Shown piece after piece: positions 1 through 64,000 of a stretch of DNA of 64,000 nucleotides. The notes below the pieces were generated by a model. It saw only the letters and a list, made by a program, of their open reading frames with translations. It did not search any database and had not been told where the DNA came from. Made by a program: the position numbers and the translations under genes. This DNA comes from Patescibacteria group bacterium (GTDB lineage: Bacteria; Patescibacteriota; Patescibacteriia; 2-12-FULL-57-11): assembly GCA_004299275.1 (NCBI GenBank), contig SCSU01000066.1, forward strand, positions 14,277 to 78,276, written 5' to 3'. Positions within the stretch are counted from its first letter, which is position 1. Each line of letters begins with the position of its first letter.

Positions 1-132
1 TTCCTGTCTTTCTGCGCTTTTGGCGCTTTTGGGTTAAGGAGCTCTTTATCTCTCTCGGACACGCCCGAGGGAGAAAAGCAACCAACAAGGTTAAGCGAAA
101 ATCAGAAATTTGTCAACCGGTGGATGTCTCTT

Positions 133-168
133 GACCTTCAAGGTCTGTTTTACAGACCTTCAAGGTCA
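133..168. repeat. GACCTTCAAGGTC hairpin doublet (TTCAA-loop family), copy 1
   Basis: ttGACCTTCAAGGTCtgttttacaGACCTTCAAGGTCaa. Same architecture as the copies at 7221, 41348 and 59507. Confidence 0.7.
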
Positions 169-1307
169 ATCGGCTTTTTGCCAATCCACTCGGCGACGAT
201 TTCACGGATATCTGCGGCCGACACCGTGGGCCGCGCGGCAGTAAGTTCTTTCCTGCGCAGTTTCTCCATGGCCCCAACCAGGTGCTCCAGGCGGCTGCGG
301 ATTTCCGTGAGTTCCGCTTCCTCGGTCAGTTCTGATTCCAAAGCTTTGAGATGTTCGAGTTCATCGCGCAGGCGTTTTTCTTCCTCGGATAAAGTTTGTC
401 CCCGCGTGGCGACGGCGGCGCCGGCGGCATGGAGCAGTCCCATGGCATGTTTGGCGTTGTGCGCCGCTTCAATCGAGACTTTGGCGCCGGCTTCGTCCAT
501 GAGGTCAATGGCTTTGTCCGGCAGATAGCGGTCTTTGATGAATTTTTTGGAGAGCTTGACGGCGGCGAGGAGCGCCGCGTCGTCAAAGACGACTCCATGA
601 TGCGCCTCATAGACCTCTTTAATGCCGCGCAGTATCTGGAGTGTGGCTTCCTCTGACGGCTCGCCGACAATCACCGGCTGGAAGCGGCGGTTCAGGGCGT
701 CGTCGGGTTTGATTAAATGTTCATATTCTTTCCAGGTGGTGGCGCCGATGGCCTGGAGCTCGCCGCGAGAGAGCGCCGGTTTTAATATATCCGAGACGTT
801 CATCGCTCCCTCGGCCCCTTTGGCCTGCTCGATCATGTGCACTTCGTCAATAAAGAGAATGATCCGCCGCGCCGTCCCCTTGATTTCATCGGTCAATTTT
901 TTCATCCGCTCTTCGAACTCGCCGCGATACTTGGTGCCGGAGATGAGGCCGCCTAAGTCCAAAGCGAGCACCCGTTTGTCACGGAGATTGTCGGGCACGT
1001 CGCCGGCGGCGATGCGCCGGGCGATTCCTTCCACGACCGCAGTTTTACCGACTCCGGGCTCGCCCAAAAGCAGAGGATTGTTTTTGGTGCGGCGCGAGAG
1101 AATGTGGATTACTCGGTCAATCTCCTCGGCGCGGCCGATGACCGGGTCGAGCGCCTTAGCCTCGGCCTCTTTGGTCAAATCGCGGGTGTAGGTTTGGAGC
1201 ACCGTTCCCTTGAAGCCGCCGCCGGCTCTCTGCCGCGAGTTGTACCACCAATAGAGCAGTCCAGCCAAAGCCAGCACCAAAACGATGAATATTTGAGTAG
1301 TGGCCAT
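150..1307 (-). CDS. Clp/Hsp100-family AAA+ ATPase with only the first nucleotide-binding domain (NBD1) and a coiled coil; N-terminal TM helix; ends just before where ClpB NBD2 would begin
   Basis: Walker [11 protein letters not shown] and a conserved Clp NBD1 block ([19 protein letters not shown]). The last ~9 codons and the stop codon are supplied by the dispersed hairpin repeat at 133-168. Confidence 0.8.
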
Positions 1308-1310
1308 AGA

Positions 1311-1883
1311 TTATTGCGTGCCTTTAATCTCCTGCGCCAGCGCTTCACGGTGCCATTTTTGGTCGGCCTGCACCAGTTCGAGAATTTTACGGGCAATGTC
1401 ATGAGGGTAAGGGATGCCGGCGAATTCAAATTGCGCCTTTTCTCCGGCGCTTTGCACGCGGATTAAACCGTAGTGGAAGATGGTGGCAAAAACGCCCTTC
1501 TGCTCCGAGGCGACATCCTGCACTTTGGAGAGCTGGAGTTCGGCAATCTCGCGGCCAAAGACGCCGTGCTGGTTCACGTCTACAATGCGTTCGTTGGTCA
1601 CGACCCAGATATCCAGATACCAGTCCATGTAGGCGGCGTAGAAGAGCAGGAGGACAAAAAGATCGTAGAGCGTGACCAGCAGGAGCACCGCCGGGCCGAG
1701 CGTGGGATGGTTCAGCCACTCGACCGCAACATCGCGGAGCACGAGATAGGCAATATATGGTCCGGTGAGCAGGGCGAGATAGAGCAAGGACTGGCCGAAA
1801 AGAATCAGCGGATGCTTGCGCATGAAAATCGCCGGCTTTTCCATTTCGCCGCCGTGGATTTTTATGAGAAAAGGGAAGTGCAT
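1311..1883 (-). CDS. membrane protein with a bacterial PH (YdbS/YdbT-like) domain
   Basis: Two TM helices followed by a PH-like segment (VTNERIVDV...GVFGREI...IPYPHDI). Confidence 0.5.
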   Translation of the reverse strand: MHFPFLIKIHGGEMEKPAIFMRKHPLILFGQSLLYLALLTGPYIAYLVLRDVAVEWLNHPTLGPAVLLLVTLYDLFVLLLFYAAYMDWYLDIWVVTNERIVDVNQHGVFGREIAELQLSKVQDVASEQKGVFATIFHYGLIRVQSAGEKAQFEFAGIPYPHDIARKILELVQADQKWHREALAQEIKGTQ

Positions 1884-1891
1884 AGCAAAAA

Positions 1892-2134
1892 TTAAAAGCT
1901 GGCTGAGGAAAAAATTGAAAAATTCAGGAGCGGCTGGTTCCAGTCAACTCCCCCGAGCTCGTTCCAGGCGAAAAAAAGGACGGTCGCGGCGCCGGCCCAA
2001 AACAGGAAAGTCGCGAGAAAAGCGGAAAAATCCCCGCCGAAGTTATAGAGGGAAATCATTGTGAGCAGACCGTAGAGCAGCACCCCGCCAGCGAAGAGGG
2101 CAAAGGGGATGAGAATTATATATAAAGGAAGCAT
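1892..2134 (-). CDS. small integral membrane protein, hypothetical
   Basis: 80 aa with two hydrophobic helices; tightly packed between neighbouring genes. Confidence 0.4.
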   Translation of the reverse strand: MLPLYIILIPFALFAGGVLLYGLLTMISLYNFGGDFSAFLATFLFWAGAATVLFFAWNELGGVDWNQPLLNFSIFSSASF

Positions 2135-2139
2135 GGCGT

Positions 2140-3162
2140 TTACAAAAGCGTCGGTCTCTCCGGCGGCTTTAGTCCCAGATGTTCGTAAGCGCGTGGCGTG
2201 GCGAGGCGGCCGCGCGGCGTGCGTTCGAGGAACCCCAGCCGGAGCAGGAACGGTTCGTAAATTTCTTCAATCGTGTCCACTTCTTCCGCCGTGGCGGCGG
2301 CGAGCGCCGAAAGTCCGACCGGACCGCCGCGGAAGCGCTCGATAATGGCTGTGAGGAGCCGCCGGTCAACAGCGTCCAGTCCGAGTCGGTCAACCTCGAG
2401 CGAAGCGAGGGATTGGACGGCGATTTCACTCGTGATTGTACCGGAATGCCGGACTTCGGCATAGTCGCGGACGCGCTTCAATAACCTGTTGGCGACCCGC
2501 GGCGTGCGGCGCGAGCGGCTGGCAATTTCCTGGAGCGCAATTTCTCCCGCAGCAACTCCGAGCAGTTTGGCGCTGCGTTTCAAAATTGAAAGGATTTCTT
2601 TTTCTTCGTAATAGTCCAGCCGGTAGGTGACGCCAAAGCGGTCGCGGAGCGGCGAGGAGAGGAGCGACATCCGCGTGGTCGCGCCGATTAAGGTAAAACG
2701 CGGGAGGGTGAGCCGGAGGGTGCGCGCCGCCGGCCCCTTGCCCACGACGAGGTCTAGGGCAAAATCCTCCATCGCCGGGTAGAGCACCTCTTCAATTTGC
2801 CGGTTTAAGCGGTGGATTTCGTCCACAAAAAGCACCTCGCCCGGCTCGAGCGATGAGAGAATCGCGGCGAGGTCGCCGACTTTTTCGAGCGCCGGACCAG
2901 AGGTCACTTTAATCGGCACCCGCATCTCAGCCGCGATGACGTGAGCCAATGTGGTCTTGCCCAAGCCCGGGTTGCCGTAAAGGAGCACGTGTTCAATCGG
3001 CTCTTTGCGCCGGCGCGCGGCTTCGAGAAATATTGACAGGTTCTCCTTGATTTTTTCCTGGCCGACAAACTCGGCGAGCGTCTTGGGGCGCAGGGTTTGC
3101 TCAAAAATTTGCTCATCCGGCGCGGCTGCGGCGGCAGTGGGGCGTAGGTCGGGGAGAGGCAT
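2140..3162 (-). CDS. ruvB: Holliday junction branch migration helicase RuvB
   Basis: [18 protein letters not shown] Walker A, DEIHRL, and the conserved RuvB C-terminal domain. The start is chosen at MPLPDL, so the upstream part of the ORF is probably not translated. Confidence 0.93.
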
Positions 3163-3227
3163 ACTACAGAGAGCGTATATCGGCGAATAGCAAATGGCAA
3201 ATTGTGAGTAGCACTTTGAAAATTCAA

Positions 3228-3300
3228 TTCGTATTTTCGTACCCATTCGTACTTTCGTCGTCTGATTATTCGTAAATTAGCGTTGATTCGTAATTCGTAT
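3228..3300. repeat. TTCGTAA/ATTCGTA heptamer array (locus A), just upstream of ruvB
   Basis: cattcgtactttcgtcg...attcgtaaatt...gattcgtaattcgtatcc. Related arrays occur at 4262-4360 and 45699-45748. Confidence 0.7.
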
Positions 3301-3400
3301 CCTATAAAAAAACCGCCTCGGGCCGTGGCCTCTAGCGGAGATGGACCTGTCCACCGGCTTGCCCCCCGAATCCGCCAGTTGGCGGAGAAGGGGGGAGCTC

Positions 3401-3688
3401 CTAGCGGAGATGAAAGAGAATCGCGTCCGAGCTGTGGACACACTCGCGGATTGCTCCTGGGCCGAATGCGCCGGCGACGGCGTCCATGATGATGACGCGG
3501 GCGGTCAGCAGAGCATTCCCCACGGGCTTGGTTTCGCGCCAGTCGGCGAGCAGTCCTCCGGCTCGGTCGCGGACGAAGACCCGGAGCTTGCCGTTGCCCT
3601 CGTCGCCCCAGCTCACGTGGACTGTTGCGATTTCGCCGCGCACCTCGCGGAGAGGGCGGAGGAGGGTCACTGGTTTATCAGCCATCAC
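3401..3688 (-). CDS. hypothetical protein (B-type); a paralog lies at 4452..4736
   Basis: 95 aa; aligns with the 4452..4736 product (VHVSWGDEGNGKLRVFVRD vs VQISWDSVGEDGSMEVRLFD). Confidence 0.55.
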   Translation of the reverse strand: MMADKPVTLLRPLREVRGEIATVHVSWGDEGNGKLRVFVRDRAGGLLADWRETKPVGNALLTARVIIMDAVAGAFGPGAIRECVHSSDAILFHLR

Positions 3689-3702
3689 TTTTCCCTCCGG
3701 TG

Positions 3703-4152
3703 CTAGATGAGCGAAAAGCCGGCGTAACCGTGCCAGAGGAGCACCGCTTCGTTCCGAGGGTCGAGGATTGTCTCCTCGCCCGAGAAGTCAGCGAAGTCGA
3801 GGTTGGCTGGGAGATTGTGGTACTCGAGTCCGTCGCTCGTGAAGTGCGTTGGCCCGCGGCCGCCGACCCAGATCTCCTCCTCGTAGGCCGAGAGCAATGC
3901 TTGCCTCAAGAAGGGAATGACGCGCTCGTCGTCCTTGCGCCAGCCGCGGTAGTGCATTCCCCAGACCGGCTGCTCCCGCCACCAGATGAGTATCTGGCCG
4001 AGGACCCGCTTGCCGATCGTGTGGCAGTCATCGGTGTAGCGCCAGTCCCCCTTTTGGTAGAAGGCGCTGGCAGCTGCCTCGGCTCCTGATTTTCGGCAGG
4101 CCTCCCGGCTGGCCCCGAAAAAGAACTGCTTGATTTCGGCATGGTTCGGCAC
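3703..4152 (-). CDS. hypothetical protein (A-type), co-oriented with the B-type gene
   Basis: 149-aa ORF with 15 nt to the next gene; no domain recognised. Confidence 0.5.
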   Translation of the reverse strand: MPNHAEIKQFFFGASREACRKSGAEAAASAFYQKGDWRYTDDCHTIGKRVLGQILIWWREQPVWGMHYRGWRKDDERVIPFLRQALLSAYEEEIWVGGRGPTHFTSDGLEYHNLPANLDFADFSGEETILDPRNEAVLLWHGYAGFSLI

Positions 4153-4261
4153 GTTCCCCTCCTTTGTTTGGGCGCGATGAAGGTATCAGGTAATTTTTTT
4201 TGAGGCAAGTGGATGCTCGCCAGAGGCTCGACCTCCTCAGAGGTCGAGCCTCTGGCGAGCA

Positions 4262-4360
4262 TTCGGTTATTCGTACGTTCGTCGCCTGCTTAGTCGTACT
4301 TTCGCAAAATTCGTAATTCGTAGATTTGTACTGATTCGTAATTCGTAATCCGTAATTCGT
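4262..4360. repeat. TTCGTAA heptamer array (locus B), preceded on the - strand by a hairpin plus T-run terminator
   Basis: attcgtaattcgtagatttgtactgattcgtaattcgtaatccgtaattcgtaaccc. Then ataaaaaaaccgcgagacgtgtagtccgcgg, which is a rho-independent terminator in - sense. Confidence 0.7.
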
Positions 4361-4451
4361 AACCCATAAAAAAACCGCGAGACGTGTAGTCCGCGGCGGG
4401 GGCCGTCCTTCGCTAAAGCTACGGACGGTAAATGGCGTGCGATGACTCCGC

Positions 4452-4736
4452 TCATTGGATTTTGAAGCTGATGGAGCGGTTCCGGATGGTGCTCTGGCGC
4501 ACACGGTTGGGGCCGAGCGCTCGTTCGACGATGAGCGCGAGGAACCTCCAGACGATGGCGTCTTTGGGCGGAACAATCATCGGGCCGGCCCAGACGTCGA
4601 AGAGGGTCCCGCCCGAGTCGAAGAGGCGCACCTCCATACTGCCGTCCTCCCCGACGCTGTCCCAGCTGATTTGCACTTCCCCGATGCCCGCCTGGTGTCT
4701 GGTCAGGTGGTTGTGGAGCTCTTCCGACGGTGTCAC
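4452..4736 (-). CDS. hypothetical protein (B'-type paralog)
   Basis: 94 aa, homologous to 3401..3688. Confidence 0.55.
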   Translation of the reverse strand: MTPSEELHNHLTRHQAGIGEVQISWDSVGEDGSMEVRLFDSGGTLFDVWAGPMIVPPKDAIVWRFLALIVERALGPNRVRQSTIRNRSISFKIQ

Positions 4737-4809
4737 GCGATGTCTCCTCCTGGGGAGGAGTACAGCACAATCAGTGTAATTTGACTAGTCCCTCGGAGTT
4801 GGCTGTTCG

Positions 4810-4845
4810 GCAACAAAAAACGCGAAATCTAATTTCGCATTTTTT
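4810..4845. terminator. bidirectional hairpin terminator
   Basis: aaaaaacGCGAAATctaATTTCGCatttttt. Confidence 0.55.
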
Positions 4846-4867
4846 GGTGCCTGGGGTGGGACTCGGG
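4846..4867 (-). repeat. 3' fragment of tRNA-Leu (T-loop to CCA), partial direct duplication
   Basis: tggtgcctggggtgggactcg matches the 3' ~20 nt of the intact tRNA at 4996-5078. Perfect hairpins at 4898-4920 and 4951-4996 lie between the fragment and the intact gene. Confidence 0.7.
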
Positions 4868-4995
4868 TTCGCCTTGGAGCGGCTCACCCCTGGGCTTGCG
4901 CCGGTCCGATACCATCGGACCGGCTCGAGCCCGTTCGACTCCCACATTTCGGGAACACTTCGGAAAGCCTCGCATAGAAGCGAGGCTTTCCGAAG

Positions 4996-5078
4996 TGCCT
5001 GGGGTGGGACTCGAACCCACACGGCCTTGCGGCCACTCAATTTTAAGTCGAGCGCGTATACCATTCCGCCACCCAGGC
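4996..5078 (-). tRNA. tRNA-Leu (anticodon TAA), long variable arm
   Basis: 7-bp acceptor stem gcctggg/cccaggc, anticodon loop cttaaaa, T-arm gggttcgagtccc, no encoded CCA. Confidence 0.85.
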
Positions 5079-5348
5079 AAAGCTTTCTTGCAACATCATC
5101 CTTAAGGTACTTTTCCCCTTGGAAGTCTTGAGGTATTTTTCTCTTCTGATTGCGTCATCTTTTGAAAGGAATACCTCGAAAAAGAGCAGTTTAACCGGCA
5201 GCACCCGTCGCGTCGTCCATGTTTTACCCGCGTTATGTTCCTTGATTCTGCTTTCAAGATTTTCAGTTCGGCCAATATAGAGCCTTCCGTCTCTTAAGCT
5301 TACCAAGACGTAAACCGTGTGCATAAAGGAGATTTTACCCAGCACCAC
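5043..5348 (-). CDS. GIY-YIG nuclease-domain protein (YhbQ/UPF0213-like)
   Basis: YVLVSLRDGRLYIGRTENLESRIKEHNAGK...REKYLK. The last 12 codons and the stop overlap the 5' end of tRNA-Leu, and the TAA stop codon is the tRNA anticodon. Confidence 0.75.
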   Translation of the reverse strand: MVLGKISFMHTVYVLVSLRDGRLYIGRTENLESRIKEHNAGKTWTTRRVLPVKLLFFEVFLSKDDAIRREKYLKTSKGKSTLRMMLQESFAWVAEWYTRST

Positions 5349-5388
5349 GTTGGGTGCTGGGTACCCCGTACCCTACGTGGTACGGGGT

Positions 5389-5471
5389 AAGTCGAGCGCG
5401 TATACCACCTGCCCCGTGCCGTCCCCCGACGTAACATCGGGGGACTGGTTCGGGGTTCCGCCACCCAGGCC
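5389..5471 (-). repeat. 5' fragment of tRNA-Leu (positions 1 to ~35) with a 49-bp insertion bearing a perfect 9-bp-stem hairpin
   Basis: taagtcgagcgcgtatacca[cctgccccgtgccGTCCCCCGAcgtaacaTCGGGGGACtggttcggggt]tccgccacccaggcc. Two further perfect hairpins lie at 5347-5388. Confidence 0.7.
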
Positions 5472-5473
5472 AG

Positions 5474-7213
5474 TCATCGTTTTAACGCTTTAAGGAACGC
5501 CTCGCAAGGGAGAGTGTTTAAAATATCCTTTTCTGTTGCCCAGCCGCGGCGCGCTTGGGCGACTCCGAGCTCGAGCCAAGAGTAGTGGTGCGGGGCGTGG
5601 GCGTCGGAGTCAACCACCAGTTTCACCCCGAGTTTGACCGCCTCGCGGATGTGGCTATCGCGGAGGTCTAACCGTTCCATCGAGCCGTTTATTTCCACGG
5701 CCACGCCGTACTCTTTGGCCGCGCGGAGAATTTTTAAAATATCCACTGGATACGGTTCGCGGCGGCCGATCAGCCGTCCGGTCGGGTGGAAGAGAACGTT
5801 CACCAGTGGGTGCTTTAGCGCGCGGATAATTCGGTTGGTCATTTCTGATTCGGAAAGGTTGAAATGCGAGTGCACGGCGACACAGACCAAATCCAATTTT
5901 TTGAGCGCCGCGTCGGCGATGTCGAGCATTCCGTCTTTTAAGATATTAACTTCGGCGCTTTTTAAAATTCGGAATTTTCGATGTAGAATTTTGTATTTCG
6001 AATTTAGTGCTTCGATTTCTTTACCCTGCTTCTCCAAATCTTTTTCCGTCAGCCCGCCGGTCATGGCTAACTGCCGCGTGTGGTCAGTAATGGCGATATA
6101 AGACAGGCCGTTCTTGGCCGCGGCCTCGGCCATCGCGGCGATTGACGCCGCGCCGTCAGTCCAGTTGGTCTGCACCTGGAGATCGCCCTTAAGCGAGCCG
6201 TAAGGGATGAGTTGGGGCAGGGCGTGTTTGGCCGCCGCCTCAATTTCGCCGGCAGCGCTGCGGAGCTCGGGCGGAATCCAGTCCAAGCCGAGTTTTTGAT
6301 AAATTTCTTGCTCCGTTTTTCCCGCGATGTGTTTCTCTCCCTTGAACAGCCCGTATTCCGAAAGCTTCCACCCCTTTTTAATGGCGATTTTTCGGATTTC
6401 GATGTTATGCGTTTTGTCGCCGGTAAAATACTGGAGCGCGGCGCCAAAACTCGCCGGCGGCAGGACGCGCAAATCGGCCTCGATCCCGGCGCTGAGGCGC
6501 ACGTTGGCTTTGGTCGGCCCGCGGCCGGTGACCTCGAGCACATCCGGGTGTTTGCAAAAAACATCCAGCGTCCGTCCGGAATTTTTGGCGATGGCCAGAA
6601 TATCAATATCGCCAACTGTTTCCTGCCGGCGCCGATAGGAGCCGGCAATAACCACTTCCTCCACACCGGGAACTTTGCGGATGGCGTCGGTCAGACGTCG
6701 GGCAACGGGGTCAACCGCGCCGAGCATAAAACGGCCGCGGCTTCGTTTTTGAAATTCAATACTCCGCAGAATTTTTTGCTCGGCGCGCGCTCCGTGGCGC
6801 GGCAGAGTGCGGATTTTGCCGGCGCGCGCCGCTTGCTCGAGGTCAGCGACCGTGCGCACTTTGAGTTTTTTCCAGAGCAGTTTGATGGTCTTCGGTCCCA
6901 CGCCTTCGACCGCGGTGAGCGCCTCCACGTCCACCGGCATTTTCTTTTTTAATTTTTCGTAGTAGGCGAGCTTGCCGGTCTTGAGCAGTTCTTCAATTTT
7001 TTCGGCGATGCTCACGCCGACTCCGGGCACGGAGTTGAGCGCTTTGATTCCCCCCTCGTTGTAGATATCTGCTAGCGACTGACCCAGGGACTCAATCGTC
7101 GCCGCCACGCGCTGGTAAGCGCGGGGCTTAAACGGTATCTCGTCCATTTCCAAAAAATCGGCGATGGTGTAGAAAATTTCGGCGATTTCCTGATTAGAAG
7201 GAATACGCGCCAT
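5474..7213 (-). CDS. polX: family X DNA polymerase with a C-terminal PHP domain (PolX)
   Basis: HhH motifs, GSYRRRQETVGDIDIL nucleotidyltransferase motif, and PHP histidines at the C-terminus (HTRQLAMTGG..., HSHFNLSE). Confidence 0.9.
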   Translation of the reverse strand: MARIPSNQEIAEIFYTIADFLEMDEIPFKPRAYQRVAATIESLGQSLADIYNEGGIKALNSVPGVGVSIAEKIEELLKTGKLAYYEKLKKKMPVDVEALTAVEGVGPKTIKLLWKKLKVRTVADLEQAARAGKIRTLPRHGARAEQKILRSIEFQKRSRGRFMLGAVDPVARRLTDAIRKVPGVEEVVIAGSYRRRQETVGDIDILAIAKNSGRTLDVFCKHPDVLEVTGRGPTKANVRLSAGIEADLRVLPPASFGAALQYFTGDKTHNIEIRKIAIKKGWKLSEYGLFKGEKHIAGKTEQEIYQKLGLDWIPPELRSAAGEIEAAAKHALPQLIPYGSLKGDLQVQTNWTDGAASIAAMAEAAAKNGLSYIAITDHTRQLAMTGGLTEKDLEKQGKEIEALNSKYKILHRKFRILKSAEVNILKDGMLDIADAALKKLDLVCVAVHSHFNLSESEMTNRIIRALKHPLVNVLFHPTGRLIGRREPYPVDILKILRAAKEYGVAVEINGSMERLDLRDSHIREAVKLGVKLVVDSDAHAPHHYSWLELGVAQARRGWATEKDILNTLPCEAFLKALKR

Positions 7214-7220
7214 ATATCAG

Positions 7221-7263
7221 CACGGACCTTGAAGGTCCGTTTTTCAGACCTTTAAGGTCCGTG
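7221..7263. repeat. GGACCTTGAAGGTCC / CAGACCTTTAAGGTCC hairpin doublet, copy 2
   Basis: cacGGACCTTGAAGGTCCgtttttCAGACCTTTAAGGTCCgtg. Confidence 0.75.
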
Positions 7264-7266
7264 TCA

Positions 7267-7542
7267 CTATTTGACGAGCCGGAAGGGGTTCACGGCATTC
7301 TCCCACTGCGGTTCCTTTTTCATTTTCCGTTTTTTGTTCGCTTCAAGAATTTCCCGGAAGATTTTGTAGTCCAAAGGTTCAATCGCATATTCGCGCTGGA
7401 GCGTCACGATGTATTCGGTCTGGGTGATGGTTTTGTAGAGGTAATTGTAAAGAAAGAAAAAAATGAACAGGACGGAGATGAACACGCTCACAATCATAAT
7501 GAGGAGCGAAAGCCGGTAGATTTGTTTCAAAGTCAGCTTCAT
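7267..7542 (-). CDS. small membrane protein, hypothetical
   Basis: 91 aa with one TM helix; its end overlaps the next gene by 4 nt. Confidence 0.45.
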   Translation of the reverse strand: MKLTLKQIYRLSLLIMIVSVFISVLFIFFFLYNYLYKTITQTEYIVTLQREYAIEPLDYKIFREILEANKKRKMKKEPQWENAVNPFRLVK

Positions 7543-8084
7543 AATTTAAAAGAGTCCGCTTCCGGCCAGGAAATCCAGCCATTGATTGTCGCTTCGGCGA
7601 CGCCGTCTTTGTCGGTGGAAAACACTTCAATTGTAGCGATGTTAAATAGCGGGTCAATCCGTTCCAGAGCGGAGAGAAATTTGCCGAGGCGGCGGGGATC
7701 GCCGGTTAGCCGCAGCTCAACCGTTAGTTTGCTGTTCAAATCAATCGGACCTCCTTGCGGCGGAATCAGCCGAATTTTTTCCTGAACCGAGTTCGCGGCG
7801 GCCAAATTTTCAATTGTCTCCACCAAGCCGACCTCTTGGCCGCGAGCGAGCGTGAGCGCGCGCAGTTCCGGCAGGTCGTGTTTGATTTTGGTCATATACT
7901 CGATGGTTTTGCGCACTTTCTGCCGATGGAAATAACGTTCTTCAACCATGACGCGTTCGTTGTTGATGAGTCCGCGGATGGAAAGGATTTTTTTGACTGT
8001 CGGGACGATGAGCGCGGCGAAAGTCACGCTGATCAATAGCAGGGCAGTCGCGAGGGACAGGATGATTTTTTGACGTCTGGTCAT
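7539..8084 (-). CDS. pilO: type IV pilus assembly protein PilO-like
   Basis: N-terminal TM helix, then a coiled coil and a periplasmic domain; position directly after pilM-pilN. Confidence 0.5.
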   Translation of the reverse strand: MTRRQKIILSLATALLLISVTFAALIVPTVKKILSIRGLINNERVMVEERYFHRQKVRKTIEYMTKIKHDLPELRALTLARGQEVGLVETIENLAAANSVQEKIRLIPPQGGPIDLNSKLTVELRLTGDPRRLGKFLSALERIDPLFNIATIEVFSTDKDGVAEATINGWISWPEADSFKL

Positions 8085-8818
8085 AAAGTGGAGGTAGCGG
8101 TTTCCCGATTGACGGTGGCCGGGAAAATCGGGGTGGGCACGGCGTCAATTTGCAATCGGCCAGAGAACTCAAAGGGGATATTTTGCTTCACAAACAGGTT
8201 GGAGAGAGGGGACTCCAAGTTGGCGATGAGCGGCGAGGCGGCGAGAGCATCGCGCAGGCGGTTTAAATCTTGGCGTTTTTCGGCGACGCCGCGCAAGAGC
8301 AGATTTTTTCCGGCGATGTTCAAGTGGAGCGTGTTCAGCGCTATTCCCGACGGCACCAGGGCGAGGATGCCGCCGTAGAGGTCGCCGCTCGGGACAAACT
8401 GGCTTTGAATTTTTTGTAGGTTCCTGATTTCCTCGTTCAGCGCGCGGATTTCGCGGTTGCTGGCGCCGAAGGTCGTGGCGATACTCAGCGCTTGTTCAAC
8501 CGATTGGCGAAAATTGACTTCCAGAATATGGCGTCCGACGACAAGGAGCGAGCCCAAGAGCAAGGTCTCAACAAGCAAGACGAAGAACACATTCCTAAAG
8601 GTCAAAGAGATGAGATGACCTCGGAGCGACTTTTTCTGTTCCTCGGTCAGGAGGTTCAACCGCCACTGATTCGGGAACAGCGTCGTGCCCGGCTGCATTT
8701 TGCTCGCCGAGCGCGTCGGCGGAGCCGAGCGCGCGGCGTCCGTAATTTTCGCGAGGAGATTTTTTTGGTGGAGAGGGCGCAGAGGCATAGAGGTCAGCTG
8801 ATAATTCCGTTTCGTCAA
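8081..8818 (-). CDS. pilN: type IV pilus assembly protein PilN-like
   Basis: Single TM helix plus a periplasmic coiled coil; synteny with pilM. The true start may be the ATG in ...tgacctctATGcctctg. Confidence 0.5.
   Translation of the reverse strand: MTKRNYQLTSMPLRPLHQKNLLAKITDAARSAPPTRSASKMQPGTTLFPNQWRLNLLTEEQKKSLRGHLISLTFRNVFFVLLVETLLLGSLLVVGRHILEVNFRQSVEQALSIATTFGASNREIRALNEEIRNLQKIQSQFVPSGDLYGGILALVPSGIALNTLHLNIAGKNLLLRGVAEKRQDLNRLRDALAASPLIANLESPLSNLFVKQNIPFEFSGRLQIDAVPTPIFPATVNRETATSTL
8790..8815. repeat. solo terminal-inverted-repeat (TIR)-like segment of the GAGGTCATCTGAGAATTCCGTTTCG element family
   Basis: gaggtcagctgataattccgtttcgt, preceded by gcatag exactly as in the copy at 13294. 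Confidence 0.5.
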
Positions 8819-8820
8819 CG

Positions 8821-9936
8821 TTAGACGGAGTTCATGTGGCCGGAGGCCTCCATGGGGAGGAATCGCGCCGCGCGCCGCGCTAAACCGAGAGCCGTGGTGA
8901 ACGAGGCCGTTCGCTCGCGCGGGAATTTGTCGGGGATGGTGAGCCCGCCGAGCGGGTTGCCGCGAGAGACGCGCGTGAGCAGTTTTTGCGCCAGGTAGGA
9001 GTCGATTTTGAGCGTGTTGGCGCTGCCGCCGGCAAGCAGAATGCGTCTGACGCGGTGCCCGCCGGGGTTGCCACGGCGGTAGGCGAGTGTCGCGGCGCGG
9101 ACGTCCTCAATCAAGTCGCGCAGGATTCCAGCAACCACCGGACGGATACGATTGCCGCACCGCGCCGGGTCAAGACCGCAGCTGACCTTGGCTTTTTCCG
9201 CTTCCACCAGCGATACCTTGAGCCATTCCGCGATCTGCGCGGTCGCGACATCGCCCGAGAAGGAGAGAGAGGTCGTAAGCTGAATGGTTCCTTGGTCGTA
9301 GATGATAACGTTGGAGCGCGAGGCGCCGAGGTCGAGGACGGCGATGGCTTCGTCGTTTTGGCTCAGGATTTCGATTAGCAGGCCGCGGACAATGGCGATG
9401 GCCTCGATCTCTACCGCGAGGATGGTGAATCCGGCGGCCTCGAGCGCTGTCGAAAAATTTTCCACGAGCTCCCGCGGGGCGACGGCAACAATTACGCGCT
9501 GCCGCTCCGCGGCGGTCACGCCCGGAAGCGGCGGCAAGAGCTGCCAGTCCAGGGTCGCTTCTTCAAAGGCGAGGGGGATATGCGCCGCCGCCTCGCGAAT
9601 GACTTCGTCGCCGATGCGCTCCGATTCAACTTTTGGAATTTCGATGGTTTTGATGAAAGTTGTGGTTTCGGGCAGCGAGACGACGGCACTGCGCGTTTTT
9701 ATCGCTTTCGGCGTCGCCGTGCGGACCACCGCGCGGAGCAGTTTGGCGGCGGTTTCGGCTTGCTCCACCCTGCCCGGGGAAAATACCCCATCGGGCACCC
9801 GAACTTCGTTCCAAGTGCTCAATTCAAGGCGCGGTTTGCCGAAGACCAGCCGGTTGTACTGCAAATCCACCGCTTTAATTGAGCGGTCGCCGATGTCCAG
9901 TCCAAAGGCGTGATACGAGGATTCGAGCGAGGGCAT
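8821..9936 (-). CDS. pilM: type IV pilus assembly protein PilM (actin-like ATPase fold)
   Basis: FGLDIGDRSIKAV N-terminus and the general layout of PilM. Confidence 0.8.
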   Translation of the reverse strand: MPSLESSYHAFGLDIGDRSIKAVDLQYNRLVFGKPRLELSTWNEVRVPDGVFSPGRVEQAETAAKLLRAVVRTATPKAIKTRSAVVSLPETTTFIKTIEIPKVESERIGDEVIREAAAHIPLAFEEATLDWQLLPPLPGVTAAERQRVIVAVAPRELVENFSTALEAAGFTILAVEIEAIAIVRGLLIEILSQNDEAIAVLDLGASRSNVIIYDQGTIQLTTSLSFSGDVATAQIAEWLKVSLVEAEKAKVSCGLDPARCGNRIRPVVAGILRDLIEDVRAATLAYRRGNPGGHRVRRILLAGGSANTLKIDSYLAQKLLTRVSRGNPLGGLTIPDKFPRERTASFTTALGLARRAARFLPMEASGHMNSV

Positions 9937-9964
9937 ATTGGTTTGCGTAAGCGAGCGAGCCGCG

Positions 9965-11755
9965 TCACTTGATTTCGCGCCAGCTGTCTTTGGCTATCTT
10001 CCAAGTGCCGCCCGCGCCGCCAGTAAAACGGGAGTCGGCGAGCCCCGAGTCGTAGACGAGCGTCGCGTTGTTGGAGAGGTTGACTTTTTTGGCCGTGAGC
10101 GAGATAAGGCGCACGTTATTCTGCAGCTTGGCGAGCCCGTTCGGAGCAAAGAAGACTGCTCCCGTGACATTGTTCTGGAAATCCATAGCTGGATTGTCGT
10201 CGCCGCCCGCGGCGGTGGAGATAACCAGCACATAGGACCCCGCGCCCGCGCCTTGGAAGGCGGCGTTATTGGACACGCGCAGCCAGCCGTTACTCACCAG
10301 TACGCCGCCGTTCGAACCATAGCCGGCATCAAGGCGAATCTGCGAGTTGTTGTCTATGGTGACGTTGCCGCGGACGAAAAGCGTGCCGGTCATAATCAGC
10401 GTTTGGTTGTTGTCAAGAATCAGATTGCCGGTGATTTCTTTGGGGCCAAGATAGTTCGTGCTGTCCGCCGCCGGGCGGTAATCGCCGGTGATGACCCCGC
10501 CGCTTGAGGCCCCCTGCTGCCAATCATTGATTTGCGCATCGGAGAGCGGATAGACCGTCGGTCCCGGGTCGGGCGAGCCCGGGTAAGCGGTGCCGGCAAT
10601 TGAACAGCTCGCGATGGCCTGATAATAAGCGTCGCCAGTCACGCTGCAGTTTTTTATCGTATTGGCGCGGAGCGTTCCGCTGACCGTGACTTTGTCTAGA
10701 AACGTGGGGATGCCGCCCATCCAGGTTTTAAAGCCGAGGTCGGAATTGGCGTCGGACCAAACCAGGGTGGCTGGGCTGGTTTTGCCTGTGCCGCTCGCGT
10801 AGCCCTGGGCGGTGTCCTTGCCCCAGACCAGGTAATTTGAGGCGTCCAGCGTGGAGTTAATTACTATCCAGTATAGCCGACCGGCGGTGAGTGTCGGCGG
10901 CGCGGCAAAGCCGACTGTAACCCAGCCATAGGCGCCAGTCACTTGCGAGGACTCCAGCGTGGCGCTCGCGAGCGCACCGGTTTCCGGCTTGCCGCCGTCG
11001 TCCCCATTGATGCTCACGGTTTTGTTTGACGGCGAGCCGACCTTCTTTAAATAAAGCGAGACCAGGTTCAGCGGTCCGCCGGCCGTAGGGATAAAACTCT
11101 GCGCCGCGTTAATCACGGTCACTTCTTGGCCAAAAGGCAGGTCGTCGTTTTGGGCGAGCGATTGCTGGTTGGCCAGCGGTTGGGTGCCGCCGGCAATCCA
11201 AACATTGTTGGTAATGACCACGTTGTTACTGCCATTGATGTTGCCGTTCGAGTAGACATTGCCGACGACGGAAGAGTTGTTGTCCATTTCGAGTCCGCCC
11301 TCGCCGACCTGCAAAGCGTAGTTAAAAGACAAATTTTCGGACTTAATCGTCGCCTTGGCGCGGAAGCGCTGAGTCGCAATTGGCGCGGCGGCGTTTGGGG
11401 AGTAGGCGGTAACGTCAATCTGTTTGGTTAGGGGGTCGATTGTAGTGATGCTCGAGGTGTAGGTTGCTCCGGCGAGCGGGACGTTGTTTTCGCCGGTAAA
11501 ATTGCCGCCGGCGGCGCCGTTGCAGTCGGTTGCGGCTGTTGGGTTATTGAGGCACCAGACGGCTTTTTGAACTCCGGCGCTTGCCGCTGCGTTGGCCACC
11601 CGGCTCTTAGCTAAAGTATTGCCGGCGCGGAAGACCGCCTGATTAGTCTCGGAGAGGGCGACGGTGAGCGCTAGCACAAAAAAAAGCAGGACGGTCGCGA
11701 TCAGGATTGTCTGGCCGCTGGTTTGCCGGGTAAAAAATTGAGACGCGCGGGTCAT
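9965..11755 (-). CDS. large pilin-like/pseudopilin surface protein (N-terminal TM helix, 596 aa)
   Basis: N-terminal GQTILIATVLLF hydrophobic helix and a long Thr/Asn/Gly-rich extracellular region; lies within the pilus cluster. Confidence 0.5.
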   Translation of the reverse strand: MTRASQFFTRQTSGQTILIATVLLFFVLALTVALSETNQAVFRAGNTLAKSRVANAAASAGVQKAVWCLNNPTAATDCNGAAGGNFTGENNVPLAGATYTSSITTIDPLTKQIDVTAYSPNAAAPIATQRFRAKATIKSENLSFNYALQVGEGGLEMDNNSSVVGNVYSNGNINGSNNVVITNNVWIAGGTQPLANQQSLAQNDDLPFGQEVTVINAAQSFIPTAGGPLNLVSLYLKKVGSPSNKTVSINGDDGGKPETGALASATLESSQVTGAYGWVTVGFAAPPTLTAGRLYWIVINSTLDASNYLVWGKDTAQGYASGTGKTSPATLVWSDANSDLGFKTWMGGIPTFLDKVTVSGTLRANTIKNCSVTGDAYYQAIASCSIAGTAYPGSPDPGPTVYPLSDAQINDWQQGASSGGVITGDYRPAADSTNYLGPKEITGNLILDNNQTLIMTGTLFVRGNVTIDNNSQIRLDAGYGSNGGVLVSNGWLRVSNNAAFQGAGAGSYVLVISTAAGGDDNPAMDFQNNVTGAVFFAPNGLAKLQNNVRLISLTAKKVNLSNNATLVYDSGLADSRFTGGAGGTWKIAKDSWREIK

Positions 11756-12354
11756 CGGTTTTCAAGTTTACTTTGAGTCGAGAGCGCCGAGCGGATGGCG
11801 GCGTTGCCGGCAATCTCTTTGGTCTCGAGGTAGATTTCCACGAGTGTGGAGTTTGCCGGCGTGCTGGTATTGTATCTAATTCGGAAAACATCCACAAAAC
11901 TGGCGATGGTGTAGCGGCCGGTGCGCCGCACACTGCTTGTGGCCGCCTCAATTTCCTCCAAAAGAATGGTGTTGTCGCCGGGGTCTCGCCGGAAGCCGAT
12001 GAGGTCTGCGCCAGAGAGGAGCGCGCCGGCGGCGTTAATCGCCGGGAGACTGAAGACCACGGTGGAAGTGCCGGAAGTAAACGGTGTTCCGTTGACGGTG
12101 GCGCTCGCGAGCACCGCCGAGGCGCCCTTGGCCGCCTCGCGGATTAATTCGATGCCGCCCGCGGTCCGGCGCTCGACGTCCGCGGCCGCCCCCTCGCGGG
12201 TGTTAAAACGGATGACCGCGGCGGTCATCTCGGCGATAGCCAGCGCCAGTAGGGTAAAAACCGCCGCGGCGACGGTGAGTTCCACGGCCGTGAGTCCGCG
12301 CTGGTCAAACGGCGCGAAATTTTTTTTTGGCGCGAAATTTTGTTTGCGGAACAT
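11752..12354 (-). CDS. type IV pilin-like protein (prepilin N-terminal methylation domain)
   Basis: QRGLTAVELTVAAAVFTLLALAI matches the prepilin cleavage motif (G/LTAVE). Start chosen at MFRKQNF. Confidence 0.7.
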   Translation of the reverse strand: MFRKQNFAPKKNFAPFDQRGLTAVELTVAAAVFTLLALAIAEMTAAVIRFNTREGAAADVERRTAGGIELIREAAKGASAVLASATVNGTPFTSGTSTVVFSLPAINAAGALLSGADLIGFRRDPGDNTILLEEIEAATSSVRRTGRYTIASFVDVFRIRYNTSTPANSTLVEIYLETKEIAGNAAIRSALSTQSKLENR

Positions 12355-12359
12355 ACTAG

Positions 12360-13301
12360 CTAACGGGCGTAGCCGGTCGCCGTCACGTTTTGCGTCCCGA
12401 TCGCCGTGCTCCACTGGATGCGGGTTTTAATTCGCGCCAGATTGCCGCCGGTGAAAGGGTGGTCAATAGTGATGTCGCCCGCGCCTCCGGGCAGGTCGGC
12501 GGCGCTGAGCGTCCGCCAGTCAACCGGAGGCAAGCCGACGGCGTCGGCGTCAAAGCGCCAGGTAGCGGTGGCCGCGCCGGTCACGGCCACGTCATCAAAG
12601 GCCGCGGCTAAATTTCCCATCGCGACCAACGCGAGGTCGCCGGAGCCCCAAGTGGAGTCGGTGACTATGGTGAGCGGGACGCCGTCTTTGGAGAGCGATA
12701 GTTGGCTGCCGCTTGCGGAGATGGCAAGCGTGGTCCAGGTGTCCGGCGCGGCGCTGGTGCTCAAGGTATAGAGTTCGGTCGCGACCCCGTTCGTGAGCCG
12801 TTCCAAAGTTACCGTGGCGGCGCCGAAGGTATAACGGTAAGTATTGCCGAGGTCGCGGCTCCGGAAGAGCAAGCCGGCGCGCCAGCCGCTCGGCGGACTC
12901 GGGGGAACATAGATTGCGGCGGCGAGCGCGCCATTGGCGCTCGGCGGCGTGATGAGCCGTAGAGCGGCAGTTGTGCCGGCAATCGCCGGCGAGGAGGTCG
13001 CGATGGCGAGGACATTGGGGGCCGACGGCGCGCCGGTCTGCGCGCGCACCCACCATTGTCCGCGTTTTTCGGTAAAACCGATGAGCGGCGCGCTGACCCG
13101 GTCGGTGAGCGCTGAGCTCGGCAGGGCAAGCGCGGCGGCGAGCGCGCCCTCGGCGAGCGCTGTCGCCTTGGTTTCGTAATTGACTCGGACTCGGAGCGTG
13201 CGGGCGGAGAGCATGCTGGCGAGCGCGGCAAACATCGCGCCCACGAGCGCGATGGCTACGACGACCTCGAGGAGTGACATTCCGCGGCGCATAGAGGTCA
13301 T
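12360..13301 (-). CDS. type IV pilin-like protein
   Basis: MRRG|MSLLEVVVAIALVG prepilin leader with Glu at +5. The true start is probably the second ATG (13292). Confidence 0.7.
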   Translation of the reverse strand: MTSMRRGMSLLEVVVAIALVGAMFAALASMLSARTLRVRVNYETKATALAEGALAAALALPSSALTDRVSAPLIGFTEKRGQWWVRAQTGAPSAPNVLAIATSSPAIAGTTAALRLITPPSANGALAAAIYVPPSPPSGWRAGLLFRSRDLGNTYRYTFGAATVTLERLTNGVATELYTLSTSAAPDTWTTLAISASGSQLSLSKDGVPLTIVTDSTWGSGDLALVAMGNLAAAFDDVAVTGAATATWRFDADAVGLPPVDWRTLSAADLPGGAGDITIDHPFTGGNLARIKTRIQWSTAIGTQNVTATGYAR

Positions 13302-13457
13302 TTGAGAATTCTGTCCCGCCGTGGTGGGATTACGGGATTTGGAACGAGGCGAGGAGCGACGACGAAGGCGTATATGGAATATACGTCAAGGAGGAGCGAC
13401 CAAGCCGTAGTCCAAATACCGTAATTGCAGCAGAAAAAGGAATTTTCAGATGACCTC
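13294..13457. mobile_element. MITE-like element with 18-bp terminal inverted repeats GAGGTCATTTGAGAATTC / GAATTTTCAGATGACCTC, copy 1 (164 bp)
   Basis: Perfect TIRs. The internal end ...attgcagcagaaaaaggaRttttcagatgacctcat is shared with the copy at 24604-24676. Confidence 0.65.
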
Positions 13458-13462
13458 ATTAT

Positions 13463-14575
13463 CTAAATCGTTTCCGAGAGCGTGTAAATCGGCGAGATAA
13501 TGGCGACGGCAATGCCGGCGACCGCGGCGCCCAAAATCAGGATGAGCAGCGGTTCAATAATCTGGGTGAGGTTGGAGAGCGTCGAGTCCACTTGGGCCTC
13601 GTAAAAATTCGCGACCTCGCCGAGCATCTCATCCAGTTTTCCCGACTGTTCGCCGACCGTGGTCATTTGAATCACGAGCGGCGGAAAAAGCCGAGGGTAT
13701 TTGGCGAAAGACTCGCCGACTTTGGTGCCGCGCCGGAGTTCGTCCTCCGCGGCGACGAGCGCTTTTTGATAGTGGACGTTGCCGACGACCTCGGAAGTGA
13801 TTTGAAACGCTTCAATCACCGGAATTCCCGTGCGGAGCAGAGTCGCGAGCGTGCGGAGCGCGCGGGCGAGATTAACTTTTTTCACGATCGGGCCGATGAT
13901 GTAGAACCTGAGGAACGTCCAGTGGAGCAGTGTTCGGCCGCCGGGCGTCCGGGCGAGATAAACAAGCAGGGCGACGAAGAGCAGCACTCCCAGCGCGACC
14001 AGCGGGCCCCGCGTGGTGATGGCTTGGGAAACTGCTAGGAGAATTTTAGTGGGCAGCGGGAGCTCGGCTTTGAATTCCTTAAAGATGTCCAGGATGCGGG
14101 GCACGACAAAAATGAACAAGGCGATTGAGATCAGCACCGTGGCTGAGAGGGTGATGGCCGGGTACATCAGCGCGCCGCGGATTTTGCCGCGCATGGTCAG
14201 CTCCTTTTTCATCTGCAGTCCGAGTTCTTCCAAAGATTTTTCCAGCGTCCCGGAGACCTCGCCGACCCGGACCATGCTCACAAAAAACGGCGGGAAGTCC
14301 TCGTGGTGGGTGAGCGCGCCGGCAAAGGATTCGCCACGCTCCAACCTTTTCGCGATATCCTGCAGTATCAGCCGCCAGCGCTTTTTTTCCGCCTGCAGAA
14401 TCAGCGTCTCAAAGGCCTGGGTGTAAGAGAGGCCGGCGCGGACCATGACGCGTAGGTTTTCCACGAAAAAAATTTTTTGCGCCAAGGGAATGCCGAGGCG
14501 CGGCAGCCAGGAGCGGCGTTTGCCTTTGGCGTCGGCTGCCGGTTTTTGGGCGGGGTTTTCCGAAGTAGCGGCCAT
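13463..14575 (-). CDS. pilC: type IV pilus platform protein PilC (GspF family)
   Basis: Two T2SS-F repeats and three TM segments. Confidence 0.9.
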   Translation of the reverse strand: MAATSENPAQKPAADAKGKRRSWLPRLGIPLAQKIFFVENLRVMVRAGLSYTQAFETLILQAEKKRWRLILQDIAKRLERGESFAGALTHHEDFPPFFVSMVRVGEVSGTLEKSLEELGLQMKKELTMRGKIRGALMYPAITLSATVLISIALFIFVVPRILDIFKEFKAELPLPTKILLAVSQAITTRGPLVALGVLLFVALLVYLARTPGGRTLLHWTFLRFYIIGPIVKKVNLARALRTLATLLRTGIPVIEAFQITSEVVGNVHYQKALVAAEDELRRGTKVGESFAKYPRLFPPLVIQMTTVGEQSGKLDEMLGEVANFYEAQVDSTLSNLTQIIEPLLILILGAAVAGIAVAIISPIYTLSETI

Positions 14576-14580
14576 GGTGG

Positions 14581-16308
14581 CTAATCTTTGGTTACGCGGA
14601 AGACTTCGGCGAGCGAGGTCAGCCCGCGGGCGGCTTTAACCACGCCGTCATGGAACATGGTGAGCATGCCGTCCGCGTGGGCCTGGCGCTTGAGCTCGTC
14701 CACCCCCGCCCGTTTGGCGATGAGCGCGGCGAGCGCCGGGGTAACCTCCAGAATTTCGTAAATGCCGATGCGGCCGCGATAGCCCTCTTGGTTGCATTTA
14801 CTGCAGCCCACGCCGCGCGCGAGCATGAGCGAGTTCAGACGGGCGGAGGCGGACAGTTCCTTGGCCCGGACCAAGTCGCGGAAGAGTTCCGCCGAACCGC
14901 CGACTCTTCGGTCGAGTTCTTCGAGCTCGGCGGCGGTGATTTTGTAGTTGGTCGAGCAATCCTTACAGACCTTCCGGACCAGGCGTTGGGCGATAATCAG
15001 GTTGGTGGTAAAAGCGACGAGGAACGGCGCGACGCCTAAGTCGTCGAGCCGGGTAATCGCGCTCGGCGCGTCGTTGGTATGGAGGGTGGAGAGCACGAGG
15101 TGGCCGGTCAAGGCCGAGTTCGCGGCGATGTCGGCGGTCTCGTTGTCGCGGATTTCGCCGACCATGATGATGTTCGGGTCCTGGCGGAGGATGGAGCGGA
15201 GGCCGTTCGCGAAAGTGTAGCCGATGCGCGGGGCGACCTGGCTTTGGTTCACGCCGGCCATGCGGTATTCAATCGGGTCTTCCACGGTCACGATGTTGAC
15301 GCCCGGTTTGTTTAAGATGCCGAGGAGCGAATAGAGTGTCGTGGTTTTGCCGGAGCCGGTCGGACCGGTGGCGTAGATAATGCCGTGGGGACGGGTGACG
15401 GCGCGTTCCACGAGCTCGCGCGGCGAGTTTAAGAGTCCTAGTTCTTCCAGAGTCAGGGCCTTAGCGCTCTCGGCCAGGAGCCGCATCACGACTTTTTCCC
15501 CGTCGTAGACGGGCAGAATCGAGACGCGGATGGAGTAGCGGTAGTCCGGCGACTGGACTTTAAAGCGCCCATCCTGCGGCAGGCGGTGCTCGTCAAGTTT
15601 TAAGTTGGCGAGGATTTTGATGCGCGCGAGGACCCCGTCCTGCGCCGCCTTGGGCAGAGTCATCACCTGCCGGAGCACGCCGTCAATGCGGTAACGGATG
15701 GCGAGCGCCTCCTCGGCCGGCTCGATGTGGATGTCCGAGGCGTTCTCGTACGTCGCGTGCTCAAGCAGCGAGTCCACAATGCGCACAATCGGGATGTCCT
15801 CGGCCAATTGTTTAAGGTCCTTTTCTTCCGCTGGTTTACCCTTGGCGGCGCCGGTCGTGAGTTCCTCGAATTCGGCGGTGAGACTCCGGCGGTAGGATTT
15901 GAGCACCGTGGCGATGCCGGCCGGAGTCGTTAAATGCACTTTGACCGGCAGGCCGGCGCGGCGGCGGATGAATTCGAAAGTTTGGAGGTCCTCGGGGTCG
16001 GTCGTGGCAATCAAGACCTCTTTGTCTGTCTGATCGAAAGGGATGACGGAGTGGCTCGCGGCAATCGGCTCGGGAATCAAGAACAAAACATCTTTGCGGA
16101 CAACTTTGGAAGTGAGGTCAATAAAAGGCAGATTGACCAGGCGAGCCAGCTCGCGATAAAGGGCCTCCTCGGAAACGAGGCCGCTTTTAACCAAAAGTGG
16201 TCCGAGCAGGGTGTGTTCCTTCTCCGCCTGCGCCGCGGTTTTGCGCAGGGCCGAGGCGGGAATGATAGTGGAGTGCCGGAGCAGACGAGTGAGACGGATG
16301 TCAAGCAT
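14581..16308 (-). CDS. pilB: type IV pilus assembly ATPase PilB (GspE family)
   Basis: Walker A GPTGSGKTTTLYS, Walker B and Asp/His boxes, and a CxxC...CxxC zinc motif at the C-terminus. Confidence 0.95.
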   Translation of the reverse strand: MLDIRLTRLLRHSTIIPASALRKTAAQAEKEHTLLGPLLVKSGLVSEEALYRELARLVNLPFIDLTSKVVRKDVLFLIPEPIAASHSVIPFDQTDKEVLIATTDPEDLQTFEFIRRRAGLPVKVHLTTPAGIATVLKSYRRSLTAEFEELTTGAAKGKPAEEKDLKQLAEDIPIVRIVDSLLEHATYENASDIHIEPAEEALAIRYRIDGVLRQVMTLPKAAQDGVLARIKILANLKLDEHRLPQDGRFKVQSPDYRYSIRVSILPVYDGEKVVMRLLAESAKALTLEELGLLNSPRELVERAVTRPHGIIYATGPTGSGKTTTLYSLLGILNKPGVNIVTVEDPIEYRMAGVNQSQVAPRIGYTFANGLRSILRQDPNIIMVGEIRDNETADIAANSALTGHLVLSTLHTNDAPSAITRLDDLGVAPFLVAFTTNLIIAQRLVRKVCKDCSTNYKITAAELEELDRRVGGSAELFRDLVRAKELSASARLNSLMLARGVGCSKCNQEGYRGRIGIYEILEVTPALAALIAKRAGVDELKRQAHADGMLTMFHDGVVKAARGLTSLAEVFRVTKD

Positions 16309-16407
16309 AGATTGTGTTGGTTGCTCTTATGATACCACGCGGACGACGACAAAAAAACGGCTCCGCATTTTGCGGAGCCGTTTTTTCGACGGCGAGCAGG
16401 AGGCCGT

Positions 16408-16899
16408 CTATTTTACGTAGAGCGTCCAGGCGCCGCGATAAGCGCCGGTGTCCCAGAATGAAGAGAAAGTGATATTGCCTTCGGCCGGAAAGGAGACGGA
16501 TTTGGAAGTCCCTCCTTTGACCAGTCCCAGGTCGTATTTGTTGGATTTGATAATCAGCCCGTTGTAAATCACGTTGGAAGAACGAACTTTAAAGGTAACC
16601 GTGACCAGCGACCCTTTGCGCGCGGTGCCAGAGACCGGGTAAAAGCCCTTGTCGTCGGCTTCAACATAAAATGACGTTTTCGGAGCGGCGGCGGGGGCCG
16701 TCGCTGTTTTTGGTTTTGTCGGAGCGTTGACGTTGGCGTTAGCGTTTGTCGTGGTCGCGGCGGCGGCAGTCGTGGTGGCTGTCTTTTCCTCTGCCGGCGG
16801 CGCTGGCGGAGCGTTGACATTGCTCGGCGCGGCAGCTTTGAGACAGCCGAAGCCGAAGAGCGTGAGTCCGGCCAAAATTCCAATTATTGCGCGGTTCAT
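16408..16899 (-). CDS. secreted/lipoprotein-like hypothetical protein with an Ala/Thr-rich linker
   Basis: Signal peptide MNRAIIGILAGLTLFGFGC and a low-complexity TTTAAAATTTNANANVN segment. Confidence 0.55.
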   Translation of the reverse strand: MNRAIIGILAGLTLFGFGCLKAAAPSNVNAPPAPPAEEKTATTTAAAATTTNANANVNAPTKPKTATAPAAAPKTSFYVEADDKGFYPVSGTARKGSLVTVTFKVRSSNVIYNGLIIKSNKYDLGLVKGGTSKSVSFPAEGNITFSSFWDTGAYRGAWTLYVK

Positions 16900-16956
16900 A
16901 GTTACAAAGGGTAAGTATACGCCTTTTGCGGGCAAAGACAACCGCGCGAACCGGAA

Positions 16957-16987
16957 GAGGTTGGATCTCCCAAGGAGATCCAACCTC
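16957..16987. repeat. GGAGATCC palindromic hairpin (GAGGTTGGATCTCC-caa-GGAGATCCAACCTC)
   Basis: Perfect 14-bp stem; family members at 33631-33662 and 36879-36913. Confidence 0.75.
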
Positions 16988-17045
16988 GAGGAGGTTTGCG
17001 GCCTTGCCTCTGTCCGTTCCTGTTGTTAAACTCATCGCACAAAAT

Positions 17046-17120
17046 CGCGGGTATCGTATAGCGGCTATTATGCCACCTTGCCAAGGTGGAGATGGGGGTT
17101 CAACTCCCCCTACCCGCTCC
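17046..17120 (+). tRNA. tRNA-Gly (anticodon GCC)
   Basis: Acceptor gcgggta/tacccgc, anticodon loop ttGCCaa, T-arm gggggttcaactccccc, CCA encoded. Confidence 0.85.
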
Positions 17121-17121
17121 A

Positions 17122-17160
17122 AGAAAACACGCTCCTCTTCACGAGGGGCGTGTTTTCTTT
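17122..17160 (+). terminator. hairpin terminator after tRNA-Gly
   Basis: gaaaacacgctcctcttcacgaggggcgtgttttcttt. Confidence 0.6.
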
Positions 17161-17215
17161 GTAGTCGGTCGTGGGGAGTTGAACCTGCCTGCCGGCTGGC
17201 AGGCGGCAGAAGCGA

Positions 17216-17240
17216 GCCGAGGTGATAATTCAAGACCTGC
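17216..17240. repeat. 22-bp direct repeat (left) flanking the low-GC GH5 island
   Basis: gtgataattcaagacctgcccc; partner at 19405-19430 (gtgataattcaagacctgacccc). Confidence 0.7.
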
Positions 17241-17451
17241 CCCCCGTGTGACGCCCCCCGTGACCCCTTATTGCCCTAGCACCTTCAACATGCGATATTG
17301 TGTAATATGAGACTGTAGAAAAATGATTTTTATTGCCTGATCTTGTCGAAGGCCATAATGAAACGTAGCCAAAAACCCCTTCGACTCCTCCGCCGGCTGG
17401 CGGATTCGCTTGGGGAATAACACTTTTAGGTACTTTTTCTACAGTCTCAAT

Positions 17452-19104
17452 ATGAATATTCAACGCCCCTCTCTCCATTCTCTCCTCTTTGTCACAGGAT
17501 GCGTTTTTGCATTTCTATTTGCAGCCAACTTACCCGTTACCGCCGCAATGAGTGCTTCAGGGCAAGAAAAGTTTTCCCTATGGAAAAAGCCATCTTTTTT
17601 TCGCGGCGCGGCAATACATCCATATAATCCTTACTACGATGGTGTTAAAATTTTTAGCTTCGTGACAAAAGAAGACTTTGCCTCCTTGAGGAATCAGGGA
17701 GCGAACGTTGTCTCTTTGAATTATCCAGGGCCGTATCGCGCAGATCCCCCGTATGCGCTTGATCCTATTAAGCTGAAATGGCTTGATGATGCAGTCGGCT
17801 GGGCAGAGGAGGTGGGGCTGTACGTCGTAATTCATTTTCGAAACGGGCCTGGAAAATCAGAAGCGACCTTTGCCGGTTCACCCGACGGAGCGGATGAGAT
17901 TCTTTGGTATTCTCAAACAGCGAAAGACAAGTGGGTGGACATGTGGCGATTTGTCGCTGACAGATACAAAAATCGAACGCACGTCGTCGCGTACAATTTA
18001 ATGGTTGAACCGCATCCAGATGTTCCGGTCAAACAGCCGCCGCTCCCGGCTTCTGTCTGGTTCGATCTCGCGAAACAAATAACCAAAGGAATCCGTGAGG
18101 TTGATACCCAAACTCCGATTATCGTACCTGCGACCACGTGGTCAAATCCGCTCGCCATGGAAGACGCGGTGCCGACAGGCGATGCGCGCACCATCTATAG
18201 TTTTCACATGTATGAACCTTTTGATTTTACCCATCAGGGTTTTGATTGGGCGGGAAAAGGCAATATTTCCGGCCTCGTGTATCCGGGGAAGATACCGTCT
18301 GATATTTATCCAGAAACAATGTATTGGGATAAAAATCGACTAAGGGACGTGATGAAACACGCTCTGGCGTTTCAAACCAAATATCAAACACCGATTTTTA
18401 TCGGTGAGTTTGGATGCAACCGCCGGGTCCAAAGCTGTATTGTGTTTCTTGATGATCTTCTGTCTATTTTTGAAGAATATGGCTGGAGTTACACTCACTT
18501 TGTGTGGCGTGATGGGGCGGAGTCTGGAGCCGGGGGCGGTGATTTTGATTACGAAACCGAACCAACGGGAACTGCTCCAGTTTTAGAATCGAGTTATATG
18601 CGGATGTTTAAGAAACATTGGAAAGCGGCTGAAACCATTTCTCCGGCTCCGGGCTCTCTTATAAAACAAACCTGCCCAAGTGGAGCTACGGCGGCTCATC
18701 CATGTAAGGCCGTCTATTATTACGGCCAAAATGGCAAGCGTTTCGTGTTTCCAAATTTTATGACGTTTACCACTTGGTATCCAGATTTCACCACCATTAA
18801 AACCATCAGCCCCGAAACCTTATCTTCCATCCCGCTCGGGGGCAACGTCACCTATCGTCCGGCGGTCAAACTGGTCAAAATCACCACCGACCCCAAGGTC
18901 TATGCTGTGGCTGTCGGCGGCGTTCTCCGTTGGGTCAGAACCGAAGCTCTAGCTATTTCCCTCTACGGTACAGATTGGAACCAAAAGATAGATGACGTCC
19001 CCGACGCCTTTTTCGTGAACTACAGCGTGGGGGCAGATATTACGACAGTCTCCGACTTTTCTCCGGCGGCAGAGCTGGCCGCCGCCAGCAGTATTAATTA
19101 TTGA
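17452..19104 (+). CDS. secreted glycoside hydrolase family 5 (cellulase-like) with a C-terminal extra domain
   Basis: Signal peptide; conserved Glu in NLMVEPH, nucleophile motif IFIGEFG. GC content is markedly lower than the flanking DNA. Confidence 0.8.
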   Translation: MNIQRPSLHSLLFVTGCVFAFLFAANLPVTAAMSASGQEKFSLWKKPSFFRGAAIHPYNPYYDGVKIFSFVTKEDFASLRNQGANVVSLNYPGPYRADPPYALDPIKLKWLDDAVGWAEEVGLYVVIHFRNGPGKSEATFAGSPDGADEILWYSQTAKDKWVDMWRFVADRYKNRTHVVAYNLMVEPHPDVPVKQPPLPASVWFDLAKQITKGIREVDTQTPIIVPATTWSNPLAMEDAVPTGDARTIYSFHMYEPFDFTHQGFDWAGKGNISGLVYPGKIPSDIYPETMYWDKNRLRDVMKHALAFQTKYQTPIFIGEFGCNRRVQSCIVFLDDLLSIFEEYGWSYTHFVWRDGAESGAGGGDFDYETEPTGTAPVLESSYMRMFKKHWKAAETISPAPGSLIKQTCPSGATAAHPCKAVYYYGQNGKRFVFPNFMTFTTWYPDFTTIKTISPETLSSIPLGGNVTYRPAVKLVKITTDPKVYAVAVGGVLRWVRTEALAISLYGTDWNQKIDDVPDAFFVNYSVGADITTVSDFSPAAELAAASSINY

Positions 19105-19404
19105 TATAGATAAAAAACTGGCTGCGATGTCTCCAGCTCCTTTATTATTTCTTTTCCTTGCATGATAGTGCCGATTTTTTCCGCATATTTTTGGTTCCCA
19201 ATGATGATTCCGCGGCACGCATGCTTCCAATTTTGTCTATCGTCATCCCTGCCGTTCTCGACGGATTTTTTGATATTCGCTCTGTGCGATAGTTCGATGG
19301 AGGGTGAACTGTGAGCGTATCCAATCGCACGTGAGGAAAAGCGGGTTTTCTCTTAGCATAGCGCAGATCCTAGAACGATTGGATTGTCAGAGGACAGGGG
19401 TGTG

Positions 19405-19430
19405 GAAAGTGATAATTCAAGACCTGACCC
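19405..19430. repeat. 22-bp direct repeat (right) flanking the GH5 island
   Basis: See 17216-17240. Confidence 0.7.
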
Positions 19431-19512
19431 CCAAACAACAAACACAATAAAAAAATCCACCGCGGCTTGAGAGTCAGCTTTGGTGGATGGCTTAACCCCG
19501 GCTTTGGCCGGT

Positions 19513-19722
19513 TTAGAGCTCGGAGTGGGCGGGCGGCGGACGCGCTCCCGTGCGGAGCGTCGGCGGGTCTTGTTCGCGGAGCGTATCCGGCGACTCGTCG
19601 CCGTAGATCTCCCTTTCCGTCACGTCGTTCCAGTCTTCGATGACGAACGATTGCCCAGTGAGGAGCGAGGTGGCGATCCAGCGGCTTCTGCCGGCGGACC
19701 AGTAGACGAGGTAGTGAGTCAT
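19513..19722 (-). CDS. small hypothetical protein; start/stop overlap with the upstream gene
   Basis: ATGA overlap with 19719..20546; a hairpin plus T-run terminator follows at 19458-19495 on the - strand. Confidence 0.4.
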   Translation of the reverse strand: MTHYLVYWSAGRSRWIATSLLTGQSFVIEDWNDVTEREIYGDESPDTLREQDPPTLRTGARPPPAHSEL

Positions 19723-20546
19723 CGCGAGGCCTCCCAGTCGGCGATGATGGCGCCGGTCAGGAGCTCTTCGGTCTGGCCCTTGATGCTCTTCCGGTCCGGC
19801 GCGATTTTGCCGAAGTAGATGATGGTGTCGTCCTTGAGCCGGACCTCATCGCCGACCACGATGCCCTTGATCTGCCAAGGGAGGAGAAAGAGCTCGCGGC
19901 CGCCTTGGACCACGGTCGTCTTGACGCACCCCTCCCCGAAGCTGGCGCCGGAAAAGCACCAGTCGCCCTCGAGGTTAACCACGCCCCGGACCTTGATGGG
20001 CAGGCAAACCTTGGGCAAACAGTCGAAGGACTCGTAGACTGGTTCGCTGCAGGCGTTTTGAGCGCAGACCTCGAAAATCGTTTCCGGCTCCGTCGTGCCG
20101 TCGCCGTCGAAGAGGTCTCGGGTTCCCCGGCCGTAGACCGAGTTGCGCTCCGGGAGCCAGGGGTAGGTGCCGACCGTGGCCCAGAGCGGCGCGCCGGAAG
20201 TCCAGTCGAGAGCGGCCTTGACCTTCCAAAGCAGGCCGTCCTCCTCGTGGTAGGGCGTGACCTCGGCGATCTCGCCGCAGGTGGCTGAGTCGCGGTTCCG
20301 GGGCAGAGCGAGCTCGGGCGGGTAGACCTTGCAGGTCTTGACCATGAGCCCGGTCACGTCTTGCGAGGCCGGCGGCATTCCGCCCTCGTTGACACTCCGG
20401 TTCGGCGGCGCGCCGCTGTCCGGCGAGGGGGATGTTTCGGCTTCGCGCCGCGGCGAGGGGATGAGTTCCTCCCCGTAGAGGCAGGCCGGAGCGGAGACGA
20501 ACGGAACGATGATGGAAAAGAACAGGTGGTTGATTGGTTGCTTCAC
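19719..20546 (-). CDS. secreted Cys-rich hypothetical protein
   Basis: Signal peptide and multiple Cys residues; no recognised domain. Confidence 0.5.
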   Translation of the reverse strand: MKQPINHLFFSIIVPFVSAPACLYGEELIPSPRREAETSPSPDSGAPPNRSVNEGGMPPASQDVTGLMVKTCKVYPPELALPRNRDSATCGEIAEVTPYHEEDGLLWKVKAALDWTSGAPLWATVGTYPWLPERNSVYGRGTRDLFDGDGTTEPETIFEVCAQNACSEPVYESFDCLPKVCLPIKVRGVVNLEGDWCFSGASFGEGCVKTTVVQGGRELFLLPWQIKGIVVGDEVRLKDDTIIYFGKIAPDRKSIKGQTEELLTGAIIADWEASR

Positions 20547-20630
20547 GACACTTCTCCTTTTTCGGTTTCTGTTTCTGTTACTGTTTCTTTTCTACGTTCT
20601 ACATCCTACGTTCTACCTACTACCTACTGT

Positions 20631-23498
20631 TTAATAATCACCTCCTTTCTGTGCAGTCGAACGCTTAAGAATTTTTTCCGCGAGTTCGGCCAGCCGCCGC
20701 CGCCAAGGGAGAGCCGCTCCCCAGCCGGCGGTGAGCAGTACGCCGCCCGCGGCGCCGGTGGCGCCGGCGCTGGCCGGAGAAATCGGCGGCTCGTTTTTTC
20801 CCGGTCGCGGCGGCAAGGGCGCGGGCAAGAGCACTTGGAGGTCACCTCCGTCGCGTACGGCCAGTTCGCGTTCGCCTTTGGTCGTGAGCCGCAGAATTCC
20901 GGTGGCTCGTACTTCGGCACCGACCGCATAGGCGTCGCGGCTTTTAAGTTTTGTCGGGAGCTTTAGGTCCAGCTCGCCCTGCCGCGAAAGAGTGATTTTT
21001 TGCGCGGTTTTATCAATTACGGTTCCTTCAGTAGTGAGGAGCGTGAGGAGCGGCGCGTCTTCGGCTTCCTCGAGCGCGGCGAGAAATTGCGGCTCTGGCG
21101 CCGCGCCGGGTTCGGCGGCAATCGTCTGCGCGCGAACCCGCTCCTGACCGCTGCGCGTGATTGTCGTTCCAGTCACTTTTAGACGATCGCCGCGGTTTAT
21201 TTCCCTTGCGTCTTTAGGGAGCTCAATCAAAATGCCGCCGGTCTCGGTCAGGACTGGAATGGTTTGAGCGCCGAGCGGCCCGCGTTCAGCGAGCGCGATG
21301 CCGCCTAAAGTGATACGCGGAGATTTTTTGGGGCTGGTTGTTTTTTTCTTAGATTTAATTCGGTAGGTTCGGTTCGAAGAAGTTTTAACGCTGGCGATTT
21401 CCATTACCGCCTCTTCTTCTTCCGCCAAATCTTTTTTATAGACGCGCAGTGAACGCTTTAGTGTGGAAGATGCTCCGGCGGCGTCAGCAACAGCCAGAGA
21501 GACAGAAAATTTTCCGGATGAGGCGTAGACATGCGCCGCCGACACTCCCTCGGCCGTCAGGCCGTCGCCAAAGTCCCAGCGGTAGGCGGAGAGCGGACCG
21601 TCGGCGTCCCAGGATTCCCCGGCGTCAAAGATAAAGGGGTCGCCGGGGGAATCCGGCCGCGTGATGTCTATCGCCGGCCGCGGCAGATGAACAGGGGCAG
21701 CGATAATATTTGTCTCCCCCGGCGTTGGCTGGCTGGTCCAGTTGGGCTCGCCGTCGCCGCCGCGGCCGCGGGCAATACCGGATTCAGCCGCCTCGTAACC
21801 GAGCCGGTCAGCGATGGCGCCATCCGGCGCGATTAGAGCGAGCTCGGCGCCGGAGTTGGGGAGAGCGATTTTTATTTCTTCACGATTAAGCGCGACAAAG
21901 CCGCCGACTGGGATTGTAATTTCCGGGAGCGCGCTCGGCCGGCGGGAGTCAAACGCGACTTTCCAGCCGGCGAGCTTTTGGCTTGAGCTGGAAATGTTCT
22001 GAATCTCCACGAACTCGCCTAGGGCATCCGGGCCGGCCGGGTTCGGGAGTATCTCGGAAATTCGGAGCGGGGCGATTCCAGAGAGGAGCGTGGTGATTTC
22101 ATTTGTCCCGCCTGGGGTTGGCGTGGCGGACTCGGCAAAGTCTTCAGCCGCGTTGCCGCTGGAAAATCCGTCAAAAACGCGGGCAATGCTCGTGCCGGGG
22201 CGGCTCCCGGCTGGCGCGTTATCCTCGGGCGTTCCGTCGCCGCTCCCCCAAATTACCTGCTCGCTGGTGTAGCCCTCCGGGTCAATCAGAAAAATAATGC
22301 CGCTTTCTTTGTTGATTGCGCCGGTAAGACTCGGGACGAGCAGATGTGCGTCTCCGGCCAGCGTGCCGGTGAGCGCCACGGGCTCGTCGGTATTGGCGCG
22401 GAGCCGCCAACCGGCGAGCGACACCGCGCGCGGCTCCGGATTAGCCAGCTCCACCCAAGCGCTCAGAGCGTCGTCGGGGTAAATTTCGTTGACTAAAACT
22501 CGCCCCGGAGGATAGCGGCGTTCCGCTGACTCGACGCTCGTGTTTCGTTTTTTATTTGATATCGGCGCAACAACCACGTTTTGACCACCGGGAGTTGGCG
22601 CGGCGGTCAGCCGCCAGGCGCCGTCGGGCAAAGTCTCTCGCGCGATTGATTGCCCGGGTTCTGGTGCGGGCAGAGCAGAGCCGCCGTAGTTGATTGTGTC
22701 CTCGGTCGCCCCGTTGCAGATGAGCGACACCGTGTCCCCGTCGTTGTTTAGTTTGGCGGAGGGGAGATAGACCGTGAGATAAGCCGCCGGCACATTGAGC
22801 TCAGCGACAGACGCTATTTTTCCGTGACTGTCGTGAAGCTCGCAGAAATCAGCGGGGACTGTTGCTGGGCCGGCATTAAAGAGTTCAACCCACTCTTTTC
22901 CATCGGCTGCCGGCGCGGGAAAAATTTCCGATAATTTGAGCGTTAGAGGAGGGGGTGTCGGCTCGGCGGGCAGCTCTTCGATTTTTCCGCAGTCATTCTC
23001 GAGGCCGGCGCTGTCGCCCTCCAGCCGCTCGCACCAATTTTCCGGCAATGGTTCGGCGTGCGAGTCGCGCCGCTCGATGACTTTGTTTTTGGTGGCCGGA
23101 TAGGTAAAAACCTCGGCCAGCGTTCCCGAGGCGTCGCGTAAGCCGATTTCTTCGCCGGATTCGGCAAGCGAGCCCCAAGCGGAGTCAAAAACAGTCAGTG
23201 TGCTTGAGGCCTTATCGGCGAGAAATGTCGCCGCATCCCCGGCAATAATAGCCAGACCTTGCGGCGGGAGGAGATTGCCGCCCTGATAGGATTTAATGCC
23301 GTGGTTGGTCTTCTGTTCCCAAAATTTCCAAAGTGTGAGGTCAATCGGCGCTTCGGAGATGTTTTGAATTTCAAGCCACTCGTGCTCCGCCGCGCCAATA
23401 GTCGAAATTTCGGTAATAACCAGCGGGCTGGCGGCGCGGACAACAGTCGGCGCGAGCAGAAGGAGCAACGAAAAAACCAGAGAGGGGAGAAAACGCAT
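20631..23498 (-). CDS. large surface protein with repeated lamin-tail (LTD) domains and a PKD domain; C-terminal TM anchor
   Basis: LTD motifs (ITEISTIG..EWLEIQN; LSEIFPAP..EWVELFN; LVNEIYPD..AWVELAN; ISEILPNP..EFVEIQN), PKD signature WDFGDG, N-terminal signal peptide, C-terminal hydrophobic helix. Confidence 0.7.
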   Translation of the reverse strand: MRFLPSLVFSLLLLLAPTVVRAASPLVITEISTIGAAEHEWLEIQNISEAPIDLTLWKFWEQKTNHGIKSYQGGNLLPPQGLAIIAGDAATFLADKASSTLTVFDSAWGSLAESGEEIGLRDASGTLAEVFTYPATKNKVIERRDSHAEPLPENWCERLEGDSAGLENDCGKIEELPAEPTPPPLTLKLSEIFPAPAADGKEWVELFNAGPATVPADFCELHDSHGKIASVAELNVPAAYLTVYLPSAKLNNDGDTVSLICNGATEDTINYGGSALPAPEPGQSIARETLPDGAWRLTAAPTPGGQNVVVAPISNKKRNTSVESAERRYPPGRVLVNEIYPDDALSAWVELANPEPRAVSLAGWRLRANTDEPVALTGTLAGDAHLLVPSLTGAINKESGIIFLIDPEGYTSEQVIWGSGDGTPEDNAPAGSRPGTSIARVFDGFSSGNAAEDFAESATPTPGGTNEITTLLSGIAPLRISEILPNPAGPDALGEFVEIQNISSSSQKLAGWKVAFDSRRPSALPEITIPVGGFVALNREEIKIALPNSGAELALIAPDGAIADRLGYEAAESGIARGRGGDGEPNWTSQPTPGETNIIAAPVHLPRPAIDITRPDSPGDPFIFDAGESWDADGPLSAYRWDFGDGLTAEGVSAAHVYASSGKFSVSLAVADAAGASSTLKRSLRVYKKDLAEEEEAVMEIASVKTSSNRTYRIKSKKKTTSPKKSPRITLGGIALAERGPLGAQTIPVLTETGGILIELPKDAREINRGDRLKVTGTTITRSGQERVRAQTIAAEPGAAPEPQFLAALEEAEDAPLLTLLTTEGTVIDKTAQKITLSRQGELDLKLPTKLKSRDAYAVGAEVRATGILRLTTKGERELAVRDGGDLQVLLPAPLPPRPGKNEPPISPASAGATGAAGGVLLTAGWGAALPWRRRLAELAEKILKRSTAQKGGDY

Positions 23499-23705
23499 AA
23501 CTTTTTGGCGCCCCTCTCTGGCGCGTTATCCACAGTTCAGCGTAACACGAACCTTCCCTGCCTTGTGGATTACTCCTTGTCAAGCCCCCGAGTTTAGTCC
23601 CGAATTTCGTGATTTAAGTTCCCGAGCAAAGTCGAGGGACTACATAAAATCCGCATTTTGATCTCGACTAAGCGCTTCCTTATATATATGATGCCTTTGC
23701 CAGCC

Positions 23706-23737
23706 AAGGTCTGACCTTGCAAGGCCAGACCTTGATG
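23706..23737. repeat. overlapping GACCTTGCAAGG palindromes immediately upstream of tRNA-Leu(TAG)
   Basis: caaGGTCTGACCTTGCAAGGCCAGACCttg. Confidence 0.55.
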
Positions 23738-23738
23738 T

Positions 23739-23820
23739 GCCGGTGTGGCGAAATTGGCAGACGCACCAGCCTTAGGAGCTGGGGCCGCAAGGCATGGGGG
23801 TTCGAGTCCCTCCACCGGCA
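23739..23820 (+). tRNA. tRNA-Leu (anticodon TAG), long variable arm
   Basis: Acceptor gccggtg/caccggc, anticodon loop cTTAGGa, T-arm gggggttcgagtccc. Confidence 0.85.
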
Positions 23821-23836
23821 TCAGGATTAACTTTTT

Positions 23837-24463
23837 ATGAAAAAAATTATTGTAAGCACGATCGGCTTAATAGGATTAAGTTTTTCTCTTGCCGGTTTTG
23901 CTTTGGCGCAAGGAATGCCCGCTGCGACGAGTACAGACGGAAACACGGCGCGCGAAGAAGCTGAGGGCAAGGCTGTTTGGGATAAACTGCAAGCGAAAAC
24001 GTTCGCCTGTGACAAGCTAACGAATGACAACCTCGAACTTTTGGGCGAATACTTTATGGGACAGATGGCGGGGACTGCCCATGAAGCGATGAATAACATG
24101 ATGCTTCAGATGATGGGTGAAAATAACGAGGCACAAATGCACATTACGCTCGGCAAGCGACTTTCCGGTTGCGATAAAGCCGCGGCATTTCCTCTGCAGG
24201 GCGCCGGTTTTATGCCGATGATGCAGATGATGATGGGCGGCGGCATGATGGGCGGGTGGTCTGCCCGCCAAAGCCTTGGCGACGGCGGGTCAAACTCATC
24301 CTCACTAAATAATTTTAATAATCCTATGATGGGGAATTGGGGTCAAAATCCAATGGGGTGGGTTGGAGTTGGTTCGTGGCTCGTAACCTTAACTTGGGTA
24401 GTCTGGCTGGCTGTCGGCGTTCTGGCGGCAATTTGGCTGTGGCGGCAGATTAACAAAAAATAA
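23837..24463 (+). CDS. secreted Met/Gly-rich protein with a C-terminal TM helix
   Basis: Signal peptide, MQMMMGGGMMGGW and NMMLQMMGENNEAQMH Met-rich tracts, and a C-terminal hydrophobic helix. Confidence 0.6.
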   Translation: MKKIIVSTIGLIGLSFSLAGFALAQGMPAATSTDGNTAREEAEGKAVWDKLQAKTFACDKLTNDNLELLGEYFMGQMAGTAHEAMNNMMLQMMGENNEAQMHITLGKRLSGCDKAAAFPLQGAGFMPMMQMMMGGGMMGGWSARQSLGDGGSNSSSLNNFNNPMMGNWGQNPMGWVGVGSWLVTLTWVVWLAVGVLAAIWLWRQINKK

Positions 24464-24603
24464 ATCAACCCATTCGACACTGCGGGCTAAAGCCCGCGTT
24501 ATGCTCAGGGTTGATACTGAGCCGCGCCTTAAACCGCGCCCTTTAGGGCACGGTTTGGCGCGAGTCGAAGTATCAAAAAAATGGCGCCAAAAATTTGAAA
24601 TTG

Positions 24604-24676
24604 AGGTCATCTGAGAATTCCGTTTCGTAGCGAAATTACGCGATTGCAGCAGAAAAAGGAGTTTTCAGATGACCTC
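24604..24676. mobile_element. MITE-like element, copy 2 (73 bp), TIRs GAGGTCATCTGAGAATTC / GAGTTTTCAGATGACCTC
   Basis: Perfect inverted termini; internal gcagcagaaaaagga shared with copy 1. Confidence 0.65.
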
Positions 24677-24690
24677 ATCATGAAACTCAT

Positions 24691-25338
24691 ATGCCCGAGC
24701 GCGGATTTGACCCCAACAGAACAATAATCGGCGAGTGGCGGCCGACGCCGGAAGATTTGGCGCGTCTGCCCGAAGAGCTCCGCAAAAATTTTGAGCGGAC
24801 TGCGCTGGAAGTCCCCCGTCCCGCGGGGGAGCGGAGGCGGGAAAAGCGCGCTGAGGCGGAAGCCGCCGCCGAAGCGCCGCCGGCTCTTGAATCCTTTGTC
24901 GCTGATGAGGCGGCCAATTATTTAGAGAGCGCGCGAACGACAGAGAGCTTGCTTTTGGCTGACCAGGAAGCCGTTCAACGCAAGGCATTCTCCGATACCA
25001 TCATGCCCATTGGCGAGGAATCCTACACCGATGCTCTGGTGCGCCACATCCAGCAGCTGGAGCAGTCGCAGATAGCGCTCCGCGACAGCATTCTCGCCGA
25101 CCGGATGCGCGCCGACTCGCTCCTTGAGGGAATTGAGGCCATCGGCCGCGGCGAACCGCCGCCGGCGGACTTTAAGGCGACCTTGGATTTGATTGAGAGA
25201 GAAGCCGTCACGGCGGTCGGCAGCAGGAGCGCCGAATTGGAGAAAAACCCAAATGCGCTGGGTTATAAGGAAGAGCTGAAAAAAGCGCAAAAGCGGCTTA
25301 AGACTATTGCCGATTTGCGGCGTAAGGCAGGTGTTTAA
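24691..25338 (+). CDS. hypothetical coiled-coil protein
   Basis: 215 aa, charged and helical; followed by a terminator. Confidence 0.5.
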   Translation: MPERGFDPNRTIIGEWRPTPEDLARLPEELRKNFERTALEVPRPAGERRREKRAEAEAAAEAPPALESFVADEAANYLESARTTESLLLADQEAVQRKAFSDTIMPIGEESYTDALVRHIQQLEQSQIALRDSILADRMRADSLLEGIEAIGRGEPPPADFKATLDLIEREAVTAVGSRSAELEKNPNALGYKEELKKAQKRLKTIADLRRKAGV

Positions 25339-25351
25339 TCAAAAACAAAAA

Positions 25352-25382
25352 ATACTCCGACACTTTGGTCGGGGTGTTTTTT
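25352..25382 (+). terminator. rho-independent terminator
   Basis: ccgacactttggtcggggtgttttttt. Confidence 0.7.
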
Positions 25383-25395
25383 TAATTTCGGGAAT

Positions 25396-26361
25396 CTATT
25401 GCGGCGCGATTAACGGGTTAGTCGCGGCACTCCCAGTCGCGCTCGCACTCGTATCAAGCGGTGTTGTTGGTTCGTTTACGACTGGCGGCGGCGGTTCGTC
25501 AACCGTCGCCGCGGTCGGCGCGGCAAAGAGCGTGTCGTAAGCGTTCTTGAGCGCCGCCTGCTCGGAGGAGTCCGCCGTGAGCGCGATGTCCACTGCGGCG
25601 CCGACTTCTGATAGCGTTCCCATCACTCCTACCGCCGTCGCTTCTTCGGCCGGCTGGCCGGCTGCAGCTTCGGTTTCAAATTGCGCATCAGCTCGCTCGT
25701 TCTCCGTAAACCATTCTTCTTTCTGGACTTCTTCGGGGATAGGGCTCACGGCTTCATCCAGATTAGGAATAACCACATCCTCCGGCGGCAGGCTCAGGCG
25801 ATAATTTTCGGAAAGAGCCAGTTCTTGGCCGGCGCGCGCCACCGTAACGACGCTTTCGGCGACGTCAATATTTACGCCGCCGCTCTCCTCCACCGCAAAG
25901 TTAAAGGCGGTGCCGCGGACAGTCGCCACCGTCGTGGAATGAAAGACCTCGTAGCGGGAATTTTTGTCGAGGAATTTGAGTACGCGCGACCAGACCCGGC
26001 CCTTAACCGCCTCGAGGCGGACAACTTGCCGCCGCCGATTGCCGGCCGTTACCGAAGTTTCTTTACTGATTTCAATTTCCGTATTTTTGTCGAGCCGCGC
26101 CTCAGCCCGCCCGAAAAAGACGATTGTCGCGCGGCCGTCAGCACCGGTGCGAATGCTTTCCCCCGGCGAGAACAGCGCTCCAGCGCGGGCCGGCCGCCAG
26201 ACGAAAGAATCTGGAGCCCGTCTCTCCACCGTCCCCCGAGCTTCCGTGAGCCTGACCACGAGCGGTGGCGTGATTTTTGCCCGCGCGGCAGAGCGCAGTC
26301 CAATCAGGGCGATGACCACTAGCGCCACCAGAACGGCGATGATAATGATTCGCGTTTTCAT
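25396..26361 (-). CDS. FecR-domain membrane-anchored protein
   Basis: N-terminal TM helix, then a FecR-like beta-sandwich region (GRATIVF..ARL..NTEIEI) and an acidic, Pro-rich tail. Confidence 0.5.
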   Translation of the reverse strand: MKTRIIIIAVLVALVVIALIGLRSAARAKITPPLVVRLTEARGTVERRAPDSFVWRPARAGALFSPGESIRTGADGRATIVFFGRAEARLDKNTEIEISKETSVTAGNRRRQVVRLEAVKGRVWSRVLKFLDKNSRYEVFHSTTVATVRGTAFNFAVEESGGVNIDVAESVVTVARAGQELALSENYRLSLPPEDVVIPNLDEAVSPIPEEVQKEEWFTENERADAQFETEAAAGQPAEEATAVGVMGTLSEVGAAVDIALTADSSEQAALKNAYDTLFAAPTAATVDEPPPPVVNEPTTPLDTSASATGSAATNPLIAPQ

Positions 26362-26445
26362 AGGGTTTTTCCGGCGTTTTTGGCTCGGCGCGGCAGCGGA
26401 GAGCTGACCCCCGTTTTTTACTATACAAAATTAACAATCATTTGT

Positions 26446-26474
26446 CTCTTGACTGCGATGTCAGCTTACCATAG
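26446..26474 (+). promoter_or_regulatory. sigma70-like promoter TTGACT-17-TAGAAT
   Basis: tcTTGACTgcgatgtcagcttaccaTAGAATag, followed by a gggaggagag ribosome-binding site and the ATG at 26520. Confidence 0.55.
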
Positions 26475-26519
26475 AATAGCGGCGCTTCGTTTGCAAAAAT
26501 ACCGAGAGGGAGGAGAGAG

Positions 26520-27086
26520 ATGCAAATTGAAAGTTCAAATCCGCCCCCCGGGCGGATTACCCCGCGTCCATCAGCGCGGGGAGCGCCGGTTTCCGAAGAG
26601 GGGAGTCCTGAGGATGCCCGGAGCGCGCTCCGCAGGCGGCGACTGGAGACGGTGCTCCGCGAGAGCCGGCTCATGCGGCGAGTGCTCCGGAACGCGCCGG
26701 TGCCCATCATCGTAACCGACCTCGACTGGCGCGTGCGCCTGGTGAATCTCGCCGCGGTCGCCGCCTACGGCTATCTGAAGCGCGAGTTCAAAAACGCGCC
26801 CGCGCCCTTCGTCCGCCTTGGCGAGTGCGATCCGCAAAAACCGGAACGCCCGGTTTACCTCTCCGACCTGGAGAGAATCCAGCGGGAACTCGCGCGGTTC
26901 GCCGGCCAGTTCCTCGAGACCCGCACGCTCATCAGATTGGCCAACGACGAATGCGAGCCGGTCGTCCTGCGGATTTCCCACCTCTTCTCCGAGGAAGATG
27001 CGTGGGAGGGAGTCATCATTGCGATTCTCCCCGACGAATCGCCGCCGGAGTCCGCGCCGCCGACCGCGCCAGCTCGGCAAACGTAG
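26520..27086 (+). CDS. stand-alone PAS-domain sensor protein
   Basis: PAS core PIIVTDLDWRVRLVNLAAVAAYGY. Confidence 0.5.
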   Translation: MQIESSNPPPGRITPRPSARGAPVSEEGSPEDARSALRRRRLETVLRESRLMRRVLRNAPVPIIVTDLDWRVRLVNLAAVAAYGYLKREFKNAPAPFVRLGECDPQKPERPVYLSDLERIQRELARFAGQFLETRTLIRLANDECEPVVLRISHLFSEEDAWEGVIIAILPDESPPESAPPTAPARQT

Positions 27087-27149
27087 CCGGCCTTTGCGCC
27101 AAAGGTTGCGCGTTATGCCGTCAGTTTCTTCCCGCCGGAAGCGCCGACG

Positions 27150-27182
27150 GCTTTTTTTATAAAAAAACCGCGACCATCGGTC
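27150..27182. terminator. bidirectional terminator between convergent genes
   Basis: ggctttttttataaaaaaaccgcgaccatcggtcacgg. Confidence 0.5.
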
Positions 27183-27723
27183 ACGGAGCCCCCTTGGCCT
27201 CGCCGGCGTAGCGTTTGGTTTGGAAGAGCACCTTTCCTCCGGCGTCGAGTATTCTGAGCTCGAGGCGCTGGCAGGCGAGCAGTCCCTCGAGCGTCTTGCC
27301 GGCTTCGGTGATCGCCGCGTCGATTGCCCGGAACTGCTCCTCCACCCGTTCTTTTTTCGGCGCGCGCTTCCCTGACAGCAGCAGCCGGAGGTCGGAGATT
27401 CTGTTCTCCGCCAGCTCGGCTGATTGCCGGTATACCTTCTCCTCGCGGCCGCACGGCCGCGACTTCGCCTCGTCTTTGTACTCGCGCGAGCGGGAGTACC
27501 CTTGCCCAAAGGCCGCGAGACGGAGCGTGGCGCTTTTGAGCTCCCTCGAGACGGGGAGGAGCGTTTCCTGCCCCGTATTGTCTTCTTCACCCTGCTCTTC
27601 CACGGCCGGCCCCGCTGCTGGCGGGGCGGCCGGGGGCGGAATCGCAGGCGGCGGCGCGGTGTTCTTGGCGCAGTGCGCGCAAGTCAGAGCAACCGCGGCG
27701 GCCAGTGTCAGCAGAAGTCGCAT
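27181..27723 (-). CDS. lipoprotein, hypothetical (Pro/Ala-rich linker)
   Basis: Signal peptide plus an LTCAHC lipobox-like segment. Confidence 0.5.
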   Translation of the reverse strand: MRLLLTLAAAVALTCAHCAKNTAPPPAIPPPAAPPAAGPAVEEQGEEDNTGQETLLPVSRELKSATLRLAAFGQGYSRSREYKDEAKSRPCGREEKVYRQSAELAENRISDLRLLLSGKRAPKKERVEEQFRAIDAAITEAGKTLEGLLACQRLELRILDAGGKVLFQTKRYAGEAKGAP

Positions 27724-27862
27724 TTCCTCTCCTCAGTGGCGCTCAGTCCAGAGTGCCGCCAAGAGAACCCTGCCTCCGCCTCTTTAAATGTCAACCCCCT
27801 TGACGCCTTTTTGGCCCTTCATTACACTAGCCATACTGCGGCTGTGGATAAAGGAGGTCTTA

Positions 27863-27922
27863 ATGCGTAATAACCAGCAAAATATGCGGCTTTCGCACGA
27901 ACTAACCCTAAGCGGTGCCTAA
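27863..27922 (+). other. 19-codon sORF with a perfect ribosome-binding site (aaggagg) in the rRNA leader region
   Basis: aaggaggtcttaATG...; encodes MRNNQQNMRLSHELTLSGA. Its 3' half sits in a 9-bp-stem hairpin (cgaactaac/gttagttcg). Confidence 0.25.
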
Positions 27923-29656
27923 CCTAACCGTTAGTTCGGTGCACGCCGCTTGGGAGCCCCCGAGCGGTTTTTCGTTTCTAAGAGCTTCCGCGTTTGGCGC
28001 ATTGTGTTGACGAGACGTTGTCTTTGGCCACTGACGCTAGTGGGTGTCCAAAGTTCAGCGGAACGTGGCGGGACTTTGACAATTTAATGACGAATAAAAA
28101 GGGTAATGAAAAATAGCTCCATAAGCGCGAAAAGGACGTTTTCGTGCTTCAGTGGAGTGAGAGCATACACTAAGGGCAAACGGTGGATGCCTCGACACAA
28201 GAAGCCGATGAAGGACGTAGCAGCCTGCGATAAGCCCCGGGGAAGTGGCAAGCAACTTTTGATCCGGGGATTTCCGAATGGGGAAACCCATCGTGCTGGA
28301 AGAGCACGGTATCGTGCGCTGAATCCATAGGCGTACGAAGGGCACCTGGCGAAGTGAAACATCTCAGTAGCCAGAGGAAGAGAGACAAAAAATGCTGACC
28401 CAACAGACAACCGACAACTTACAACGAACAACCGAAAGGTTGGGAGTTGTTCGTTGATCGTTGTCCGTTGCGTCAGCTGGATTCCCCTAGTAGTGGCGAG
28501 CGAACGGGGACCAGCCGAAACTCCAGGCGTGATTCACCGAACTGACCCCGACTTTACGTCGGGGCGCAGACGGCTGATGAAGGTGTAGGCCGCTGCGCCT
28601 GGAGGGTAACAGGATCGTGACGTCGGACGCCTACTCGTCCGGGTAGAGGAAACCGCAAGGACATGTCTTCCCAAGCAGAATCCGCTGGAAAGCGGAACCA
28701 GAGCGGGTGATAGTCCCGTACGCGAATGGGGACATAACTCTACTGTCGCGAACCCTCAGTACCGCGGGTCTCGTGAAAGCCTGCGGGAAAGCGCCGCGAC
28801 TATGCGGCAAGGCTAAATACTTCTTGTGATCGATAGTGAACCAGTACCGTGAGGGAAAGGTGAAAAGCAGCCCGGAAGGGCGATGAAACAGTATCTGAAA
28901 CCGTTTGCTTACAAGGAGTCAGAGCCGTGCGCAGCACGGCGACTATCAACTACCAACTATCAACAAAACAACGGTCAATAATTCTGTTGCCCGTTGTGTG
29001 TTGTAAGTTGTGTGTTGGTTGTTGCCGCGCTGTGCGCGGTGATGGCGTTCCTATTGAAGAATGAGCCAACGAGTTTGCCGTGCGTCGCTTAGGTTAAGTC
29101 CCTGAGGGGACGAAGCCGGAGCGAAAGCGAGTCTGAATAGGGCGTATGGACTTTAGAGGCGGAGTTGGAGCCGGCGCGCAAGCGTCAAACCTCCAACTTC
29201 TCACCTCTAATTTCCAAAGGTGGCGCACGCAAGACCCGAAACCCGGTGACCTAGCCATGACCAGGGTGAACTCCGCCGAAAGGCGGAGGGAGGCCCGAAC
29301 CCGTAAGCCGTGCAACACTTTGGGATGAGTCGTGGTTAGCGGAGAAATTCCAATCGAACTGGGTGATAGCTGGTTCTCCCCGAAATAGCTTGAGGGCTAG
29401 CGTCGGTTACACCTCGCGAGGGGTAGAGCACTGAAAGGAAAGCGGTGGAGCAATCCTACGCGTTCCTACCAAACTCCGAATACTCGCGGGGCATCCCGGC
29501 AGTCAGAGCATGGGGGCTAAGCTCCATCGCTCAAAAGGGAAACAGCCCAGATCGCAGTCTAAGGCCCCTAAATCTTCCCGACCTAAAGTCGGGACTCCGA
29601 CACCGCAAGGTCGTCGGAGCGGTTAAGTGTCAAAGGTTGTGGAGTAACTTAAACAA

Positions 29657-29687
<31 letters not shown>

Positions 29688-30780
29688 TAAAGAAAGCGTA
29701 ACAGCTCACTGGTCAAGTCGCTCTGCGCCGAAAATATACCGGGGCTAAAACCGAGTGCCGAAGACGCGACTCCGACGTAAGTCGGAGGGTAGGGGAGCAT
29801 TCTGTCCGCGCTGAAGCCGCGCCGTAAGACGCGGTGGAGCGAACAGAAGGGAGAATGTTGGCATAAGTAGCAAAAAGACGGGTGAGAACCCCGTCCGCCG
29901 TAAACCCAAGGTTTCCTGGGCAACGCAAATCGTCCCAGGGTTAGTCGGTCCTAAGGCGAGGCCAAGAGGCGTAGCCGATGGATGAGCAGGTTAATATTCC
30001 TGCACTACGGCCGTGTCAGGCGCGAGAGGACGCGTCGCAATATCTTCCGAGTTCGAAGGCTACACTTCCGGTGTCGCAAGCCGGCCGCGAGGCAAATCCC
30101 GCGGCGCAAAGCAAGCGATGCCGGCTAGTCTGCGAGTAATCGCGGGCAAGGGAAGAAAATGTGGCGCCTAGAAAAGTCTCGCGATAACGGCATGGCCGCA
30201 CCCGTACCGGAAACCGACACAGGTGGGTGGGCATAAGTGTGCCCAGGCGTACGAGAGAAACATCGTTCAGGAACTCGGCAATACAGCGGCCGTAACTTCG
30301 GGATAAGGCCTACCCCGACGTAAAGTCGGGGTCGCAGCGAAAGACGCTTAGCGACTGTTTACCAAAAACACAGGTCCCTGCGAAGTCGAAAGACAATGTA
30401 TAGGGGCTGATGCCTGGCCAGTGTCAGAACGTTACGGGGAGAGGTCATGGCCGACGCAAGTCGGCCGGCAGCCTTGAACCTAAGCGCTGATGAACGCCGG
30501 CGATAACTATAATCGTCCTAAGGTTCCCTGAATCACTGGCAAGTGGTTCCGGGTAGGACTGGGACGATTATCGAATGGTGAACAAGCAAGCTACCTTGCT
30601 CTGCAGCAATGCAGAGAAAAAGTCCGTTAATGGCTAAATACCTACGTTTCCGAAGAACTAGGTAGGGAAGTCCGATTTTTCGGACCCCGAGAGACCATAC
30701 GCCATGCTCCCGACATACCGTCGGGATGAAGACATGGTCCTTCGTTTAAGGAATCGGAGAGCGAAATTCCTTGTCGGGTG

Positions 30781-30811
<31 letters not shown>

Positions 30812-31050
30812 GAGCGACTGTCTTAACGATGTACTCGGCGAAATTGCAAGATGAGTGAAGATGCTCATTACCCGTGGTTAGACGAAAAGACCCCGTGAAG
30901 CTTTACTACAACTTGCTATTGGCTGCATGCTTCGCCTGTTCAGCGTAGGTGGGAGGTCCGACGAAAGTCGGACCAACAATGAGACACCACCCTTGCGCTG
31001 CGTGCAGTCTCATCTCCGGCCGTGATCCGGCTGGGGAGACAGTAGCTGGT

Positions 31051-31096
<46 letters not shown>

Positions 31097-31166
31097 TTTA
31101 CCAAGGTCGGCTTAGCTCCGATGGAAACGGAGCTGGACGTGCAAGCGCACAAGCCGGCTTTACTGC

Positions 31167-31198
<32 letters not shown>

Positions 31199-31268
31199 AA
31201 GCTAGTGATCCGACCGTTCGAAGTAGGACGGCGGAAGCTCATCGGATAAAAGCTACTCCGGGGATAAC

Positions 31269-32119
31269 CCCAAAAGGGTTGTTGTCCCGATCCGACGGTA
31301 ACGTCGGATCATGAAAACGGCTAATAACGGTGGAGTCCCGCCAGGCGGGATAATACCGTGGGAAGTTCTTCGTCTCATCATCATAATTATGATTGAACGC
31401 GAACGAAATATCGTGATTGGTTGCGTACTTGGCGACGGTTTTCTCCAATCGACCGGAAGACATAACGCGCGGCTGCGGCTCGAGCATTCCATCAAACAGA
31501 AGGAATATCTCGAGTGGAAGTGGCGCGAACTGGCGCGCTATATGCAAGATCGCCCCAAGCGCCTGGTTCGTTGGAATCCGGTTTGGAAAAAACGTTACGA
31601 GTATCTGCGATGCCAATCGCACAGTTCGCCGCAATTCGGCAAGCTTCGGGAATTATTCTATCGCGATCAGACGCGGCAGGTTCCCGATGAGATAGCCAAG
31701 TTGCTGCGCTCGCCGCTCTCGTTGGCGGTTTGGTTTATGGATGACGGATATTACTATACGCGAGATCGCGTAGCGTATATCTATCTTCCTAAACTATCCG
31801 CCGATGACATTCGGCGTTTGTGTCAAGCATTAAATGATGATTTTGATCTTCATCCGAAGGTCGAACGCAAGAAAACTGGGGCACTAAACCTCAAATTTTC
31901 TGCGGCAGAAACGAAAAAATTAATTAAGATAATCGCCCCGCATATAATCAAAAGTATGCGGTACAAAATCGGCGAAGAACCCCGTATCGACTGAGTCCTA
32001 TGGACGAGGTGGCGCAGAGGAGGGAATATCCGCGCCACAATATGCCGTACTCCTTGTCTGGCGAGACAAGGATGAAGATATAGTCAGTGCCCTTAGTAAT
32101 AAGGGAGTAAAACATGAAC
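31269..32119 (+). mobile_element. group I intron 1 in the 23S peptidyl-transferase region (after GGGGATAAC), carrying a LAGLIDADG ORF
   Basis: The exon sequence GATAAC|AGGCTGATC is split by ~850 nt. Confidence 0.75.
31311..31994 (+). CDS. LAGLIDADG homing endonuclease (intron-encoded)
   Basis: Two LAGLIDADG-type motifs, [11 protein letters not shown] and [10 protein letters not shown]. Confidence 0.85.
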
Positions 32120-32200
32120 AGGCTGATCGGGTCCAAGAGTCCACATCGACGACCCGGTTTGGCACCTCGATGTCGGCCCGTCGCATCCTGGGGCTGGAGA

Positions 32201-32937
32201 AAACATACCTTCTCTCCTGCGAGGAAACTCGCGGGTAATAAACAAGCTCAAACGGTAGAGACCACACCATACGACCTTCCTGTTTCGGAGGTCCCAGGTC
32301 TGCTATAGTGCAGATGTATGACGGTTAATGCCGTAGGAAAGGAATGCGTTGAAGTCGATCGAGCATATCTTGCCGGTCTCATTGACGGTGATGGTGCCAT
32401 CATGGCTATCATCGAACCGCACAGTGAGAAGAAATTTCGTTTCCGTGTTCGGATCGAAGTAAAAGTGACTCAAAAGCATGAGGAAGACGTCTCGTTTTTG
32501 CCGAAACTTTTGGGTTGCGGATTGATTCGAACAAATAGGACAACGTATGAGTGGATTACACGAGACCAGCAACATGTCTTGCGTATCCTCTCAATGGTTC
32601 GTCCTTATACGAGAATGAAAAATCGGCAGATGGAAATAGCAATGAAGATCATCCGTACTCCGATACGGACTCAGGGTGATCTTTTGCGCGTTGCTCGATT
32701 GGCAGATGCATTGGCGCGTTTCAACGTGCGATCCAACAATCGCCGTAGGAACTATGCGACAATGATCGAAACGCATTTCTCCTCTAACGACTGATTGGTA
32801 AACGTTGGGTTTACCATGAGATATGCCCCGCCATGGCGGGGGTATCATACGGCTTGCACCTGTGTTGTGTCCGGTGACGGATATCAATATGGTGATGGAA
32901 TAGTCTGATACTCGCGGAAACGCGAGATAACAAAAAT
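32201..32937 (+). mobile_element. group I intron 2 in the 23S (after CCTGGGGCTGgag), carrying a LAGLIDADG ORF
   Basis: The exon sequence GGGGCTG..AGGTCCCAAGGGT is split by ~740 nt. Confidence 0.75.
32318..32794 (+). CDS. LAGLIDADG homing endonuclease (intron-encoded, single-motif type)
   Basis: YLAGLIDGDG motif. Confidence 0.85.
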   Translation: MTVNAVGKECVEVDRAYLAGLIDGDGAIMAIIEPHSEKKFRFRVRIEVKVTQKHEEDVSFLPKLLGCGLIRTNRTTYEWITRDQQHVLRILSMVRPYTRMKNRQMEIAMKIIRTPIRTQGDLLRVARLADALARFNVRSNNRRRNYATMIETHFSSND

Positions 32938-32965
32938 GAGGTCCCAAGGGTTTGGCTGTTCGCCA

Positions 32966-33288
<323 letters not shown>

Positions 33289-33630
33289 TCGGTCTCCTAT
33301 CTACCACGGGCGCAGAAACTTGCGGGGGCGCTCTCTCAGTACGAGAGGACCGGAGAGCACGAACCTCTTGTGTACCAGCTGTCCTGCCAAGGGCATCGCT
33401 GGGTAGCGAAGTTCGGAACGGATAAACGCTGAAAGCATCTAAGCGTGAAGCCGTCCCCAAGATTAGGTTTCATTACGAGACCCCAGAGAGATGATCTGGT
33501 TGATCGGCGGCAGGTGTAAGGCCCGCAAGGGTTTGAGCCGAGCCGTACGAATCGGTCCAGTGTGCTCCTCTAACCACTGAAGCACGAAGCCGTTCTTCAT
33601 TACCTATTTATTCGTCAATTTCAAAAGACA

Positions 33631-33662
33631 GAGATCCGATCTCCCATAGGAGATCGGATCTC
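33631..33662. repeat. GGAGATCC palindromic hairpin (GAGATCCGATCTCC-cata-GGAGATCGGATCTC) in the 23S-5S spacer
   Basis: Perfect 14-bp stem. Confidence 0.75.
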
Positions 33663-33687
33663 GATGTCGCTTTGGCCGCAGCATTCT

Positions 33688-33808
33688 CGGTGCCTCGAGC
33701 GAGGTGGTCACACCCGTTCCCATCCCGAACACGGCAGTTAAGCACCTCAGCGCCGATGGTACTTGGCGTAAACTAACGCCCGGGAGAGTAGGCCGGTGCC
33801 GAGTATAT
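33688..33808 (+). rRNA. rrf: 5S rRNA
   Basis: ggtggtcacacccgttcccatcccgaacacggcagttaagc...cccgggagagtaggccggtgccgag. Ends are approximate. Confidence 0.8.
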
Positions 33809-33902
33809 TGAGGCTAAAGTTGGCGCGGGGCAGGCACGGCAGCCCGCCTTCGCAAGCGCTACGGCGGACAAGCAGGCCCCGTACCAAAGCCGCCCAAACA
33901 AG

Positions 33903-34037
33903 GGCGGCTTTTGGTTCGGGGTTAAGCACCTCAGCGCCGACCTGCCCTGTACCGTCCGACGCGCGTCGGACTGGTACGGGGGTGGTACTTGGCGTAAACT
34001 AACGCCCGGGAGAGTAGGCCGGTGCCGAGTATATTGA
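33903..34037 (+). repeat. partial duplicate of the 5S 3' half, interrupted by a 38-nt near-perfect hairpin insertion
   Basis: ggttaagcacctcagcgccga[cctgccctgtaccgtccgacgcgcgtcggactggtacggg]ggtggtacttggcgtaaactaacgcccgggagagtaggccggtgccgagtat, plus the same 3' flank as the intact 5S. Confidence 0.75.
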
Positions 34038-34165
34038 GGCCAAAGCTGGCGCGGGGTAGACCGGCGCCGTGACCCTGAACTCTTTTTGGTTTTATAGTTG
34101 ACGCGGCGGAATAGATGCGATAGCGTTTCTTCACCAATAGTGTCGGGTCGGCGTAACGTTATTCT

Positions 34166-34837
34166 ATGGCCATTGACCGCGTCATCCTTGACCTCGACAA
34201 CACCCTTTTCCATACTTCCAATTTTAAGGTTGCCCTGCTCGGCGCGCTCAAACCGCTCGGGGTAACTGACGAGGCTTTCTGGGGAACATACCGCCATGCT
34301 CGGGATCCTCACCATGGAGCCTGCCAGTATCGTTTTAAAAATCATGTTGATTTAATCGCTCAACGCCAACCGCTTGACCAGGCCGCCGCGTTGAACGCCC
34401 TCGGAGAGGTGCTCGCGCGTTCCGAGGAATTTCTTTTTCGCGACAGCAAAGATTTCCTTTCCCGAATTATTTCCTTGGGAATCTCTTCAATCCTGCTTAC
34501 TCGCGGCGACCCTGAGTTTCAGCAGGCGAAGATTGCGGCGAGCGGCATAGACAAATTAGTGGAGCGCATCATCGTCACCGAAGAACCGAAAATTAATCGT
34601 ATTTCTGAATGTCTCGAGGGAGCGCGCGGTGCGGTTTACATGGTCGATGACCACCTGGACGCCACCTTGGAGATCGTCCGGCGTTACCCGAATATCGTGC
34701 CGATTTTAAAACGCCGCCCTGACCTGCCGCCGGAGCGTTACCTTGGCTCCCGGATTCTTAACTTCAAAACTTTGGAGGAAATCCGCGATTATTTAACTAT
34801 AGTCCAGGCGACCAACCCCCACTATGCCGGGGAGTGA
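34166..34837 (+). CDS. HAD-superfamily hydrolase
   Basis: DLDNTLF motif I and conserved later motifs. Confidence 0.75.
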   Translation: MAIDRVILDLDNTLFHTSNFKVALLGALKPLGVTDEAFWGTYRHARDPHHGACQYRFKNHVDLIAQRQPLDQAAALNALGEVLARSEEFLFRDSKDFLSRIISLGISSILLTRGDPEFQQAKIAASGIDKLVERIIVTEEPKINRISECLEGARGAVYMVDDHLDATLEIVRRYPNIVPILKRRPDLPPERYLGSRILNFKTLEEIRDYLTIVQATNPHYAGE

Positions 34838-35627
34838 AAACTCGACTGACGTCATTATTCTCGCCGCCGGCAAAGGCAAACGCATGCACCAGGCCTTCCC
34901 CGGTGTGCCCAAGGCGCTGGTGCCGCTCGCGGGCAAACCGATGCTCATCCGCGTGCTGGACGCCGTGGAGCGTTCCGGCGCGGCGCGGCGCGTGTTTGTA
35001 GTCGTTGGCCCGGCGGTGGAAGCAAAGGTGCGCGCCGCCCTCAAAGGACGCGAGATAACTTTTGTTCTCCAGGGCGAACCGAAGGGCACGGGCCATGCCG
35101 TGCTCTGCGCCCGGCCGCAAGTTTCGGATGACGCCGAGCACCTGCTCGTGCTCTACGGCGATCACCCGCTCTACTCCGCCGGAACGATTCGCCGCCTGGT
35201 TCGGCAACATATAAAAAGCAGCGCGCCGGTGACCATGCTTACCGTGCCGCTCGCCGATTTCAAAGACTGGCGGGCGTCATTTGCCGACTGGGGCCGCGTA
35301 ATCCGCAGCGCGGACGGCAAGTTCAAACAAGTGGTTGAAGCCAAGGATGCCACGGGTAAGCAGCTAGCGGTGACCGAGGTCAATCCGGCGCTCTATTGCT
35401 TTCGCGCCGACTGGCTTTGGCGGCATCTGCCGCAAGTTAAGTGCGAAAATGTTCATAGGGAATATTATCTGCCCGATGTCCTCGGTTTTGCGGTAAAAGA
35501 AGGGGAGATGGTGGAGACCGTTCCCGTGCCCGACGCCCGCGAGGCGATGGGCGCCAACACTCCCGAACAACTCTCGATGCTGGAGGAAATTTACGCCAGA
35601 GTCAAAGAGATTTGGGGAAAAGGGTAG
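34824..35627 (+). CDS. sugar-phosphate nucleotidyltransferase (GlmU N-terminal / NDP-sugar pyrophosphorylase-like)
   Basis: VIILAAGKGKRM...PKALVPLAGKPML signature. Confidence 0.75.
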   Translation: MPGSENSTDVIILAAGKGKRMHQAFPGVPKALVPLAGKPMLIRVLDAVERSGAARRVFVVVGPAVEAKVRAALKGREITFVLQGEPKGTGHAVLCARPQVSDDAEHLLVLYGDHPLYSAGTIRRLVRQHIKSSAPVTMLTVPLADFKDWRASFADWGRVIRSADGKFKQVVEAKDATGKQLAVTEVNPALYCFRADWLWRHLPQVKCENVHREYYLPDVLGFAVKEGEMVETVPVPDAREAMGANTPEQLSMLEEIYARVKEIWGKG

Positions 35628-35680
35628 CTACGCAGTCGAGTTCCGATTCCCTCCGGAGATCGGCTCTCGTGCGTTATTTT

Positions 35681-36667
35681 ATGGACTCCAAAAAAATCGT
35701 TACCATTGGCGGCGGAACGGGCAATTTTACCGTTCTCTCCGGACTTAAGGAATACAAGCATCAGCTTTCGGCCATAGTTTCCATGGCCGACGACGGCGGC
35801 TCAACCGGCGTGCTCCGGACCGAGCTCGGCGTCCTGCCGCCCGGCGACGTGCGGCAGTGCCTGGTCGCGCTCTCCCGCTCCTCGGCGCTCTTACGAGACC
35901 TCTTCACTTACCGTTTCGAGTCCGGCCGTTTCGAGGGCGCTAATCTCGGCAACCTTTTCCTCTCGGCGCTCCAAAAAATCACCGGCGATTTTGATACGGC
36001 CGTTCAGCGCACCGGCGAAGTACTTCGCATTCGCGGGAGCGTCATTCCGGTCACAACCGAAAACATCACTTTGGTGGCGACTCTCTCCGATGGCTTCGTC
36101 GTGCGCGGTCAGGCGGAGATTAACAATACCGTTCTTACTGCTGCTGTGTCCTTGACTCTTGACCCGATGCCGCGGGCTAATCCGCGCGCGCTCGCGGCCA
36201 TCGCCGAGGCGGACCTGGTCGTCATCGGGCCGGGGGACCTCTTCACCAGCATTATCCCCAATCTTCTCGTCCGAGGCGTGCCGGCAGCGCTCAGCTCCTC
36301 GTCGGCGCGGAAAGTTTATGTCGCCAACTTGGTCAATAAGCCGAATCACACAAAGGATTTCCATGTCGCCGACTATGCGCTGGTAATCGAAAAATATCTC
36401 GGCGCGCGCGCCTTTGATGCGGTCATCTACAACACCGAGCCGCCCTCAGCCGAGCTTTTGTCGCGCTACGCGCGGGAAGGGGAGAGGCCGGTCCGCTCTG
36501 ACGGCGAAGGGTTCGAGGGAGCGGCATATCGGGCAATCGGCGCGCCGCTCCTCTCCGAGAAAATTGTCGCCCCGCAGAACCCCCATGACCAGATTGAACG
36601 CACTCTTATCCGCCACGACTCGGTAAAATTGGCCAAAGTTTTGCTCGAGCAATTTCTCGACCGATAG
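35681..36667 (+). CDS. YvcK/CofD-like (UPF0052) gluconeogenesis factor family protein
   Basis: IVTIGGGTGNFTVLSGL...SMADDGGSTG...PGDVRQCLVAL. Confidence 0.85.
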   Translation: MDSKKIVTIGGGTGNFTVLSGLKEYKHQLSAIVSMADDGGSTGVLRTELGVLPPGDVRQCLVALSRSSALLRDLFTYRFESGRFEGANLGNLFLSALQKITGDFDTAVQRTGEVLRIRGSVIPVTTENITLVATLSDGFVVRGQAEINNTVLTAAVSLTLDPMPRANPRALAAIAEADLVVIGPGDLFTSIIPNLLVRGVPAALSSSSARKVYVANLVNKPNHTKDFHVADYALVIEKYLGARAFDAVIYNTEPPSAELLSRYAREGERPVRSDGEGFEGAAYRAIGAPLLSEKIVAPQNPHDQIERTLIRHDSVKLAKVLLEQFLDR

Positions 36668-36674
36668 GACTAAT

Positions 36675-37949
36675 ATGAAAACCATCCTTGACCTCCATAT
36701 CCACTCGCGTTTTTCGCGGGCCTGTTCCAAGGACCTCACCCTTCCGAATATCGCCCGGTGGTGCGAGCGGAAGGGGATTGACATTGTGGGCACTGGAGAT
36801 TTTACGCATCCGGTCTGGCTTTCGGAAATCAAAAACCAGCTCACCGAGAGCGAGCCGGGAATTTTTCGGCTCAGGATCGGAGATCCAATCTCCAGAACGG
36901 AGATTGGATCTCCAGCCCGTTTCATGCTCACGACCGAACTTTCCTCAATCTACAAACAGGGCGATAAGGTGCGTCGCGTGCACCATCTAATTTGCATGCC
37001 GACGATCGCGGCAGTAGAGCGTTTGGTCGCGGCGCTGGAAGCGCGCGGCTGTAACCTCAAGTCCGACGGCCGGCCGATTCTCGGCCTGAACTCCAAAGAA
37101 CTTCTACAGATAGTACTGGAAGCTGACAGCCGTTCGCTGCTCATCCCGGCGCACGCTTGGACGCCATGGTTCGCGATTTTCGGCTCGGAGTCCGGGTTTG
37201 ATTCCATTGAAGAATGTTTTGGTGACGAGTTAGCCAAGGAAATCCATGCCATCGAAACCGGACTTTCCTCGGACCCGCCGATGAATTGGCGACTGTCGGC
37301 GCTTGACCGCGTGATGCTCGTTTCCAATTCCGACGCGCACTCGCTCCGGAACCTCGGTCGCGAGGCGAATCAGCTGGACCTTGCCGAGCAGTCTTTTGAC
37401 GCTTTTTCCTCCATTTTGAAAAATCGGGACAGAACACGCTTTCTCCAAACGCTTGAATTTTTTCCCGAGGAGGGCAAGTATCACGCTGACGGCCATCGGC
37501 TCTGCGGCGCGCGCTTGACCCCGGCGGAGACTAAGCGGCAGGGCGGCAAGTGCCCGGTTTGTGGCAAGCCGGTCACGGTCGGCGTGCTCCATCGCGTGGA
37601 CGCGCTCGCCGACCGGCCGGAAGGGACGCGCTCGCCGAGCGCGGTGCCCTTTACCCATTTAGTACCGCTCGAAGAGGTCATTGCCGACACCCTCGGCAAA
37701 GGCAAGGGGACAAAAACCGTGAATGATTTGTATCTGAAGCTGACCGACATTGCGCCGGAGTTCTCGCTGCTCTTTGACTTTCCGCTTGCCGACCTCGCGG
37801 GAAGAGTTGCTGAACCGATTATTGAAGCGCTTCGTCGCTTGCGGGAGGGAAAGGTAAAAGTGCTCCCGGGCTACGACGGCGAGTATGGGACAATCAAAAT
37901 TTTTTCTGAAGAGGAACGACGCGGGCCGGCGCAGGGAAAATTAATTTAA
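36675..37949 (+). CDS. PHP-domain nuclease with a zinc ribbon, endonuclease Q-like
   Basis: LDLHIHSRFS PHP start, conserved His/Asp, and CPVCGKPVTVGVLHRV. Contains an in-frame 35-nt palindromic insertion at 36879-36913. Confidence 0.55.
   Translation: MKTILDLHIHSRFSRACSKDLTLPNIARWCERKGIDIVGTGDFTHPVWLSEIKNQLTESEPGIFRLRIGDPISRTEIGSPARFMLTTELSSIYKQGDKVRRVHHLICMPTIAAVERLVAALEARGCNLKSDGRPILGLNSKELLQIVLEADSRSLLIPAHAWTPWFAIFGSESGFDSIEECFGDELAKEIHAIETGLSSDPPMNWRLSALDRVMLVSNSDAHSLRNLGREANQLDLAEQSFDAFSSILKNRDRTRFLQTLEFFPEEGKYHADGHRLCGARLTPAETKRQGGKCPVCGKPVTVGVLHRVDALADRPEGTRSPSAVPFTHLVPLEEVIADTLGKGKGTKTVNDLYLKLTDIAPEFSLLFDFPLADLAGRVAEPIIEALRRLREGKVKVLPGYDGEYGTIKIFSEEERRGPAQGKLI
36879..36913. repeat. 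GGAGATCC palindromic hairpin inserted in-frame in a CDS (encodes ...GDPISRTEIGSPA...)
   Basis: GGAGATCCAATCTCC-agaac-GGAGATTGGATCTCC, a perfect 15-bp stem. Confidence 0.75.
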
Positions 37950-38000
37950 TACAAAACTTCCTCGCGATGCGGGGAAGTTTTGCGAAAGAACAAAGCGGGT

Positions 38001-38048
38001 TTAGCGCTTCTTCTTTTTTTTCATCGCCTTCTTTTTCTTCTTTGCCAT
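38001..38048 (-). other. 15-codon Lys-rich sORF (MAKKKKKAMKKKKKR) with a perfect ribosome-binding site
   Basis: ggaggtgaccgaaATGgcaaagaag...cgcTAA in - sense. Confidence 0.3.
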
Positions 38049-38258
38049 TTCGGTCACCTCCTTCCGTAAAAAGTTTTTCGATTGCGGCGCGGAAAAAATT
38101 TTCCCGCCCCGTTCGTCCGTATTGTCTCAAGTTTTTTTCTTGTCAACAAGAGAAATAGCGCGAGTTATGCACAGGTAAGATTTTTTTTCGCTTGATGCCG
38201 GCTATTTGGCATTCGGCCGAAGTTTGGTAAACTAAAGTCAAATACAATCTAAACTCTT

Positions 38259-38675
38259 ATGTTTGATTTTTTATTCTCCCTTAATTTTTTCTCGGACTTT
38301 GGACTGTTCGTTCTCCGTCTCGCCATTGCCGCGATTTTTATCGTTCATGGCGTTAAAAAGTGGGCGATGTGGAAGATGCAACCGTCGCCGCAGATGCCCG
38401 CGGGGATGCTCTCGGTTATGAAAATCCTTGCTATTGCCGAGCCGTTCGGGGGGCTGGCGCTGCTGGCTGGTTTTCTCACCCAGCTCGCCGCTCTGGGGTT
38501 CTCAATCATTATGCTCGGAGCGATTTACTATAAAACCCGGGTCTGGAAGACGCCCTTCGCCGCGCAGGACAAAATGGGTTGGGAATTTGACCTCGTCCTC
38601 CTAGCGGGAAACCTTCTGTTGCTTATCGCCGGCGCGGGCGTCCTTTCCCTCGATCGAGTGTTTTTGGGGTTGTAA
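38259..38675 (+). CDS. DoxX-family membrane protein
   Basis: Four TM helices and the characteristic DoxX hydropathy pattern. Confidence 0.5.
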   Translation: MFDFLFSLNFFSDFGLFVLRLAIAAIFIVHGVKKWAMWKMQPSPQMPAGMLSVMKILAIAEPFGGLALLAGFLTQLAALGFSIIMLGAIYYKTRVWKTPFAAQDKMGWEFDLVLLAGNLLLLIAGAGVLSLDRVFLGL

Positions 38676-38733
38676 TTTGGCCGAAAAAGAGATTGGACCT
38701 CCCGCGGAGGCCCAATCTCTGTTATTATTTCAT

Positions 38734-39714
38734 CTATCGTTTTTTCACGAGAAATGCCAGATACCCGGGCACGAATACATTCACCCCAGGAACCAGAATA
38801 AGGAGTCCAATCCATGATGGCGCGCCGCGCGTGACGGCAATCTTAATCCAAGTAATCGCGAAGGCGACGACATTGACTCCCGGGATCAGGTAGAGCACAT
38901 ACCAAAACCCTGGTTGGCCGGCGATCTCGATGCAGTAGAAAAAGTTGATGAGCGGTACCCAGGCGGCCCAACGATGCTCCCGTTTGGCATCGGCGGCGAG
39001 CACGGACAGGGCGTAGGAGAAGTAGAGGTGCACGGCCAGAAGGAAAAAGACATTGGCGATTCCCGGATCTTGCGAGTAGAGAAAAATCGCGATGATCGCA
39101 ATGACGGCGATTGCCCAGCGCGGCAGTTTTGTGCCGACGACGGAGACCGGTTTTGTAAAAAGCGGCTTTAGGCCCGCGCTCGGTGCCGCCGGCTGGACCG
39201 ACGGTTCTTGGAGCACTTTATAGACTTTGATTTCGTGCGGGATTCCCTTGAGATGCCGCACACCGACCTCGGCGCTCGGCACTTCGGCCTTGTTCATCGC
39301 GAGGTAAACCGCTTCGGTAAAGTAGATCTCGTTGACCTCGGCGATGCCCTCAATCCGCGCGGCGATGTTGACCGGCTCGCCGAAGACGTCGTTATCTTTC
39401 ACCGTCACCTCGCCGGAGTTGATAGCCACCCGCACCTCGATCCGCTCATTGGGGTGAGCCGAGGCATTGTGCGCTTTGAGGATGCGCTGGATTTCCATGC
39501 CGCAGAGGACGGCGTCGGTGGGACTCTCGAAAGTGACCAAAAAGGCGTCGCCGATGGTTTTGACCACTGTGCCGCCGAATTTTTCAAAGACCGGGCGCAC
39601 TAAGCGGTCATGTTCTTCAAGCAGTCCGAGGAGTTCTTCGCGAGTTTTCTCCGAGGACTTGACCGTATAATTCTTAATGTCCGTGAACATCACCGTCAGA
39701 TGCTTGGTTTGCAT
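38734..39714 (-). CDS. class III adenylate/guanylate cyclase with a C-terminal membrane domain
   Basis: VMFTDIKNYT...KTIGDAF...IEVRVAINSGEV..GEPVNIAARIE catalytic motifs, followed by four TM helices. Confidence 0.85.
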   Translation of the reverse strand: MQTKHLTVMFTDIKNYTVKSSEKTREELLGLLEEHDRLVRPVFEKFGGTVVKTIGDAFLVTFESPTDAVLCGMEIQRILKAHNASAHPNERIEVRVAINSGEVTVKDNDVFGEPVNIAARIEGIAEVNEIYFTEAVYLAMNKAEVPSAEVGVRHLKGIPHEIKVYKVLQEPSVQPAAPSAGLKPLFTKPVSVVGTKLPRWAIAVIAIIAIFLYSQDPGIANVFFLLAVHLYFSYALSVLAADAKREHRWAAWVPLINFFYCIEIAGQPGFWYVLYLIPGVNVVAFAITWIKIAVTRGAPSWIGLLILVPGVNVFVPGYLAFLVKKR

Positions 39715-39736
39715 ATATAGGTATCCTACTTTTATC

Positions 39737-39768
39737 AGGTTAGACCTTGCAAGGTCTAACCTTGACCA
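39737..39768. repeat. perfect palindrome TTAGACCTTGCAAGGTCTAA upstream of tRNA-Ile
   Basis: 20-bp perfect palindrome with the GACCTTGCAAGGTC core shared with 23706-23737. Confidence 0.6.
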
Positions 39769-39809
39769 TCGGCGGTGTTTTTTTTACACTTCCCTCGCGT
39801 TAAAGACAG

Positions 39810-39886
39810 GGGCGTGTAGCTCAGTTGGTTAGAGCGTCACACTGATAATGTGAAGGTCGGTGGTTCGACTCCACCCACGCCCACCA
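39810..39886 (+). tRNA. tRNA-Ile (anticodon GAT)
   Basis: gggcgtgtagctcagttggttagagc...ctGATaa...ggttcgactcc..cacgccca+CCA. Confidence 0.9.
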
Positions 39887-39887
39887 A

Positions 39888-39925
39888 GGAAAATGCTCCA
39901 GGTTCCCCTGGGGCATTTTCCTTTT
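39888..39925. terminator. hairpin terminator after tRNA-Ile (possibly bidirectional)
   Basis: aaggaaaatgctccaggttcccctggggcattttcctttt. Confidence 0.65.
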
Positions 39926-39947
39926 GATGAGTAAGGTCGTGGAAGAC

Positions 39948-40394
39948 TTATTCGACCACAATTGTTCCAGTGTCTGCAGGGTTTACGTGGTTGTGGTATT
40001 TCCAACTGCCGGCGAGGTCGAACTTAAAAGTCCAGGAAGCGCCGGGCCGGATGCTGACGCAGGCGTCAAAGGTGCTCGCAATGCAGCCGCCGGTTGTCGG
40101 ATAGGCCGCGTGCGATGGGTGGACTGCCGACGCCGTCCACATCGCGCGGGAACTGGTATTTTTGAAAGTGACCGTCTCGCCAGTTTTGATGTTAAGCGTT
40201 TTGGGCGAATAGCCGCTGTCGCTGTAAGTCACGACATTTTTTTCGGCCGGAGCAGTCGGCGTAGTTTTTGGCGTTGCCGCAGTCGAAACAGGGGCGTTAT
40301 AACTTGGCGCCGCCGGTTGCTTGCCCTTAAGAAGAAAATAACCGCCGCCGATGACTACGACGGCAATGATAATGTAGAGAAGATTTTTTTGCAT
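39948..40394 (-). CDS. secreted cupredoxin-fold (plastocyanin-like) protein
   Basis: Signal-anchor helix, Thr/Pro-rich linker, and a C-terminal beta-rich domain with candidate Cu ligands (H..H, GGC, H.H). Confidence 0.45.
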   Translation of the reverse strand: MQKNLLYIIIAVVVIGGGYFLLKGKQPAAPSYNAPVSTAATPKTTPTAPAEKNVVTYSDSGYSPKTLNIKTGETVTFKNTSSRAMWTASAVHPSHAAYPTTGGCIASTFDACVSIRPGASWTFKFDLAGSWKYHNHVNPADTGTIVVE

Positions 40395-40456
40395 AAGATT
40401 AATTAATAAGTATTATTCTCCCTTTCTTAAAGGGAGTACCCGCAGGGGGGAGGGAT

Positions 40457-40861
40457 TTATAAAATTTTGTTATTTTGATTTTTCTGCAGAGCAATAATTT
40501 TATCGGCGAGAGTTTTGGGCAGGGCATCGGCCATGAGCGCCACGGTCGCGGTTAAAATCGCTATATCCCTCACCGTGATATCGGTAATGCCGCTCACGGT
40601 GAGGACAATCACGAGGTGAATCGCGCCGACGGCCGCCGCGAGCCAGACGTAAGTGTCCAGCAAAAGCAGGGCGCCGATTAGGATGTCTAAAATCGCCGTC
40701 CCGAGCATCGCTTGGGTCAGGGGTATCGGCAATAACCCGGCGGCCCAGGGCTGGAGATAGCCGCCCCAGGCCTCGGGTTCTTTGAAAATCAAAACTCCAA
40801 TCCAGAGGAAGGTTATACCCACGCCGACCCGCAGGATGTGGAATGAGGGCTTTTTCATCAT
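40457..40861 (-). CDS. DoxX-family membrane protein
   Basis: Four TM helices; adjacent to the VKOR gene. Confidence 0.5.
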   Translation of the reverse strand: MMKKPSFHILRVGVGITFLWIGVLIFKEPEAWGGYLQPWAAGLLPIPLTQAMLGTAILDILIGALLLLDTYVWLAAAVGAIHLVIVLTVSGITDITVRDIAILTATVALMADALPKTLADKIIALQKNQNNKIL

Positions 40862-40862
40862 A

Positions 40863-41309
40863 TTAAACCGCCAGACTTGCGATTATTATAAACCCCATGA
40901 GCCAGATGGTAAAAGCCGACATCAGACACCAAAAACACCAGGCGCGGATGACTTGCCACTGGAGGTAGGTGAGGAGGAGTGAGACGAGCGCCGCGGCGGC
41001 CACCAGAATTTTTAGGAAAATGTCCCACAAAGATGTCGGCTCAACGCCGATGACGAGCAGGGCGGCGATCGTAGCAATCACGATATAGGCCAAGAGCCCG
41101 AGGGTGTCATTGGGGACAATAAAAATTTTGTTGTATTTGCTCGTGAGCACTTGGGCACAGCCGCCGCCGATAGGGCAAATTGGTTTTTCCGCCGCAATTC
41201 TTTTTCGGATGAGATAGACGGTCTCGCTCACGCCAACAGCGGCCAGGGTAAAAAGCAGAGCAAAGGCGGTCATACCCGGTACTAGAATGCCGACTCCGAA
41301 CCCCGCCAT
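40863..41309 (-). CDS. vitamin K epoxide reductase (VKOR) family protein
   Basis: Loop cysteines CPIGGGC and active-site CFWC inside a TM helix; 4-5 TM topology. Confidence 0.65.
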   Translation of the reverse strand: MAGFGVGILVPGMTAFALLFTLAAVGVSETVYLIRKRIAAEKPICPIGGGCAQVLTSKYNKIFIVPNDTLGLLAYIVIATIAALLVIGVEPTSLWDIFLKILVAAAALVSLLLTYLQWQVIRAWCFWCLMSAFTIWLMGFIIIASLAV

Positions 41310-41347
41310 GCGGGATTCGGCCAGCGAACATCCTTTACGATTATTAG

Positions 41348-41391
41348 CACGGACCCTAAAGGTCCGTTTTTACAGACCTTCAAGGTCTGTG
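41348..41391. repeat. GGACCCTAAAGGTCC / CAGACCTTCAAGGTCTG hairpin doublet, copy 3
   Basis: cacGGACCCTAAAGGTCCgtttttaCAGACCTTCAAGGTCTGtg. Confidence 0.75.
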
Positions 41392-41464
41392 TCCAGCTTG
41401 CTGTCGTCGTTTCAGTACCGGGCATACCCGGCATTATAGCGCATTTGGAGCTGGATGAATTGCT

Positions 41465-42019
41465 CTAGCGCTCGACGTGGCGGTCGGCGACGGCGGCGGC
41501 GGCGTAGGCCTCGGGTTTGATGCGGGCGACAAAGCCGTTGCCGCGGACAACGCCGATGACTTCCTGAATCATTTGTTTGGTCGGGCCGTTCGGGCCGACG
41601 TCAACGTGGATTTCGATGTTCGGCGGCGGTTGTTCGCTCCCGAAGAGTTCAACAAGGCGTTGGGCGCAGTTGATGGAAAAAAGGGCTTCCTGCCAGATGC
41701 GGTCGCGGAGCGTGGCGAAGCGCGGGCTCCGGCTGTGTGTCCAAAAATAGCGGCCGCCGCGGCCGACGCGGTGCACAACTACGGCAGTCACAAAATCAAC
41801 CTCGAGCCCGACTTCGGAATCCGAGCCGACGACCAGCGAATAGCGGCAGGCGGGCTCGGCCTGGATGTAGGCGAGGATTTCCTCGGCGACTTCGTTTTCC
41901 TTGAGCAGACCTTTGCTGGGGCTCCTAAAAACAAGCTGCCTGGTTTGATTGTTCTGTGCTGTTTCGGACACGCGTTCCATAGTTCCAATCAGCCTAGCAG
42001 AGCTTGGTTTTTGGTTCAA
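41465..42019 (-). CDS. YkuK/DUF458-like RNase H-fold protein
   Basis: VVGSDSE..., VHRVGRGGRYFW, IHVDVG..K..IQEVIG.V.G.G pattern. The family assignment is from memory. Confidence 0.45.
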   Translation of the reverse strand: MNQKPSSARLIGTMERVSETAQNNQTRQLVFRSPSKGLLKENEVAEEILAYIQAEPACRYSLVVGSDSEVGLEVDFVTAVVVHRVGRGGRYFWTHSRSPRFATLRDRIWQEALFSINCAQRLVELFGSEQPPPNIEIHVDVGPNGPTKQMIQEVIGVVRGNGFVARIKPEAYAAAAVADRHVER

Positions 42020-42051
42020 CCTTGGCGGCAGAGCCGAGCGGCCAATCCCCC

Positions 42052-42085
42052 CTTGACTTTTCCCTAATTTTTTTGCTATTTTATC
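42052..42085 (+). promoter_or_regulatory. putative sigma70 promoter TTGACT-N18-TATTTT plus a leader hairpin
   Basis: ccTTGACTtttccctaatttttttgcTATTTTat, then ccgcggtttcctctccaccgcgg and an aaaggagagg ribosome-binding site. Confidence 0.4.
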
Positions 42086-42162
42086 CCGTTACTATCCGCG
42101 GTTTCCTCTCCACCGCGGGGGTAAGTTCATTAACCAAAGGAGAGGCGAAAGAGGAAAGTTCG

Positions 42163-43305
42163 ATGGGCATCAGCACGGAGAAGATGGTGAAGATCGAGTC
42201 GCGGAGCGACACTGGGAGCTTTCTCGTGCCCTGCTACGGGTTCGAAAAGCCGGGACAGGCGATCAAGTACGCGGTCGGGCCGTGGGCCGGCGAGTGCCGC
42301 CTCATCGGCCCGGAGGACGCCTACAGCCCGATTTTCTGGGGGCATAAGTCCTACGTGGCGCGCGTGAGCGCCCAGAGCAGCAAGTGGCGCGCGGGCGAGT
42401 TCATTTCGCGGAGCGAGTCGCGTCACCGCGACAGGCCCGCCATCTGGGAGATGATCCGCGGCAAGGACACGGCGAAGCCCGACGGCGCCTATCACGCGGC
42501 GCTCCTCGTCGAAGGCCGGCGGCAGTTCTACCACCACTCCCGCGAGACCACCAAACACCCCAAATGGTGGTACCGGCTCTCGGACGGCTGGAAGGACTGC
42601 TACGCGGTCTGGGCCCGCCGCGACGGGAGCGAGATCGCCGACGGTATGTTCGTCGATGGCGACCGGCGCGTCTTCGTCGCACGGAGCGCCCGCGGGGTGC
42701 TCTACTCCCGCGAGATGCTTTTCGCGAACAGCGGTGAGCCCTGCGGCTGGCGCGTGGAGCTCGTTCGGGTCGAGTTATCGATTTTGGACCGGGACCCGGC
42801 CAAGGACGACATGCTCAAGGTCGCCGTGGTCAACACCACCTTCTCGTCCGAAGAGCCGGCGAAGGTTCCCGAGTTGTCGCTGGACCATCTTGACGAGGTC
42901 TGGCGGGGGCTCATCGGGGATGCGATCGACGGTTTCGAGGAGCACTGCCAGCCGGTATCGCAGAAGGTCGAGGCGTGGCGCCAGTTTTTCCTCGACCAGC
43001 GGGAGAAGGCCGAAGCAGACCGGCGGCGCTACAGCGATAGCTTTGCCGAGCGCGTGAAGGCGCTCGACTGGCAGGAGGCGCTGTGGCAGGTGGAGGAGCC
43101 CTGGCAGCTCGCGGCTGTGGTTGGCGCGCACGCGCGCAAGTCCGAGTTCTACGACAGCCCGGGCTACTCGGGCGCGACCGGCACCCGGGTGCGGAACATG
43201 CTCGCACTGCAAGTCTGCGACGATGCTCGGCGCGAACAGCTCCAGAAGATGGTCGCCGACTACGTCGAGCACGGCGACAGCCTTTGGGACTACACCGGGG
43301 ACTAG
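42163..43305 (+). CDS. hypothetical Trp-rich protein, unusually high GC (~66%)
   Basis: 380-aa ORF (start chosen at MGISTEKM), no recognisable domain, followed by a terminator. Confidence 0.6.
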   Translation: MGISTEKMVKIESRSDTGSFLVPCYGFEKPGQAIKYAVGPWAGECRLIGPEDAYSPIFWGHKSYVARVSAQSSKWRAGEFISRSESRHRDRPAIWEMIRGKDTAKPDGAYHAALLVEGRRQFYHHSRETTKHPKWWYRLSDGWKDCYAVWARRDGSEIADGMFVDGDRRVFVARSARGVLYSREMLFANSGEPCGWRVELVRVELSILDRDPAKDDMLKVAVVNTTFSSEEPAKVPELSLDHLDEVWRGLIGDAIDGFEEHCQPVSQKVEAWRQFFLDQREKAEADRRRYSDSFAERVKALDWQEALWQVEEPWQLAAVVGAHARKSEFYDSPGYSGATGTRVRNMLALQVCDDARREQLQKMVADYVEHGDSLWDYTGD

Positions 43306-43317
43306 AGGCGCACGGCT

Positions 43318-43360
43318 CGGCGGCGGATTCGCAACAGCGGATTCGCCGCCGGGCCTCTTT
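43318..43360 (+). terminator. rho-independent terminator
   Basis: cggcggattcgcaacagcggattcgccgccgggcctctttttt. Confidence 0.6.
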
Positions 43361-43367
43361 TTTATTT

Positions 43368-43388
43368 ATCGGATGTTCAACATCCGAT
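43368..43388. repeat. perfect palindrome ATCGGATGTTCAACATCCGAT (TTCAA-loop hairpin family variant)
   Basis: 10-bp arms; a related half-site gttcaacatccgat lies at 63485-63498. Confidence 0.6.
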
Positions 43389-43435
43389 AATTGCACATTT
43401 GCCGTGTTTGTGCCATCTTTTTTGCAGGAGGTCTG

Positions 43436-43747
43436 ATGCCGGTACAAAGTAAAAGGCGGTTTCGATTCCTGCGATTCACGGCGTCAGTCGAGCTCGCGCA
43501 CAACGTGATCGACGGACCCCAAGAGATGCGAGTTCTCTCGGAGATTGACGCGGAAGACGGCTGGCTCATCACTCTGAACTCCGGCTGGTTCGAAATCCGA
43601 ATGTGGCGCGATGGACACTGGCTCGATGAGGGCGGCGGCTTAGTGGAACGCGCTCGCATCGCGGCGGCCATCCCCTACGAGTACCCGGACGGCACGGAGA
43701 TCTCGGAGGAATTTCCGGATGACCTTTATCCGGAACGGTACGGATGA
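43436..43747 (+). CDS. small hypothetical protein
   Basis: Start chosen at MPVQSKRRF; acidic C-terminus. Confidence 0.4.
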   Translation: MPVQSKRRFRFLRFTASVELAHNVIDGPQEMRVLSEIDAEDGWLITLNSGWFEIRMWRDGHWLDEGGGLVERARIAAAIPYEYPDGTEISEEFPDDLYPERYG

Positions 43748-43831
43748 TTGCTCACGTCAGTCATCCTTTTTTTGTTATCAAAACCCCGCCATGAGAGCGG
43801 GGTTTGTTTTTTCAAGCCAATGTCATTTCCT

Positions 43832-43849
43832 TGACGGTTGCAACGTCTG
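43832..43849. promoter_or_regulatory. 16S pre-rRNA processing-stem half (inverted-repeat partner at 45676-45693)
   Basis: ttgacggttgcaacgtct here, and agacgttgcaaccgtcaa on the other side of the 16S (exact reverse complement, 18 bp). Confidence 0.65.
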
Positions 43850-43984
43850 GCGCCGGAGGCGCAACAGTTAACTTTCAACTTACAACTTTCAACTTGGTTG
43901 ATTGTTGTTTGTTGATTGTTTTACAGTTGCGCTGCTTCGCAGCGCTCGACCTGGTTGTCATCCGCCTTACGGCGGAGTAACTCC

Positions 43985-45560
<1,576 letters not shown>

Positions 45561-45675
45561 AGAGAAAACCCCTCTACCCTCGCGGGTTTCGGGGCTCAAT
45601 CAATGAGTCATTACCCAACTTGCCTGCCATAGGCAGGCGTTGTTTTTGTTGTTGGAGTTTCACTCGAAAATTATA

Positions 45676-45693
45676 GACGTTGCAACCGTCAAA
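45676..45693. promoter_or_regulatory. 16S processing-stem half (partner of 43832-43849)
   Basis: See 43832-43849. Confidence 0.65.
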
Positions 45694-45698
45694 GACAC

Positions 45699-45748
45699 GA
45701 TATCCTACGAATTACGAATCAGATACGAATTTACGAATCCGTAATGTT
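45699..45748. repeat. TACGAAT/TTCGTAA heptamer array (locus C), upstream of the 16S
   Basis: ctacgaattacgaatcagatacgaatttacgaatccgtaatgttcgtagg. Confidence 0.7.
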
Positions 45749-45995
45749 CGTAGGCCATTGCCTAGACGGTTTTTGGCTTGATGTTTGTTCGTCTTCAGTT
45801 GTCAAAGTCCCGCCGCGGCCTTGGCCACGGTGCGAGCAGTATATAAGGAAGGCGTCTAGGGCGTCAAGGAGCCGGTGTCAGGTTGTGTCCACCGGGCTTC
45901 CTCAATGCTCAGATAGCTGATTTTGCCATTATTTTTACAACTTTTGACCTCGGGGAGCGATTGGCTTATATTGTTCGGGCGCCAAGGAGGAGAAC

Positions 45996-46541
45996 ATGCG
46001 CAACTTGAGTCCGCCGGTCTTGGACCGGCGTCAGTTCTGCGGCGGAACAGTCGCTGTCGGTCTCGGCCTCACCGGTTCGCTCGTCACGGCCTGTCTCGCG
46101 CCGCGGGACGAAGAGGAGGAAGAGGGCTACGACGAAGTTGCCTATTTCCAGGCGACCGCGAGCGATGACGGCCACACGGCGCACGGAGTCATCCTGCGGC
46201 GTTACGACCGTTTCCGCTCTGTGCCGATGAGGCTCTTCGCGGACGGCGACCGCTCGCGTCCGGTCATGGTCGGCGGCCGGCCGGTTTCCGGCCCGCTCGT
46301 CTACGCCATCCCCGGGCTCGGCGGCAAACCCAGCGAGCCGCACGCCTACGAGATCCACTACGTCCAGTCGAACAGCGAACGGGTATGGCTCTCGTTGGCC
46401 TGGCATCTTCAGCCGCTCGTGGCGGGACACGCCTACGCCGTGCTCCGCAAGCGGGCGCGACTCGCACTGCCCGCACCCGAGGAACTCTACGCCGAGGACC
46501 GCGCCATCATCGCCAAGGAAGAGGCCTGGGCGCTCGGCTGA
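45996..46541 (+). CDS. Tat-signal lipoprotein, hypothetical; very high GC (~68%)
   Basis: DRRQFCGGTVAVGLGLTGSLVTAC twin-arginine motif plus a lipobox. Confidence 0.55.
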   Translation: MRNLSPPVLDRRQFCGGTVAVGLGLTGSLVTACLAPRDEEEEEGYDEVAYFQATASDDGHTAHGVILRRYDRFRSVPMRLFADGDRSRPVMVGGRPVSGPLVYAIPGLGGKPSEPHAYEIHYVQSNSERVWLSLAWHLQPLVAGHAYAVLRKRARLALPAPEELYAEDRAIIAKEEAWALG

Positions 46542-46660
46542 AATAGAACGCCCCGACGTTTCGGTCGGGGCGCGACGCAAGAGGTTGCGGAAGCGACCTC
46601 TTTTTTTCTCACCTTGATTGCCAGCAGGTTGGAAATTATACTTGGTCGTGGAGAAAAACT

Positions 46661-47206
46661 ATGGAACAGCTGACATCACAGAGGCCGACGACTTGGGAAC
46701 AGGTGCTTACCGACTGGCGCAGTCGCGAGGCGAACCGTTGGGGTTGGGAAAAAATTTGGCGCGAGCGCGGTTTCGCTTCTTGGGACGCTTGGCGGGCTAC
46801 CTATTTTGAATCGCTGCATCTCATGGAGCGGTCGTGGGCCGAGTACCGCGTCGCAGACCCCGAGGTATTCATTCCCAAGATGTGGGCCGTGGCCTATAGC
46901 GGCTGGAAGCGCTACTACCCGCCGGGTGCGGTTAAGGCGCGTCTGGCTGATATTGCCGGACACCCGGAACTGCCGGCTAATGGTAAAGTCATGAGCCTGC
47001 TCAAGACTTTTCCCAACCCGACCACGATTATTGGCATCCGTTGTCGCGACGAACTGGCGCTTTTTGAGGGCATGCACCGCGCGGCCACCATCGCTTTGGC
47101 CGCGAGGAGAGGGGAGATGGTCGTGGTGGAGTTACGACTTGTACTTACCGAGTTCCGAAGCGACGAAGCTGGACTCTTCGAAAAAGTCATCACGCAGCAG
47201 GAGTGA
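46661..47206 (+). CDS. hypothetical Trp-rich protein
   Basis: 181-aa ORF, no recognised domain. Confidence 0.5.
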   Translation: MEQLTSQRPTTWEQVLTDWRSREANRWGWEKIWRERGFASWDAWRATYFESLHLMERSWAEYRVADPEVFIPKMWAVAYSGWKRYYPPGAVKARLADIAGHPELPANGKVMSLLKTFPNPTTIIGIRCRDELALFEGMHRAATIALAARRGEMVVVELRLVLTEFRSDEAGLFEKVITQQE

Positions 47207-47242
47207 CGCTTATGAAAGACAACCACCAGCAGGTGATTTTTA

Positions 47243-47905
47243 TTAGGAATGCTTCTTTCGCCAGGCGGCGATTTTTTTGTGGTCGCCGGAGAGAAGAACC
47301 TCGGGAACCTTGGCGGCAATCGTGCGTTTGCCGATTTTGAGCTTCGCCTCGCGCGGGCGGGTGTACTGCGGAAAACTGCCTTTGATTTCCTCGAGCGACT
47401 CCTGTTTGCCAAGCACTCCGGGAATCTGGCGGCTCACGGCATCTACCACGACCAATGCCGGCAACTCGCCGCCGGAGAGCACAAAGGGGCCGAGAGATAA
47501 TTCTTCGTCAGCGATGTGTTCGGCCACGCGTTCGTCCACCCCCTCGTAGCGGCCGCAAATCAAGATGAGCTGGTCGTATTTCGCGAGCCGCCGCGCCTCG
47601 GCTTGGCTGAACTCTTTACCGCGAGTGGAAAAAAGGATAACCCGGGCTTTTCTTTTGTTGCGTCCGCGCAGAGCGCTGACGGCGCGGGCAATCGGCTCCA
47701 CCGCGAGCACCATCCCCGGCCCGCCGCCAAAGGGTTTGTCGTCCACCGTGCGGCGGCGGTCGCGCGTCCAGCGCCGGAGGTCGTGGCCGGCAATTTTAAT
47801 CAGCTTGCGCTTGGCCGCCCGCGCCAAAATTGACTCATTGGCATAGGCAGCAATAATCTCGGGAAAGATGGTGATGATATCGAAGCGTTTCATATCAGGT
47901 GTCAT
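47243..47905 (-). CDS. trmD: tRNA (guanine37-N1)-methyltransferase TrmD
   Basis: MKRFDIITIFPEII...HDLRRWT...DDKPFGGGPGMVL SPOUT knot motifs. Confidence 0.95.
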   Translation of the reverse strand: MTPDMKRFDIITIFPEIIAAYANESILARAAKRKLIKIAGHDLRRWTRDRRRTVDDKPFGGGPGMVLAVEPIARAVSALRGRNKRKARVILFSTRGKEFSQAEARRLAKYDQLILICGRYEGVDERVAEHIADEELSLGPFVLSGGELPALVVVDAVSRQIPGVLGKQESLEEIKGSFPQYTRPREAKLKIGKRTIAAKVPEVLLSGDHKKIAAWRKKHS

Positions 47906-48017
47906 CCCGAGCGCAGGTCATCCGACGTTACGTCGGAGGACCGCAGCCGAGGGAACTTCTACTCTCTATCGCAGAATTGAAGTTCTCTCCGCCCGGGTCG
48001 AGATGACATTTTATATT

Positions 48018-48052
48018 GTAACGCCTTTAGGGAAATTTGGTATATTCTGCAC
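48018..48052 (+). promoter_or_regulatory. putative promoter TTGTAA...TGgTATATT (extended -10)
   Basis: atTTGTAAcgcctttagggaaatttgGTATATTct, with aaagggggtgg ribosome-binding site before the ATG at 48084. Confidence 0.4.
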
Positions 48053-48083
48053 AGAAACACAGCAAAGAAAGGGGGTGGCTCAA

Positions 48084-48692
48084 ATGAAAATCTATCGTCA
48101 ATTAACAGTTGGTTTGACTGCGGGGGCAATGCTTGTCGCCGCTCTGCCGGCTTTGGCTACGGACGCGGCCGCAACGGCCCCCAAAACCGAGGCTGTGGCT
48201 AAAAAGGCCGAGACGGCCAAGTGTCTCACTGCCGCGCGGGAGAAGTATTTTAAGGCCATGGCGGCGAGCCGCGAGGCCTACGACAAAAAGCGGCTCGCGG
48301 CTTGGGACGCCTACTCCGCGGCATTAAAGCCAGCGCAGGAGAAGCGTAATGACGCGGTCAGGACCGCTGTCGTCAACTGGGAGTCCAGTATGAAGAGCGT
48401 CAGGGAAACTCTCTCGGCCGCACTGGAGAAGGCCAAGCAGGAGGGGGATTCTAAGGCGGCTCGTGAGGCGGCCTTAAAGGCGTTTAAGCTCGCGCGCGAG
48501 TCGGCGGCCAAAACCCGGGAAGAGGCGGTAAAAGCGGCTAAAGAATCTTTCCGCTCAACTTTGGAGGCCGAGCGCGAAAAGCGGACCAGCGCGGTTAAAT
48601 CCGCCAAGGATATTCTTAGGACAGCTTGGGATAGCGCTAAAGAAGTTTGGAAGATGGACCGTGACGCTTGCAAACCAGCCAGCGCGCAGTAG
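48084..48692 (+). CDS. secreted alpha-helical Ala/Lys/Glu-rich protein
   Basis: Signal peptide MKIYRQLTVGLTAGAMLVAALPALA, then repetitive helical AKxA segments. Confidence 0.55.
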   Translation: MKIYRQLTVGLTAGAMLVAALPALATDAAATAPKTEAVAKKAETAKCLTAAREKYFKAMAASREAYDKKRLAAWDAYSAALKPAQEKRNDAVRTAVVNWESSMKSVRETLSAALEKAKQEGDSKAAREAALKAFKLARESAAKTREEAVKAAKESFRSTLEAEREKRTSAVKSAKDILRTAWDSAKEVWKMDRDACKPASAQ

Positions 48693-48749
48693 TTTGTGGA
48701 AATAGAAAAACTCTCCGCTTGCGGCGGAGAGTTTTTGTTTTTTTCCTCT

Positions 48750-48911
48750 GAGGTCATCTGAAAATTCCAGATTTGGTCGAAATCGCCCAGTTTTGGCTGC
48801 ACCGACCTTCTCGACCCTCACAAGATACTCCGTATATTGTTCGGGTCTGCGGCGGCCGGCTCGCTCAAAACTGGACAATTTCGCTTCAAAAGCGAATTTT
48901 CAGATGACCTC
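48750..48911. mobile_element. MITE-like element, copy 3 (162 bp), TIRs GAGGTCATCTGAAAATTC / GAATTTTCAGATGACCTC
   Basis: Perfect 18-bp inverted termini; the interior is unrelated to copies 1 and 2. Confidence 0.6.
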
Positions 48912-48912
48912 T

Positions 48913-49245
48913 CTATATTTTGAGGTCATCAAGCGCGTCAAGCGACAAGGGGTCGCCTCCCGCTGCTCCGCCGCCGCGTTCCCGGCCCTGGCGCGAGCCC
49001 TCAGGTTCGTAAATCTTCAGACTCACGCGGGCGTTGGACTTGGCGCCGACGGCGCGGACGAGACGGCGGAGCGACTCCGCGGTCTTGCCGTCCTTGCCGA
49101 TGACGTAACCCATGTCCTCAGGGTTGACGTGCAGAGTGATGAGCACTCCTTCGTTGTCCACCTTCCGTTCGGTTTTGACGTCTTCCGGATGGTTGACGAT
49201 GGCTTTGACGATGTATTCAACAAATTGTTGTTCAACTTCGGCCAT
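48913..49245 (-). CDS. KH-domain RNA-binding protein (YlqC/UPF0109-like)
   Basis: VIGKDGKTAESLRRLV KH motif; located between rpsP and trmD as in the canonical operon. Start chosen at MAEVEQQ. Confidence 0.75.
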   Translation of the reverse strand: MAEVEQQFVEYIVKAIVNHPEDVKTERKVDNEGVLITLHVNPEDMGYVIGKDGKTAESLRRLVRAVGAKSNARVSLKIYEPEGSRQGRERGGGAAGGDPLSLDALDDLKI

Positions 49246-49446
49246 AACATTCTGATTTTTTATCGATAGATTACAGTCCTGTCGACCTGCCGGAACACGG
49301 CACGCTGATTTACGGCGCTGATAGACGCTGTTCATCAGCGTAAATCTGCGCAAACAATCTGCGGGTAAAAAATCAGCGGGCTTCGGTTCGCGTTTTCAGC
49401 ACTGGTAACTGTCAGTATAACGCCTGATTGTCGGTTGTCAAAATTT

Positions 49447-49758
49447 TTAACTGACGGCCGCCGGTTCGGCTTCCTTTTTCGTTTCGTCTTTTTTTGGAGG
49501 TGGCACTATTTGGCGCTTTTTCCCCTCCACCAAGTTTAGGGAAAGCAAAAGATTCCAGACCGTGTCCGAGGTTTGCGCGCCGCGGCTGAGCCAATGACGG
49601 ACGCGTTCGGCGTCGAAGTCGGCTTTTTTGGTGCGGGGGTTGTAGTTGCCGAGGATTTCCACAGCCACGCCCCAGGGGTCGCGGGCCTTCTCCGACACAA
49701 TCAGCCGATAGTAGGGTTGTTTTGTTTTTCCCGTGCGGGAGAGACGGATGGTTAACAT
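49447..49758 (-). CDS. rpsP: 30S ribosomal protein S16
   Basis: MLTIRLSRTGKTKQPYYRLIV...GNYNP. Confidence 0.95.
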   Translation of the reverse strand: MLTIRLSRTGKTKQPYYRLIVSEKARDPWGVAVEILGNYNPRTKKADFDAERVRHWLSRGAQTSDTVWNLLLSLNLVEGKKRQIVPPPKKDETKKEAEPAAVS

Positions 49759-49911
49759 GAGGTTAGTAGTTGGAGGTTAGAGGTTAGAGGTTGGATGTGG
49801 GGACTTTTTTGACTGGTTGAGTATAGGGGAGCAGCGGCCGGGAGTCAAGAGTTTGCCGACCGCGATGACAAAACGGCCTGGCTCTGTTACATTCCTCTCC
49901 GGAGGTGTCCG

Positions 49912-50154
49912 TTGTGGTGGTTTATTGCGGCGCTGTTCGCCTCAATGGGCGCGCTAACGGCAATCGCGCTCTGGCGTCGTCGGCGGACTCAAAAGTCTGA
50001 GCTCCGGCGTGCGAGCGTTGATGACCTCTTGGCGCGGGTCAAGCAAAAAGATGTCGAAATTCGCGAGACGCGCCGCGACCCCGGGACTTACCCGGTTTGG
50101 CCGGGTTATCTCGGGGAGGACGACGATGATGAGCCGGATGGCATCATCCACTAG
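49912..50154 (+). CDS. small membrane protein, hypothetical
   Basis: One TM helix and an acidic C-terminal tail. Confidence 0.4.
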   Translation: MWWFIAALFASMGALTAIALWRRRRTQKSELRRASVDDLLARVKQKDVEIRETRRDPGTYPVWPGYLGEDDDDEPDGIIH

Positions 50155-50217
50155 CGCGCGCGGACTCGGCCTGTTCTTCGGAGCAGGCATTTTTTTATTG
50201 GAGTTCAATCAGGTAGA

Positions 50218-51510
50218 ATGGATGCAATTAAGGCAATTATGAAAAAACGAATCCGCGGCTGGCTCGGCCGTTTTTGGAAGATTCTCGGCCCGGGGGTCAT
50301 CACCGGCGCTTCGGACGACGACCCATCGGGTATTGTGACCTACGCCATTGCCGGGGCGAAGGGCGGGTTTTCATTGCTTTGGACGGCCTGGCTCACCACC
50401 CCGCTTATGGCCGCGGTTCAGGAGATGTGCGCGCGAATCGGAATCGTGACCGGCAAGGGGCTCGCCGGAGTGATGAAGCGCCGTTACCCTCGTCCGCTCC
50501 TTTGGCTCGTGGCGATTTTGGTGGTCGGTGCTAACACAATAAACATCGGCGCCAACATCGGCGGCATGGCCGAGGCCACCGCCCTGCTCGTGCCCTTGCC
50601 CCAGATTTTTTTGGGTTTTGTTTTTACCATTTTAATCGTCGGGCTGATGATTTATCTCCCTTACCGCAAAATTGCCGGCTCTCTCAAATGGCTGACTTTC
50701 GCGCTTTTCGCTTACATTCTGGCGGCTTTCGCCAGCCGTCCAGATTGGCTAGTCGTCCTCTCCCAAACTTTTACCCCAAAAATTCAATGGAACGGTGAAA
50801 CCTTGGTTTTGCTCACCGCGATTTTGGGCACCACCATTTCTCCCTACCTTTTCTTTTGGCAGACCTCCGAGGAGGTGGAAGAACGGACGGAGAAAAGCAG
50901 GTTCCGCTTCCAGCACCACATTGTCACGCGGCAGGAATTAAAACAGATGCGCGAGGACGTTAATCTGGGGATGGTTTTTTCCAATTTGGTGATGTTTTTT
51001 ATTATGGTCAACGCCGGCACGGTTTTCCACAGTCGTGGTATCACCGAGCTCGCGACCGCCGGTCAAGTCGCCTCGGCGCTCGAACCGCTGGTCGGGCAAT
51101 TCGCCTCAATAATTTTTTCGCTGGGGATTATCGGCACCGGACTTATTTCCATCCCGGTCTTGGCCGGTTCTGCGGCTTATGTCGCGGCCGAGACCTTTGG
51201 CTTGAGCGAGGGACTCGGCAAACGCTTCCAGCAAGCCCGGGCTTTCTACGGCATCATCGCTCTGGCCACCTTTGTCGGTTTTGCCATGAATTTTTTCGGC
51301 ATCAGCCCGGTGCGGGCGCTGTTTGCCACGGCCGTGATTTTTGGCCTTATTGCGCCGCTCCTGATTTTGCTCATCTTGGACATCGCCAACCGGCGCGAGG
51401 TGATGGGCGGAAAGATTAATAACTGGTTCCAGAATCTGCTGGGCTCGGCGGCGTTCTTGATAATGTTTTTTTCGGCGCTCGCCACCGGGGCGGTTTTTTT
51501 GGTGAAGTGA
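50218..51510 (+). CDS. mntH: Nramp-family divalent metal transporter
   Basis: GPGVITGASDDDPSGI...MAAVQEM consensus; 11-12 TM helices. Confidence 0.9.
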   Translation: MDAIKAIMKKRIRGWLGRFWKILGPGVITGASDDDPSGIVTYAIAGAKGGFSLLWTAWLTTPLMAAVQEMCARIGIVTGKGLAGVMKRRYPRPLLWLVAILVVGANTINIGANIGGMAEATALLVPLPQIFLGFVFTILIVGLMIYLPYRKIAGSLKWLTFALFAYILAAFASRPDWLVVLSQTFTPKIQWNGETLVLLTAILGTTISPYLFFWQTSEEVEERTEKSRFRFQHHIVTRQELKQMREDVNLGMVFSNLVMFFIMVNAGTVFHSRGITELATAGQVASALEPLVGQFASIIFSLGIIGTGLISIPVLAGSAAYVAAETFGLSEGLGKRFQQARAFYGIIALATFVGFAMNFFGISPVRALFATAVIFGLIAPLLILLILDIANRREVMGGKINNWFQNLLGSAAFLIMFFSALATGAVFLVK

Positions 51511-51564
51511 ATTATAAAAATACCGGACTCAGGCATAATATCAGAGTCTGGTTTTCATTTTATA

Positions 51565-51735
51565 CTATGAGGCCGTTGCAAAATCCCGTTTTGTCTGTCA
51601 TTCCTGCGCAGGCAGGAATCCAGAAGTGGAAAGATGCGGGGTAAACTCCGGCAGGAATCCAGACGGTTGTTTTTAAGCGAATTTTCTGGATCCCGCATCA
51701 AGTGCGGGATGACAGGTTTATAGTTTTGCAATAAT
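51565..51735. repeat. palindromic CCGTTGCAAAA...TTTTGCAA element with internal inverted repeats (caggaatccaga x2)
   Basis: gaggccgttgcaaaatcccg ... agttttgcaataa; sits between the convergent genes mntH and smc. Confidence 0.5.
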
Positions 51736-51737
51736 CT

Positions 51738-53990
51738 CTATCTCTCTTTCACTTCCTCCAGACTTACCGAAAGGAGCTGGCTCGTGCCGTCCTCGCGCAT
51801 GGTGACGCCGTAGAGGATGGCCGACTTTTCCATGGTGTAGCGGTTGTGAGTAATCACGATAAATTGCGATTTGGCCGAGAGTTCGTCAACGATGGCGGCA
51901 AAGCGGATGGAGTTGGACTCGTCGAGCGCCGCGTCCACCTCGTCTAAGACCACGAACGGGGAAGGGTTGTTGGAGATGATGGCCGAGACCAGAGCGATGG
52001 CGGTCATCGCCCGTTCGCCGCCCGAGAGCATGGTGGTGGACTTAATCCGTTTGCCGGGCGGGTTGGCCGAAATCTCAATAGAGTAATTTTCGCTGGCGAA
52101 TTTTTCCGCGATGGTCTTGGGTTTTTCTTCCGGCGCTTCACCCTGCTCCAGCGCTTCTTCTGCCGGAGTATGCTCCGGTTCGAGACGATGCTTGGCGAGC
52201 GAGGCTGTGCCGCCGCTGAAGAGGATTTTGAAGTAGCGGCCGAAGTCGTCGGAAAGCTTGGTAAAAGCGCGCTCGAATTGTTCTTCGATCTGCCGGTTGA
52301 GTTCGGTGATGATTTTTTCCAGATCGTTTAGAGAGCGGCGCAAATCATCGGATTGGGTTTTTAGAAAATTGTAGCGTTCGCTGGTCTCCCGGTGTTCTTT
52401 GACGGTTTCGGGGTCAATGCCGCCGATTAGCTCCAAATTGTATTTGAGTTTTTGGATACGGGCTTGCGCTTCGACCACGTCGATTGCCGCCGCCTCGCCG
52501 CCGGAGCTCCCTTCGGCGCGGACGCGCTCCAGCCGTTCGCGGAGTTCCGCCACCATTTCCTGTTCCAGCGACTCTCTTCTGGTCTCGTGGCGCGCCATCT
52601 CCACTTTGATTTCATTTTCCCGACTTTCCAGAGTATGCAGTTCCGCGAGTTTCGTCTCGAGCCGGCGCTGGGCGCCAAAGATGGCTGACTTTTTTTCTTT
52701 TTCCTCGTCGCCGCGTTTTTCGAGCGACTTCGCCGCCGCCGCGAGTTCAGAGTCAAGCTTGGCCAGTTGATTTTTTATTTCGCGGCTTTCGGCCTCGAGC
52801 TTCGGGTCAATTTTCCTTTGACCTTCGGCCTGGGGCGGATGCTCCAGACGATCAACCAATTCGGCGCCCGCCTCGGCGAGCCGTTCCGCTTCCTTGGCCA
52901 GGGCGCGCGCCTCCTCGAGGGTTTTAGCCTCGGCTATCCGCCGCGCCAGCGCCGCGCAGTTTTGGCGGAGGTCCTGCACTTCGCGGATGATTTGGGTGAG
53001 CGGCAAGGGGATGGGGAGTTCAGCAACGCTCTCGGCGCGCATAATGGCGCTTTCAATTTCCAAAAGCCGCGACTGCAGTCTGTTCTTTTCCTTTAAGATC
53101 GCCTGCGAGCGTTCCTGAAATTTAATCAGTTCGCCGGCGCGCGTCTCCTCCTTTTCCAGCCCGGCGAATTCGGCGCGGATTACCTCCACTTCTTTTTGCT
53201 TTTGCTCGCGGGTGGCCGCCGCGGCCGCGAGCAGTCCTTCCGTTTTTTTGATTTTTTCCGCGAGTTCGCGCCAAAGAGTCAGGTAATAGGCCTGCTGGAG
53301 ACCTTGGAGTTCTGCTTCAATCGTCTGCCGTTCCTCCAGTTTTTTGACCATGCGGTTCAGCGTTCTGAGGCGCGGTTCAATTTCGCGGATAAGTTCCATG
53401 GCGCGGAACAGGTTTTCCTCGGTGAGGCGCAGTTTGGCCAGCGACTGCTCCTTTTTGATTTGGAACGGTTTGACTCCGGTGGCCTCGTCAAAAAATTCTT
53501 TGCGCTCCTCGGGCGAGAGTTGGAGAATGGACTCAATCATCCCTTGGCCAATGACCGAGTAATGCCGTTCGCCGAAGTTGGCCCGGGCCAAAAGGAGCTG
53601 GATGTCCGCGAGCCGGACTTTACTCTTGTTAATCAAGTACTCGGACTCGCCGTCGCGGTAGAGGCGTCTCGTAATCGCGACCTCGGGGTATTCGATGTCC
53701 ACCTTGCGGTCTTCGTTATTCAAAAACAAGGTGACTTCGGCAAAACCGGAACGGGCTTTTTTGCCCGAGCCGGAAAAAATAACATCCTCCGACTTTTTGC
53801 CGCGGAGTAGCTTTAGCGATTGTTCGCCGAGAACCCAGCGGATGGCGTCGGCGACGTTGGACTTGCCCGAGCCGTTCGGGCCGACGATGGCGGTCACGCC
53901 CTTGGTTTGGGCGCTGCGGCCGACAAACTCAAGCGTCGTCCGAGCGGCGAACGACTTAAACCCCTGCATTTCAAGTTTTTGCAGAAACAT
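51738..53990 (-). CDS. smc: SMC-family chromosome segregation ATPase, short form (750 aa)
   Basis: N-terminal Walker A GPNGSGKSN and C-terminal signature LSGGERAMTAIALV plus Walker B VLDEVDAALD; coiled coil much shorter than in canonical SMC. Confidence 0.8.
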   Translation of the reverse strand: MFLQKLEMQGFKSFAARTTLEFVGRSAQTKGVTAIVGPNGSGKSNVADAIRWVLGEQSLKLLRGKKSEDVIFSGSGKKARSGFAEVTLFLNNEDRKVDIEYPEVAITRRLYRDGESEYLINKSKVRLADIQLLLARANFGERHYSVIGQGMIESILQLSPEERKEFFDEATGVKPFQIKKEQSLAKLRLTEENLFRAMELIREIEPRLRTLNRMVKKLEERQTIEAELQGLQQAYYLTLWRELAEKIKKTEGLLAAAAATREQKQKEVEVIRAEFAGLEKEETRAGELIKFQERSQAILKEKNRLQSRLLEIESAIMRAESVAELPIPLPLTQIIREVQDLRQNCAALARRIAEAKTLEEARALAKEAERLAEAGAELVDRLEHPPQAEGQRKIDPKLEAESREIKNQLAKLDSELAAAAKSLEKRGDEEKEKKSAIFGAQRRLETKLAELHTLESRENEIKVEMARHETRRESLEQEMVAELRERLERVRAEGSSGGEAAAIDVVEAQARIQKLKYNLELIGGIDPETVKEHRETSERYNFLKTQSDDLRRSLNDLEKIITELNRQIEEQFERAFTKLSDDFGRYFKILFSGGTASLAKHRLEPEHTPAEEALEQGEAPEEKPKTIAEKFASENYSIEISANPPGKRIKSTTMLSGGERAMTAIALVSAIISNNPSPFVVLDEVDAALDESNSIRFAAIVDELSAKSQFIVITHNRYTMEKSAILYGVTMREDGTSQLLSVSLEEVKER

Positions 53991-54023
53991 GGGGATAGTA
54001 TATAGAAAAAAAGGAGTGAATTA

Positions 54024-54040
54024 CAGACGTTGAACGTCTG
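54024..54040. repeat. CAGACGTTGAACGTCTG hairpin (TTGAA-loop family), left flank of the small zinc-ribbon gene
   Basis: Identical copy at 54472-54488; a degenerate copy at 60661-60677. Confidence 0.7.
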
Positions 54041-54145
54041 TAGGGGGATCTGACACAGGGTCTTGCCGCGCCGGTCCTTATTAGCTTATAGTTTTGGTGT
54101 AGGCGCTGACGAACTGTCAGGTCGGCATCAAGGGAGTTCATTGAG

Positions 54146-54409
54146 ATGAATATCGCGATAATCATCTGGGTCCTGTCTGTTGTTCTGACATTCATCGGGA
54201 TCCCGCTGACGATCTTTCTCTGGTTCAAATACCAGAAGTACAAAGACGGCCACTGTCCTGACTGCAAAACGCCACTCGAGAAGGGGGAGACTAGGACGGA
54301 TGTAGCTATCAGCAGCGGCTTCTTCGAGGACCAGACGGACTTGCATTGTCCTCGTTGCAAGAAGATCGCCAGGGTCGAGCATTACAACAGTTGGATGTAC
54401 GGCAACTGA
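54146..54409 (+). CDS. small membrane protein with two CxxC pairs (zinc-ribbon)
   Basis: TM helix; CPDC...CPRC. Confidence 0.5.
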   Translation: MNIAIIIWVLSVVLTFIGIPLTIFLWFKYQKYKDGHCPDCKTPLEKGETRTDVAISSGFFEDQTDLHCPRCKKIARVEHYNSWMYGN

Positions 54410-54471
54410 TGCCCCGCAGTCCTCGGTCCCGGACACGACGATGTCCGGTTTTTTATACCGAAAGTTGGTTA

Positions 54472-54488
54472 CAGACGTTGAACGTCTG
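54472..54488. repeat. CAGACGTTGAACGTCTG hairpin, right flank
   Basis: Exact repeat of 54024-54040. Confidence 0.7.
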
Positions 54489-54518
54489 GGTCTTTTATGG
54501 TAGGGTCAGACCTTCTAT

Positions 54519-55484
54519 ATGATGGATCGACTTTACCGACAGGCCTACCAAACGGCGCTCGCCGCGCGGCATCCGCTGTTGGTTTCCCATCCCAAACCCG
54601 ACGGGGATACTCTCGGAGCGATGCTCGCTTTCGGCGCCACTCTTGAGGCCGCGGGCAAAACGCACACCCGTTTTTGCGCTGACGCGGTGCCCAGACAGTA
54701 TCGCTTTATGGCCGGAGTGGAGCGGGTGACGGCGGACCGCGAGGCCGTCGGCCGGAGCTCTCCCGACGCGGTTTTTGTTTTTGACGCCGGCGACCTCAAA
54801 TATGCCGGCATTGAAGAGCTGATTCGCGAACTCGGCCGCCCGAAAATAGTGAACATTGACCACCACAATTCCAACCAACGCTACGGCGACATCAACGTGG
54901 TTGTTCCGGACGCTTCTTCCACCGCCGAAGTGGTCCATCGCCTGCTCGCCGCGAATGGCGCCATCGTGGACCGCGAAATCGCCACCTGTCTCTTAACCGG
55001 ACTCTGCACCGATACTTCCAATTTCAGCAACCCGGCGACGTCAGCCAGCGCGCTCAAGCTCGGCGCCGAACTCCTCCGGCGCGGGGCCAAATTTGCCGCC
55101 GTGCAGAAGTATTTATTTCAAAATAAGTCGGCGGCCGCCTTGCGCCTTTGGGGAATCGCGCTCTCGCGGCTTACGGTCAACGAAAAGTACGGCCTCGCTT
55201 TTACGGTGATTACGGAAAACGATTTGGAACACACAGCCGCCAAGGGCGAAATCACGGAAGGCATCTCCAATTTTTTAAACGCCGTGCTCAATGTGCCGAC
55301 GGTGCTGGTTTTGCGCGAAGACGCCGGCGGGCTAGTCCGCGGCTCGCTCCGGACCAACGGCGGACGCGACGTGAGCCGTTTGGCGCAAGCGCTCGGCGGT
55401 GGCGGGCACAAAAAGGCGGCCGGGTTTACCATTAAAGGGCGGCTGGTCGAGGAGCAGGGGAATTGGAAAATAAAACAGTTTTAA
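54519..55484 (+). CDS. nrnA: DHH-family phosphoesterase (NrnA-like nanoRNase/pAp phosphatase)
   Basis: DHHNSNQRYGD DHH motif and GGGH in the DHHA1 domain. Confidence 0.85.
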   Translation: MMDRLYRQAYQTALAARHPLLVSHPKPDGDTLGAMLAFGATLEAAGKTHTRFCADAVPRQYRFMAGVERVTADREAVGRSSPDAVFVFDAGDLKYAGIEELIRELGRPKIVNIDHHNSNQRYGDINVVVPDASSTAEVVHRLLAANGAIVDREIATCLLTGLCTDTSNFSNPATSASALKLGAELLRRGAKFAAVQKYLFQNKSAAALRLWGIALSRLTVNEKYGLAFTVITENDLEHTAAKGEITEGISNFLNAVLNVPTVLVLREDAGGLVRGSLRTNGGRDVSRLAQALGGGGHKKAAGFTIKGRLVEEQGNWKIKQF

Positions 55485-55757
55485 GAGAATAAAATTTTTG
55501 TTCTGTGCGTAAGATGTGGGCAGAGCTGTGGGTAACAGGCCAAATGGGCGCTGATTTCGCTTGACCGCGCACAAAAACGATGATATATTTATCCTTCCCA
55601 CATTATGCCCGGTAGTGAAACGCCGACAGTGTTACTAAAGCAAAGTTTCTCCTGGACAATGCAGTATATTCCAGAACAGAGGCTGATAATATTAAAGTAA
55701 AGTTCGCTTGCTGAACCCCGCCTAGCGGGGTTCAGAGTCGGCGTTCTACTACCGGGT

Positions 55758-56360
55758 ATGAGCAATCCTTACGAAATTCGCAGTCAATTTTTGATTCCGA
55801 CAGTGATTGAAAAAACTTCCTACGGCGAACGGGCTTATGATATTTATTCCCGTTTACTTAAGGACCGCATAATTTTTCTCGGTGACGAAATCCATGACGG
55901 CCTGGCCAACACCGTCATCGCCCAGATGCTTTTTTTGGAAAGCCAGGACAAAGAAAAAGACATTAAGCTCTACATCAATTCTCCGGGCGGCTCGGTGACC
56001 GCCGGCATGGCGGTCTACGACACCATGCAGTACATCAAGCCGGATGTTTCCACCATCTGTATCGGCTTGTCCGCCTCGATGTCGGCCATCCTGCTCGCCG
56101 CGGGAAAAAAGGGGAAGCGTTTTGTCCTGCCCAATTCCGAAATCATGATTCACCAGATTATGGGCGGCGCCGAGGGTCAGGCCACGGACATCAAAATCCG
56201 CGCCGAGCGCATTCTCAAAATGAAGCAACGTTTAAACGAGCTTTTGGCCCGCCACACCGGGCAAAAAATTGAAAAGGTGGAAAAGGACTCCGACCGCGAT
56301 TATTTTATGTCGCCGACCGAGGCGGTTGCCTATGGTTTGGCGGACAAGATCATCTCTTAG
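55758..56360 (+). CDS. clpP: ATP-dependent Clp protease proteolytic subunit
   Basis: [15 protein letters not shown]..., catalytic Ser/His/Asp context, IMIHQ. Confidence 0.95.
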
Positions 56361-56484
56361 CCCGTTGCAAAACTCGCGATCTGTCGGCTTGCGTGGCCCC
56401 GCCACCCCCTCAACGTACGTTTTAAGTACGCCTCGGGGGCTGGCTACCCCGCGTGCCGACATCTCATCAAGTTTTGCAACGGTC
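56361..56484. repeat. ~125-bp imperfect palindromic element CCGTTGCAAAACT...AGTTTTGCAACGG
   Basis: agcccgttgcaaaactcgcgatctgtcggc...gccgacatctcatcaagttttgcaacggtctg; second family member at 51565-51735. Confidence 0.55.
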
Positions 56485-56892
56485 TGCGTGCCCTCTTGAC
56501 AGTAAAAACACGCTGTGATAACTTATCGGGTCGCACTGCTTAAGGTTTGGCTTTCCCAAACCGCTCCGACGTGAGGTCGGGGCATAAGCGACTCCTCATG
56601 TCCCCGCCTTGGCGGGGTTGCGGACGAGCGCTTTATTTATGCCGAGAGACCAGCGCTCACGACAAGCATGGAGGCTCGTAACAGGTTTACTCTGGCCTCG
56701 GCTAGATTTCTCCTGCTTCGAACCTTCTTGAGCGCTGTACGTTCGGCAAAAAGAGAGCTCTCCTTTGCGCCAAAAAATCCCCCGCGGGGGATTTTTGGTT
56801 TTTTACCACCTTCGCCGAAAGCCACGGGTGAATACCCGTGGCTGCATGTGGAAAGGATAACCCACCGGTAGCCTAAGCGAAGGCGGGTGTGC

Positions 56893-58815
56893 TCAATTTG
56901 TCTTGTTCGGCGTGCCGGTGGTGTTGGTGCTCGGCGCGGGGATGTCCGCGGTGGGTATCATTTCGCCGTCTGTGGTTTGGCCGGCGACTTCTTCCGGCGT
57001 CGCGCCGATCATGCAGATTTGCGGCAGGGCGCGGTAATGGCTGGTAAAGACGCGTTCCGTTTTGGTCCCGTCCGATTTTTCTACGGTGTAAGTGAAGCTG
57101 GTGTCCGCGCCCTTGAAGGCGTTTTGGCACTCCTTGGTGCCGACGGGGAGGTCGGTGGTCTTGATTTCCTTCGGCGCCGGCGGTGGGTACCACTTGCTCA
57201 CGTTCGGCGCGGAGTAAGAACCCTGGCGTCCGTCCTTGGTGCCCCAAAAGACGAATCGGAGGTCGCCCATTTTTTCGTCCATCAGCGCTTGGAAGAAAAT
57301 ATAGTTCCCCGTGTCGTTCAGGAAACGGAAGTCGGGGGACGGCTCGTAGATGGTCGCGTCAGTGCCCGGGTTGCCGTTTCTTGGGTCGCTATAGTATTTC
57401 ACCACCAGCGAATGGCTGGTCCGTTGCGTTATCGGCAGGCCGCTCATCATCGCGGCGCGGAAAGTGGTGGTGCCGATCTGACAGGCGCCGCCGCCGATCT
57501 CGGGTTTAATCCGGTCGCCCTTAATCACTTTTTCCGGCAGATAGCCGCCTTCCGCGGTAAAGGGCTGGAGCGCCTTGAGCAGAGAGAATTCTTCCCCGGG
57601 CTTAATCAAAATGCCGTTCAGTTTGCGGACGGAGTTCCGGATGTTTTTGACGCGGTTGACCGGACTGCCCGCGAAATTGGAGGTGCCGACCCCGAGGATT
57701 TCTTTAATGCCGAGGTTATTGGAGGATTCGGTAGTGATTTTTGGCGCGGCAGTTTTTATCGCCAGTTCAACAATTTGAGTCTGGCCGCTTAGCCACTCTT
57801 TTTCCAAGATAGAAATTAACGCTTCGCGGTCAATCTCTTTGCCGTCGCGGCTTGCCTCAAAAGCTACCACGCGGTCATTTTTAACTTCAAAGACGGCATC
57901 AGTCGGTTCCACTTCCACCGCCGCCGCGATGGGGGAGAGGATCTCTTTGAGCTCCTCGACCGCGATACCCAGCTTGGCGTAGCCTCCGGCCTTTTGGGGA
58001 GCGATGAGCCGGGCGCGATTGAGCGCGGCGAGCTCCCATTTTTTGTCTTCAAAAACGAGCGTGAGCGGCGAATCAAAGGCGATTTTTTTGGCTTCCTCAG
58101 CAAGATCCTTGGCTTCCGAATCGGAAATCGTCGGTTCCGCTTGCCGGCTTTTAATTTTGATTGGTTCATTTTTTAGAGCAAGGAAATCTTGTTCCATCGT
58201 CTGAATCGCCGCGTCCAGGTTAAAAAAGCGTCCCGGAGAACCCGGCTGAACTCTAACGGCCAGTTTTTTGTCGCGCTCTTCACTCCATTTAAATTGCGGT
58301 TCGGAGACCGTTTTTTGCAAGGTTTCTAATTTTACGCGGAGGAGGTCAGCGGCCGCCGCGCGGTTGAGCGAAATCTGGAGCGGCAGACGGGCGGGTATAA
58401 CCAGGCTCGCCGCGGTCGTGAGCGCTCGCGCCGGCAGGAGCCCGCGGTGTCCGCGCTCCATGGCGCGGCTGAGCGTCTGGTCGGCATCCAGATGGACGAT
58501 ATCATTGGTCTGGTCCGGGTCGTTCCAGCCAAAACTGCCGCGGTCCAGAACAACACGTTGGCCGTCGGCGATAAAAACAAAGCCATTCCCGACGTATTCG
58601 TCAAAAGCGCGGTTTACCCGTTCCGCCGCTTCCGCTCGCTCGAGACCCGAGATGTCCACGCCGCCAACAGAAGTGTTGGGCAAAAATCGTCCGGTGTAAC
58701 GCTCGGCCAAAACCATTCCGGTTGTGACGGCGATGCCAGCGGCTACGAGTAAAACAAAAGCCGCGGTCAGAAGAATTTTTTTCTTTTTGCTTAGTTTTTG
58801 AAAACTTTTGTTCAC
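56893..58815 (-). CDS. VanW-family protein (N-terminal TM anchor)
   Basis: C-terminal GGGACQIGTTTFRAAMMSGLPITQRTSHS VanW signature. Confidence 0.65.
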   Translation of the reverse strand: MNKSFQKLSKKKKILLTAAFVLLVAAGIAVTTGMVLAERYTGRFLPNTSVGGVDISGLERAEAAERVNRAFDEYVGNGFVFIADGQRVVLDRGSFGWNDPDQTNDIVHLDADQTLSRAMERGHRGLLPARALTTAASLVIPARLPLQISLNRAAAADLLRVKLETLQKTVSEPQFKWSEERDKKLAVRVQPGSPGRFFNLDAAIQTMEQDFLALKNEPIKIKSRQAEPTISDSEAKDLAEEAKKIAFDSPLTLVFEDKKWELAALNRARLIAPQKAGGYAKLGIAVEELKEILSPIAAAVEVEPTDAVFEVKNDRVVAFEASRDGKEIDREALISILEKEWLSGQTQIVELAIKTAAPKITTESSNNLGIKEILGVGTSNFAGSPVNRVKNIRNSVRKLNGILIKPGEEFSLLKALQPFTAEGGYLPEKVIKGDRIKPEIGGGACQIGTTTFRAAMMSGLPITQRTSHSLVVKYYSDPRNGNPGTDATIYEPSPDFRFLNDTGNYIFFQALMDEKMGDLRFVFWGTKDGRQGSYSAPNVSKWYPPPAPKEIKTTDLPVGTKECQNAFKGADTSFTYTVEKSDGTKTERVFTSHYRALPQICMIGATPEEVAGQTTDGEMIPTADIPAPSTNTTGTPNKTN

Positions 58816-58824
58816 ATCTCTAAT

Positions 58825-59064
58825 TTATTCAGCGGCCGACGACGATTTAAGGAGCTCGTTTAACATCGCGGCCGCGAGGCGGTTCCGCTCTACTTCTTCG
58901 GTTTCGGCAGAAATGATTTTTAAGCAGAGACCGTCCGCGCCCAGCGCGGCCGGCGGCAGGTCGGCCGCGAGCCAGCGGACCTCCGCACCGTCAGGGTCGG
59001 AGAAGACGGCTTGGTCGCCGTCCAAACGGAGAAACTTTAATTTTTTTTCAAAATTTTGATTCAT
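58825..59064 (-). CDS. small hypothetical protein, downstream of hsp20
   Basis: 79-aa ORF overlapping the hsp20 stop. Confidence 0.35.
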   Translation of the reverse strand: MNQNFEKKLKFLRLDGDQAVFSDPDGAEVRWLAADLPPAALGADGLCLKIISAETEEVERNRLAAAMLNELLKSSSAAE

Positions 59065-59494
59065 GGTTGCTGAGCGGAATTTTTCCGTGCAAAACAGTCT
59101 TCGGCAGGCGAATGGTCAGAATGCCGTTTTTGAGCTCAGCCGTCGCCTCCTCGGAGCGAACCGGAGCGGGCAGGATTATTGAGCGGGAGAACGGACCCCA
59201 GTGACACTCTTGGTGCAGGGTCCGGCGCGAATCAGCGGACTCCTCCTCGGTTCTTTTTCCGCGAATCGTGAGCATATCATGGTGCAGAGAGAGGTCAAGG
59301 TCCTCGGGCCGGACGCCGGCGATGGGCGCGCGGACAACGATGGCCTCGGGGTATTCCAAGACATCAACAGAGAGTGCCCCCTCGTTTTCCGCGAGCCAGG
59401 GGTGAGTGGACGTCGCTTCCGCCGCCGCGCCGCCATCGGCGGCCCGACGGATGGGGAAAAGGGGCGTATTGGGTTGGGACCAGGGTGTTGGCAT
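59048..59494 (-). CDS. Hsp20/alpha-crystallin family small heat-shock protein
   Basis: Alpha-crystallin domain ending in the GILTIRLPK motif; start chosen at MPTPWS. The longer ORF N-terminus is encoded by the hairpin repeat. Confidence 0.8.
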   Translation of the reverse strand: MPTPWSQPNTPLFPIRRAADGGAAAEATSTHPWLAENEGALSVDVLEYPEAIVVRAPIAGVRPEDLDLSLHHDMLTIRGKRTEEESADSRRTLHQECHWGPFSRSIILPAPVRSEEATAELKNGILTIRLPKTVLHGKIPLSNHESKF

Positions 59495-59506
59495 AACCGG
59501 TACTAG

Positions 59507-59550
59507 CACAGACCTTGAAGGTACGTTTTTACAGACCTTCAAGGTCTGTG
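59507..59550. repeat. CAGACCTTGAAGGTACG / CAGACCTTCAAGGTCTG hairpin doublet, copy 4
   Basis: gcaCAGACCTTGAAGGTACgtttttaCAGACCTTCAAGGTCTGtg, in the divergent region between hsp20 and 59622. Confidence 0.75.
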
Positions 59551-59621
59551 TACCGCTTCATTATATAAAAGAGAAATGCGCTATACTATAGCTGTCGCGT
59601 TTAATCTATCCCCAGACGATT

Positions 59622-60644
59622 ATGAAGAAGACGGTTGCGGTTATGGCCGCGTTTTTGCTCCTGCTTGGCGCGGGCTGTGCCTTAGCATCGAAAGAGAGTC
59701 CAGCCGCCAAGTATGGCGTGGCCTATTCGCCCCGCGGCTATCCGGACAGCGTCACCGATGCTGATGTCCGCGCCTTTTTTGCTGACGCCCGGGGGCTCGG
59801 CGGGCTGGTCGCTTTCCACACCAACTGGCGGGACAACCAGAGCGCGGCCGGCGAGATTCCCCAAGTGACGCAGTTTGCCCGCGCCGCGGCCAAAGAGTTT
59901 GGCATTGTACCGGCTGTTGGTTTTGGCTGGACTGTTGGCGACCAAGCGGATTTGGTGAGCGTCGCGGCGCCTAAAAATAATTCTTGGCTCAACGAGGAAA
60001 CGCGGCAGAAGTTTAGAGAGATGGTTGTGAGCTACGCCAAAGAGAACCAGCCGCGTTTTCTTTTTTTAGGCAACGAGATTGATGGCTACTATCTTCGGGC
60101 GTCAAAAAAAGAGTGGCAGGCCTGGGTCTCTGAGTTTCGTGAAACCTACGACGCGGTTAAGGCAGCGAGCCCTAAGACAATAGTTTTTACTACTTTACAG
60201 TTGGAGCGGTTGAAGGGCAACGGCAAGAAGAACGGCTGGCGGAACGCGCCGGCTTGGGAGCTCGTCAAGGATTTTGGCGACAAGATTGACGCGCTCGGTT
60301 TTACGACCTATCCCTATTTTGACTACGACGCGCCCGCGGCGATTCCCGACGATTACTATAGCGAGATAAAAAAGTATTGGAGCGGGCCGGTGATTTTTAC
60401 CGAGCTCGGCTGGCTGGCCAAAAATTCTGGGCCGTATCGCGGCAGTGAGGCCGAGCAGACGGCGTTTGTGAAAAAGTTTTTTGGGCTGACCAAAGAATTG
60501 GAGGTAAAATATGCGGCCTGGCTTTTTGCGCATGACCTTTCTAAAGCGCCGCCGGCTTTTGACGGCATTGGGCTCAAAGCGGCGGACGGCGCGCCGCGCC
60601 CCGCCTACGCCGCCTGGCGCGAGATGGTGGCGGGGAAGAGGTAG
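59622..60644 (+). CDS. lipoprotein, putative TIM-barrel glycoside hydrolase (GH5/GH26-like)
   Basis: Lipobox LLGAGC; FLGNEID and TTYPYF segments resemble beta-strands of a GH clan. Confidence 0.4.
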   Translation: MKKTVAVMAAFLLLLGAGCALASKESPAAKYGVAYSPRGYPDSVTDADVRAFFADARGLGGLVAFHTNWRDNQSAAGEIPQVTQFARAAAKEFGIVPAVGFGWTVGDQADLVSVAAPKNNSWLNEETRQKFREMVVSYAKENQPRFLFLGNEIDGYYLRASKKEWQAWVSEFRETYDAVKAASPKTIVFTTLQLERLKGNGKKNGWRNAPAWELVKDFGDKIDALGFTTYPYFDYDAPAAIPDDYYSEIKKYWSGPVIFTELGWLAKNSGPYRGSEAEQTAFVKKFFGLTKELEVKYAAWLFAHDLSKAPPAFDGIGLKAADGAPRPAYAAWREMVAGKR

Positions 60645-60704
60645 AAAGTAGAGGAAGACACAGACGTTTGACGTCGGCAAAAAATAGAGCTACTTTATTA
60701 CCGT

Positions 60705-60926
60705 ATGAAACAGCAATTTACCGCGATTTATGAAAAGCGGGGCAAGTGGTATTTGGGCTGGGTGGAAGAGATCCCCGGCGTTAATACGCAGGGGAAAACA
60801 TTGAAAGAAGCAAAAGAAAATCTCAAAGAAGCCCTGGAGCTTATTTTGGAAGTCAACCGCGTAATGTCCCGTAAAGAAATATCCGGCCGGGTCATCCGGG
60901 AGCCTGTAGTTCTCGCGCACACATGA
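60705..60926 (+). CDS. hicB: HicB-family antitoxin
   Basis: IPGVNTQGKTLKEAKENLKEALELIL, typical of the HicB N-terminal domain; overlaps the following gene by 4 nt. Confidence 0.6.
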   Translation: MKQQFTAIYEKRGKWYLGWVEEIPGVNTQGKTLKEAKENLKEALELILEVNRVMSRKEISGRVIREPVVLAHT

Positions 60927-61108
60927 AACGGAAAAGCCTCATTCGACACATCCTCAAAGCGGGATGTGTTTTCATACGTGAGGGAGCGAACCATAGCGTA
61001 TTTTTTAATCCGTCGCTTCGACGAACATCAACCGTGCCGCGTCACGCTGAAGTTGACGATTTCCTGGCCAAGAAAATTTGCGAAGATTTGGGTATTTCGC
61101 CACCGTGA
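60923..61108 (+). CDS. hicA: HicA-family toxin (mRNA interferase)
   Basis: 61 aa with GCVFIREGANHSVFFNP...VPRH.E.....KICEDLGI. Confidence 0.6.
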   Translation: MKRKSLIRHILKAGCVFIREGANHSVFFNPSLRRTSTVPRHAEVDDFLAKKICEDLGISPP

Positions 61109-61194
61109 CAAATTTTGGCGTTTTGATTGTCGGCTGAGGACCGAAAATTGACCTGGAGAATTTTTTAGAGTACCATCGTGCCGCCGCGATGCAT

Positions 61195-61216
61195 GGCCCC
61201 ATCGTCTAACGGCTAG
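61195..61216 (+). repeat. 5' fragment of tRNA-Glu (acceptor to D-loop), followed by two perfect hairpins
   Basis: ggccccatcgtctaacggctag equals the first 22 nt of the intact tRNA-Glu at 61539. Then CCCGGCgaCCCTGGCaaaGCCAGGGgGCCGGG and TCCGGCctGCGGCttctGCCGCggtaGCCGGA. Confidence 0.7.
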
Positions 61217-61280
61217 CCCGGCGACCCTGGCAAAGCCAGGGGCCGGGTCCGGCCTGCGGCTTCTGCCGCGGTAGCCGGAG

Positions 61281-61553
61281 ATGCCACATACCATGTATTA
61301 CGTTTACATTCTCGAACGCTTGAAAGACGCTCGATGGTACATTGGCAGTACAAAAAATGTTGAGGAGCGACTCACCTATCACAATGCCGGGAAAATCACG
61401 TCAACGCGTCCCCATCGGCCTTATCGGCTTGTCTATCTCGAATCGTTCGAGAACAAAACTCAAGCGCTTCTCCGTGAGAAACAAATCAAAAAATCGGGTA
61501 TCATCCGGAAAGCGATTAAATCGCGAGTTGAAAAATACGGCCCCATCGTCTAA
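61281..61553 (+). CDS. GIY-YIG nuclease-domain protein (YhbQ/UPF0213-like), second copy
   Basis: YYVYILERLKDARWYIGSTKNVEERLTYHNAGK...REKQIK. The stop codon TAA lies in the D-loop of the downstream tRNA-Glu (15-nt overlap). Confidence 0.75.
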   Translation: MPHTMYYVYILERLKDARWYIGSTKNVEERLTYHNAGKITSTRPHRPYRLVYLESFENKTQALLREKQIKKSGIIRKAIKSRVEKYGPIV

Positions 61554-61610
61554 CGGCTAGGACGCCACGCTTTCAATGTGGCAATGGGGGTTCGATTCCC
61601 CCTGGGGCTA
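61539..61610 (+). tRNA. tRNA-Glu (anticodon TTC)
   Basis: ggcccca..gtctaacggctaggac..ccacgcTTTCaatgtgg..gggggttcgattccccc..tggggct+a. Confidence 0.85.
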
Positions 61611-61648
61611 AACACAAACCCGTCACACAAGGTGACGGGTTTGTGTTT
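61611..61648 (+). terminator. perfect 16-bp-stem hairpin immediately after tRNA-Glu
   Basis: AACACAAACCCGTCACacaagGTGACGGGTTTGTGTT; another perfect hairpin lies at 61716-61749. Confidence 0.55.
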
Positions 61649-61779
61649 AGCTCTGAGGTGGAAGGGGAATCGAACGGGCAGAAGCGAGACAATCCCGCCA
61701 TAGGCGGGAGCAGACGAGCGTCGGCAACGCCAATGGCTTGGCGTTGCCGCTGCCCAGGACAAGGAGCGTAAGCGACGCG

Positions 61780-61797
61780 TAATTCCCCCTGGGGTTA
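61780..61797 (+). repeat. 3' fragment of tRNA-Glu (T-loop to acceptor)
   Basis: taattccccctggggtta versus cgattccccctggggcta in the intact gene. Confidence 0.55.
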
Positions 61798-61833
61798 ATA
61801 ATTTCCTCCTCACTTTTGTGGGGAGAAAATTTT

Positions 61834-61905
61834 TATTCTCGCGGGAATCGAACCCGCCTTCGCTAATTCAGCCGTCGTAGCTATAGGCTACCATGGCGGA
61901 GTTGG
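61834..61905 (-). pseudogene. tRNA-like remnant (T-arm and D-arm present, acceptor stem cannot close)
   Basis: gcggg-aatcgaa-cccgc (reverse complement of a T-arm) and gtagctataggctac D-arm-like segment on the - strand; no 7-bp acceptor pairing found. Confidence 0.3.
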
Positions 61906-61962
61906 CAGTTTCTGCGGGCAGGCAGGGGAGGGCGTCGGTGGAATAAAAAAAGACCGCGCGCT

Positions 61963-62568
61963 TTACTCCAGCGGACGGTCGGCCTCCCAGAAGCTCATGG
62001 CGACGACACGCGGATCCGAAGCGAGCTGGTGCGCGCGCAGCAGGAGCGGTGCGATAAGCCGCATGGCCGGACTTGTCACCGCGGTGCCGTAATAGTCGAA
62101 GTCCGCCGTGATCGTCTCCTGCAGATGTTCACCGCGTCCGTAGGCCCAAACCCCGCTCATTTTCGCGCAGGCATGGATTTTGAGGACGGGAAGAGGTCCG
62201 GCAACGGAGTCCACAGTTTCGGGACGCGGTACGCGTGGCCAGAGAACAAGGGTGCCGAATGCACCGTCTTCTCCGCGCCAGCCGATCGCGCCGGCGAAGC
62301 CCGTGTAGCGGTGATCCGGCCGGAGTGCTATGCAGCGCCAGCGATCGCCGCGGTTGGCGATATTGAACAGCTCTCCGGTGCCGAGGACCTCGCGCACCTC
62401 CTCGAAGAGCATCTCCGGAATCGTCAGCAGGGAAACGTTTCCGGGTTCCGGCGCGGACTGCTCGGCGGTCAGAGCGCCGCCCTTTTTCTGCAATTTATCG
62501 GTCACGAGTACCTCCGACCATAGATGTAGCAGATAGGCGGGAGTATGTCGAGGTTCCTTGACAGACAT
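61963..62568 (-). CDS. hypothetical protein
   Basis: 201-aa ORF, no domain recognised. Confidence 0.45.
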   Translation of the reverse strand: MSVKEPRHTPAYLLHLWSEVLVTDKLQKKGGALTAEQSAPEPGNVSLLTIPEMLFEEVREVLGTGELFNIANRGDRWRCIALRPDHRYTGFAGAIGWRGEDGAFGTLVLWPRVPRPETVDSVAGPLPVLKIHACAKMSGVWAYGRGEHLQETITADFDYYGTAVTSPAMRLIAPLLLRAHQLASDPRVVAMSFWEADRPLE

Positions 62569-62642
62569 TACTTTTAGAGATTAAACTTCTCCACTCTGCT
62601 GGTGAACGCATCGCCTAATGCAGAAAAGAAAGGAGACGTACC

Positions 62643-63422
62643 TTGAGAGGCATATTCCCCTTGTACGTGACACAGGAGCCCGACATGCACTCTGGCGCTG
62701 TGACCGCCGCGTTGTCAGGCATCGAAGAAATGCTTGAGATCGCCGGCGTCAGCCAGATGATTTCCGTTGGCAATCTCGGTGTCTGGCGGGCTAGCGACTA
62801 CCGCGATGGCAGTCGTCTGCGCGAATACCGGAGTATCGACTGGTATCTCGCGCGTGGCCGTCAGACCGGGAGGCGTGGTCAGCTCAACGCGAGCACCATC
62901 ACCTTCGATCTTATGGAAGAGCCATGGCGTCGGCAGGAGCACCATTACGATGTCATTCTGCTCGAGAGCGACATCTACAATGGCGGCAACACCAACTTTG
63001 TTCTTGGTGTCGGGACGCAAGCCAGCTCCGCCATCATCTCTAGGCATCGTTTGAGCCGCAGATACCTACCGGAGCTTCCGGAGGACGAGCTCATCGAGTG
63101 CTACAAGACAGCCGTCATGCATGAGGTTGGGCACATGCTCGGGCTCCCGGGGCGCTTCGGCACCCGCGGCCACCTCGAGGAGAGTCTTGGCATGCACTGC
63201 ACGAACACCTGTCTCATGCGTCAGCGCCTGCGTCTTGAGGGCTGGGAAGAGCTCACTGCTGACCGATTGCGTCGCGGCTCTCTCTGCATCGAGTGCAGGA
63301 GAGAGATAGTGAATTTCTTCCAGGACATGCTGCCGGACGGGCACTTCGAGCCGATGGAAAGCTCGGAGGCATCTTTCCGGCCGGTGGGGGATGACCAGTT
63401 CATTCCGATCGGGCGACGGTAA
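62643..63422 (+). CDS. archaemetzincin-family zinc metalloprotease
   Basis: HEVGHMLGL....CTNTCLM...(17)...CIEC matches the archaemetzincin HEXXHXXGX3CX4CXMX17CXXC signature. Confidence 0.7.
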   Translation: MRGIFPLYVTQEPDMHSGAVTAALSGIEEMLEIAGVSQMISVGNLGVWRASDYRDGSRLREYRSIDWYLARGRQTGRRGQLNASTITFDLMEEPWRRQEHHYDVILLESDIYNGGNTNFVLGVGTQASSAIISRHRLSRRYLPELPEDELIECYKTAVMHEVGHMLGLPGRFGTRGHLEESLGMHCTNTCLMRQRLRLEGWEELTADRLRRGSLCIECRREIVNFFQDMLPDGHFEPMESSEASFRPVGDDQFIPIGRR

Positions 63423-63585
63423 CGCCATTTGCGAGATAATCGGGCATTGAGCACATGACCCGATTTTTTTATCTTTCATCAGCTGTTCAACATCCGATTT
63501 TTTGGTATTGTGGGTGTCGTTATGCGGATTCTTGGAAATATAACCCCTCACATTCTCCTCTTACTCTAAGGGGAGGAGAGCAGGT

Positions 63586-64000
63586 ATGAGAATCCTTGGT
63601 ATTGAAACCTCTTGCGACGAGACGGCGCTCGCGATTGTTGAGGGCAAGGGCGAGCGGGTGCGGGTGGCGCGAGAGCTCGTTGCCTCGCAGGTTAAAATTC
63701 ACAAAAAGTACGGCGGGGTGGTGCCGGAAGTGGCGGCGCGGCGGCATGCCGAAGTGATGCCGTGGATGCTTAAAAAAATGCTCGGCCGAGAACGAGCGCG
63801 GGCTTTTGATGTGATTGCCGTGACCGCCGGTCCGGGGCTTATCACTTCGCTCCGCGTCGGCGTGGACACGGCGCGCTCGCTCGCTTACGCCTGGGGTAAG
63901 CCGCTCGTGGCTGTGAATCATCTCGCGGGGCACATTGCTGCCAATTTTATTGACGAAATAACAAATACCAAATACCAAATTCCAAATACCAAATTCCAAA
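63586..64000 (+). CDS. tsaD: tRNA N6-adenosine threonylcarbamoyltransferase TsaD (5' portion; runs off the window)
   Basis: MRILGIETSCDETALAIV...GGVVPEVAARRHAE...AVTAGPGLITSLRVG...AVNHLAGH. Confidence 0.9.
   Translation, partial: MRILGIETSCDETALAIVEGKGERVRVARELVASQVKIHKKYGGVVPEVAARRHAEVMPWMLKKMLGRERARAFDVIAVTAGPGLITSLRVGVDTARSLAYAWGKPLVAVNHLAGHIAANFIDEITNTKYQIPNTKFQ

What the first reader, a model, noticed from the sequence alone, without database searches (positions are those of the whole stretch)
36879..36913. GGAGATCC palindromic element family; one copy is inserted in-frame inside a PHP-nuclease gene
Three perfect 14-15-bp-stem hairpins share the core GGATCTCC-loop-GGAGATCC, with covarying outer stems (ttgg/ccaa, ccga/tcgg, ccaat/attgg). 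They lie at 16957-16987 (intergenic near tRNA-Gly), 33631-33662 (23S-5S spacer) and 36879-36913. The last one lies within the EndoQ-like CDS, keeps the reading frame, and adds roughly GDPISRTEIGSPA to the protein. In-frame palindromic insertions into coding genes are known from Rickettsia palindromic elements; this looks like an analogous but unrelated family.
Basis: seen in the sequence. Interest (0 to 1): 0.65.

Follow-up and report, generated by a model that had tools for sequence, protein, structure and literature searches.

The report
In-frame REP-like hairpin in endoQ
The 35-base hairpin inside the EndoQ nuclease gene is a translated copy of a tiny palindromic repeat that is scattered through the genomes of ultra-small (CPR/Patescibacteria) bacteria, sits inside genes as often as between them, and in related genomes flanks a REP-type (RAYT) transposase gene.

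Summary
The window holds four related hairpins, not three. Each consists of two inverted 15-bp units, GGAGAT-N3-ATCTCC. The copy at 36879-36913 encodes residues 69-80 (GDPISRTEIGSP) of an intact EndoQ-family protein. None of 119 homologues has this segment, and neither does the solved P. furiosus EndoQ. In the AF2 model it is a floppy tip between two beta strands.

The same doublet occurs in dozens of other Patescibacteria assemblies. It lies in frame inside housekeeping genes, in all three codon phases and on both strands. It is as frequent inside ORFs as random positions are (66% vs 62%).

In related metagenomic contigs the doublets, including the window's own CCA/TGG subfamily, flank or invade a Y1 HUH transposase gene. 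The best structural match of that protein is the E. coli REP-associated tyrosine transposase (4ER8).

It is therefore best read as a REPIN-like element of a REP-RAYT system, tolerated in a permissive loop. Four other EndoQ lineages carry unrelated palindromes in the same loop. Intragenic REPs are already known (Di Nocera 2013). This family has no GTAG/CGTC tag, is mostly intragenic and is CPR-wide, so I rate it a new variant of a known kind. No RAYT gene lies in the window, and mobilisation is inferred, not shown.

The parts
36879..36913 (.). In-CDS REPIN-like doublet. Unit A is 36879-36893 (GGAGATCCAATCTCC), the centre is 36894-36898 (AGAAC) and unit B is 36899-36913 (GGAGATTGGATCTCC). It forms a perfect 15-bp stem.
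   Evidence: RNA fold -31.9 kcal/mol, z -4.1, 0 of 200 shuffles fold as well. Read directly, no stop codon in any of the six frames. It encodes G69-P80 of the EndoQ-family protein.
36675..37949 (+). Host gene: an EndoQ-family (PHP-type) endonuclease CDS of 424 aa, apparently intact.
   Evidence: Full-length match to PfuEndoQ 5ZB8/7K30 (E 4.5e-57). Thousands of homologues with invariant His/Asp columns retained. AF2 model has mean pLDDT 88.7; residues 67-81 are coil between strands 63-66 and 82-95, and the 71-80 block has mean pLDDT 58.
16956..16988 (.). Family member 1: AGAGGTTGGATCTCC-CAA-GGAGATCCAACCTCG. The outer hexamers carry a compensatory A:T to G:C change. It is intergenic, between a minus-strand lipoprotein-like gene and tRNA-Gly.
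33630..33664 (.). Family member 2: AGAGATCCGATCTCC-CATA-GGAGATCGGATCTCG, in the 23S-5S spacer. A relative with 92.8% identical 16S lacks it.
38685..38723 (.). It is flanked by an A-run and a T-rich run and lies between convergent genes, so it looks like a terminator.

Best explanation
The hairpin is one copy of a miniature, non-autonomous palindromic repeat of the REP/REPIN kind. It consists of two inverted 15-bp units (GGAGAT-N3-ATCTCC) that fold into a stem of about 15 bp.

Shown: the family is dispersed in this genome and across Patescibacteria. In related genomes the doublets, including the window's exact CCA/TGG subfamily, flank or invade a gene for a Y1 HUH transposase whose closest solved structure is the E. 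coli REP-associated tyrosine transposase.

Inferred: that enzyme recognises the folded single-stranded hairpin and copies or moves it through single-stranded DNA intermediates, as established for IS200/IS605 TnpA and, in vitro, for E. coli TnpA-REP. One such event placed a copy in the loop-coding part of endoQ.

Shown: the conserved hexamers contain no stop codon in any of the six frames, and the net change was +24 nt, so the frame was kept. The 12 palindrome-encoded residues sit in a disordered surface loop that tolerates insertions.

Shown in other copies: stems stay complementary through paired changes. Inferred: this reflects either selection for a foldable hairpin (recognition by the transposase) or arm-to-arm correction by template switching. 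The effect on EndoQ itself is probably neutral.
For: Family and structure: 4 copies in 64 kb. The pattern has 22 fixed bases, and I estimate fewer than one chance hit in 596 Gb. It hit 41 loci in genomes and 92 in metagenomes. The doublet is the unit, whereas single units occur only about twice as often as in shuffled sequence.

DNA-level element, not a protein motif: copies use all three codon phases (26/21/18) and both strands. The hosts are unrelated housekeeping genes with Pfam domains on both sides (TopA, UvrB, UvrC, RecG, CysRS, IF-2, Mur ligase, glycosyltransferases and others). Two glycosyltransferases with no other similarity share an identical 39-nt element.

Insertion in endoQ: absent from 119 homologues and from PfuEndoQ, and located in a coil of low pLDDT. 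The same loop carries unrelated palindromes in four other lineages (fold z -3.8 to -6.0). Short-loop orthologues score about 0, and a conserved long-loop subfamily scores -0.8.

Transposase link: L067 ORF 397-1035 matches Y1_Tnp (PF01797; 35 bits against a cut-off of 23). Full doublets lie 22 nt before its ATG and 3 nt after its stop, and a single unit sits in frame inside it. Homologues abut or contain doublets in L127, L081, L106 and L144, and variant units flank the gene in L049. L081, L106 and L144 have arms identical to the window copy. These proteins are common in Moranbacteria and Parcubacteria, and JGI names some of them RayT. HUH and Tyr columns are invariant. The AF2 model's top PDB match is 4ER8 (E 1.5e-7, target-normalised TM 0.72).

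Stem maintenance: orthologous UvrC elements differ by four concerted changes (GGAGAT to GGAGGT in both units) that keep all pairing. L057 and L136 have CGA..TCG against TGG..CCA at the same site.
Against: No RAYT-like gene lies in the 64-kb window (tblastn). The link therefore rests on other genomes.

The family lacks the GTAG or CGTC tag that marks described REP superfamilies (flanks).

The insertion boundaries are undefined. The net gain is 24 nt for a 35-nt palindrome, so ancestral codons were replaced or re-used. No orthologue above 72% identity exists to show an empty site.

No target-site duplication is evident.

Copies are as frequent in ORFs as random positions. That is more than simple 'random insertion plus purifying selection' predicts, and it leaves room for a function.

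Conservation of the arms among pattern-found orthologues is partly an ascertainment effect.

The NCBIfam RAYT model is hit below its cut-off (22.8 against 80 bits).
Confidence: 0.72

Rival explanations
1. The hairpins are selected cis-acting signals, at the RNA or DNA level. Candidates include processing or terminator-like structures, translational pause sites at domain boundaries, and binding sites for a dimeric protein. On this view they are kept for that function wherever they occur, including inside endoQ.
For: Perfect stems are kept with complementary changes at orthologous sites. The hexamer is conserved across CPR lineages. Many copies sit between Pfam domains. There is no avoidance of coding sequence. 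Site 4 looks like a bidirectional terminator.
Against: Contexts are heterogeneous: a protein loop, a divergent intergenic region, an rRNA spacer and a convergent gene pair. Presence varies among close relatives. Some copies are perfect palindromes with no loop (GGTACC, ATAT centres), which suits DNA better than RNA hairpins. The physical association with a RAYT-type gene points to mobility.
Confidence: 0.15
2. The palindrome arose on the spot by template-switch (quasi-palindrome) mutation in the loop-coding DNA, without any transfer from another locus.
For: A relative has GATCCGGGA at the homologous position, a possible seed. The net gain (24 nt) is shorter than the palindrome. Template switching can create and perfect palindromes (established knowledge).
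Against: The arms are identical to copies in other genomes (L106, L081, L144, L034, L014). They differ by 1-3 positions from three other copies in the window. Unrelated genes share a 39-nt identical element.
Confidence: 0.06
3. The segment is ordinary ancestral coding sequence or a protein motif that happens to be palindromic, or it is an assembly artefact.
For: The frame is kept and the gene is intact.
Against: The segment is absent from all 119 homologues. The same DNA is read in all three phases elsewhere. An independent assembly is identical. The family is found in assemblies from many studies and assemblers.
Confidence: 0.02

Closest known systems
Intragenic REPs of the GTAG/CGTC-tagged REP superfamilies (Di Nocera, De Gregorio & Rocco 2013, BMC Genomics 14:522, PMC3733652; it includes Rickettsia RPE-4/-6 as CGTC REPs)
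   Same: Both are short palindromic units, mostly arranged as inverted dimers that can fold into larger hairpins. Some copies lie in frame inside genes for known proteins, notably uvrA/B/C/D and other replication and repair genes, and are thought neutral because they sit in linkers or loops. Here the hosts include UvrB, UvrC (several), RecG, a UvrD-like helicase, TopA and EndoQ.
   Different: There is no GTAG or CGTC tag. The unit is a symmetric 6-3-6 palindrome. The hosts are Patescibacteria, which that survey did not cover. About two thirds of copies are intragenic, as for random positions, whereas described REPs are predominantly extragenic with a minority inside genes.
REPIN-RAYT systems (Bertels & Rainey 2011, PMC3116915; E. 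coli TnpA-REP structure 4ER8)
   Same: Both have inverted REP doublets that form a hairpin, genome-specific sequence subfamilies, and a Y1 HUH transposase gene flanked by the repeats. The CPR protein's best structural match is 4ER8.
   Different: The doublet is much more compact (33-37 bp, with a 2-8 nt centre). It lies in coding sequence. The RAYT-like protein is about 212 aa, has a C-terminal helical extension and only 15% identity to 4ER8, and is itself invaded in frame by its own repeats. Mobilisation is untested.
Rickettsia palindromic elements (RPE-1 etc.; Ogata et al. 2000, as summarised in PMC10969869)
   Same: Both are palindromic repeats inserted in frame into unrelated genes and translated, at positions compatible with the protein fold.
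   Different: RPE-1-type elements are about 100-150 bp, are found in Rickettsia and have an unrelated sequence. Here the element is 35 bp, in CPR, and linked to a RAYT-type gene.
PARCELs (Roske et al. 2010, PMC2996958)
   Same: Both are coding DNA with dyad symmetry spread among microbes with small genomes.
   Different: PARCELs are tandem arrays of a 25-residue amphipathic repeat in surface proteins. They are not single hairpins inserted into housekeeping enzymes.

Membership tests
REP/REPIN-RAYT system | A short palindromic unit repeated many times in a genome | tested here: met
   There are 4 copies in the 64-kb window. One Moraniibacteriota MAG has 17 loci with an exact pattern match, and further degenerate copies occur in the same loci.
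REP/REPIN-RAYT system | Units paired in inverted orientation so that they fold into a larger hairpin (REPIN) | tested here: met
   54 doublets are tabulated. Their central triplets are reverse complements of each other, and both head-to-head and tail-to-tail arrangements occur. Single units occur only about twice as often as in shuffled sequence.
REP/REPIN-RAYT system | A RAYT (Y1 HUH transposase) gene flanked by the repeats (REPtron), tested in genomes that carry the family | tested here: met
   In L067 the gene is flanked on both sides. In L127 and L081 a doublet lies at the 3' end. L127, L106 and L144 have in-frame or disrupting internal doublets. In L049 variant units flank the gene. The protein matches Pfam Y1_Tnp above its cut-off, has invariant HUH and Tyr columns, and its top Foldseek hit is 4ER8.
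REP/REPIN-RAYT system | A RAYT gene in the genome of the window itself | tested here: inconclusive
   tblastn finds none in the 64-kb window. The rest of the genome (the contig is 93 kb, plus other contigs) is not available here.
REP/REPIN-RAYT system | A conserved GTAG (or CGTC) tetranucleotide at one end of the unit | tested here: not met
   The flanks of 54 doublets show no GTAG/CTAC or CGTC/GACG tag. In one MAG the units are flanked by T...A.
REP/REPIN-RAYT system | Predominantly extragenic location | tested here: not met
   66% of 98 non-redundant doublets lie in an ORF that is open for at least 50 codons on both sides, against 62% of random positions in the same loci.
REP/REPIN-RAYT system | Binding, cleavage or mobilisation of the repeat by the RAYT | not testable with these tools
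   This needs biochemistry or population sequencing.
Rickettsia palindromic elements | Sequence membership in an RPE family; about 100-150 bp; Rickettsia | tested here: not met
   The element is 35 bp with an unrelated sequence, and the host is named Patescibacteria.
Rickettsia palindromic elements | In-frame insertion into unrelated protein-coding genes at structurally permissive sites | tested here: met
MITE (TIR/TSD type) | A target-site duplication flanking terminal inverted repeats | tested here: inconclusive
   No direct repeat is seen next to the doublets. The exact insertion boundaries are unknown because no near-identical empty site exists.
Intrinsic terminator | A G+C-rich hairpin followed by a T-run at a gene end | tested here: not met
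   The copy at 36879-36913 is inside the CDS and is followed by AGCCCGTTTC. Only the copy at 38685-38723 has an A-run and a T-rich flank.
Endonuclease Q (host gene) | Full-length homology to solved EndoQ with the catalytic PHP residues conserved | tested here: met
   5ZB8/7K30 match at E 4.5e-57 over residues 6-412. The invariant D6, H8 and H10 columns and others are retained.

The most novel reading that the evidence does not exclude
Patescibacteria, and perhaps DPANN archaea, carry REPIN-like elements built from hexamers that are stop-free in all six frames. These elements colonise coding sequence with no avoidance and are kept as perfect hairpins by complementary change over long divergence. 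Together with several other palindrome families, they are a main source of the lineage-specific loop and linker insertions seen in CPR proteins. One EndoQ loop and one UvrC linker are occupied by different palindromes in lineage after lineage. This would imply either a frame-preserving or site-preferring insertion mechanism, or a host-level benefit of intragenic hairpins.
Probability: 0.35. Interest if true: 0.75.

Novelty: new variant of a known kind. Interest (0 to 1): 0.62.

Why it matters
REP/REPIN elements are textbook 'extragenic' repeats, and how they persist and what they do is still debated. Here a REP-like family linked to a RAYT-type transposase lives mostly inside essential genes of bacteria with about 1-Mb genomes and almost no intergenic space.

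This gives a concrete source for the many lineage-specific insertions in CPR proteins. It is also a natural experiment on which protein sites tolerate 11-13 extra residues. It shows that RAYT-REP systems extend to the candidate phyla radiation.

It further offers a simple sequence signature (GGAGAT-N3-ATCTCC, twice). The signature can flag such inserts so they are not mistaken for functional protein features, and it can help recognise mis-binned contigs.

Tried and rejected
The RAYT-like gene was found later by inspecting loci with two doublets.
- Pairs of doublets in L016 and L015 were examined as possible transposase flanks. They lie inside UvrC and an IleRS-type gene.
- PDB sequence and profile searches with the RAYT-like protein gave nothing. 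Only the fold search worked.
- The viral-contig scan gave 0 hits.
- DNA for P0170 could not be fetched because the file was too large.
- Literature searches for CPR or Patescibacteria palindromic, in-frame or RAYT repeats found no description.
- tRNA T-arm mimic: rejected because the central triplet is variable.
- Illumina-adapter or assembly artefact: only the CGG variant resembles AGATCGGA; the family occurs in many studies and keeps reading frames.
- DNA-uptake sequence: rejected because the unit is a nested palindrome, not a short oriented motif.
- Tyrosine-recombinase core site: rejected because the centre length varies from 2 to 8 nt.
- Protelomerase site: rejected because the centres are not always palindromic.
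- Target-site duplication: none seen.
- Some metagenome hits (L056, L060, L070, L086, L121) are tandem direct repeats in repeat proteins. They were excluded as a different thing.

Full report
**The observation**

The window is a Patescibacteria (CPR) contig. The 424-aa protein encoded at 36675-37949 is 100% identical to an NCBI protein from a 'Patescibacteria group bacterium' on a 93-kb contig. The rRNA genes are unlinked, and the 23S gene carries group I introns.

A fourth, slightly imperfect member lies at 38685-38723 between convergent genes.

That octamer occurs only in two of the sites and is not over-represented on its own.

What all four share is a nested palindrome. A 15-bp unit, GGAGAT-NNN-ATCTCC, is followed after 3-5 nt by a second unit whose central triplet is the reverse complement of the first. 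The triplet pairs are TGG/CCA, CCG/CGG, CCA/TGG and TGG/CCA.

The 14-mer consensus with up to three mismatches is found 14 times against 5.5 expected, and none of 100 shuffles reaches that number.

Sites 1 and 4 depart from the consensus by changes that keep the long stem paired (GAGGT...ACCTC; ACCTCC...GGAGG).

**The copy inside the gene**

The host CDS is a bona fide EndoQ-family gene. It aligns over its whole length with the crystallised P. furiosus EndoQ (E 4.5e-57) and retains the invariant residues of the family.

The palindrome starts on a codon boundary and encodes G69-P80, GDPISRTEIGSP.

The nearest orthologues are 70-72% identical, 417 aa long and share the NTP-transferase/CofD/EndoQ gene order. 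They have six residues between the conserved L[KR] and RF anchors where the window protein has fourteen. None of 119 homologues contains the segment. Relative to PfuEndoQ it is an insertion.

An AlphaFold2 model has mean pLDDT 88.7 and pTM 0.89. It places residues 67-81 in a coil between strands 63-66 and 82-95, and the 71-80 block has mean pLDDT 58.

The mRNA hairpin would be strong (-31.9 kcal/mol, z -4.1).

The element has no stop codon in any of its six frames (read directly from the sequence).

The spacer copy (site 2) is likewise absent from a relative whose 16S is 92.8% identical.

**The family beyond the window**

I scanned 596 Gb of species-representative genomes with a pattern that fixes 22 bases. 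I estimate fewer than one chance hit. The scan returned 41 loci.

Nearly all of these are Patescibacteria assemblies: Moraniibacteriota, Jorgensenbacteria, Saccharibacteria and unclassified members. A few short contigs are labelled otherwise. One Moraniibacteriota MAG contributed 17 loci. The same pattern returned 92 metagenomic loci and no viral contigs.

The central triplet is largely genome-specific, and the doublet rather than the single unit is what recurs.

Most copies lie inside long ORFs. Pfam scans of 20 hosts show real housekeeping genes with domains on both sides of the element. They include topoisomerase I, UvrB, UvrC, RecG, a UvrD-like helicase, three aminoacyl-tRNA synthetases, IF-2, a Mur ligase, MurG, Lgt and glycosyltransferases. 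The elements usually sit between domains.

The elements are read in all three codon phases (26/21/18) and on both strands. This rules out a protein motif.

Among 98 non-redundant hairpin-type doublets, 66% lie in an ORF open for at least 50 codons on each side, against 62% of random positions in the same loci. There is therefore no avoidance of coding sequence.

Two glycosyltransferases from different genomes share nothing detectable except an identical 39-nt element at the inter-domain linker. This shows copying between unrelated loci.

**A permissive hot spot**

In the EndoQ loop, the other lineage-specific insertions that I could examine at the DNA level are all strong palindromes of unrelated sequence families. 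These are L006, L007, L008 and L053, with fold z-scores of -3.8 to -6.0.

Short-loop orthologues score about 0, and a conserved long-loop subfamily scores -0.8.

A linker of UvrC in 120 CPR homologues is similarly filled with lineage-specific peptides of the kind palindromes encode, including GGAGAT-type ones.

**Maintenance of the stem**

One comparison is free of search bias, because the orthologue was found through protein homology. UvrC genes that are 77% identical in DNA carry the element at the same position and with the same length.

They differ by GGAGAT to GGAGGT and ATCTCC to ACCTCC in both units. These four concerted substitutions keep every pair; there is also one change in the centre.

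A third relative of equal distance has only a weak 6-bp quasi-palindrome at that position.

Among pattern-found orthologues the centres diverge freely. The triplets stay the same or change complementarily. In those pairs the hexamers were fixed by the search pattern, so their conservation says nothing.

**The transposase link**

In metagenomic contig L067, two full doublets bracket a 212-aa ORF. One lies 22 nt before its ATG and the other 3 nt after its stop. A single unit also sits in frame inside the ORF.

The ORF matches Pfam Y1_Tnp above the gathering score. Its best NCBIfam model is 'REP-associated tyrosine transposase', though below that model's cut-off.

Homologues of this protein occur next to or around doublets in five further loci out of 861 kb of held DNA. 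Those loci had been collected only for containing a doublet. Three of them (L081, L106, L144) carry arms identical to the window's in-gene copy.

The protein family is abundant in Moranbacteria and Parcubacteria, and JGI names several members RayT. The HUH histidines and a tyrosine are invariant. An AlphaFold2 model (pLDDT 84.6) has the E. coli RAYT-REP hairpin complex 4ER8 as its best PDB match (E 1.5e-7, target-normalised TM 0.72), ahead of the IS608, ISDra2 and IS200 transposases.

No such gene lies in the window itself.

**Interpretation**

The most economical reading is that the hairpin is a REPIN-like doublet of a REP-RAYT system that landed in a permissive loop of endoQ and is translated.

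The steps that are shown:
- the family and its architecture
- the lineage-specific presence in endoQ and in the rRNA spacer
- the structural location of the insert
- the physical association with a RAYT-type gene in related genomes
- the complementary evolution of the stem

The steps that are inferred:
- that the RAYT-like enzyme mobilises the doublets through single-stranded DNA
- that the stem is kept because the enzyme needs it, or by template-switch correction
- that the insert is neutral for EndoQ

The main rival is a selected RNA- or DNA-level function. It is not excluded, and the lack of coding avoidance and the long-term stem conservation give it some weight. The heterogeneous contexts, the presence/absence among relatives, the loop-less perfect palindromes and the transposase link argue against it as the primary explanation.

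**Comparison with what is known**

Intragenic, in-frame REPs, often dimers and often in uvr and rec genes, were described for GTAG- and CGTC-tagged REPs in Proteobacteria, Opitutus, Rickettsia (RPE-4/-6) and others (PMC3733652). REPIN-RAYT systems and RPEs are also established.

The present family shares the logic but fails two defining features of described REPs. It has no GTAG or CGTC tag, and it is not predominantly extragenic. It also occurs in a lineage for which I found no description in the searchable literature. That library omits most subscription journals.

I therefore rate it a new variant of a known kind, of moderate to high interest.

Noticed in passing
window 131-169, 7208-7276, 23705-23734, 39737-39762, 59507-59550: A second dispersed palindrome family is built the same nested way. 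Its unit is about (G)ACCTT-N-AAGGT(C), present as an inverted pair. All copies are intergenic, and two lie just upstream of tRNA genes (tRNA-Leu at 23738, tRNA-Ile at 39810).
   Followed up: no
window 4213-4262: A perfect 23-bp-stem hairpin (ATGCTCGCCAGAGGCTCGACCTC-CTCA-...) lies inside a 182-aa ORF (4028-4576, minus strand) with no Pfam match. It could be another in-frame palindrome or a spurious ORF.
   Followed up: partly
window 28160-33559 and 43989-45566: The 23S rRNA is split by about 2 kb of insertions, including one clear and one weak group I intron (31876-32106, 32887-33227). The 16S gene is unlinked and on the opposite strand.
   Followed up: partly
EndoQ homologues P0011, P0014, P0015, P0095 (L007, L006, L008, L053), loop equivalent to window 36870-36920: The same beta-hairpin loop carries independent in-frame palindromes of unrelated sequence families in at least four other lineages. 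By peptide pattern, several more are likely (P0040/73/85/104, P0068, P0098, P0103).
   Followed up: yes
UvrC homologues P0121-P0240; L022 5813-5848 and 5172-5207; L016 51-1538: The linker between HIRDVALIS and RIEAYDISNIGGD is filled by lineage-specific peptides of the kind palindromes encode in nearly all 120 CPR homologues. One UvrC gene holds two different palindromic elements, and another holds two GGAGAT doublets.
   Followed up: partly
L067 582-598; L127 3246-3280; L106 1912-1946; alignment A2 columns 60-100: The RAYT-like transposase genes are themselves invaded in frame by their own repeat units, always in the loop before the HUH strand. In L106, and probably in L144, the gene looks truncated after the insert.
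   Followed up: partly
host genes of doublets in L016, L022, L036, L038, L043, L046 and the window: DNA repair and topology genes (UvrB, UvrC, RecG, UvrD-like, TopA, EndoQ) make up about a third of the identified hosts. This echoes the bias reported for intragenic REPs in PMC3733652. Gene length and linker content were not controlled.
   Followed up: no
L046 (Nanoarchaeota MAG, 3.9-kb contig), L045 (Caldithrix MAG, 2.3-kb contig), L016/L018/L040/L013 (bins labelled Gammaproteobacteria or Bdellovibrionales): Typical doublets occur in contigs binned to non-CPR taxa. This reflects either mis-binning of CPR contigs or spread of the family beyond CPR. A 2026 preprint reports RAYT (K07491) genes in Nanobdellota.
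   Followed up: no
L056, L060, L070, L086, L121 (metagenome): The search pattern also hits tandem direct repeats of GGAGAT-N3-ATCTCC-like units that encode repeat proteins (GDxIS..., WRCNLLP..., EEMESPS...). Their relation to the hairpin family is unknown.
   Followed up: no
window 35655-35669: A solitary unit-like palindrome GGAGATCGGCTCTCG (3 mismatches) lies near the start of the CofD-like CDS. It may be chance.
   Followed up: no

What the first reader, a model, noticed from the sequence alone, without database searches (positions are those of the whole stretch)
61195..61905. Second copy of the tRNA-linked GIY-YIG module, at tRNA-Glu
The components are a 22-nt copy of the tRNA-Glu 5' end (61195-61216), two nested perfect hairpins, a paralogous GIY-YIG ORF (61281..61553) whose TAA stop falls in the D-loop of the intact tRNA-Glu(TTC) (61539-61610), a perfect 16-bp-stem hairpin, a second 12-bp-stem hairpin (61716-61749), a 3' tRNA-Glu fragment (61780-61797), and finally a tRNA-like remnant on the opposite strand (61834-61905). 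Two loci with different tRNAs but the same ordered parts indicate a repeatable process rather than random decay. The HicAB pair directly upstream (60705-61108) could be an addiction cargo of the same element.
Basis: seen in the sequence. Interest (0 to 1): 0.85.

Follow-up and report, generated by a model that had tools for sequence, protein, structure and literature searches.

The report
Nuclease gene nested in tRNA gene
A tiny nuclease gene sits inside a broken copy of a tRNA gene beside an intact spare copy of that tRNA, and the same layout, with characteristic DNA palindromes, recurs next to many different tRNAs in many bacterial phyla, which points to a widespread selfish element that I could not find described.

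Summary
Window 61195-61905 has an intact tRNA-Glu(UUC). Its first 22 nt are repeated exactly 344 nt upstream and its last 17 nt (94%) 187 nt downstream. An 86-90 aa GIY-YIG ORF runs into the tRNA, and perfect GC palindromes flank it.

The protein is neither a syntenic YhbQ housekeeping gene nor a two-domain Seg-type homing endonuclease. It is a bare Slx1/UPF0213-type nuclease domain from a very large family.

In 80 related loci from a dozen or more phyla:
- 67 lie within 100 nt of a tRNA gene, all co-oriented, next to at least 12 isotypes.
- Most carry pieces of the same tRNA on the other side of the ORF.
- Several have tandem arrays or truncated copies.

The tRNA pieces are interrupted by Watson-Crick palindromes with conserved YCCCG...CGGGR ends. 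These sit at the centre of the anticodon loop, in the D region, or replace whole arms. Palindrome type co-varies with nuclease subfamily.

Best reading: a selfish, homing-like cassette lives inside a tRNA gene, keeps a working tRNA copy beside it, and is probably expressed from the tRNA promoter. How it moves, and what the palindromes do, is inferred only. HicAB is not part of it. I found no published description.

The parts
61148..61176 (+). Promoter-like site (TTGACC-17-TACCAT), ending 19 nt before the 5' tRNA piece. It is the candidate original tRNA-Glu promoter, now driving the whole module.
   Evidence: This is a single consensus match, with 0.7 expected by chance, so it is weak evidence.
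61195..61216 (+). Orphan 5' piece of tRNA-Glu (tRNA nt 1-22), 100% identical to the intact gene.
   Evidence: (D1).
61217..61279 (.). Double palindrome of two tandem hairpins. The first is CCCGGC..[CCCTGG-CAAAG-CCAGGG]GCCGGG. The second is TCCGGC..[GCGGC-TTCT-GCCGC]..GCCGGA.
   Evidence: Sequence; fold at -49.8 kcal/mol. The architecture matches the double hairpins of related loci.
61281..61553 (+). GIY-YIG ORF of 90 aa, or 86 aa from the ATG at 61293 as annotated by NCBI. It is a bare Slx1/UPF0213-type nuclease domain. Its last 5 codons (the final 4 residues, GPIV, plus the stop) are read from the tRNA-Glu 5' end.
61539..61610 (+). Intact tRNA-Glu(UUC), with no encoded CCA.
61607..61651 (.). 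Perfect palindrome of 20 bp that starts in the last bases of the tRNA. Its GC core is followed by TTTGTGTTT, so it resembles a terminator. It is the centre of a longer imperfect palindrome that reaches the T-arm on both sides.
   Evidence: I1, I5; sequence.
61664..61675 (-). Inverted copy of the tRNA-Glu T-loop and T-stem (12 nt exact).
   Evidence: (I5). The same feature occurs in locus 1 (13 of 14 nt by my reading), in L018 (a 9-nt near-palindromic T-loop motif read) and in L070 (the only BLAST-detected case).
61693..61709 (.). Canonical family palindrome TCCCGCC-ATA-GGCGGGA.
   Evidence: This motif clusters within 400 nt of GIY-YIG genes in related loci (86 of 89 hits).
61722..61749 (.). 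Perfect hairpin of 12 bp, CGGCAACGCCAA-TGGC-TTGGCGTTGCCG.
   Evidence: I6.
61782..61798 (+). Orphan 3' piece of tRNA-Glu (T-loop 3' side, T-stem and acceptor strand), 16 of 17 nt identical.
   Evidence: (D2).
61806..61835 (+). Terminator-like hairpin plus T-rich tail directly after the 3' piece. It is the candidate original tRNA-Glu terminator.
61834..61905 (-). Fragment on the opposite strand that contains a T-arm (GCGGG-TTCGATT-CCCGC). It is not a callable tRNA, and its relation to the module is unclear.
   Evidence: I2; only a weak antisense-tRNA-like hit; no ARAGORN call even at ps75.
4822..5470 (-). First copy of the module, read on the minus strand. Parts in order: orphan tRNA-Leu(taa) nt 1-15 (5470-5456); 48-nt palindromic insert (5455-5408); nt 16-35 (5407-5388); double palindrome at the anticodon 35/36 position (5387-5336); GIY-YIG ORF (5324-5043); intact tRNA-Leu(taa) (5078-4995); 16-bp hairpin (4995-4958); inverted T-arm copy; orphan 3' piece (4865-4847); terminator (4838-4822).
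   Evidence: Relatives L101, L103 and L105 have the same layout.

Best explanation
The region is one member of a large family of selfish nuclease cassettes that live in tRNA genes.

Shown:
- A minimal GIY-YIG nuclease gene (about 80-90 aa, Slx1/UPF0213 type, no DNA-binding domain) lies co-oriented with an intact tRNA gene and directly against it.
- Orphan pieces of that same tRNA lie outside it.
- In this window, a promoter-like site precedes the 5' orphan piece and a terminator-like hairpin follows the 3' orphan piece.
- Together these make the module look like an older tRNA-Glu gene split by a ~565-bp insert made of palindromes, nuclease ORF, complete replacement tRNA and hairpin debris.
- The family is patchy across many phyla, multi-copy, associated with many tRNA isotypes, forms tandem arrays and leaves truncated copies.
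- The orphan tRNA pieces carry Watson-Crick palindromes with conserved YCCCG...CGGGR ends. These sit at the centre of the anticodon loop (35/36), in the D region, or replace whole arms.
- The palindrome type follows the nuclease subfamily, not the host genome.

Inferred:
- The nuclease cuts tRNA genes, or hairpin or cruciform DNA formed by them.
- Repair copies the cassette in, in the manner of homing.
- The cell survives because an intact tRNA copy is regenerated or carried alongside.
- The ORF is transcribed from the tRNA promoter and translated only from unprocessed precursor, because its stop codon lies inside the tRNA.
- The palindromes are cognate elements of the nuclease, either recognition sites or small non-autonomous mobile units. 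They persist only in redundant tRNA copies and in tolerant rRNA helices.
For: Nuclease identity:
- Pfam GIY-YIG.
- A profile of the family hits UPF0213 structures 1zg2 (2e-15) and 1ywl, then Slx1.
- The catalytic Tyr/Tyr/Arg/His/Glu columns are invariant.

tRNA linkage:
- 67 of 80 related loci have a tRNA within 100 nt, and 67 of 67 are on the same strand.
- At least 12 isotypes are involved.
- The C-terminal residues are read out of the tRNA in several lineages (GPIV, PSSSLA).

Duplicated tRNA pieces, mostly 100% identical, occur in most loci.

Selfish hallmarks:
- Tandem arrays in L028 (5 copies), L038, L081, L083, L009 and L076.
- Frameshifted or truncated copies in L028, L034 and L038.
- The position varies within the conserved CPR Thr-Tyr-Thr-Trp tRNA cluster.
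- Many contigs end at the element.
- The family is very large: 10,187 cluster representatives at E<=1e-10.
- Lineages group by tRNA type across phyla in a weakly resolved tree.

Split ancestral gene:
- Promoter-like site at 61148-61176 and terminator-like site at 61806-61825.
- Terminator directly after the 3' piece in locus 1.
- In L101 the orphan 5' half differs from the intact tRNA-Leu at about 9 of 36 nt, so it is not a fresh local duplication.

Palindromes:
- 86 of 89 CCCGCC..GGCGGG hits in 303 kb lie within 400 nt of the ORF.
- 36 mapped inserts mostly begin YCCCG and end CGGGR.
- Eight anticodon-loop insertions in Glu, Thr, Tyr, Ser and Leu genes all sit at the centre of the loop. Seven are at 35/36.
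- Two near-identical double hairpins lie in two different tRNA pseudogenes of one genome, L014.
- A 33-37-nt double hairpin is shared by four distant genomes.
- Stems have 455 Watson-Crick pairs against 10 G-U pairs.
- The CCCnnACC type is seen in all 4 type-2 tRNA-Leu loci (3 by the scan, L103 by eye) and in 0 of 83 type-1 loci. The CCGCC type is found in 38 of 83 type-1 loci.
Against: - No cleavage data exist. A bare 80-aa GIY-YIG domain has no obvious means of sequence-specific recognition.
- No empty-site allele was recovered for either window locus, so insertion is inferred from architecture and from variable positions in relatives.
- The intact tRNA beside the ORF should itself be a target of a tRNA-cutting enzyme, and self-immunity is unexplained.
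- Most orphan pieces are 100% identical to the neighbouring tRNA. This fits local duplication or gene conversion as well as it fits imported cargo.
- The palindrome-nuclease link could be indirect. Similar palindromes occur in this genome's 23S rRNA gene and elsewhere, far from any GIY-YIG gene.
- The promoter and terminator matches are single consensus hits.
- MAG binning errors may inflate the apparent phylum range.
Confidence: 0.6

Rival explanations
1. The palindromes are an independent class of GC-rich palindromic insertion elements, or IVS-like expansions, that target loops of structured-RNA genes. The GIY-YIG cassette only creates redundant tRNA copies in which they are tolerated, and the nuclease does not act on them.
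For: - YCCCG-stem hairpins are 15-fold over-represented in the window: 17 found against 1.1 expected.
- Five lie inside the 23S rRNA gene, including a 44-nt double hairpin at 29575-29618.
- Others lie at 32826 and 56602, far from any GIY-YIG gene.
- CPR rRNA genes are known to carry short uncharacterised insertions at stem-loop tips (PMC11270868).
Against: - The palindrome sequence type follows the adjacent nuclease subfamily within one genome and across genomes.
- The same stem motif accompanies the nuclease in phyla as distant as Bacteroidota, Omnitrophota and Patescibacteria.
- Slx1-type enzymes are structure-specific for branched and hairpin DNA (established knowledge of the family).
Confidence: 0.3
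2. The nuclease is a domesticated host factor of tRNA metabolism, for example precursor processing or repair. It is co-transcribed with tRNAs, and the orphan tRNA pieces and hairpins are its leader and processing signals.
For: - Orientation is strictly the same as the tRNA, and the ORF overlaps the tRNA.
- The literature notes a fusion of a bacterial Slx1-like domain to a TrmH-type tRNA methylase (PMC1564403).
Against: - The distribution is multi-copy and patchy, and involves many different tRNAs.
- Tandem arrays and frameshifted or truncated copies occur.
- DNA-level rearrangements of the tRNA genes are present.
- The stems are pure Watson-Crick palindromes rather than RNA-type helices.
Confidence: 0.1
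3. The insert behaves like an intron. The orphan 5' and 3' pieces are exons of a still-functional tRNA, and the palindromes or the whole insert are removed at the RNA level.
For: - Insertions sit precisely in the anticodon loop.
- The exon-like pieces are 100% conserved.
- tRNA-Leu(UAA) is a classical host of group I introns (established knowledge).
Against: - There is no group I or II ribozyme signal.
- In this window the orphan pieces lack tRNA nt 23-56.
- In many loci whole arms are replaced or the pieces are truncated.
- An intact copy is present beside the orphan pieces in most loci that carry them.
Confidence: 0.04
4. This is a toxin plus RNA-antitoxin or decoy system. The nuclease attacks tRNA, and the hairpin-stiffened tRNA mimic neutralises it.
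For: - A small nuclease lies next to a structured, tRNA-derived non-coding element.
- Some pseudo-tRNAs keep a cloverleaf outline, with arms swapped for hairpins of equal length (L022, L028).
Against: - No RNase activity is known for this clade.
- The pseudo-tRNA part varies greatly in extent, from 12 nt to full length.
- The DNA rearrangement signatures are not explained.
- There are no matches to defence or TA models.
Confidence: 0.04
5. These are remains of an integrase-mediated island that integrated into the tRNA gene, with att-site duplications, followed by decay.
For: Partial tRNA duplications flanking inserted DNA are the classical signature of integrated elements (PMC9897764).
Against: - No integrase is present in the window module or in any of the called-gene tables of related loci that I inspected; the 80 genome loci were not scanned for integrases.
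- The insert is only about 0.3-0.6 kb.
- The 5' end of the tRNA is duplicated upstream, which is the reverse of the usual geometry.
- The same tiny layout recurs 80 or more times.
Confidence: 0.02

Closest known systems
Phage T4 SegB, a free-standing GIY-YIG homing endonuclease in the tRNA gene cluster (PMC2330249; PMC13096335)
   Same: Both are GIY-YIG nuclease genes lying free between or next to tRNA genes. SegB is selfishly inherited through cleavage of tRNA-gene DNA. It is also reported to drive segmental amplification of a tRNA locus, which parallels the tandem GIY-tRNA arrays seen here.
   Different: - SegB is a two-domain enzyme of the homing-endonuclease clade and is phage-borne.
- The proteins here are bare 80-90 aa Slx1/UPF0213-type domains.
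- They are chromosomal, absent from the phage and plasmid collections and nearly absent from IMG/VR.
- They overlap the tRNA and come with split tRNA copies and conserved palindromes.
Bacterial UPF0213 / YhbQ / Slx1-like stand-alone GIY-YIG proteins (PDB 1zg2, 1ywl; PMC1564403)
   Same: These are the closest sequence relatives, and they have the same minimal domain without accessory domains.
   Different: The literature treats that family as vertically inherited repair-type proteins. The clade here is multi-copy, patchy, linked to tRNA genes and associated with rearrangements.
Integrase-mediated genomic islands and prophages in tRNA genes (PMC9897764 and references therein)
   Same: Both target tRNA genes, restore a complete tRNA by an element-borne copy of the displaced part, and leave orphan tRNA fragments.
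   Different: Those elements are 9 kb or larger and encode a tyrosine integrase. They duplicate the 3' part at the far end and recombine at a defined core site. The insert here is 0.3-0.6 kb, has no integrase, and leaves both 5' and 3' orphan pieces.
Non-intron insertion sequences encoding GIY-YIG proteins, and short ORF-less insertions, in CPR rRNA genes (PMC11270868)
   Same: They occur in the same organisms. GIY-YIG ORFs there are carried in insertions that are neither group I nor group II introns. Insertions sit at tips or bases of stem-loops of a structured-RNA gene. This window's 23S gene carries the same kind of palindromes.
   Different: That study covers rRNA only. It gives no tRNA link, no gene duplication and no palindrome family. 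Whether the rRNA GIY-YIG proteins belong to the same clade was not tested here.
Palindrome-based non-autonomous elements with a dedicated enzyme (REP/RAYT, IS200/IS605 PATEs). This comparison rests on my own knowledge.
   Same: Both involve short hairpin or double-hairpin DNA units with conserved stem ends, dispersed and nested, whose sequence type matches an associated small enzyme.
   Different: Those systems use HUH tyrosine transposases. A hydrolytic GIY-YIG nuclease cannot carry out strand transfer on its own. Targeting of tRNA loops is not a feature of those systems.
Mobile endonuclease ORF in Allomyces mitochondrial atp6 that carries a replacement copy of the gene's 3' end (Paquin et al. 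1994, recalled from memory and not checked here)
   Same: The principle is the same: an endonuclease ORF inserts into an essential gene and brings a duplicate of the displaced part, leaving a pseudogene fragment behind. GC-rich double-hairpin elements are also known from that mitochondrial genome.
   Different: That case is a mitochondrial protein-coding gene with a different endonuclease lineage. It is a lead only.

Membership tests
GIY-YIG nuclease superfamily | Significant match to the GIY-YIG catalytic domain | tested here: met
   PF01541 at E 3.7e-16 for the ORF of this locus and 2e-16 for the locus 1 ORF.
GIY-YIG nuclease superfamily | Conserved catalytic residues: Tyr of GIY, Tyr of YIG, Arg, and the metal-binding Glu | tested here: met
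   Y5, Y16, G18, R26, H30, E50, R61 and E62 are invariant in the 14-sequence alignment.
Bacterial Slx1-like / UPF0213 (YhbQ) clade | Minimal stand-alone domain that is closest in sequence to UPF0213 and Slx1, not to the UvrC or I-TevI clade | tested here: met
   The profile hits 1zg2 at 2.2e-15, 1ywl at 8.4e-11 and Slx1 at about 3e-5, but I-TevI only at 7e-3.
Bacterial Slx1-like / UPF0213 (YhbQ) clade | Single-copy, vertically inherited housekeeping gene in conserved synteny | tested here: not met
   - There are two divergent copies in 64 kb.
- Tandem arrays and truncated copies occur.
- Neighbours differ in every locus apart from a tRNA.
Free-standing GIY-YIG homing endonucleases (Seg / I-Tev type) | N-terminal nuclease domain tethered to a C-terminal DNA-binding domain | tested here: not met
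   The proteins have 80-93 aa and consist of the nuclease domain only. TIGR01453 matches only the first ~35 residues and scores below its cut-off.
Free-standing GIY-YIG homing endonucleases (Seg / I-Tev type) | Patchy occurrence at or near a conserved target gene, with variable presence among relatives | tested here: inconclusive
   Positions vary within the conserved CPR tRNA cluster, and many isotypes and phyla are involved. No empty allele from a close relative was recovered.
Free-standing GIY-YIG homing endonucleases (Seg / I-Tev type) | Site-specific double-strand cleavage of the allele that lacks the gene, followed by gene conversion | not testable with these tools
   This needs enzyme assays or genetic crosses.
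Integrase-mediated tRNA-integrating islands | Integrase gene inside the element | tested here: not met
   The insert is about 565 bp, with a single 86-90 aa ORF. The called-gene tables of the related loci I inspected list no integrase; the 80 genome loci were not scanned for integrases.
Integrase-mediated tRNA-integrating islands | A complete tRNA at one end and a direct repeat of its 3' part at the far end | tested here: not met
   The 5' 22 nt are repeated upstream and the 3' 17 nt downstream, with the intact gene in the middle.
Group I intron in a tRNA anticodon loop | Group I ribozyme core | tested here: not met
   No Intron_gpI hit in either module at E<=10 or in 20 related loci. The model does detect a true intron elsewhere in the window, at 32887-33227.
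Palindromic non-autonomous elements with a cognate enzyme (REP/RAYT, IS200/605 PATE) | HUH / Y1 transposase associated with the palindromes | tested here: not met
   The only gene consistently adjacent is the GIY-YIG ORF.
Known anti-phage defence systems (PADLOC) | Full-length match to a defence protein model | tested here: not met
   Only short, weak matches to the GIY-YIG portion of larger proteins.

The most novel reading that the evidence does not exclude
The minimal Slx1-type GIY-YIG nuclease and the YCCCG...CGGGR palindromes together form a new kind of structure-targeting mobile system.
- The enzyme recognises hairpin or cruciform DNA extruded by tRNA and rRNA genes, not a sequence.
- It cuts at loop centres or stem bases.
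- It thereby mediates both insertion of its own ORF into tRNA genes, with regeneration of a working tRNA, and the insertion or swapping of cognate palindromes into loops and arms.
- In effect this would be a nuclease-driven hairpin 'cassette exchange' with no transposase or integrase.
Probability: 0.25. Interest if true: 0.92.

Novelty: new variant of a known kind. Interest (0 to 1): 0.8.

Why it matters
- If the reading is right, a large share of the poorly understood stand-alone GIY-YIG (UPF0213/Slx1-like) genes in uncultured bacteria, especially CPR, Omnitrophota and Bacteroidota, are selfish residents of tRNA genes and not repair enzymes.
- It shows a third way for a parasite to live inside an essential RNA gene. 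It neither splices out nor integrates with an integrase. It keeps a spare copy of the gene beside itself.
- It explains many tRNA fragments, hairpin-substituted 'tRNAs' that gene finders miscall, tandem tRNA arrays, and contig breaks at tRNA loci in metagenome assemblies.
- The precise placement of Watson-Crick palindromes at the centre of the anticodon loop in unrelated tRNAs points to recognition of DNA structure. That is directly testable with an 86-aa protein and could yield a very small structure-specific nuclease tool.
- It may also connect to the unexplained short insertions in CPR rRNA genes.

Tried and rejected
- Empty-site search. I scanned metagenome contigs with the PolX gene that abuts locus 1. 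This gave 11 relatives at 40-55% identity, none with a tRNA downstream, so there is no usable synteny.
- Other contigs carrying the exact protein are the same strain (100% and 99.8% identical) and show no polymorphism.
- Phage or plasmid origin. There is no tblastn match in 50,697 phage or 72,556 plasmid records, and only 2 weak hits in IMG/VR.
- Known RNA families. Nothing but tRNA is found on the modules or on 20 related loci, with no ribozyme or intron signal.
- The opposite-strand remnant at 61834-61905 is not called as a tRNA even at relaxed ARAGORN thresholds.
- HicAB as cargo. It is absent from all related loci.
- Defence-system and phage protein libraries give no meaningful match. NCBIfam gives only sub-threshold matches to the N-terminal third of the intron-endonuclease model.
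- Whether the tRNA travels with the nuclease. tRNAs of the same anticodon differ between hosts, so they are mostly resident sequences. L101 is an exception at the orphan half.
- Literature. Six full-text searches found no description of tRNA-linked minimal GIY-YIG cassettes or of these palindromes. The library lacks most subscription journals, so prior description cannot be excluded.
- The first alignment (A1) was too diverse for the locus scan and was replaced by A2.
Full report
**1. What is in the window**

The window comes from a Patescibacteria (CPR) genome. The exact protein of the finding is deposited as a 'GIY-YIG nuclease family protein [Patescibacteria group bacterium]' on a 93-kb contig.

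- An intact tRNA-Glu(UUC) lies at 61539-61610.
- An exact copy of its first 22 nt lies at 61195-61216, and a 16-of-17 copy of its 3' end at 61782-61798.
- An ORF at 61281-61553 (or from 61293) is a GIY-YIG domain. Its stop codon is made of tRNA positions 13-15.
- Two tandem GC hairpins lie between the 5' copy and the ORF.
- A 20-bp perfect palindrome starts in the last bases of the tRNA, and a 12-bp hairpin follows further on.

Only the 'tRNA-like remnant' on the opposite strand is weak. It has a clean T-arm, but neither Rfam nor ARAGORN at relaxed settings calls it.

**2.

In both loci the outermost parts look like the ends of one older tRNA gene.
- In locus 2 a promoter-like site (61148-61176) ends 19 nt before the orphan 5' piece. 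A terminator-like hairpin (61806-61825) follows the orphan 3' piece directly.
- In locus 1 the orphan 3' piece is followed directly by a terminator.

Between the outer pieces lies an insert of about 565 bp in locus 2 and about 530 bp in locus 1. The order is the same in both:
1. a double palindrome;
2. the nuclease ORF;
3. a complete tRNA;
4. a long hairpin;
5. an inverted copy of the T-arm;
6. more hairpins.

The tRNA T-arm, the long hairpin and the inverted T-arm together form one long imperfect palindrome. A comparable inverted T-arm or T-loop piece is seen in L070 (BLAST-detected) and, by eye, in locus 1 and L018.

The promoter and terminator calls are single consensus matches, so I treat them as suggestive only.

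**3. What the protein is**

Both proteins are bare GIY-YIG domains of 86-93 aa. A profile of the family matches the following, in order:
- the UPF0213 structures 1zg2 (2e-15) and 1ywl (8e-11);
- eukaryotic Slx1 (about 3e-5);
- I-TevI, only marginally (7e-3).

The catalytic Tyr, Tyr, Arg, His and Glu columns are invariant. There is no room for the DNA-binding domain that defines Seg/Tev homing endonucleases, and the NCBIfam intron-endonuclease model matches only the first third, below its cut-off.

The family is very large. An exhaustive profile search finds 10,187 representatives of 50%-identity clusters at E<=1e-10. Not all of these need be tRNA-linked.

**4. The linkage to tRNA genes is general**

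A scan of one genome per species returned more than 460 confirmed relatives, of which the best 80 were kept. They come from:
- Omnitrophota, Planctomycetota and many CPR lineages, including Saccharibacteria;
- Bacteroidota, Ignavibacteriota and Chlorobiota;
- Gammaproteobacteria and Alphaproteobacteria;
- Acidobacteriota, Nitrospirota, Lentisphaeria, Fibrobacterota and Zixibacteria.

These are MAG labels, and some may be binning errors.

In 67 of the 80 loci a tRNA gene lies within 100 nt of the ORF, and in all 67 it is on the same strand. The tRNAs are Ser, Pro, Glu, Tyr, Thr, Asp, Met, Lys, Gln, Cys, Ala and Leu (a Phe call in L031 is a miscalled tRNA-Tyr pseudogene).

The ORF typically ends within a few bases of a tRNA (or pseudo-tRNA) 5' end, or inside it. 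As a result the last residues (GPIV, PSSSLA) are simply the translated tRNA.

Most loci have further pieces of the same tRNA on the other side of the ORF, usually 100% identical. More sensitive alignment finds diverged pieces as well.

Further features:
- Tandem arrays of ORF plus tRNA-like unit occur in L028 (five copies), L038, L081, L083, L009 and L076.
- Frameshifted or truncated ORF copies occur in L028, L034 and L038.
- In the conserved CPR cluster tRNA-Thr/Tyr/Thr/Trp, the ORF sits before tRNA-Tyr in some genomes, after it in others, and before tRNA-Thr in another.
- Many contigs end at the element, as expected for a repeat.
- The family is absent from 50,697 phage and 72,556 plasmid records and nearly absent from IMG/VR.

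A neighbour-joining tree of this short protein is weakly resolved, but it groups several lineages by tRNA type across phyla. tRNAs of the same anticodon differ between hosts. So the nuclease mostly sits beside resident tRNAs and does not drag one universal tRNA around.

**5. The palindromes are a family with defined positions**

The orphan tRNA pieces are not randomly decayed. Inserts break them into blocks that remain identical to the intact tRNA. The inserts begin with (C/T)CCCG(CC) and end with the complement (GG)CGGG(G/A).

In 303 kb of related loci, 86 of 89 CCCGCC...GGCGGG hairpins lie within 400 nt of the nuclease gene, and 51 loci have at least one.

Clean insertions fall into two groups:
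- **Centre of the anticodon loop.** Seven are between positions 35 and 36 (tRNA-Glu in L003 and L024, Thr in L014, Ser in L033, L039 and L066, Leu in locus 1). One is at 34/35 (Tyr in L014).
- **Position 12/13 of the D stem.** This is seen in L003, L005, L014, L032 and L071.

Other cases replace a whole D, anticodon or T arm with a hairpin of about the same length (L001, L010, L022, L028, L076, L081, L083).

Evidence that these units are copied between sites:
- A minimal 33-37-nt double hairpin, CCACCGCC-loop-GGCGGGG-TCCCGC(C)-loop-GGCGGGA, is shared by four distant genomes.
- One genome (L014) has two near-identical double hairpins in two different tRNA pseudogenes, both in the centre of the anticodon loop (35/36 and 34/35) and both at a TG|TAAA step.
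- Larger inserts are nested hairpins within hairpin loops (L003).

The stems are almost purely Watson-Crick, with 455 such pairs against 10 G-U. This points to DNA palindromes, not RNA helices. No Rfam family covers them.

**6. Palindrome type follows nuclease subfamily**

The locus 1 protein belongs to a second subfamily. Three relatives that I fetched (L101, L103, L105) have exactly the locus 1 layout:
1. tRNA-Leu(UAA) nt 1-35;
2. a double palindrome of the type CCCnnACC...GGTnnGGG;
3. AAAATC, which resumes the tRNA sequence;
4. the ORF;
5. the intact tRNA-Leu(UAA).

That palindrome type is seen in all four type-2 Leu loci (the scan detects it in three; in L103 it lies inside the over-long gene call and was read by eye) and in none of 83 type-1 loci. 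The CCGCC...GGCGG type is upstream of the ORF in 38 of 83 type-1 loci and 1 of 7 type-2 loci.

Both types coexist in this one genome, each beside its own nuclease, so the host is not the determinant. Shared descent of each module remains a confounder.

In L101 the orphan 5' half differs from the intact tRNA at about 9 of 36 positions, including the acceptor strand. So at least there the two copies are not a fresh local duplication.

**7. Interpretation**

The data fit a selfish cassette that resides in tRNA genes.

Shown:
- the architecture;
- the strict co-orientation and abutment with a tRNA;
- the duplicated and split tRNA copies;
- the arrays and decayed copies;
- the breadth of hosts and tRNA types;
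- the palindrome family, its positions and its covariation with the nuclease subfamily.

Inferred:
- The nuclease cuts tRNA-gene DNA. Given its Slx1 kinship and the loop-centre positions in unrelated tRNAs, it probably recognises hairpin or cruciform structure, not sequence.
- Repair copies the cassette in.
- An intact tRNA copy beside the ORF keeps the host viable.
- The ORF is expressed from the tRNA promoter, and only from unprocessed precursor, because RNase P cleavage would remove its stop codon.

The role of the palindromes is the least certain part. They may be cognate recognition sites or small non-autonomous mobile units. Alternatively they are an independent class of palindromic insertions that survive only in redundant tRNA copies.

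The independent-class view has support in this window. It has 17 YCCCG-stem hairpins against about 1 expected. Five are inside the 23S rRNA gene, including a 44-nt double hairpin at 29575-29618 that is an insertion relative to E. coli 23S.

**8. What it is not**

- **Not an integrase-type island.** There is no integrase, the insert is about 0.5 kb, and the repeat geometry is wrong (compare PMC9897764).
- **Not a group I intron.** There is no ribozyme signal, although the model detects a true intron elsewhere in the window.
- **Not a known defence or phage protein**.
- **Not linked to HicAB.** The HicB/HicA pair at 60705-61108 is genuine but occurs in none of the related loci.

**9. Comparison with the literature**

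The nearest described case is T4 SegB. It is a GIY-YIG homing endonuclease in the phage tRNA cluster that cleaves tRNA-gene DNA (PMC2330249), and it was recently reported to drive segmental amplification of a tRNA locus (PMC13096335).

A survey of CPR rRNA insertions noted GIY-YIG ORFs in insertions that are not introns, and short uncharacterised insertions at stem-loop tips. It did not cover tRNA genes or palindromes (PMC11270868).

The GIY-YIG phylogenomic survey treats bacterial Slx1-like proteins as ancestral, vertically inherited repair-type enzymes (PMC1564403).

Six full-text searches found nothing on tRNA-linked minimal GIY-YIG cassettes. The library misses most subscription journals, so I rate the finding as a new variant of a known kind (free-standing nuclease-driven selfish elements), not as categorically new.

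**10. Limits**

- There is no biochemical evidence.
- No empty-site allele was found for either window locus.
- How the adjacent intact tRNA escapes cleavage is unexplained.
- The promoter and terminator evidence is weak.
- Taxon labels of MAG contigs may be wrong.
- The tRNA-fragment detection favours pieces that are still nearly identical.

Noticed in passing
window 28160-33804: The 23S rRNA gene is heavily interrupted.
- Alignment to E. coli 23S shows insertions of 44-235 nt at about six sites, and about 2 kb near the 3' end.
- Two LAGLIDADG-type ORFs lie at 31311-31994 and 32318-32794.
- A group I intron is called at 32887-33227.
- The 5S gene follows at 33686-33804.
   Followed up: partly
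window 28546, 29575-29618, 30313, 30708, 31336 (inside 23S); 32826; 43784; 46551; 55716; 56602: Short perfect hairpins with YCCCG...CGGGR stems number 17 in the window, against about 1.1 in shuffles. The recurrent form is YCCCGAC-N5-GTCGGGR. Five lie in the 23S gene, including a 44-nt double hairpin that is an insertion relative to E. coli. The style matches the palindromes in the tRNA modules.
   Followed up: partly
window 56361-56890: A 530-nt gene-free stretch has a promoter-like TTGACA...TGATAAC and a strong terminator (about 56775-56812). It contains a CCCCGCC-TT-GGCGGGG hairpin. It looks like an unannotated structured RNA gene, but no Rfam family matches at E<=1.
   Followed up: partly
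window 28160-33804 (+), 43989-45566 (-), 39810-39886 (+): The rRNA genes are unlinked. 23S and 5S are on one strand, 16S is 10 kb away on the other strand, and tRNA-Ile lies between them.
   Followed up: no
window 60705-61108: A genuine HicB (UPF0150-like) and HicA pair with a 4-nt overlap lies directly upstream of the module. It is not found in any related GIY-YIG locus.
   Followed up: yes
window 61583-61680 and 5020-4915 (minus strand); L018 2290-2400: The intact tRNA's T-arm, the hairpin after the tRNA, and an inverted T-arm copy form one long imperfect palindrome. In it, only the acceptor-strand part has diverged. It recurs in at least three unrelated loci. Its origin is unexplained; fold-back synthesis is one possibility.
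   Followed up: partly
L028 1500-3050; L030; L060: In Bacteroidales arrays the repeated 'tRNA-Pro' units keep the anticodon and T arms, but the D-arm is replaced by a CCCCGCC-loop-GGCGGGG hairpin. ARAGORN still calls them tRNA-Pro, whereas Rfam does not. They are likely to be miscounted as tRNA genes in annotations.
   Followed up: partly
L018 2519-2752; L024 2380-2634: Some tRNA genes are flanked by two different GIY-YIG subfamilies: type 1 upstream and type 2 downstream of the same tRNA.
   Followed up: no
L048, L056 (labelled Gammaproteobacteria): The tRNA-Ser(GGA) next to the nuclease has the D-arm sequence typical of the CPR loci (GTCGCATAGTGG...). This suggests either mis-binned contigs or transfer of the tRNA together with the cassette.
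   Followed up: no
L005 2838-2927: A c-di-GMP-I riboswitch lies about 500 nt downstream of the cassette in an Omnitrophota contig. It is probably unrelated.
   Followed up: no
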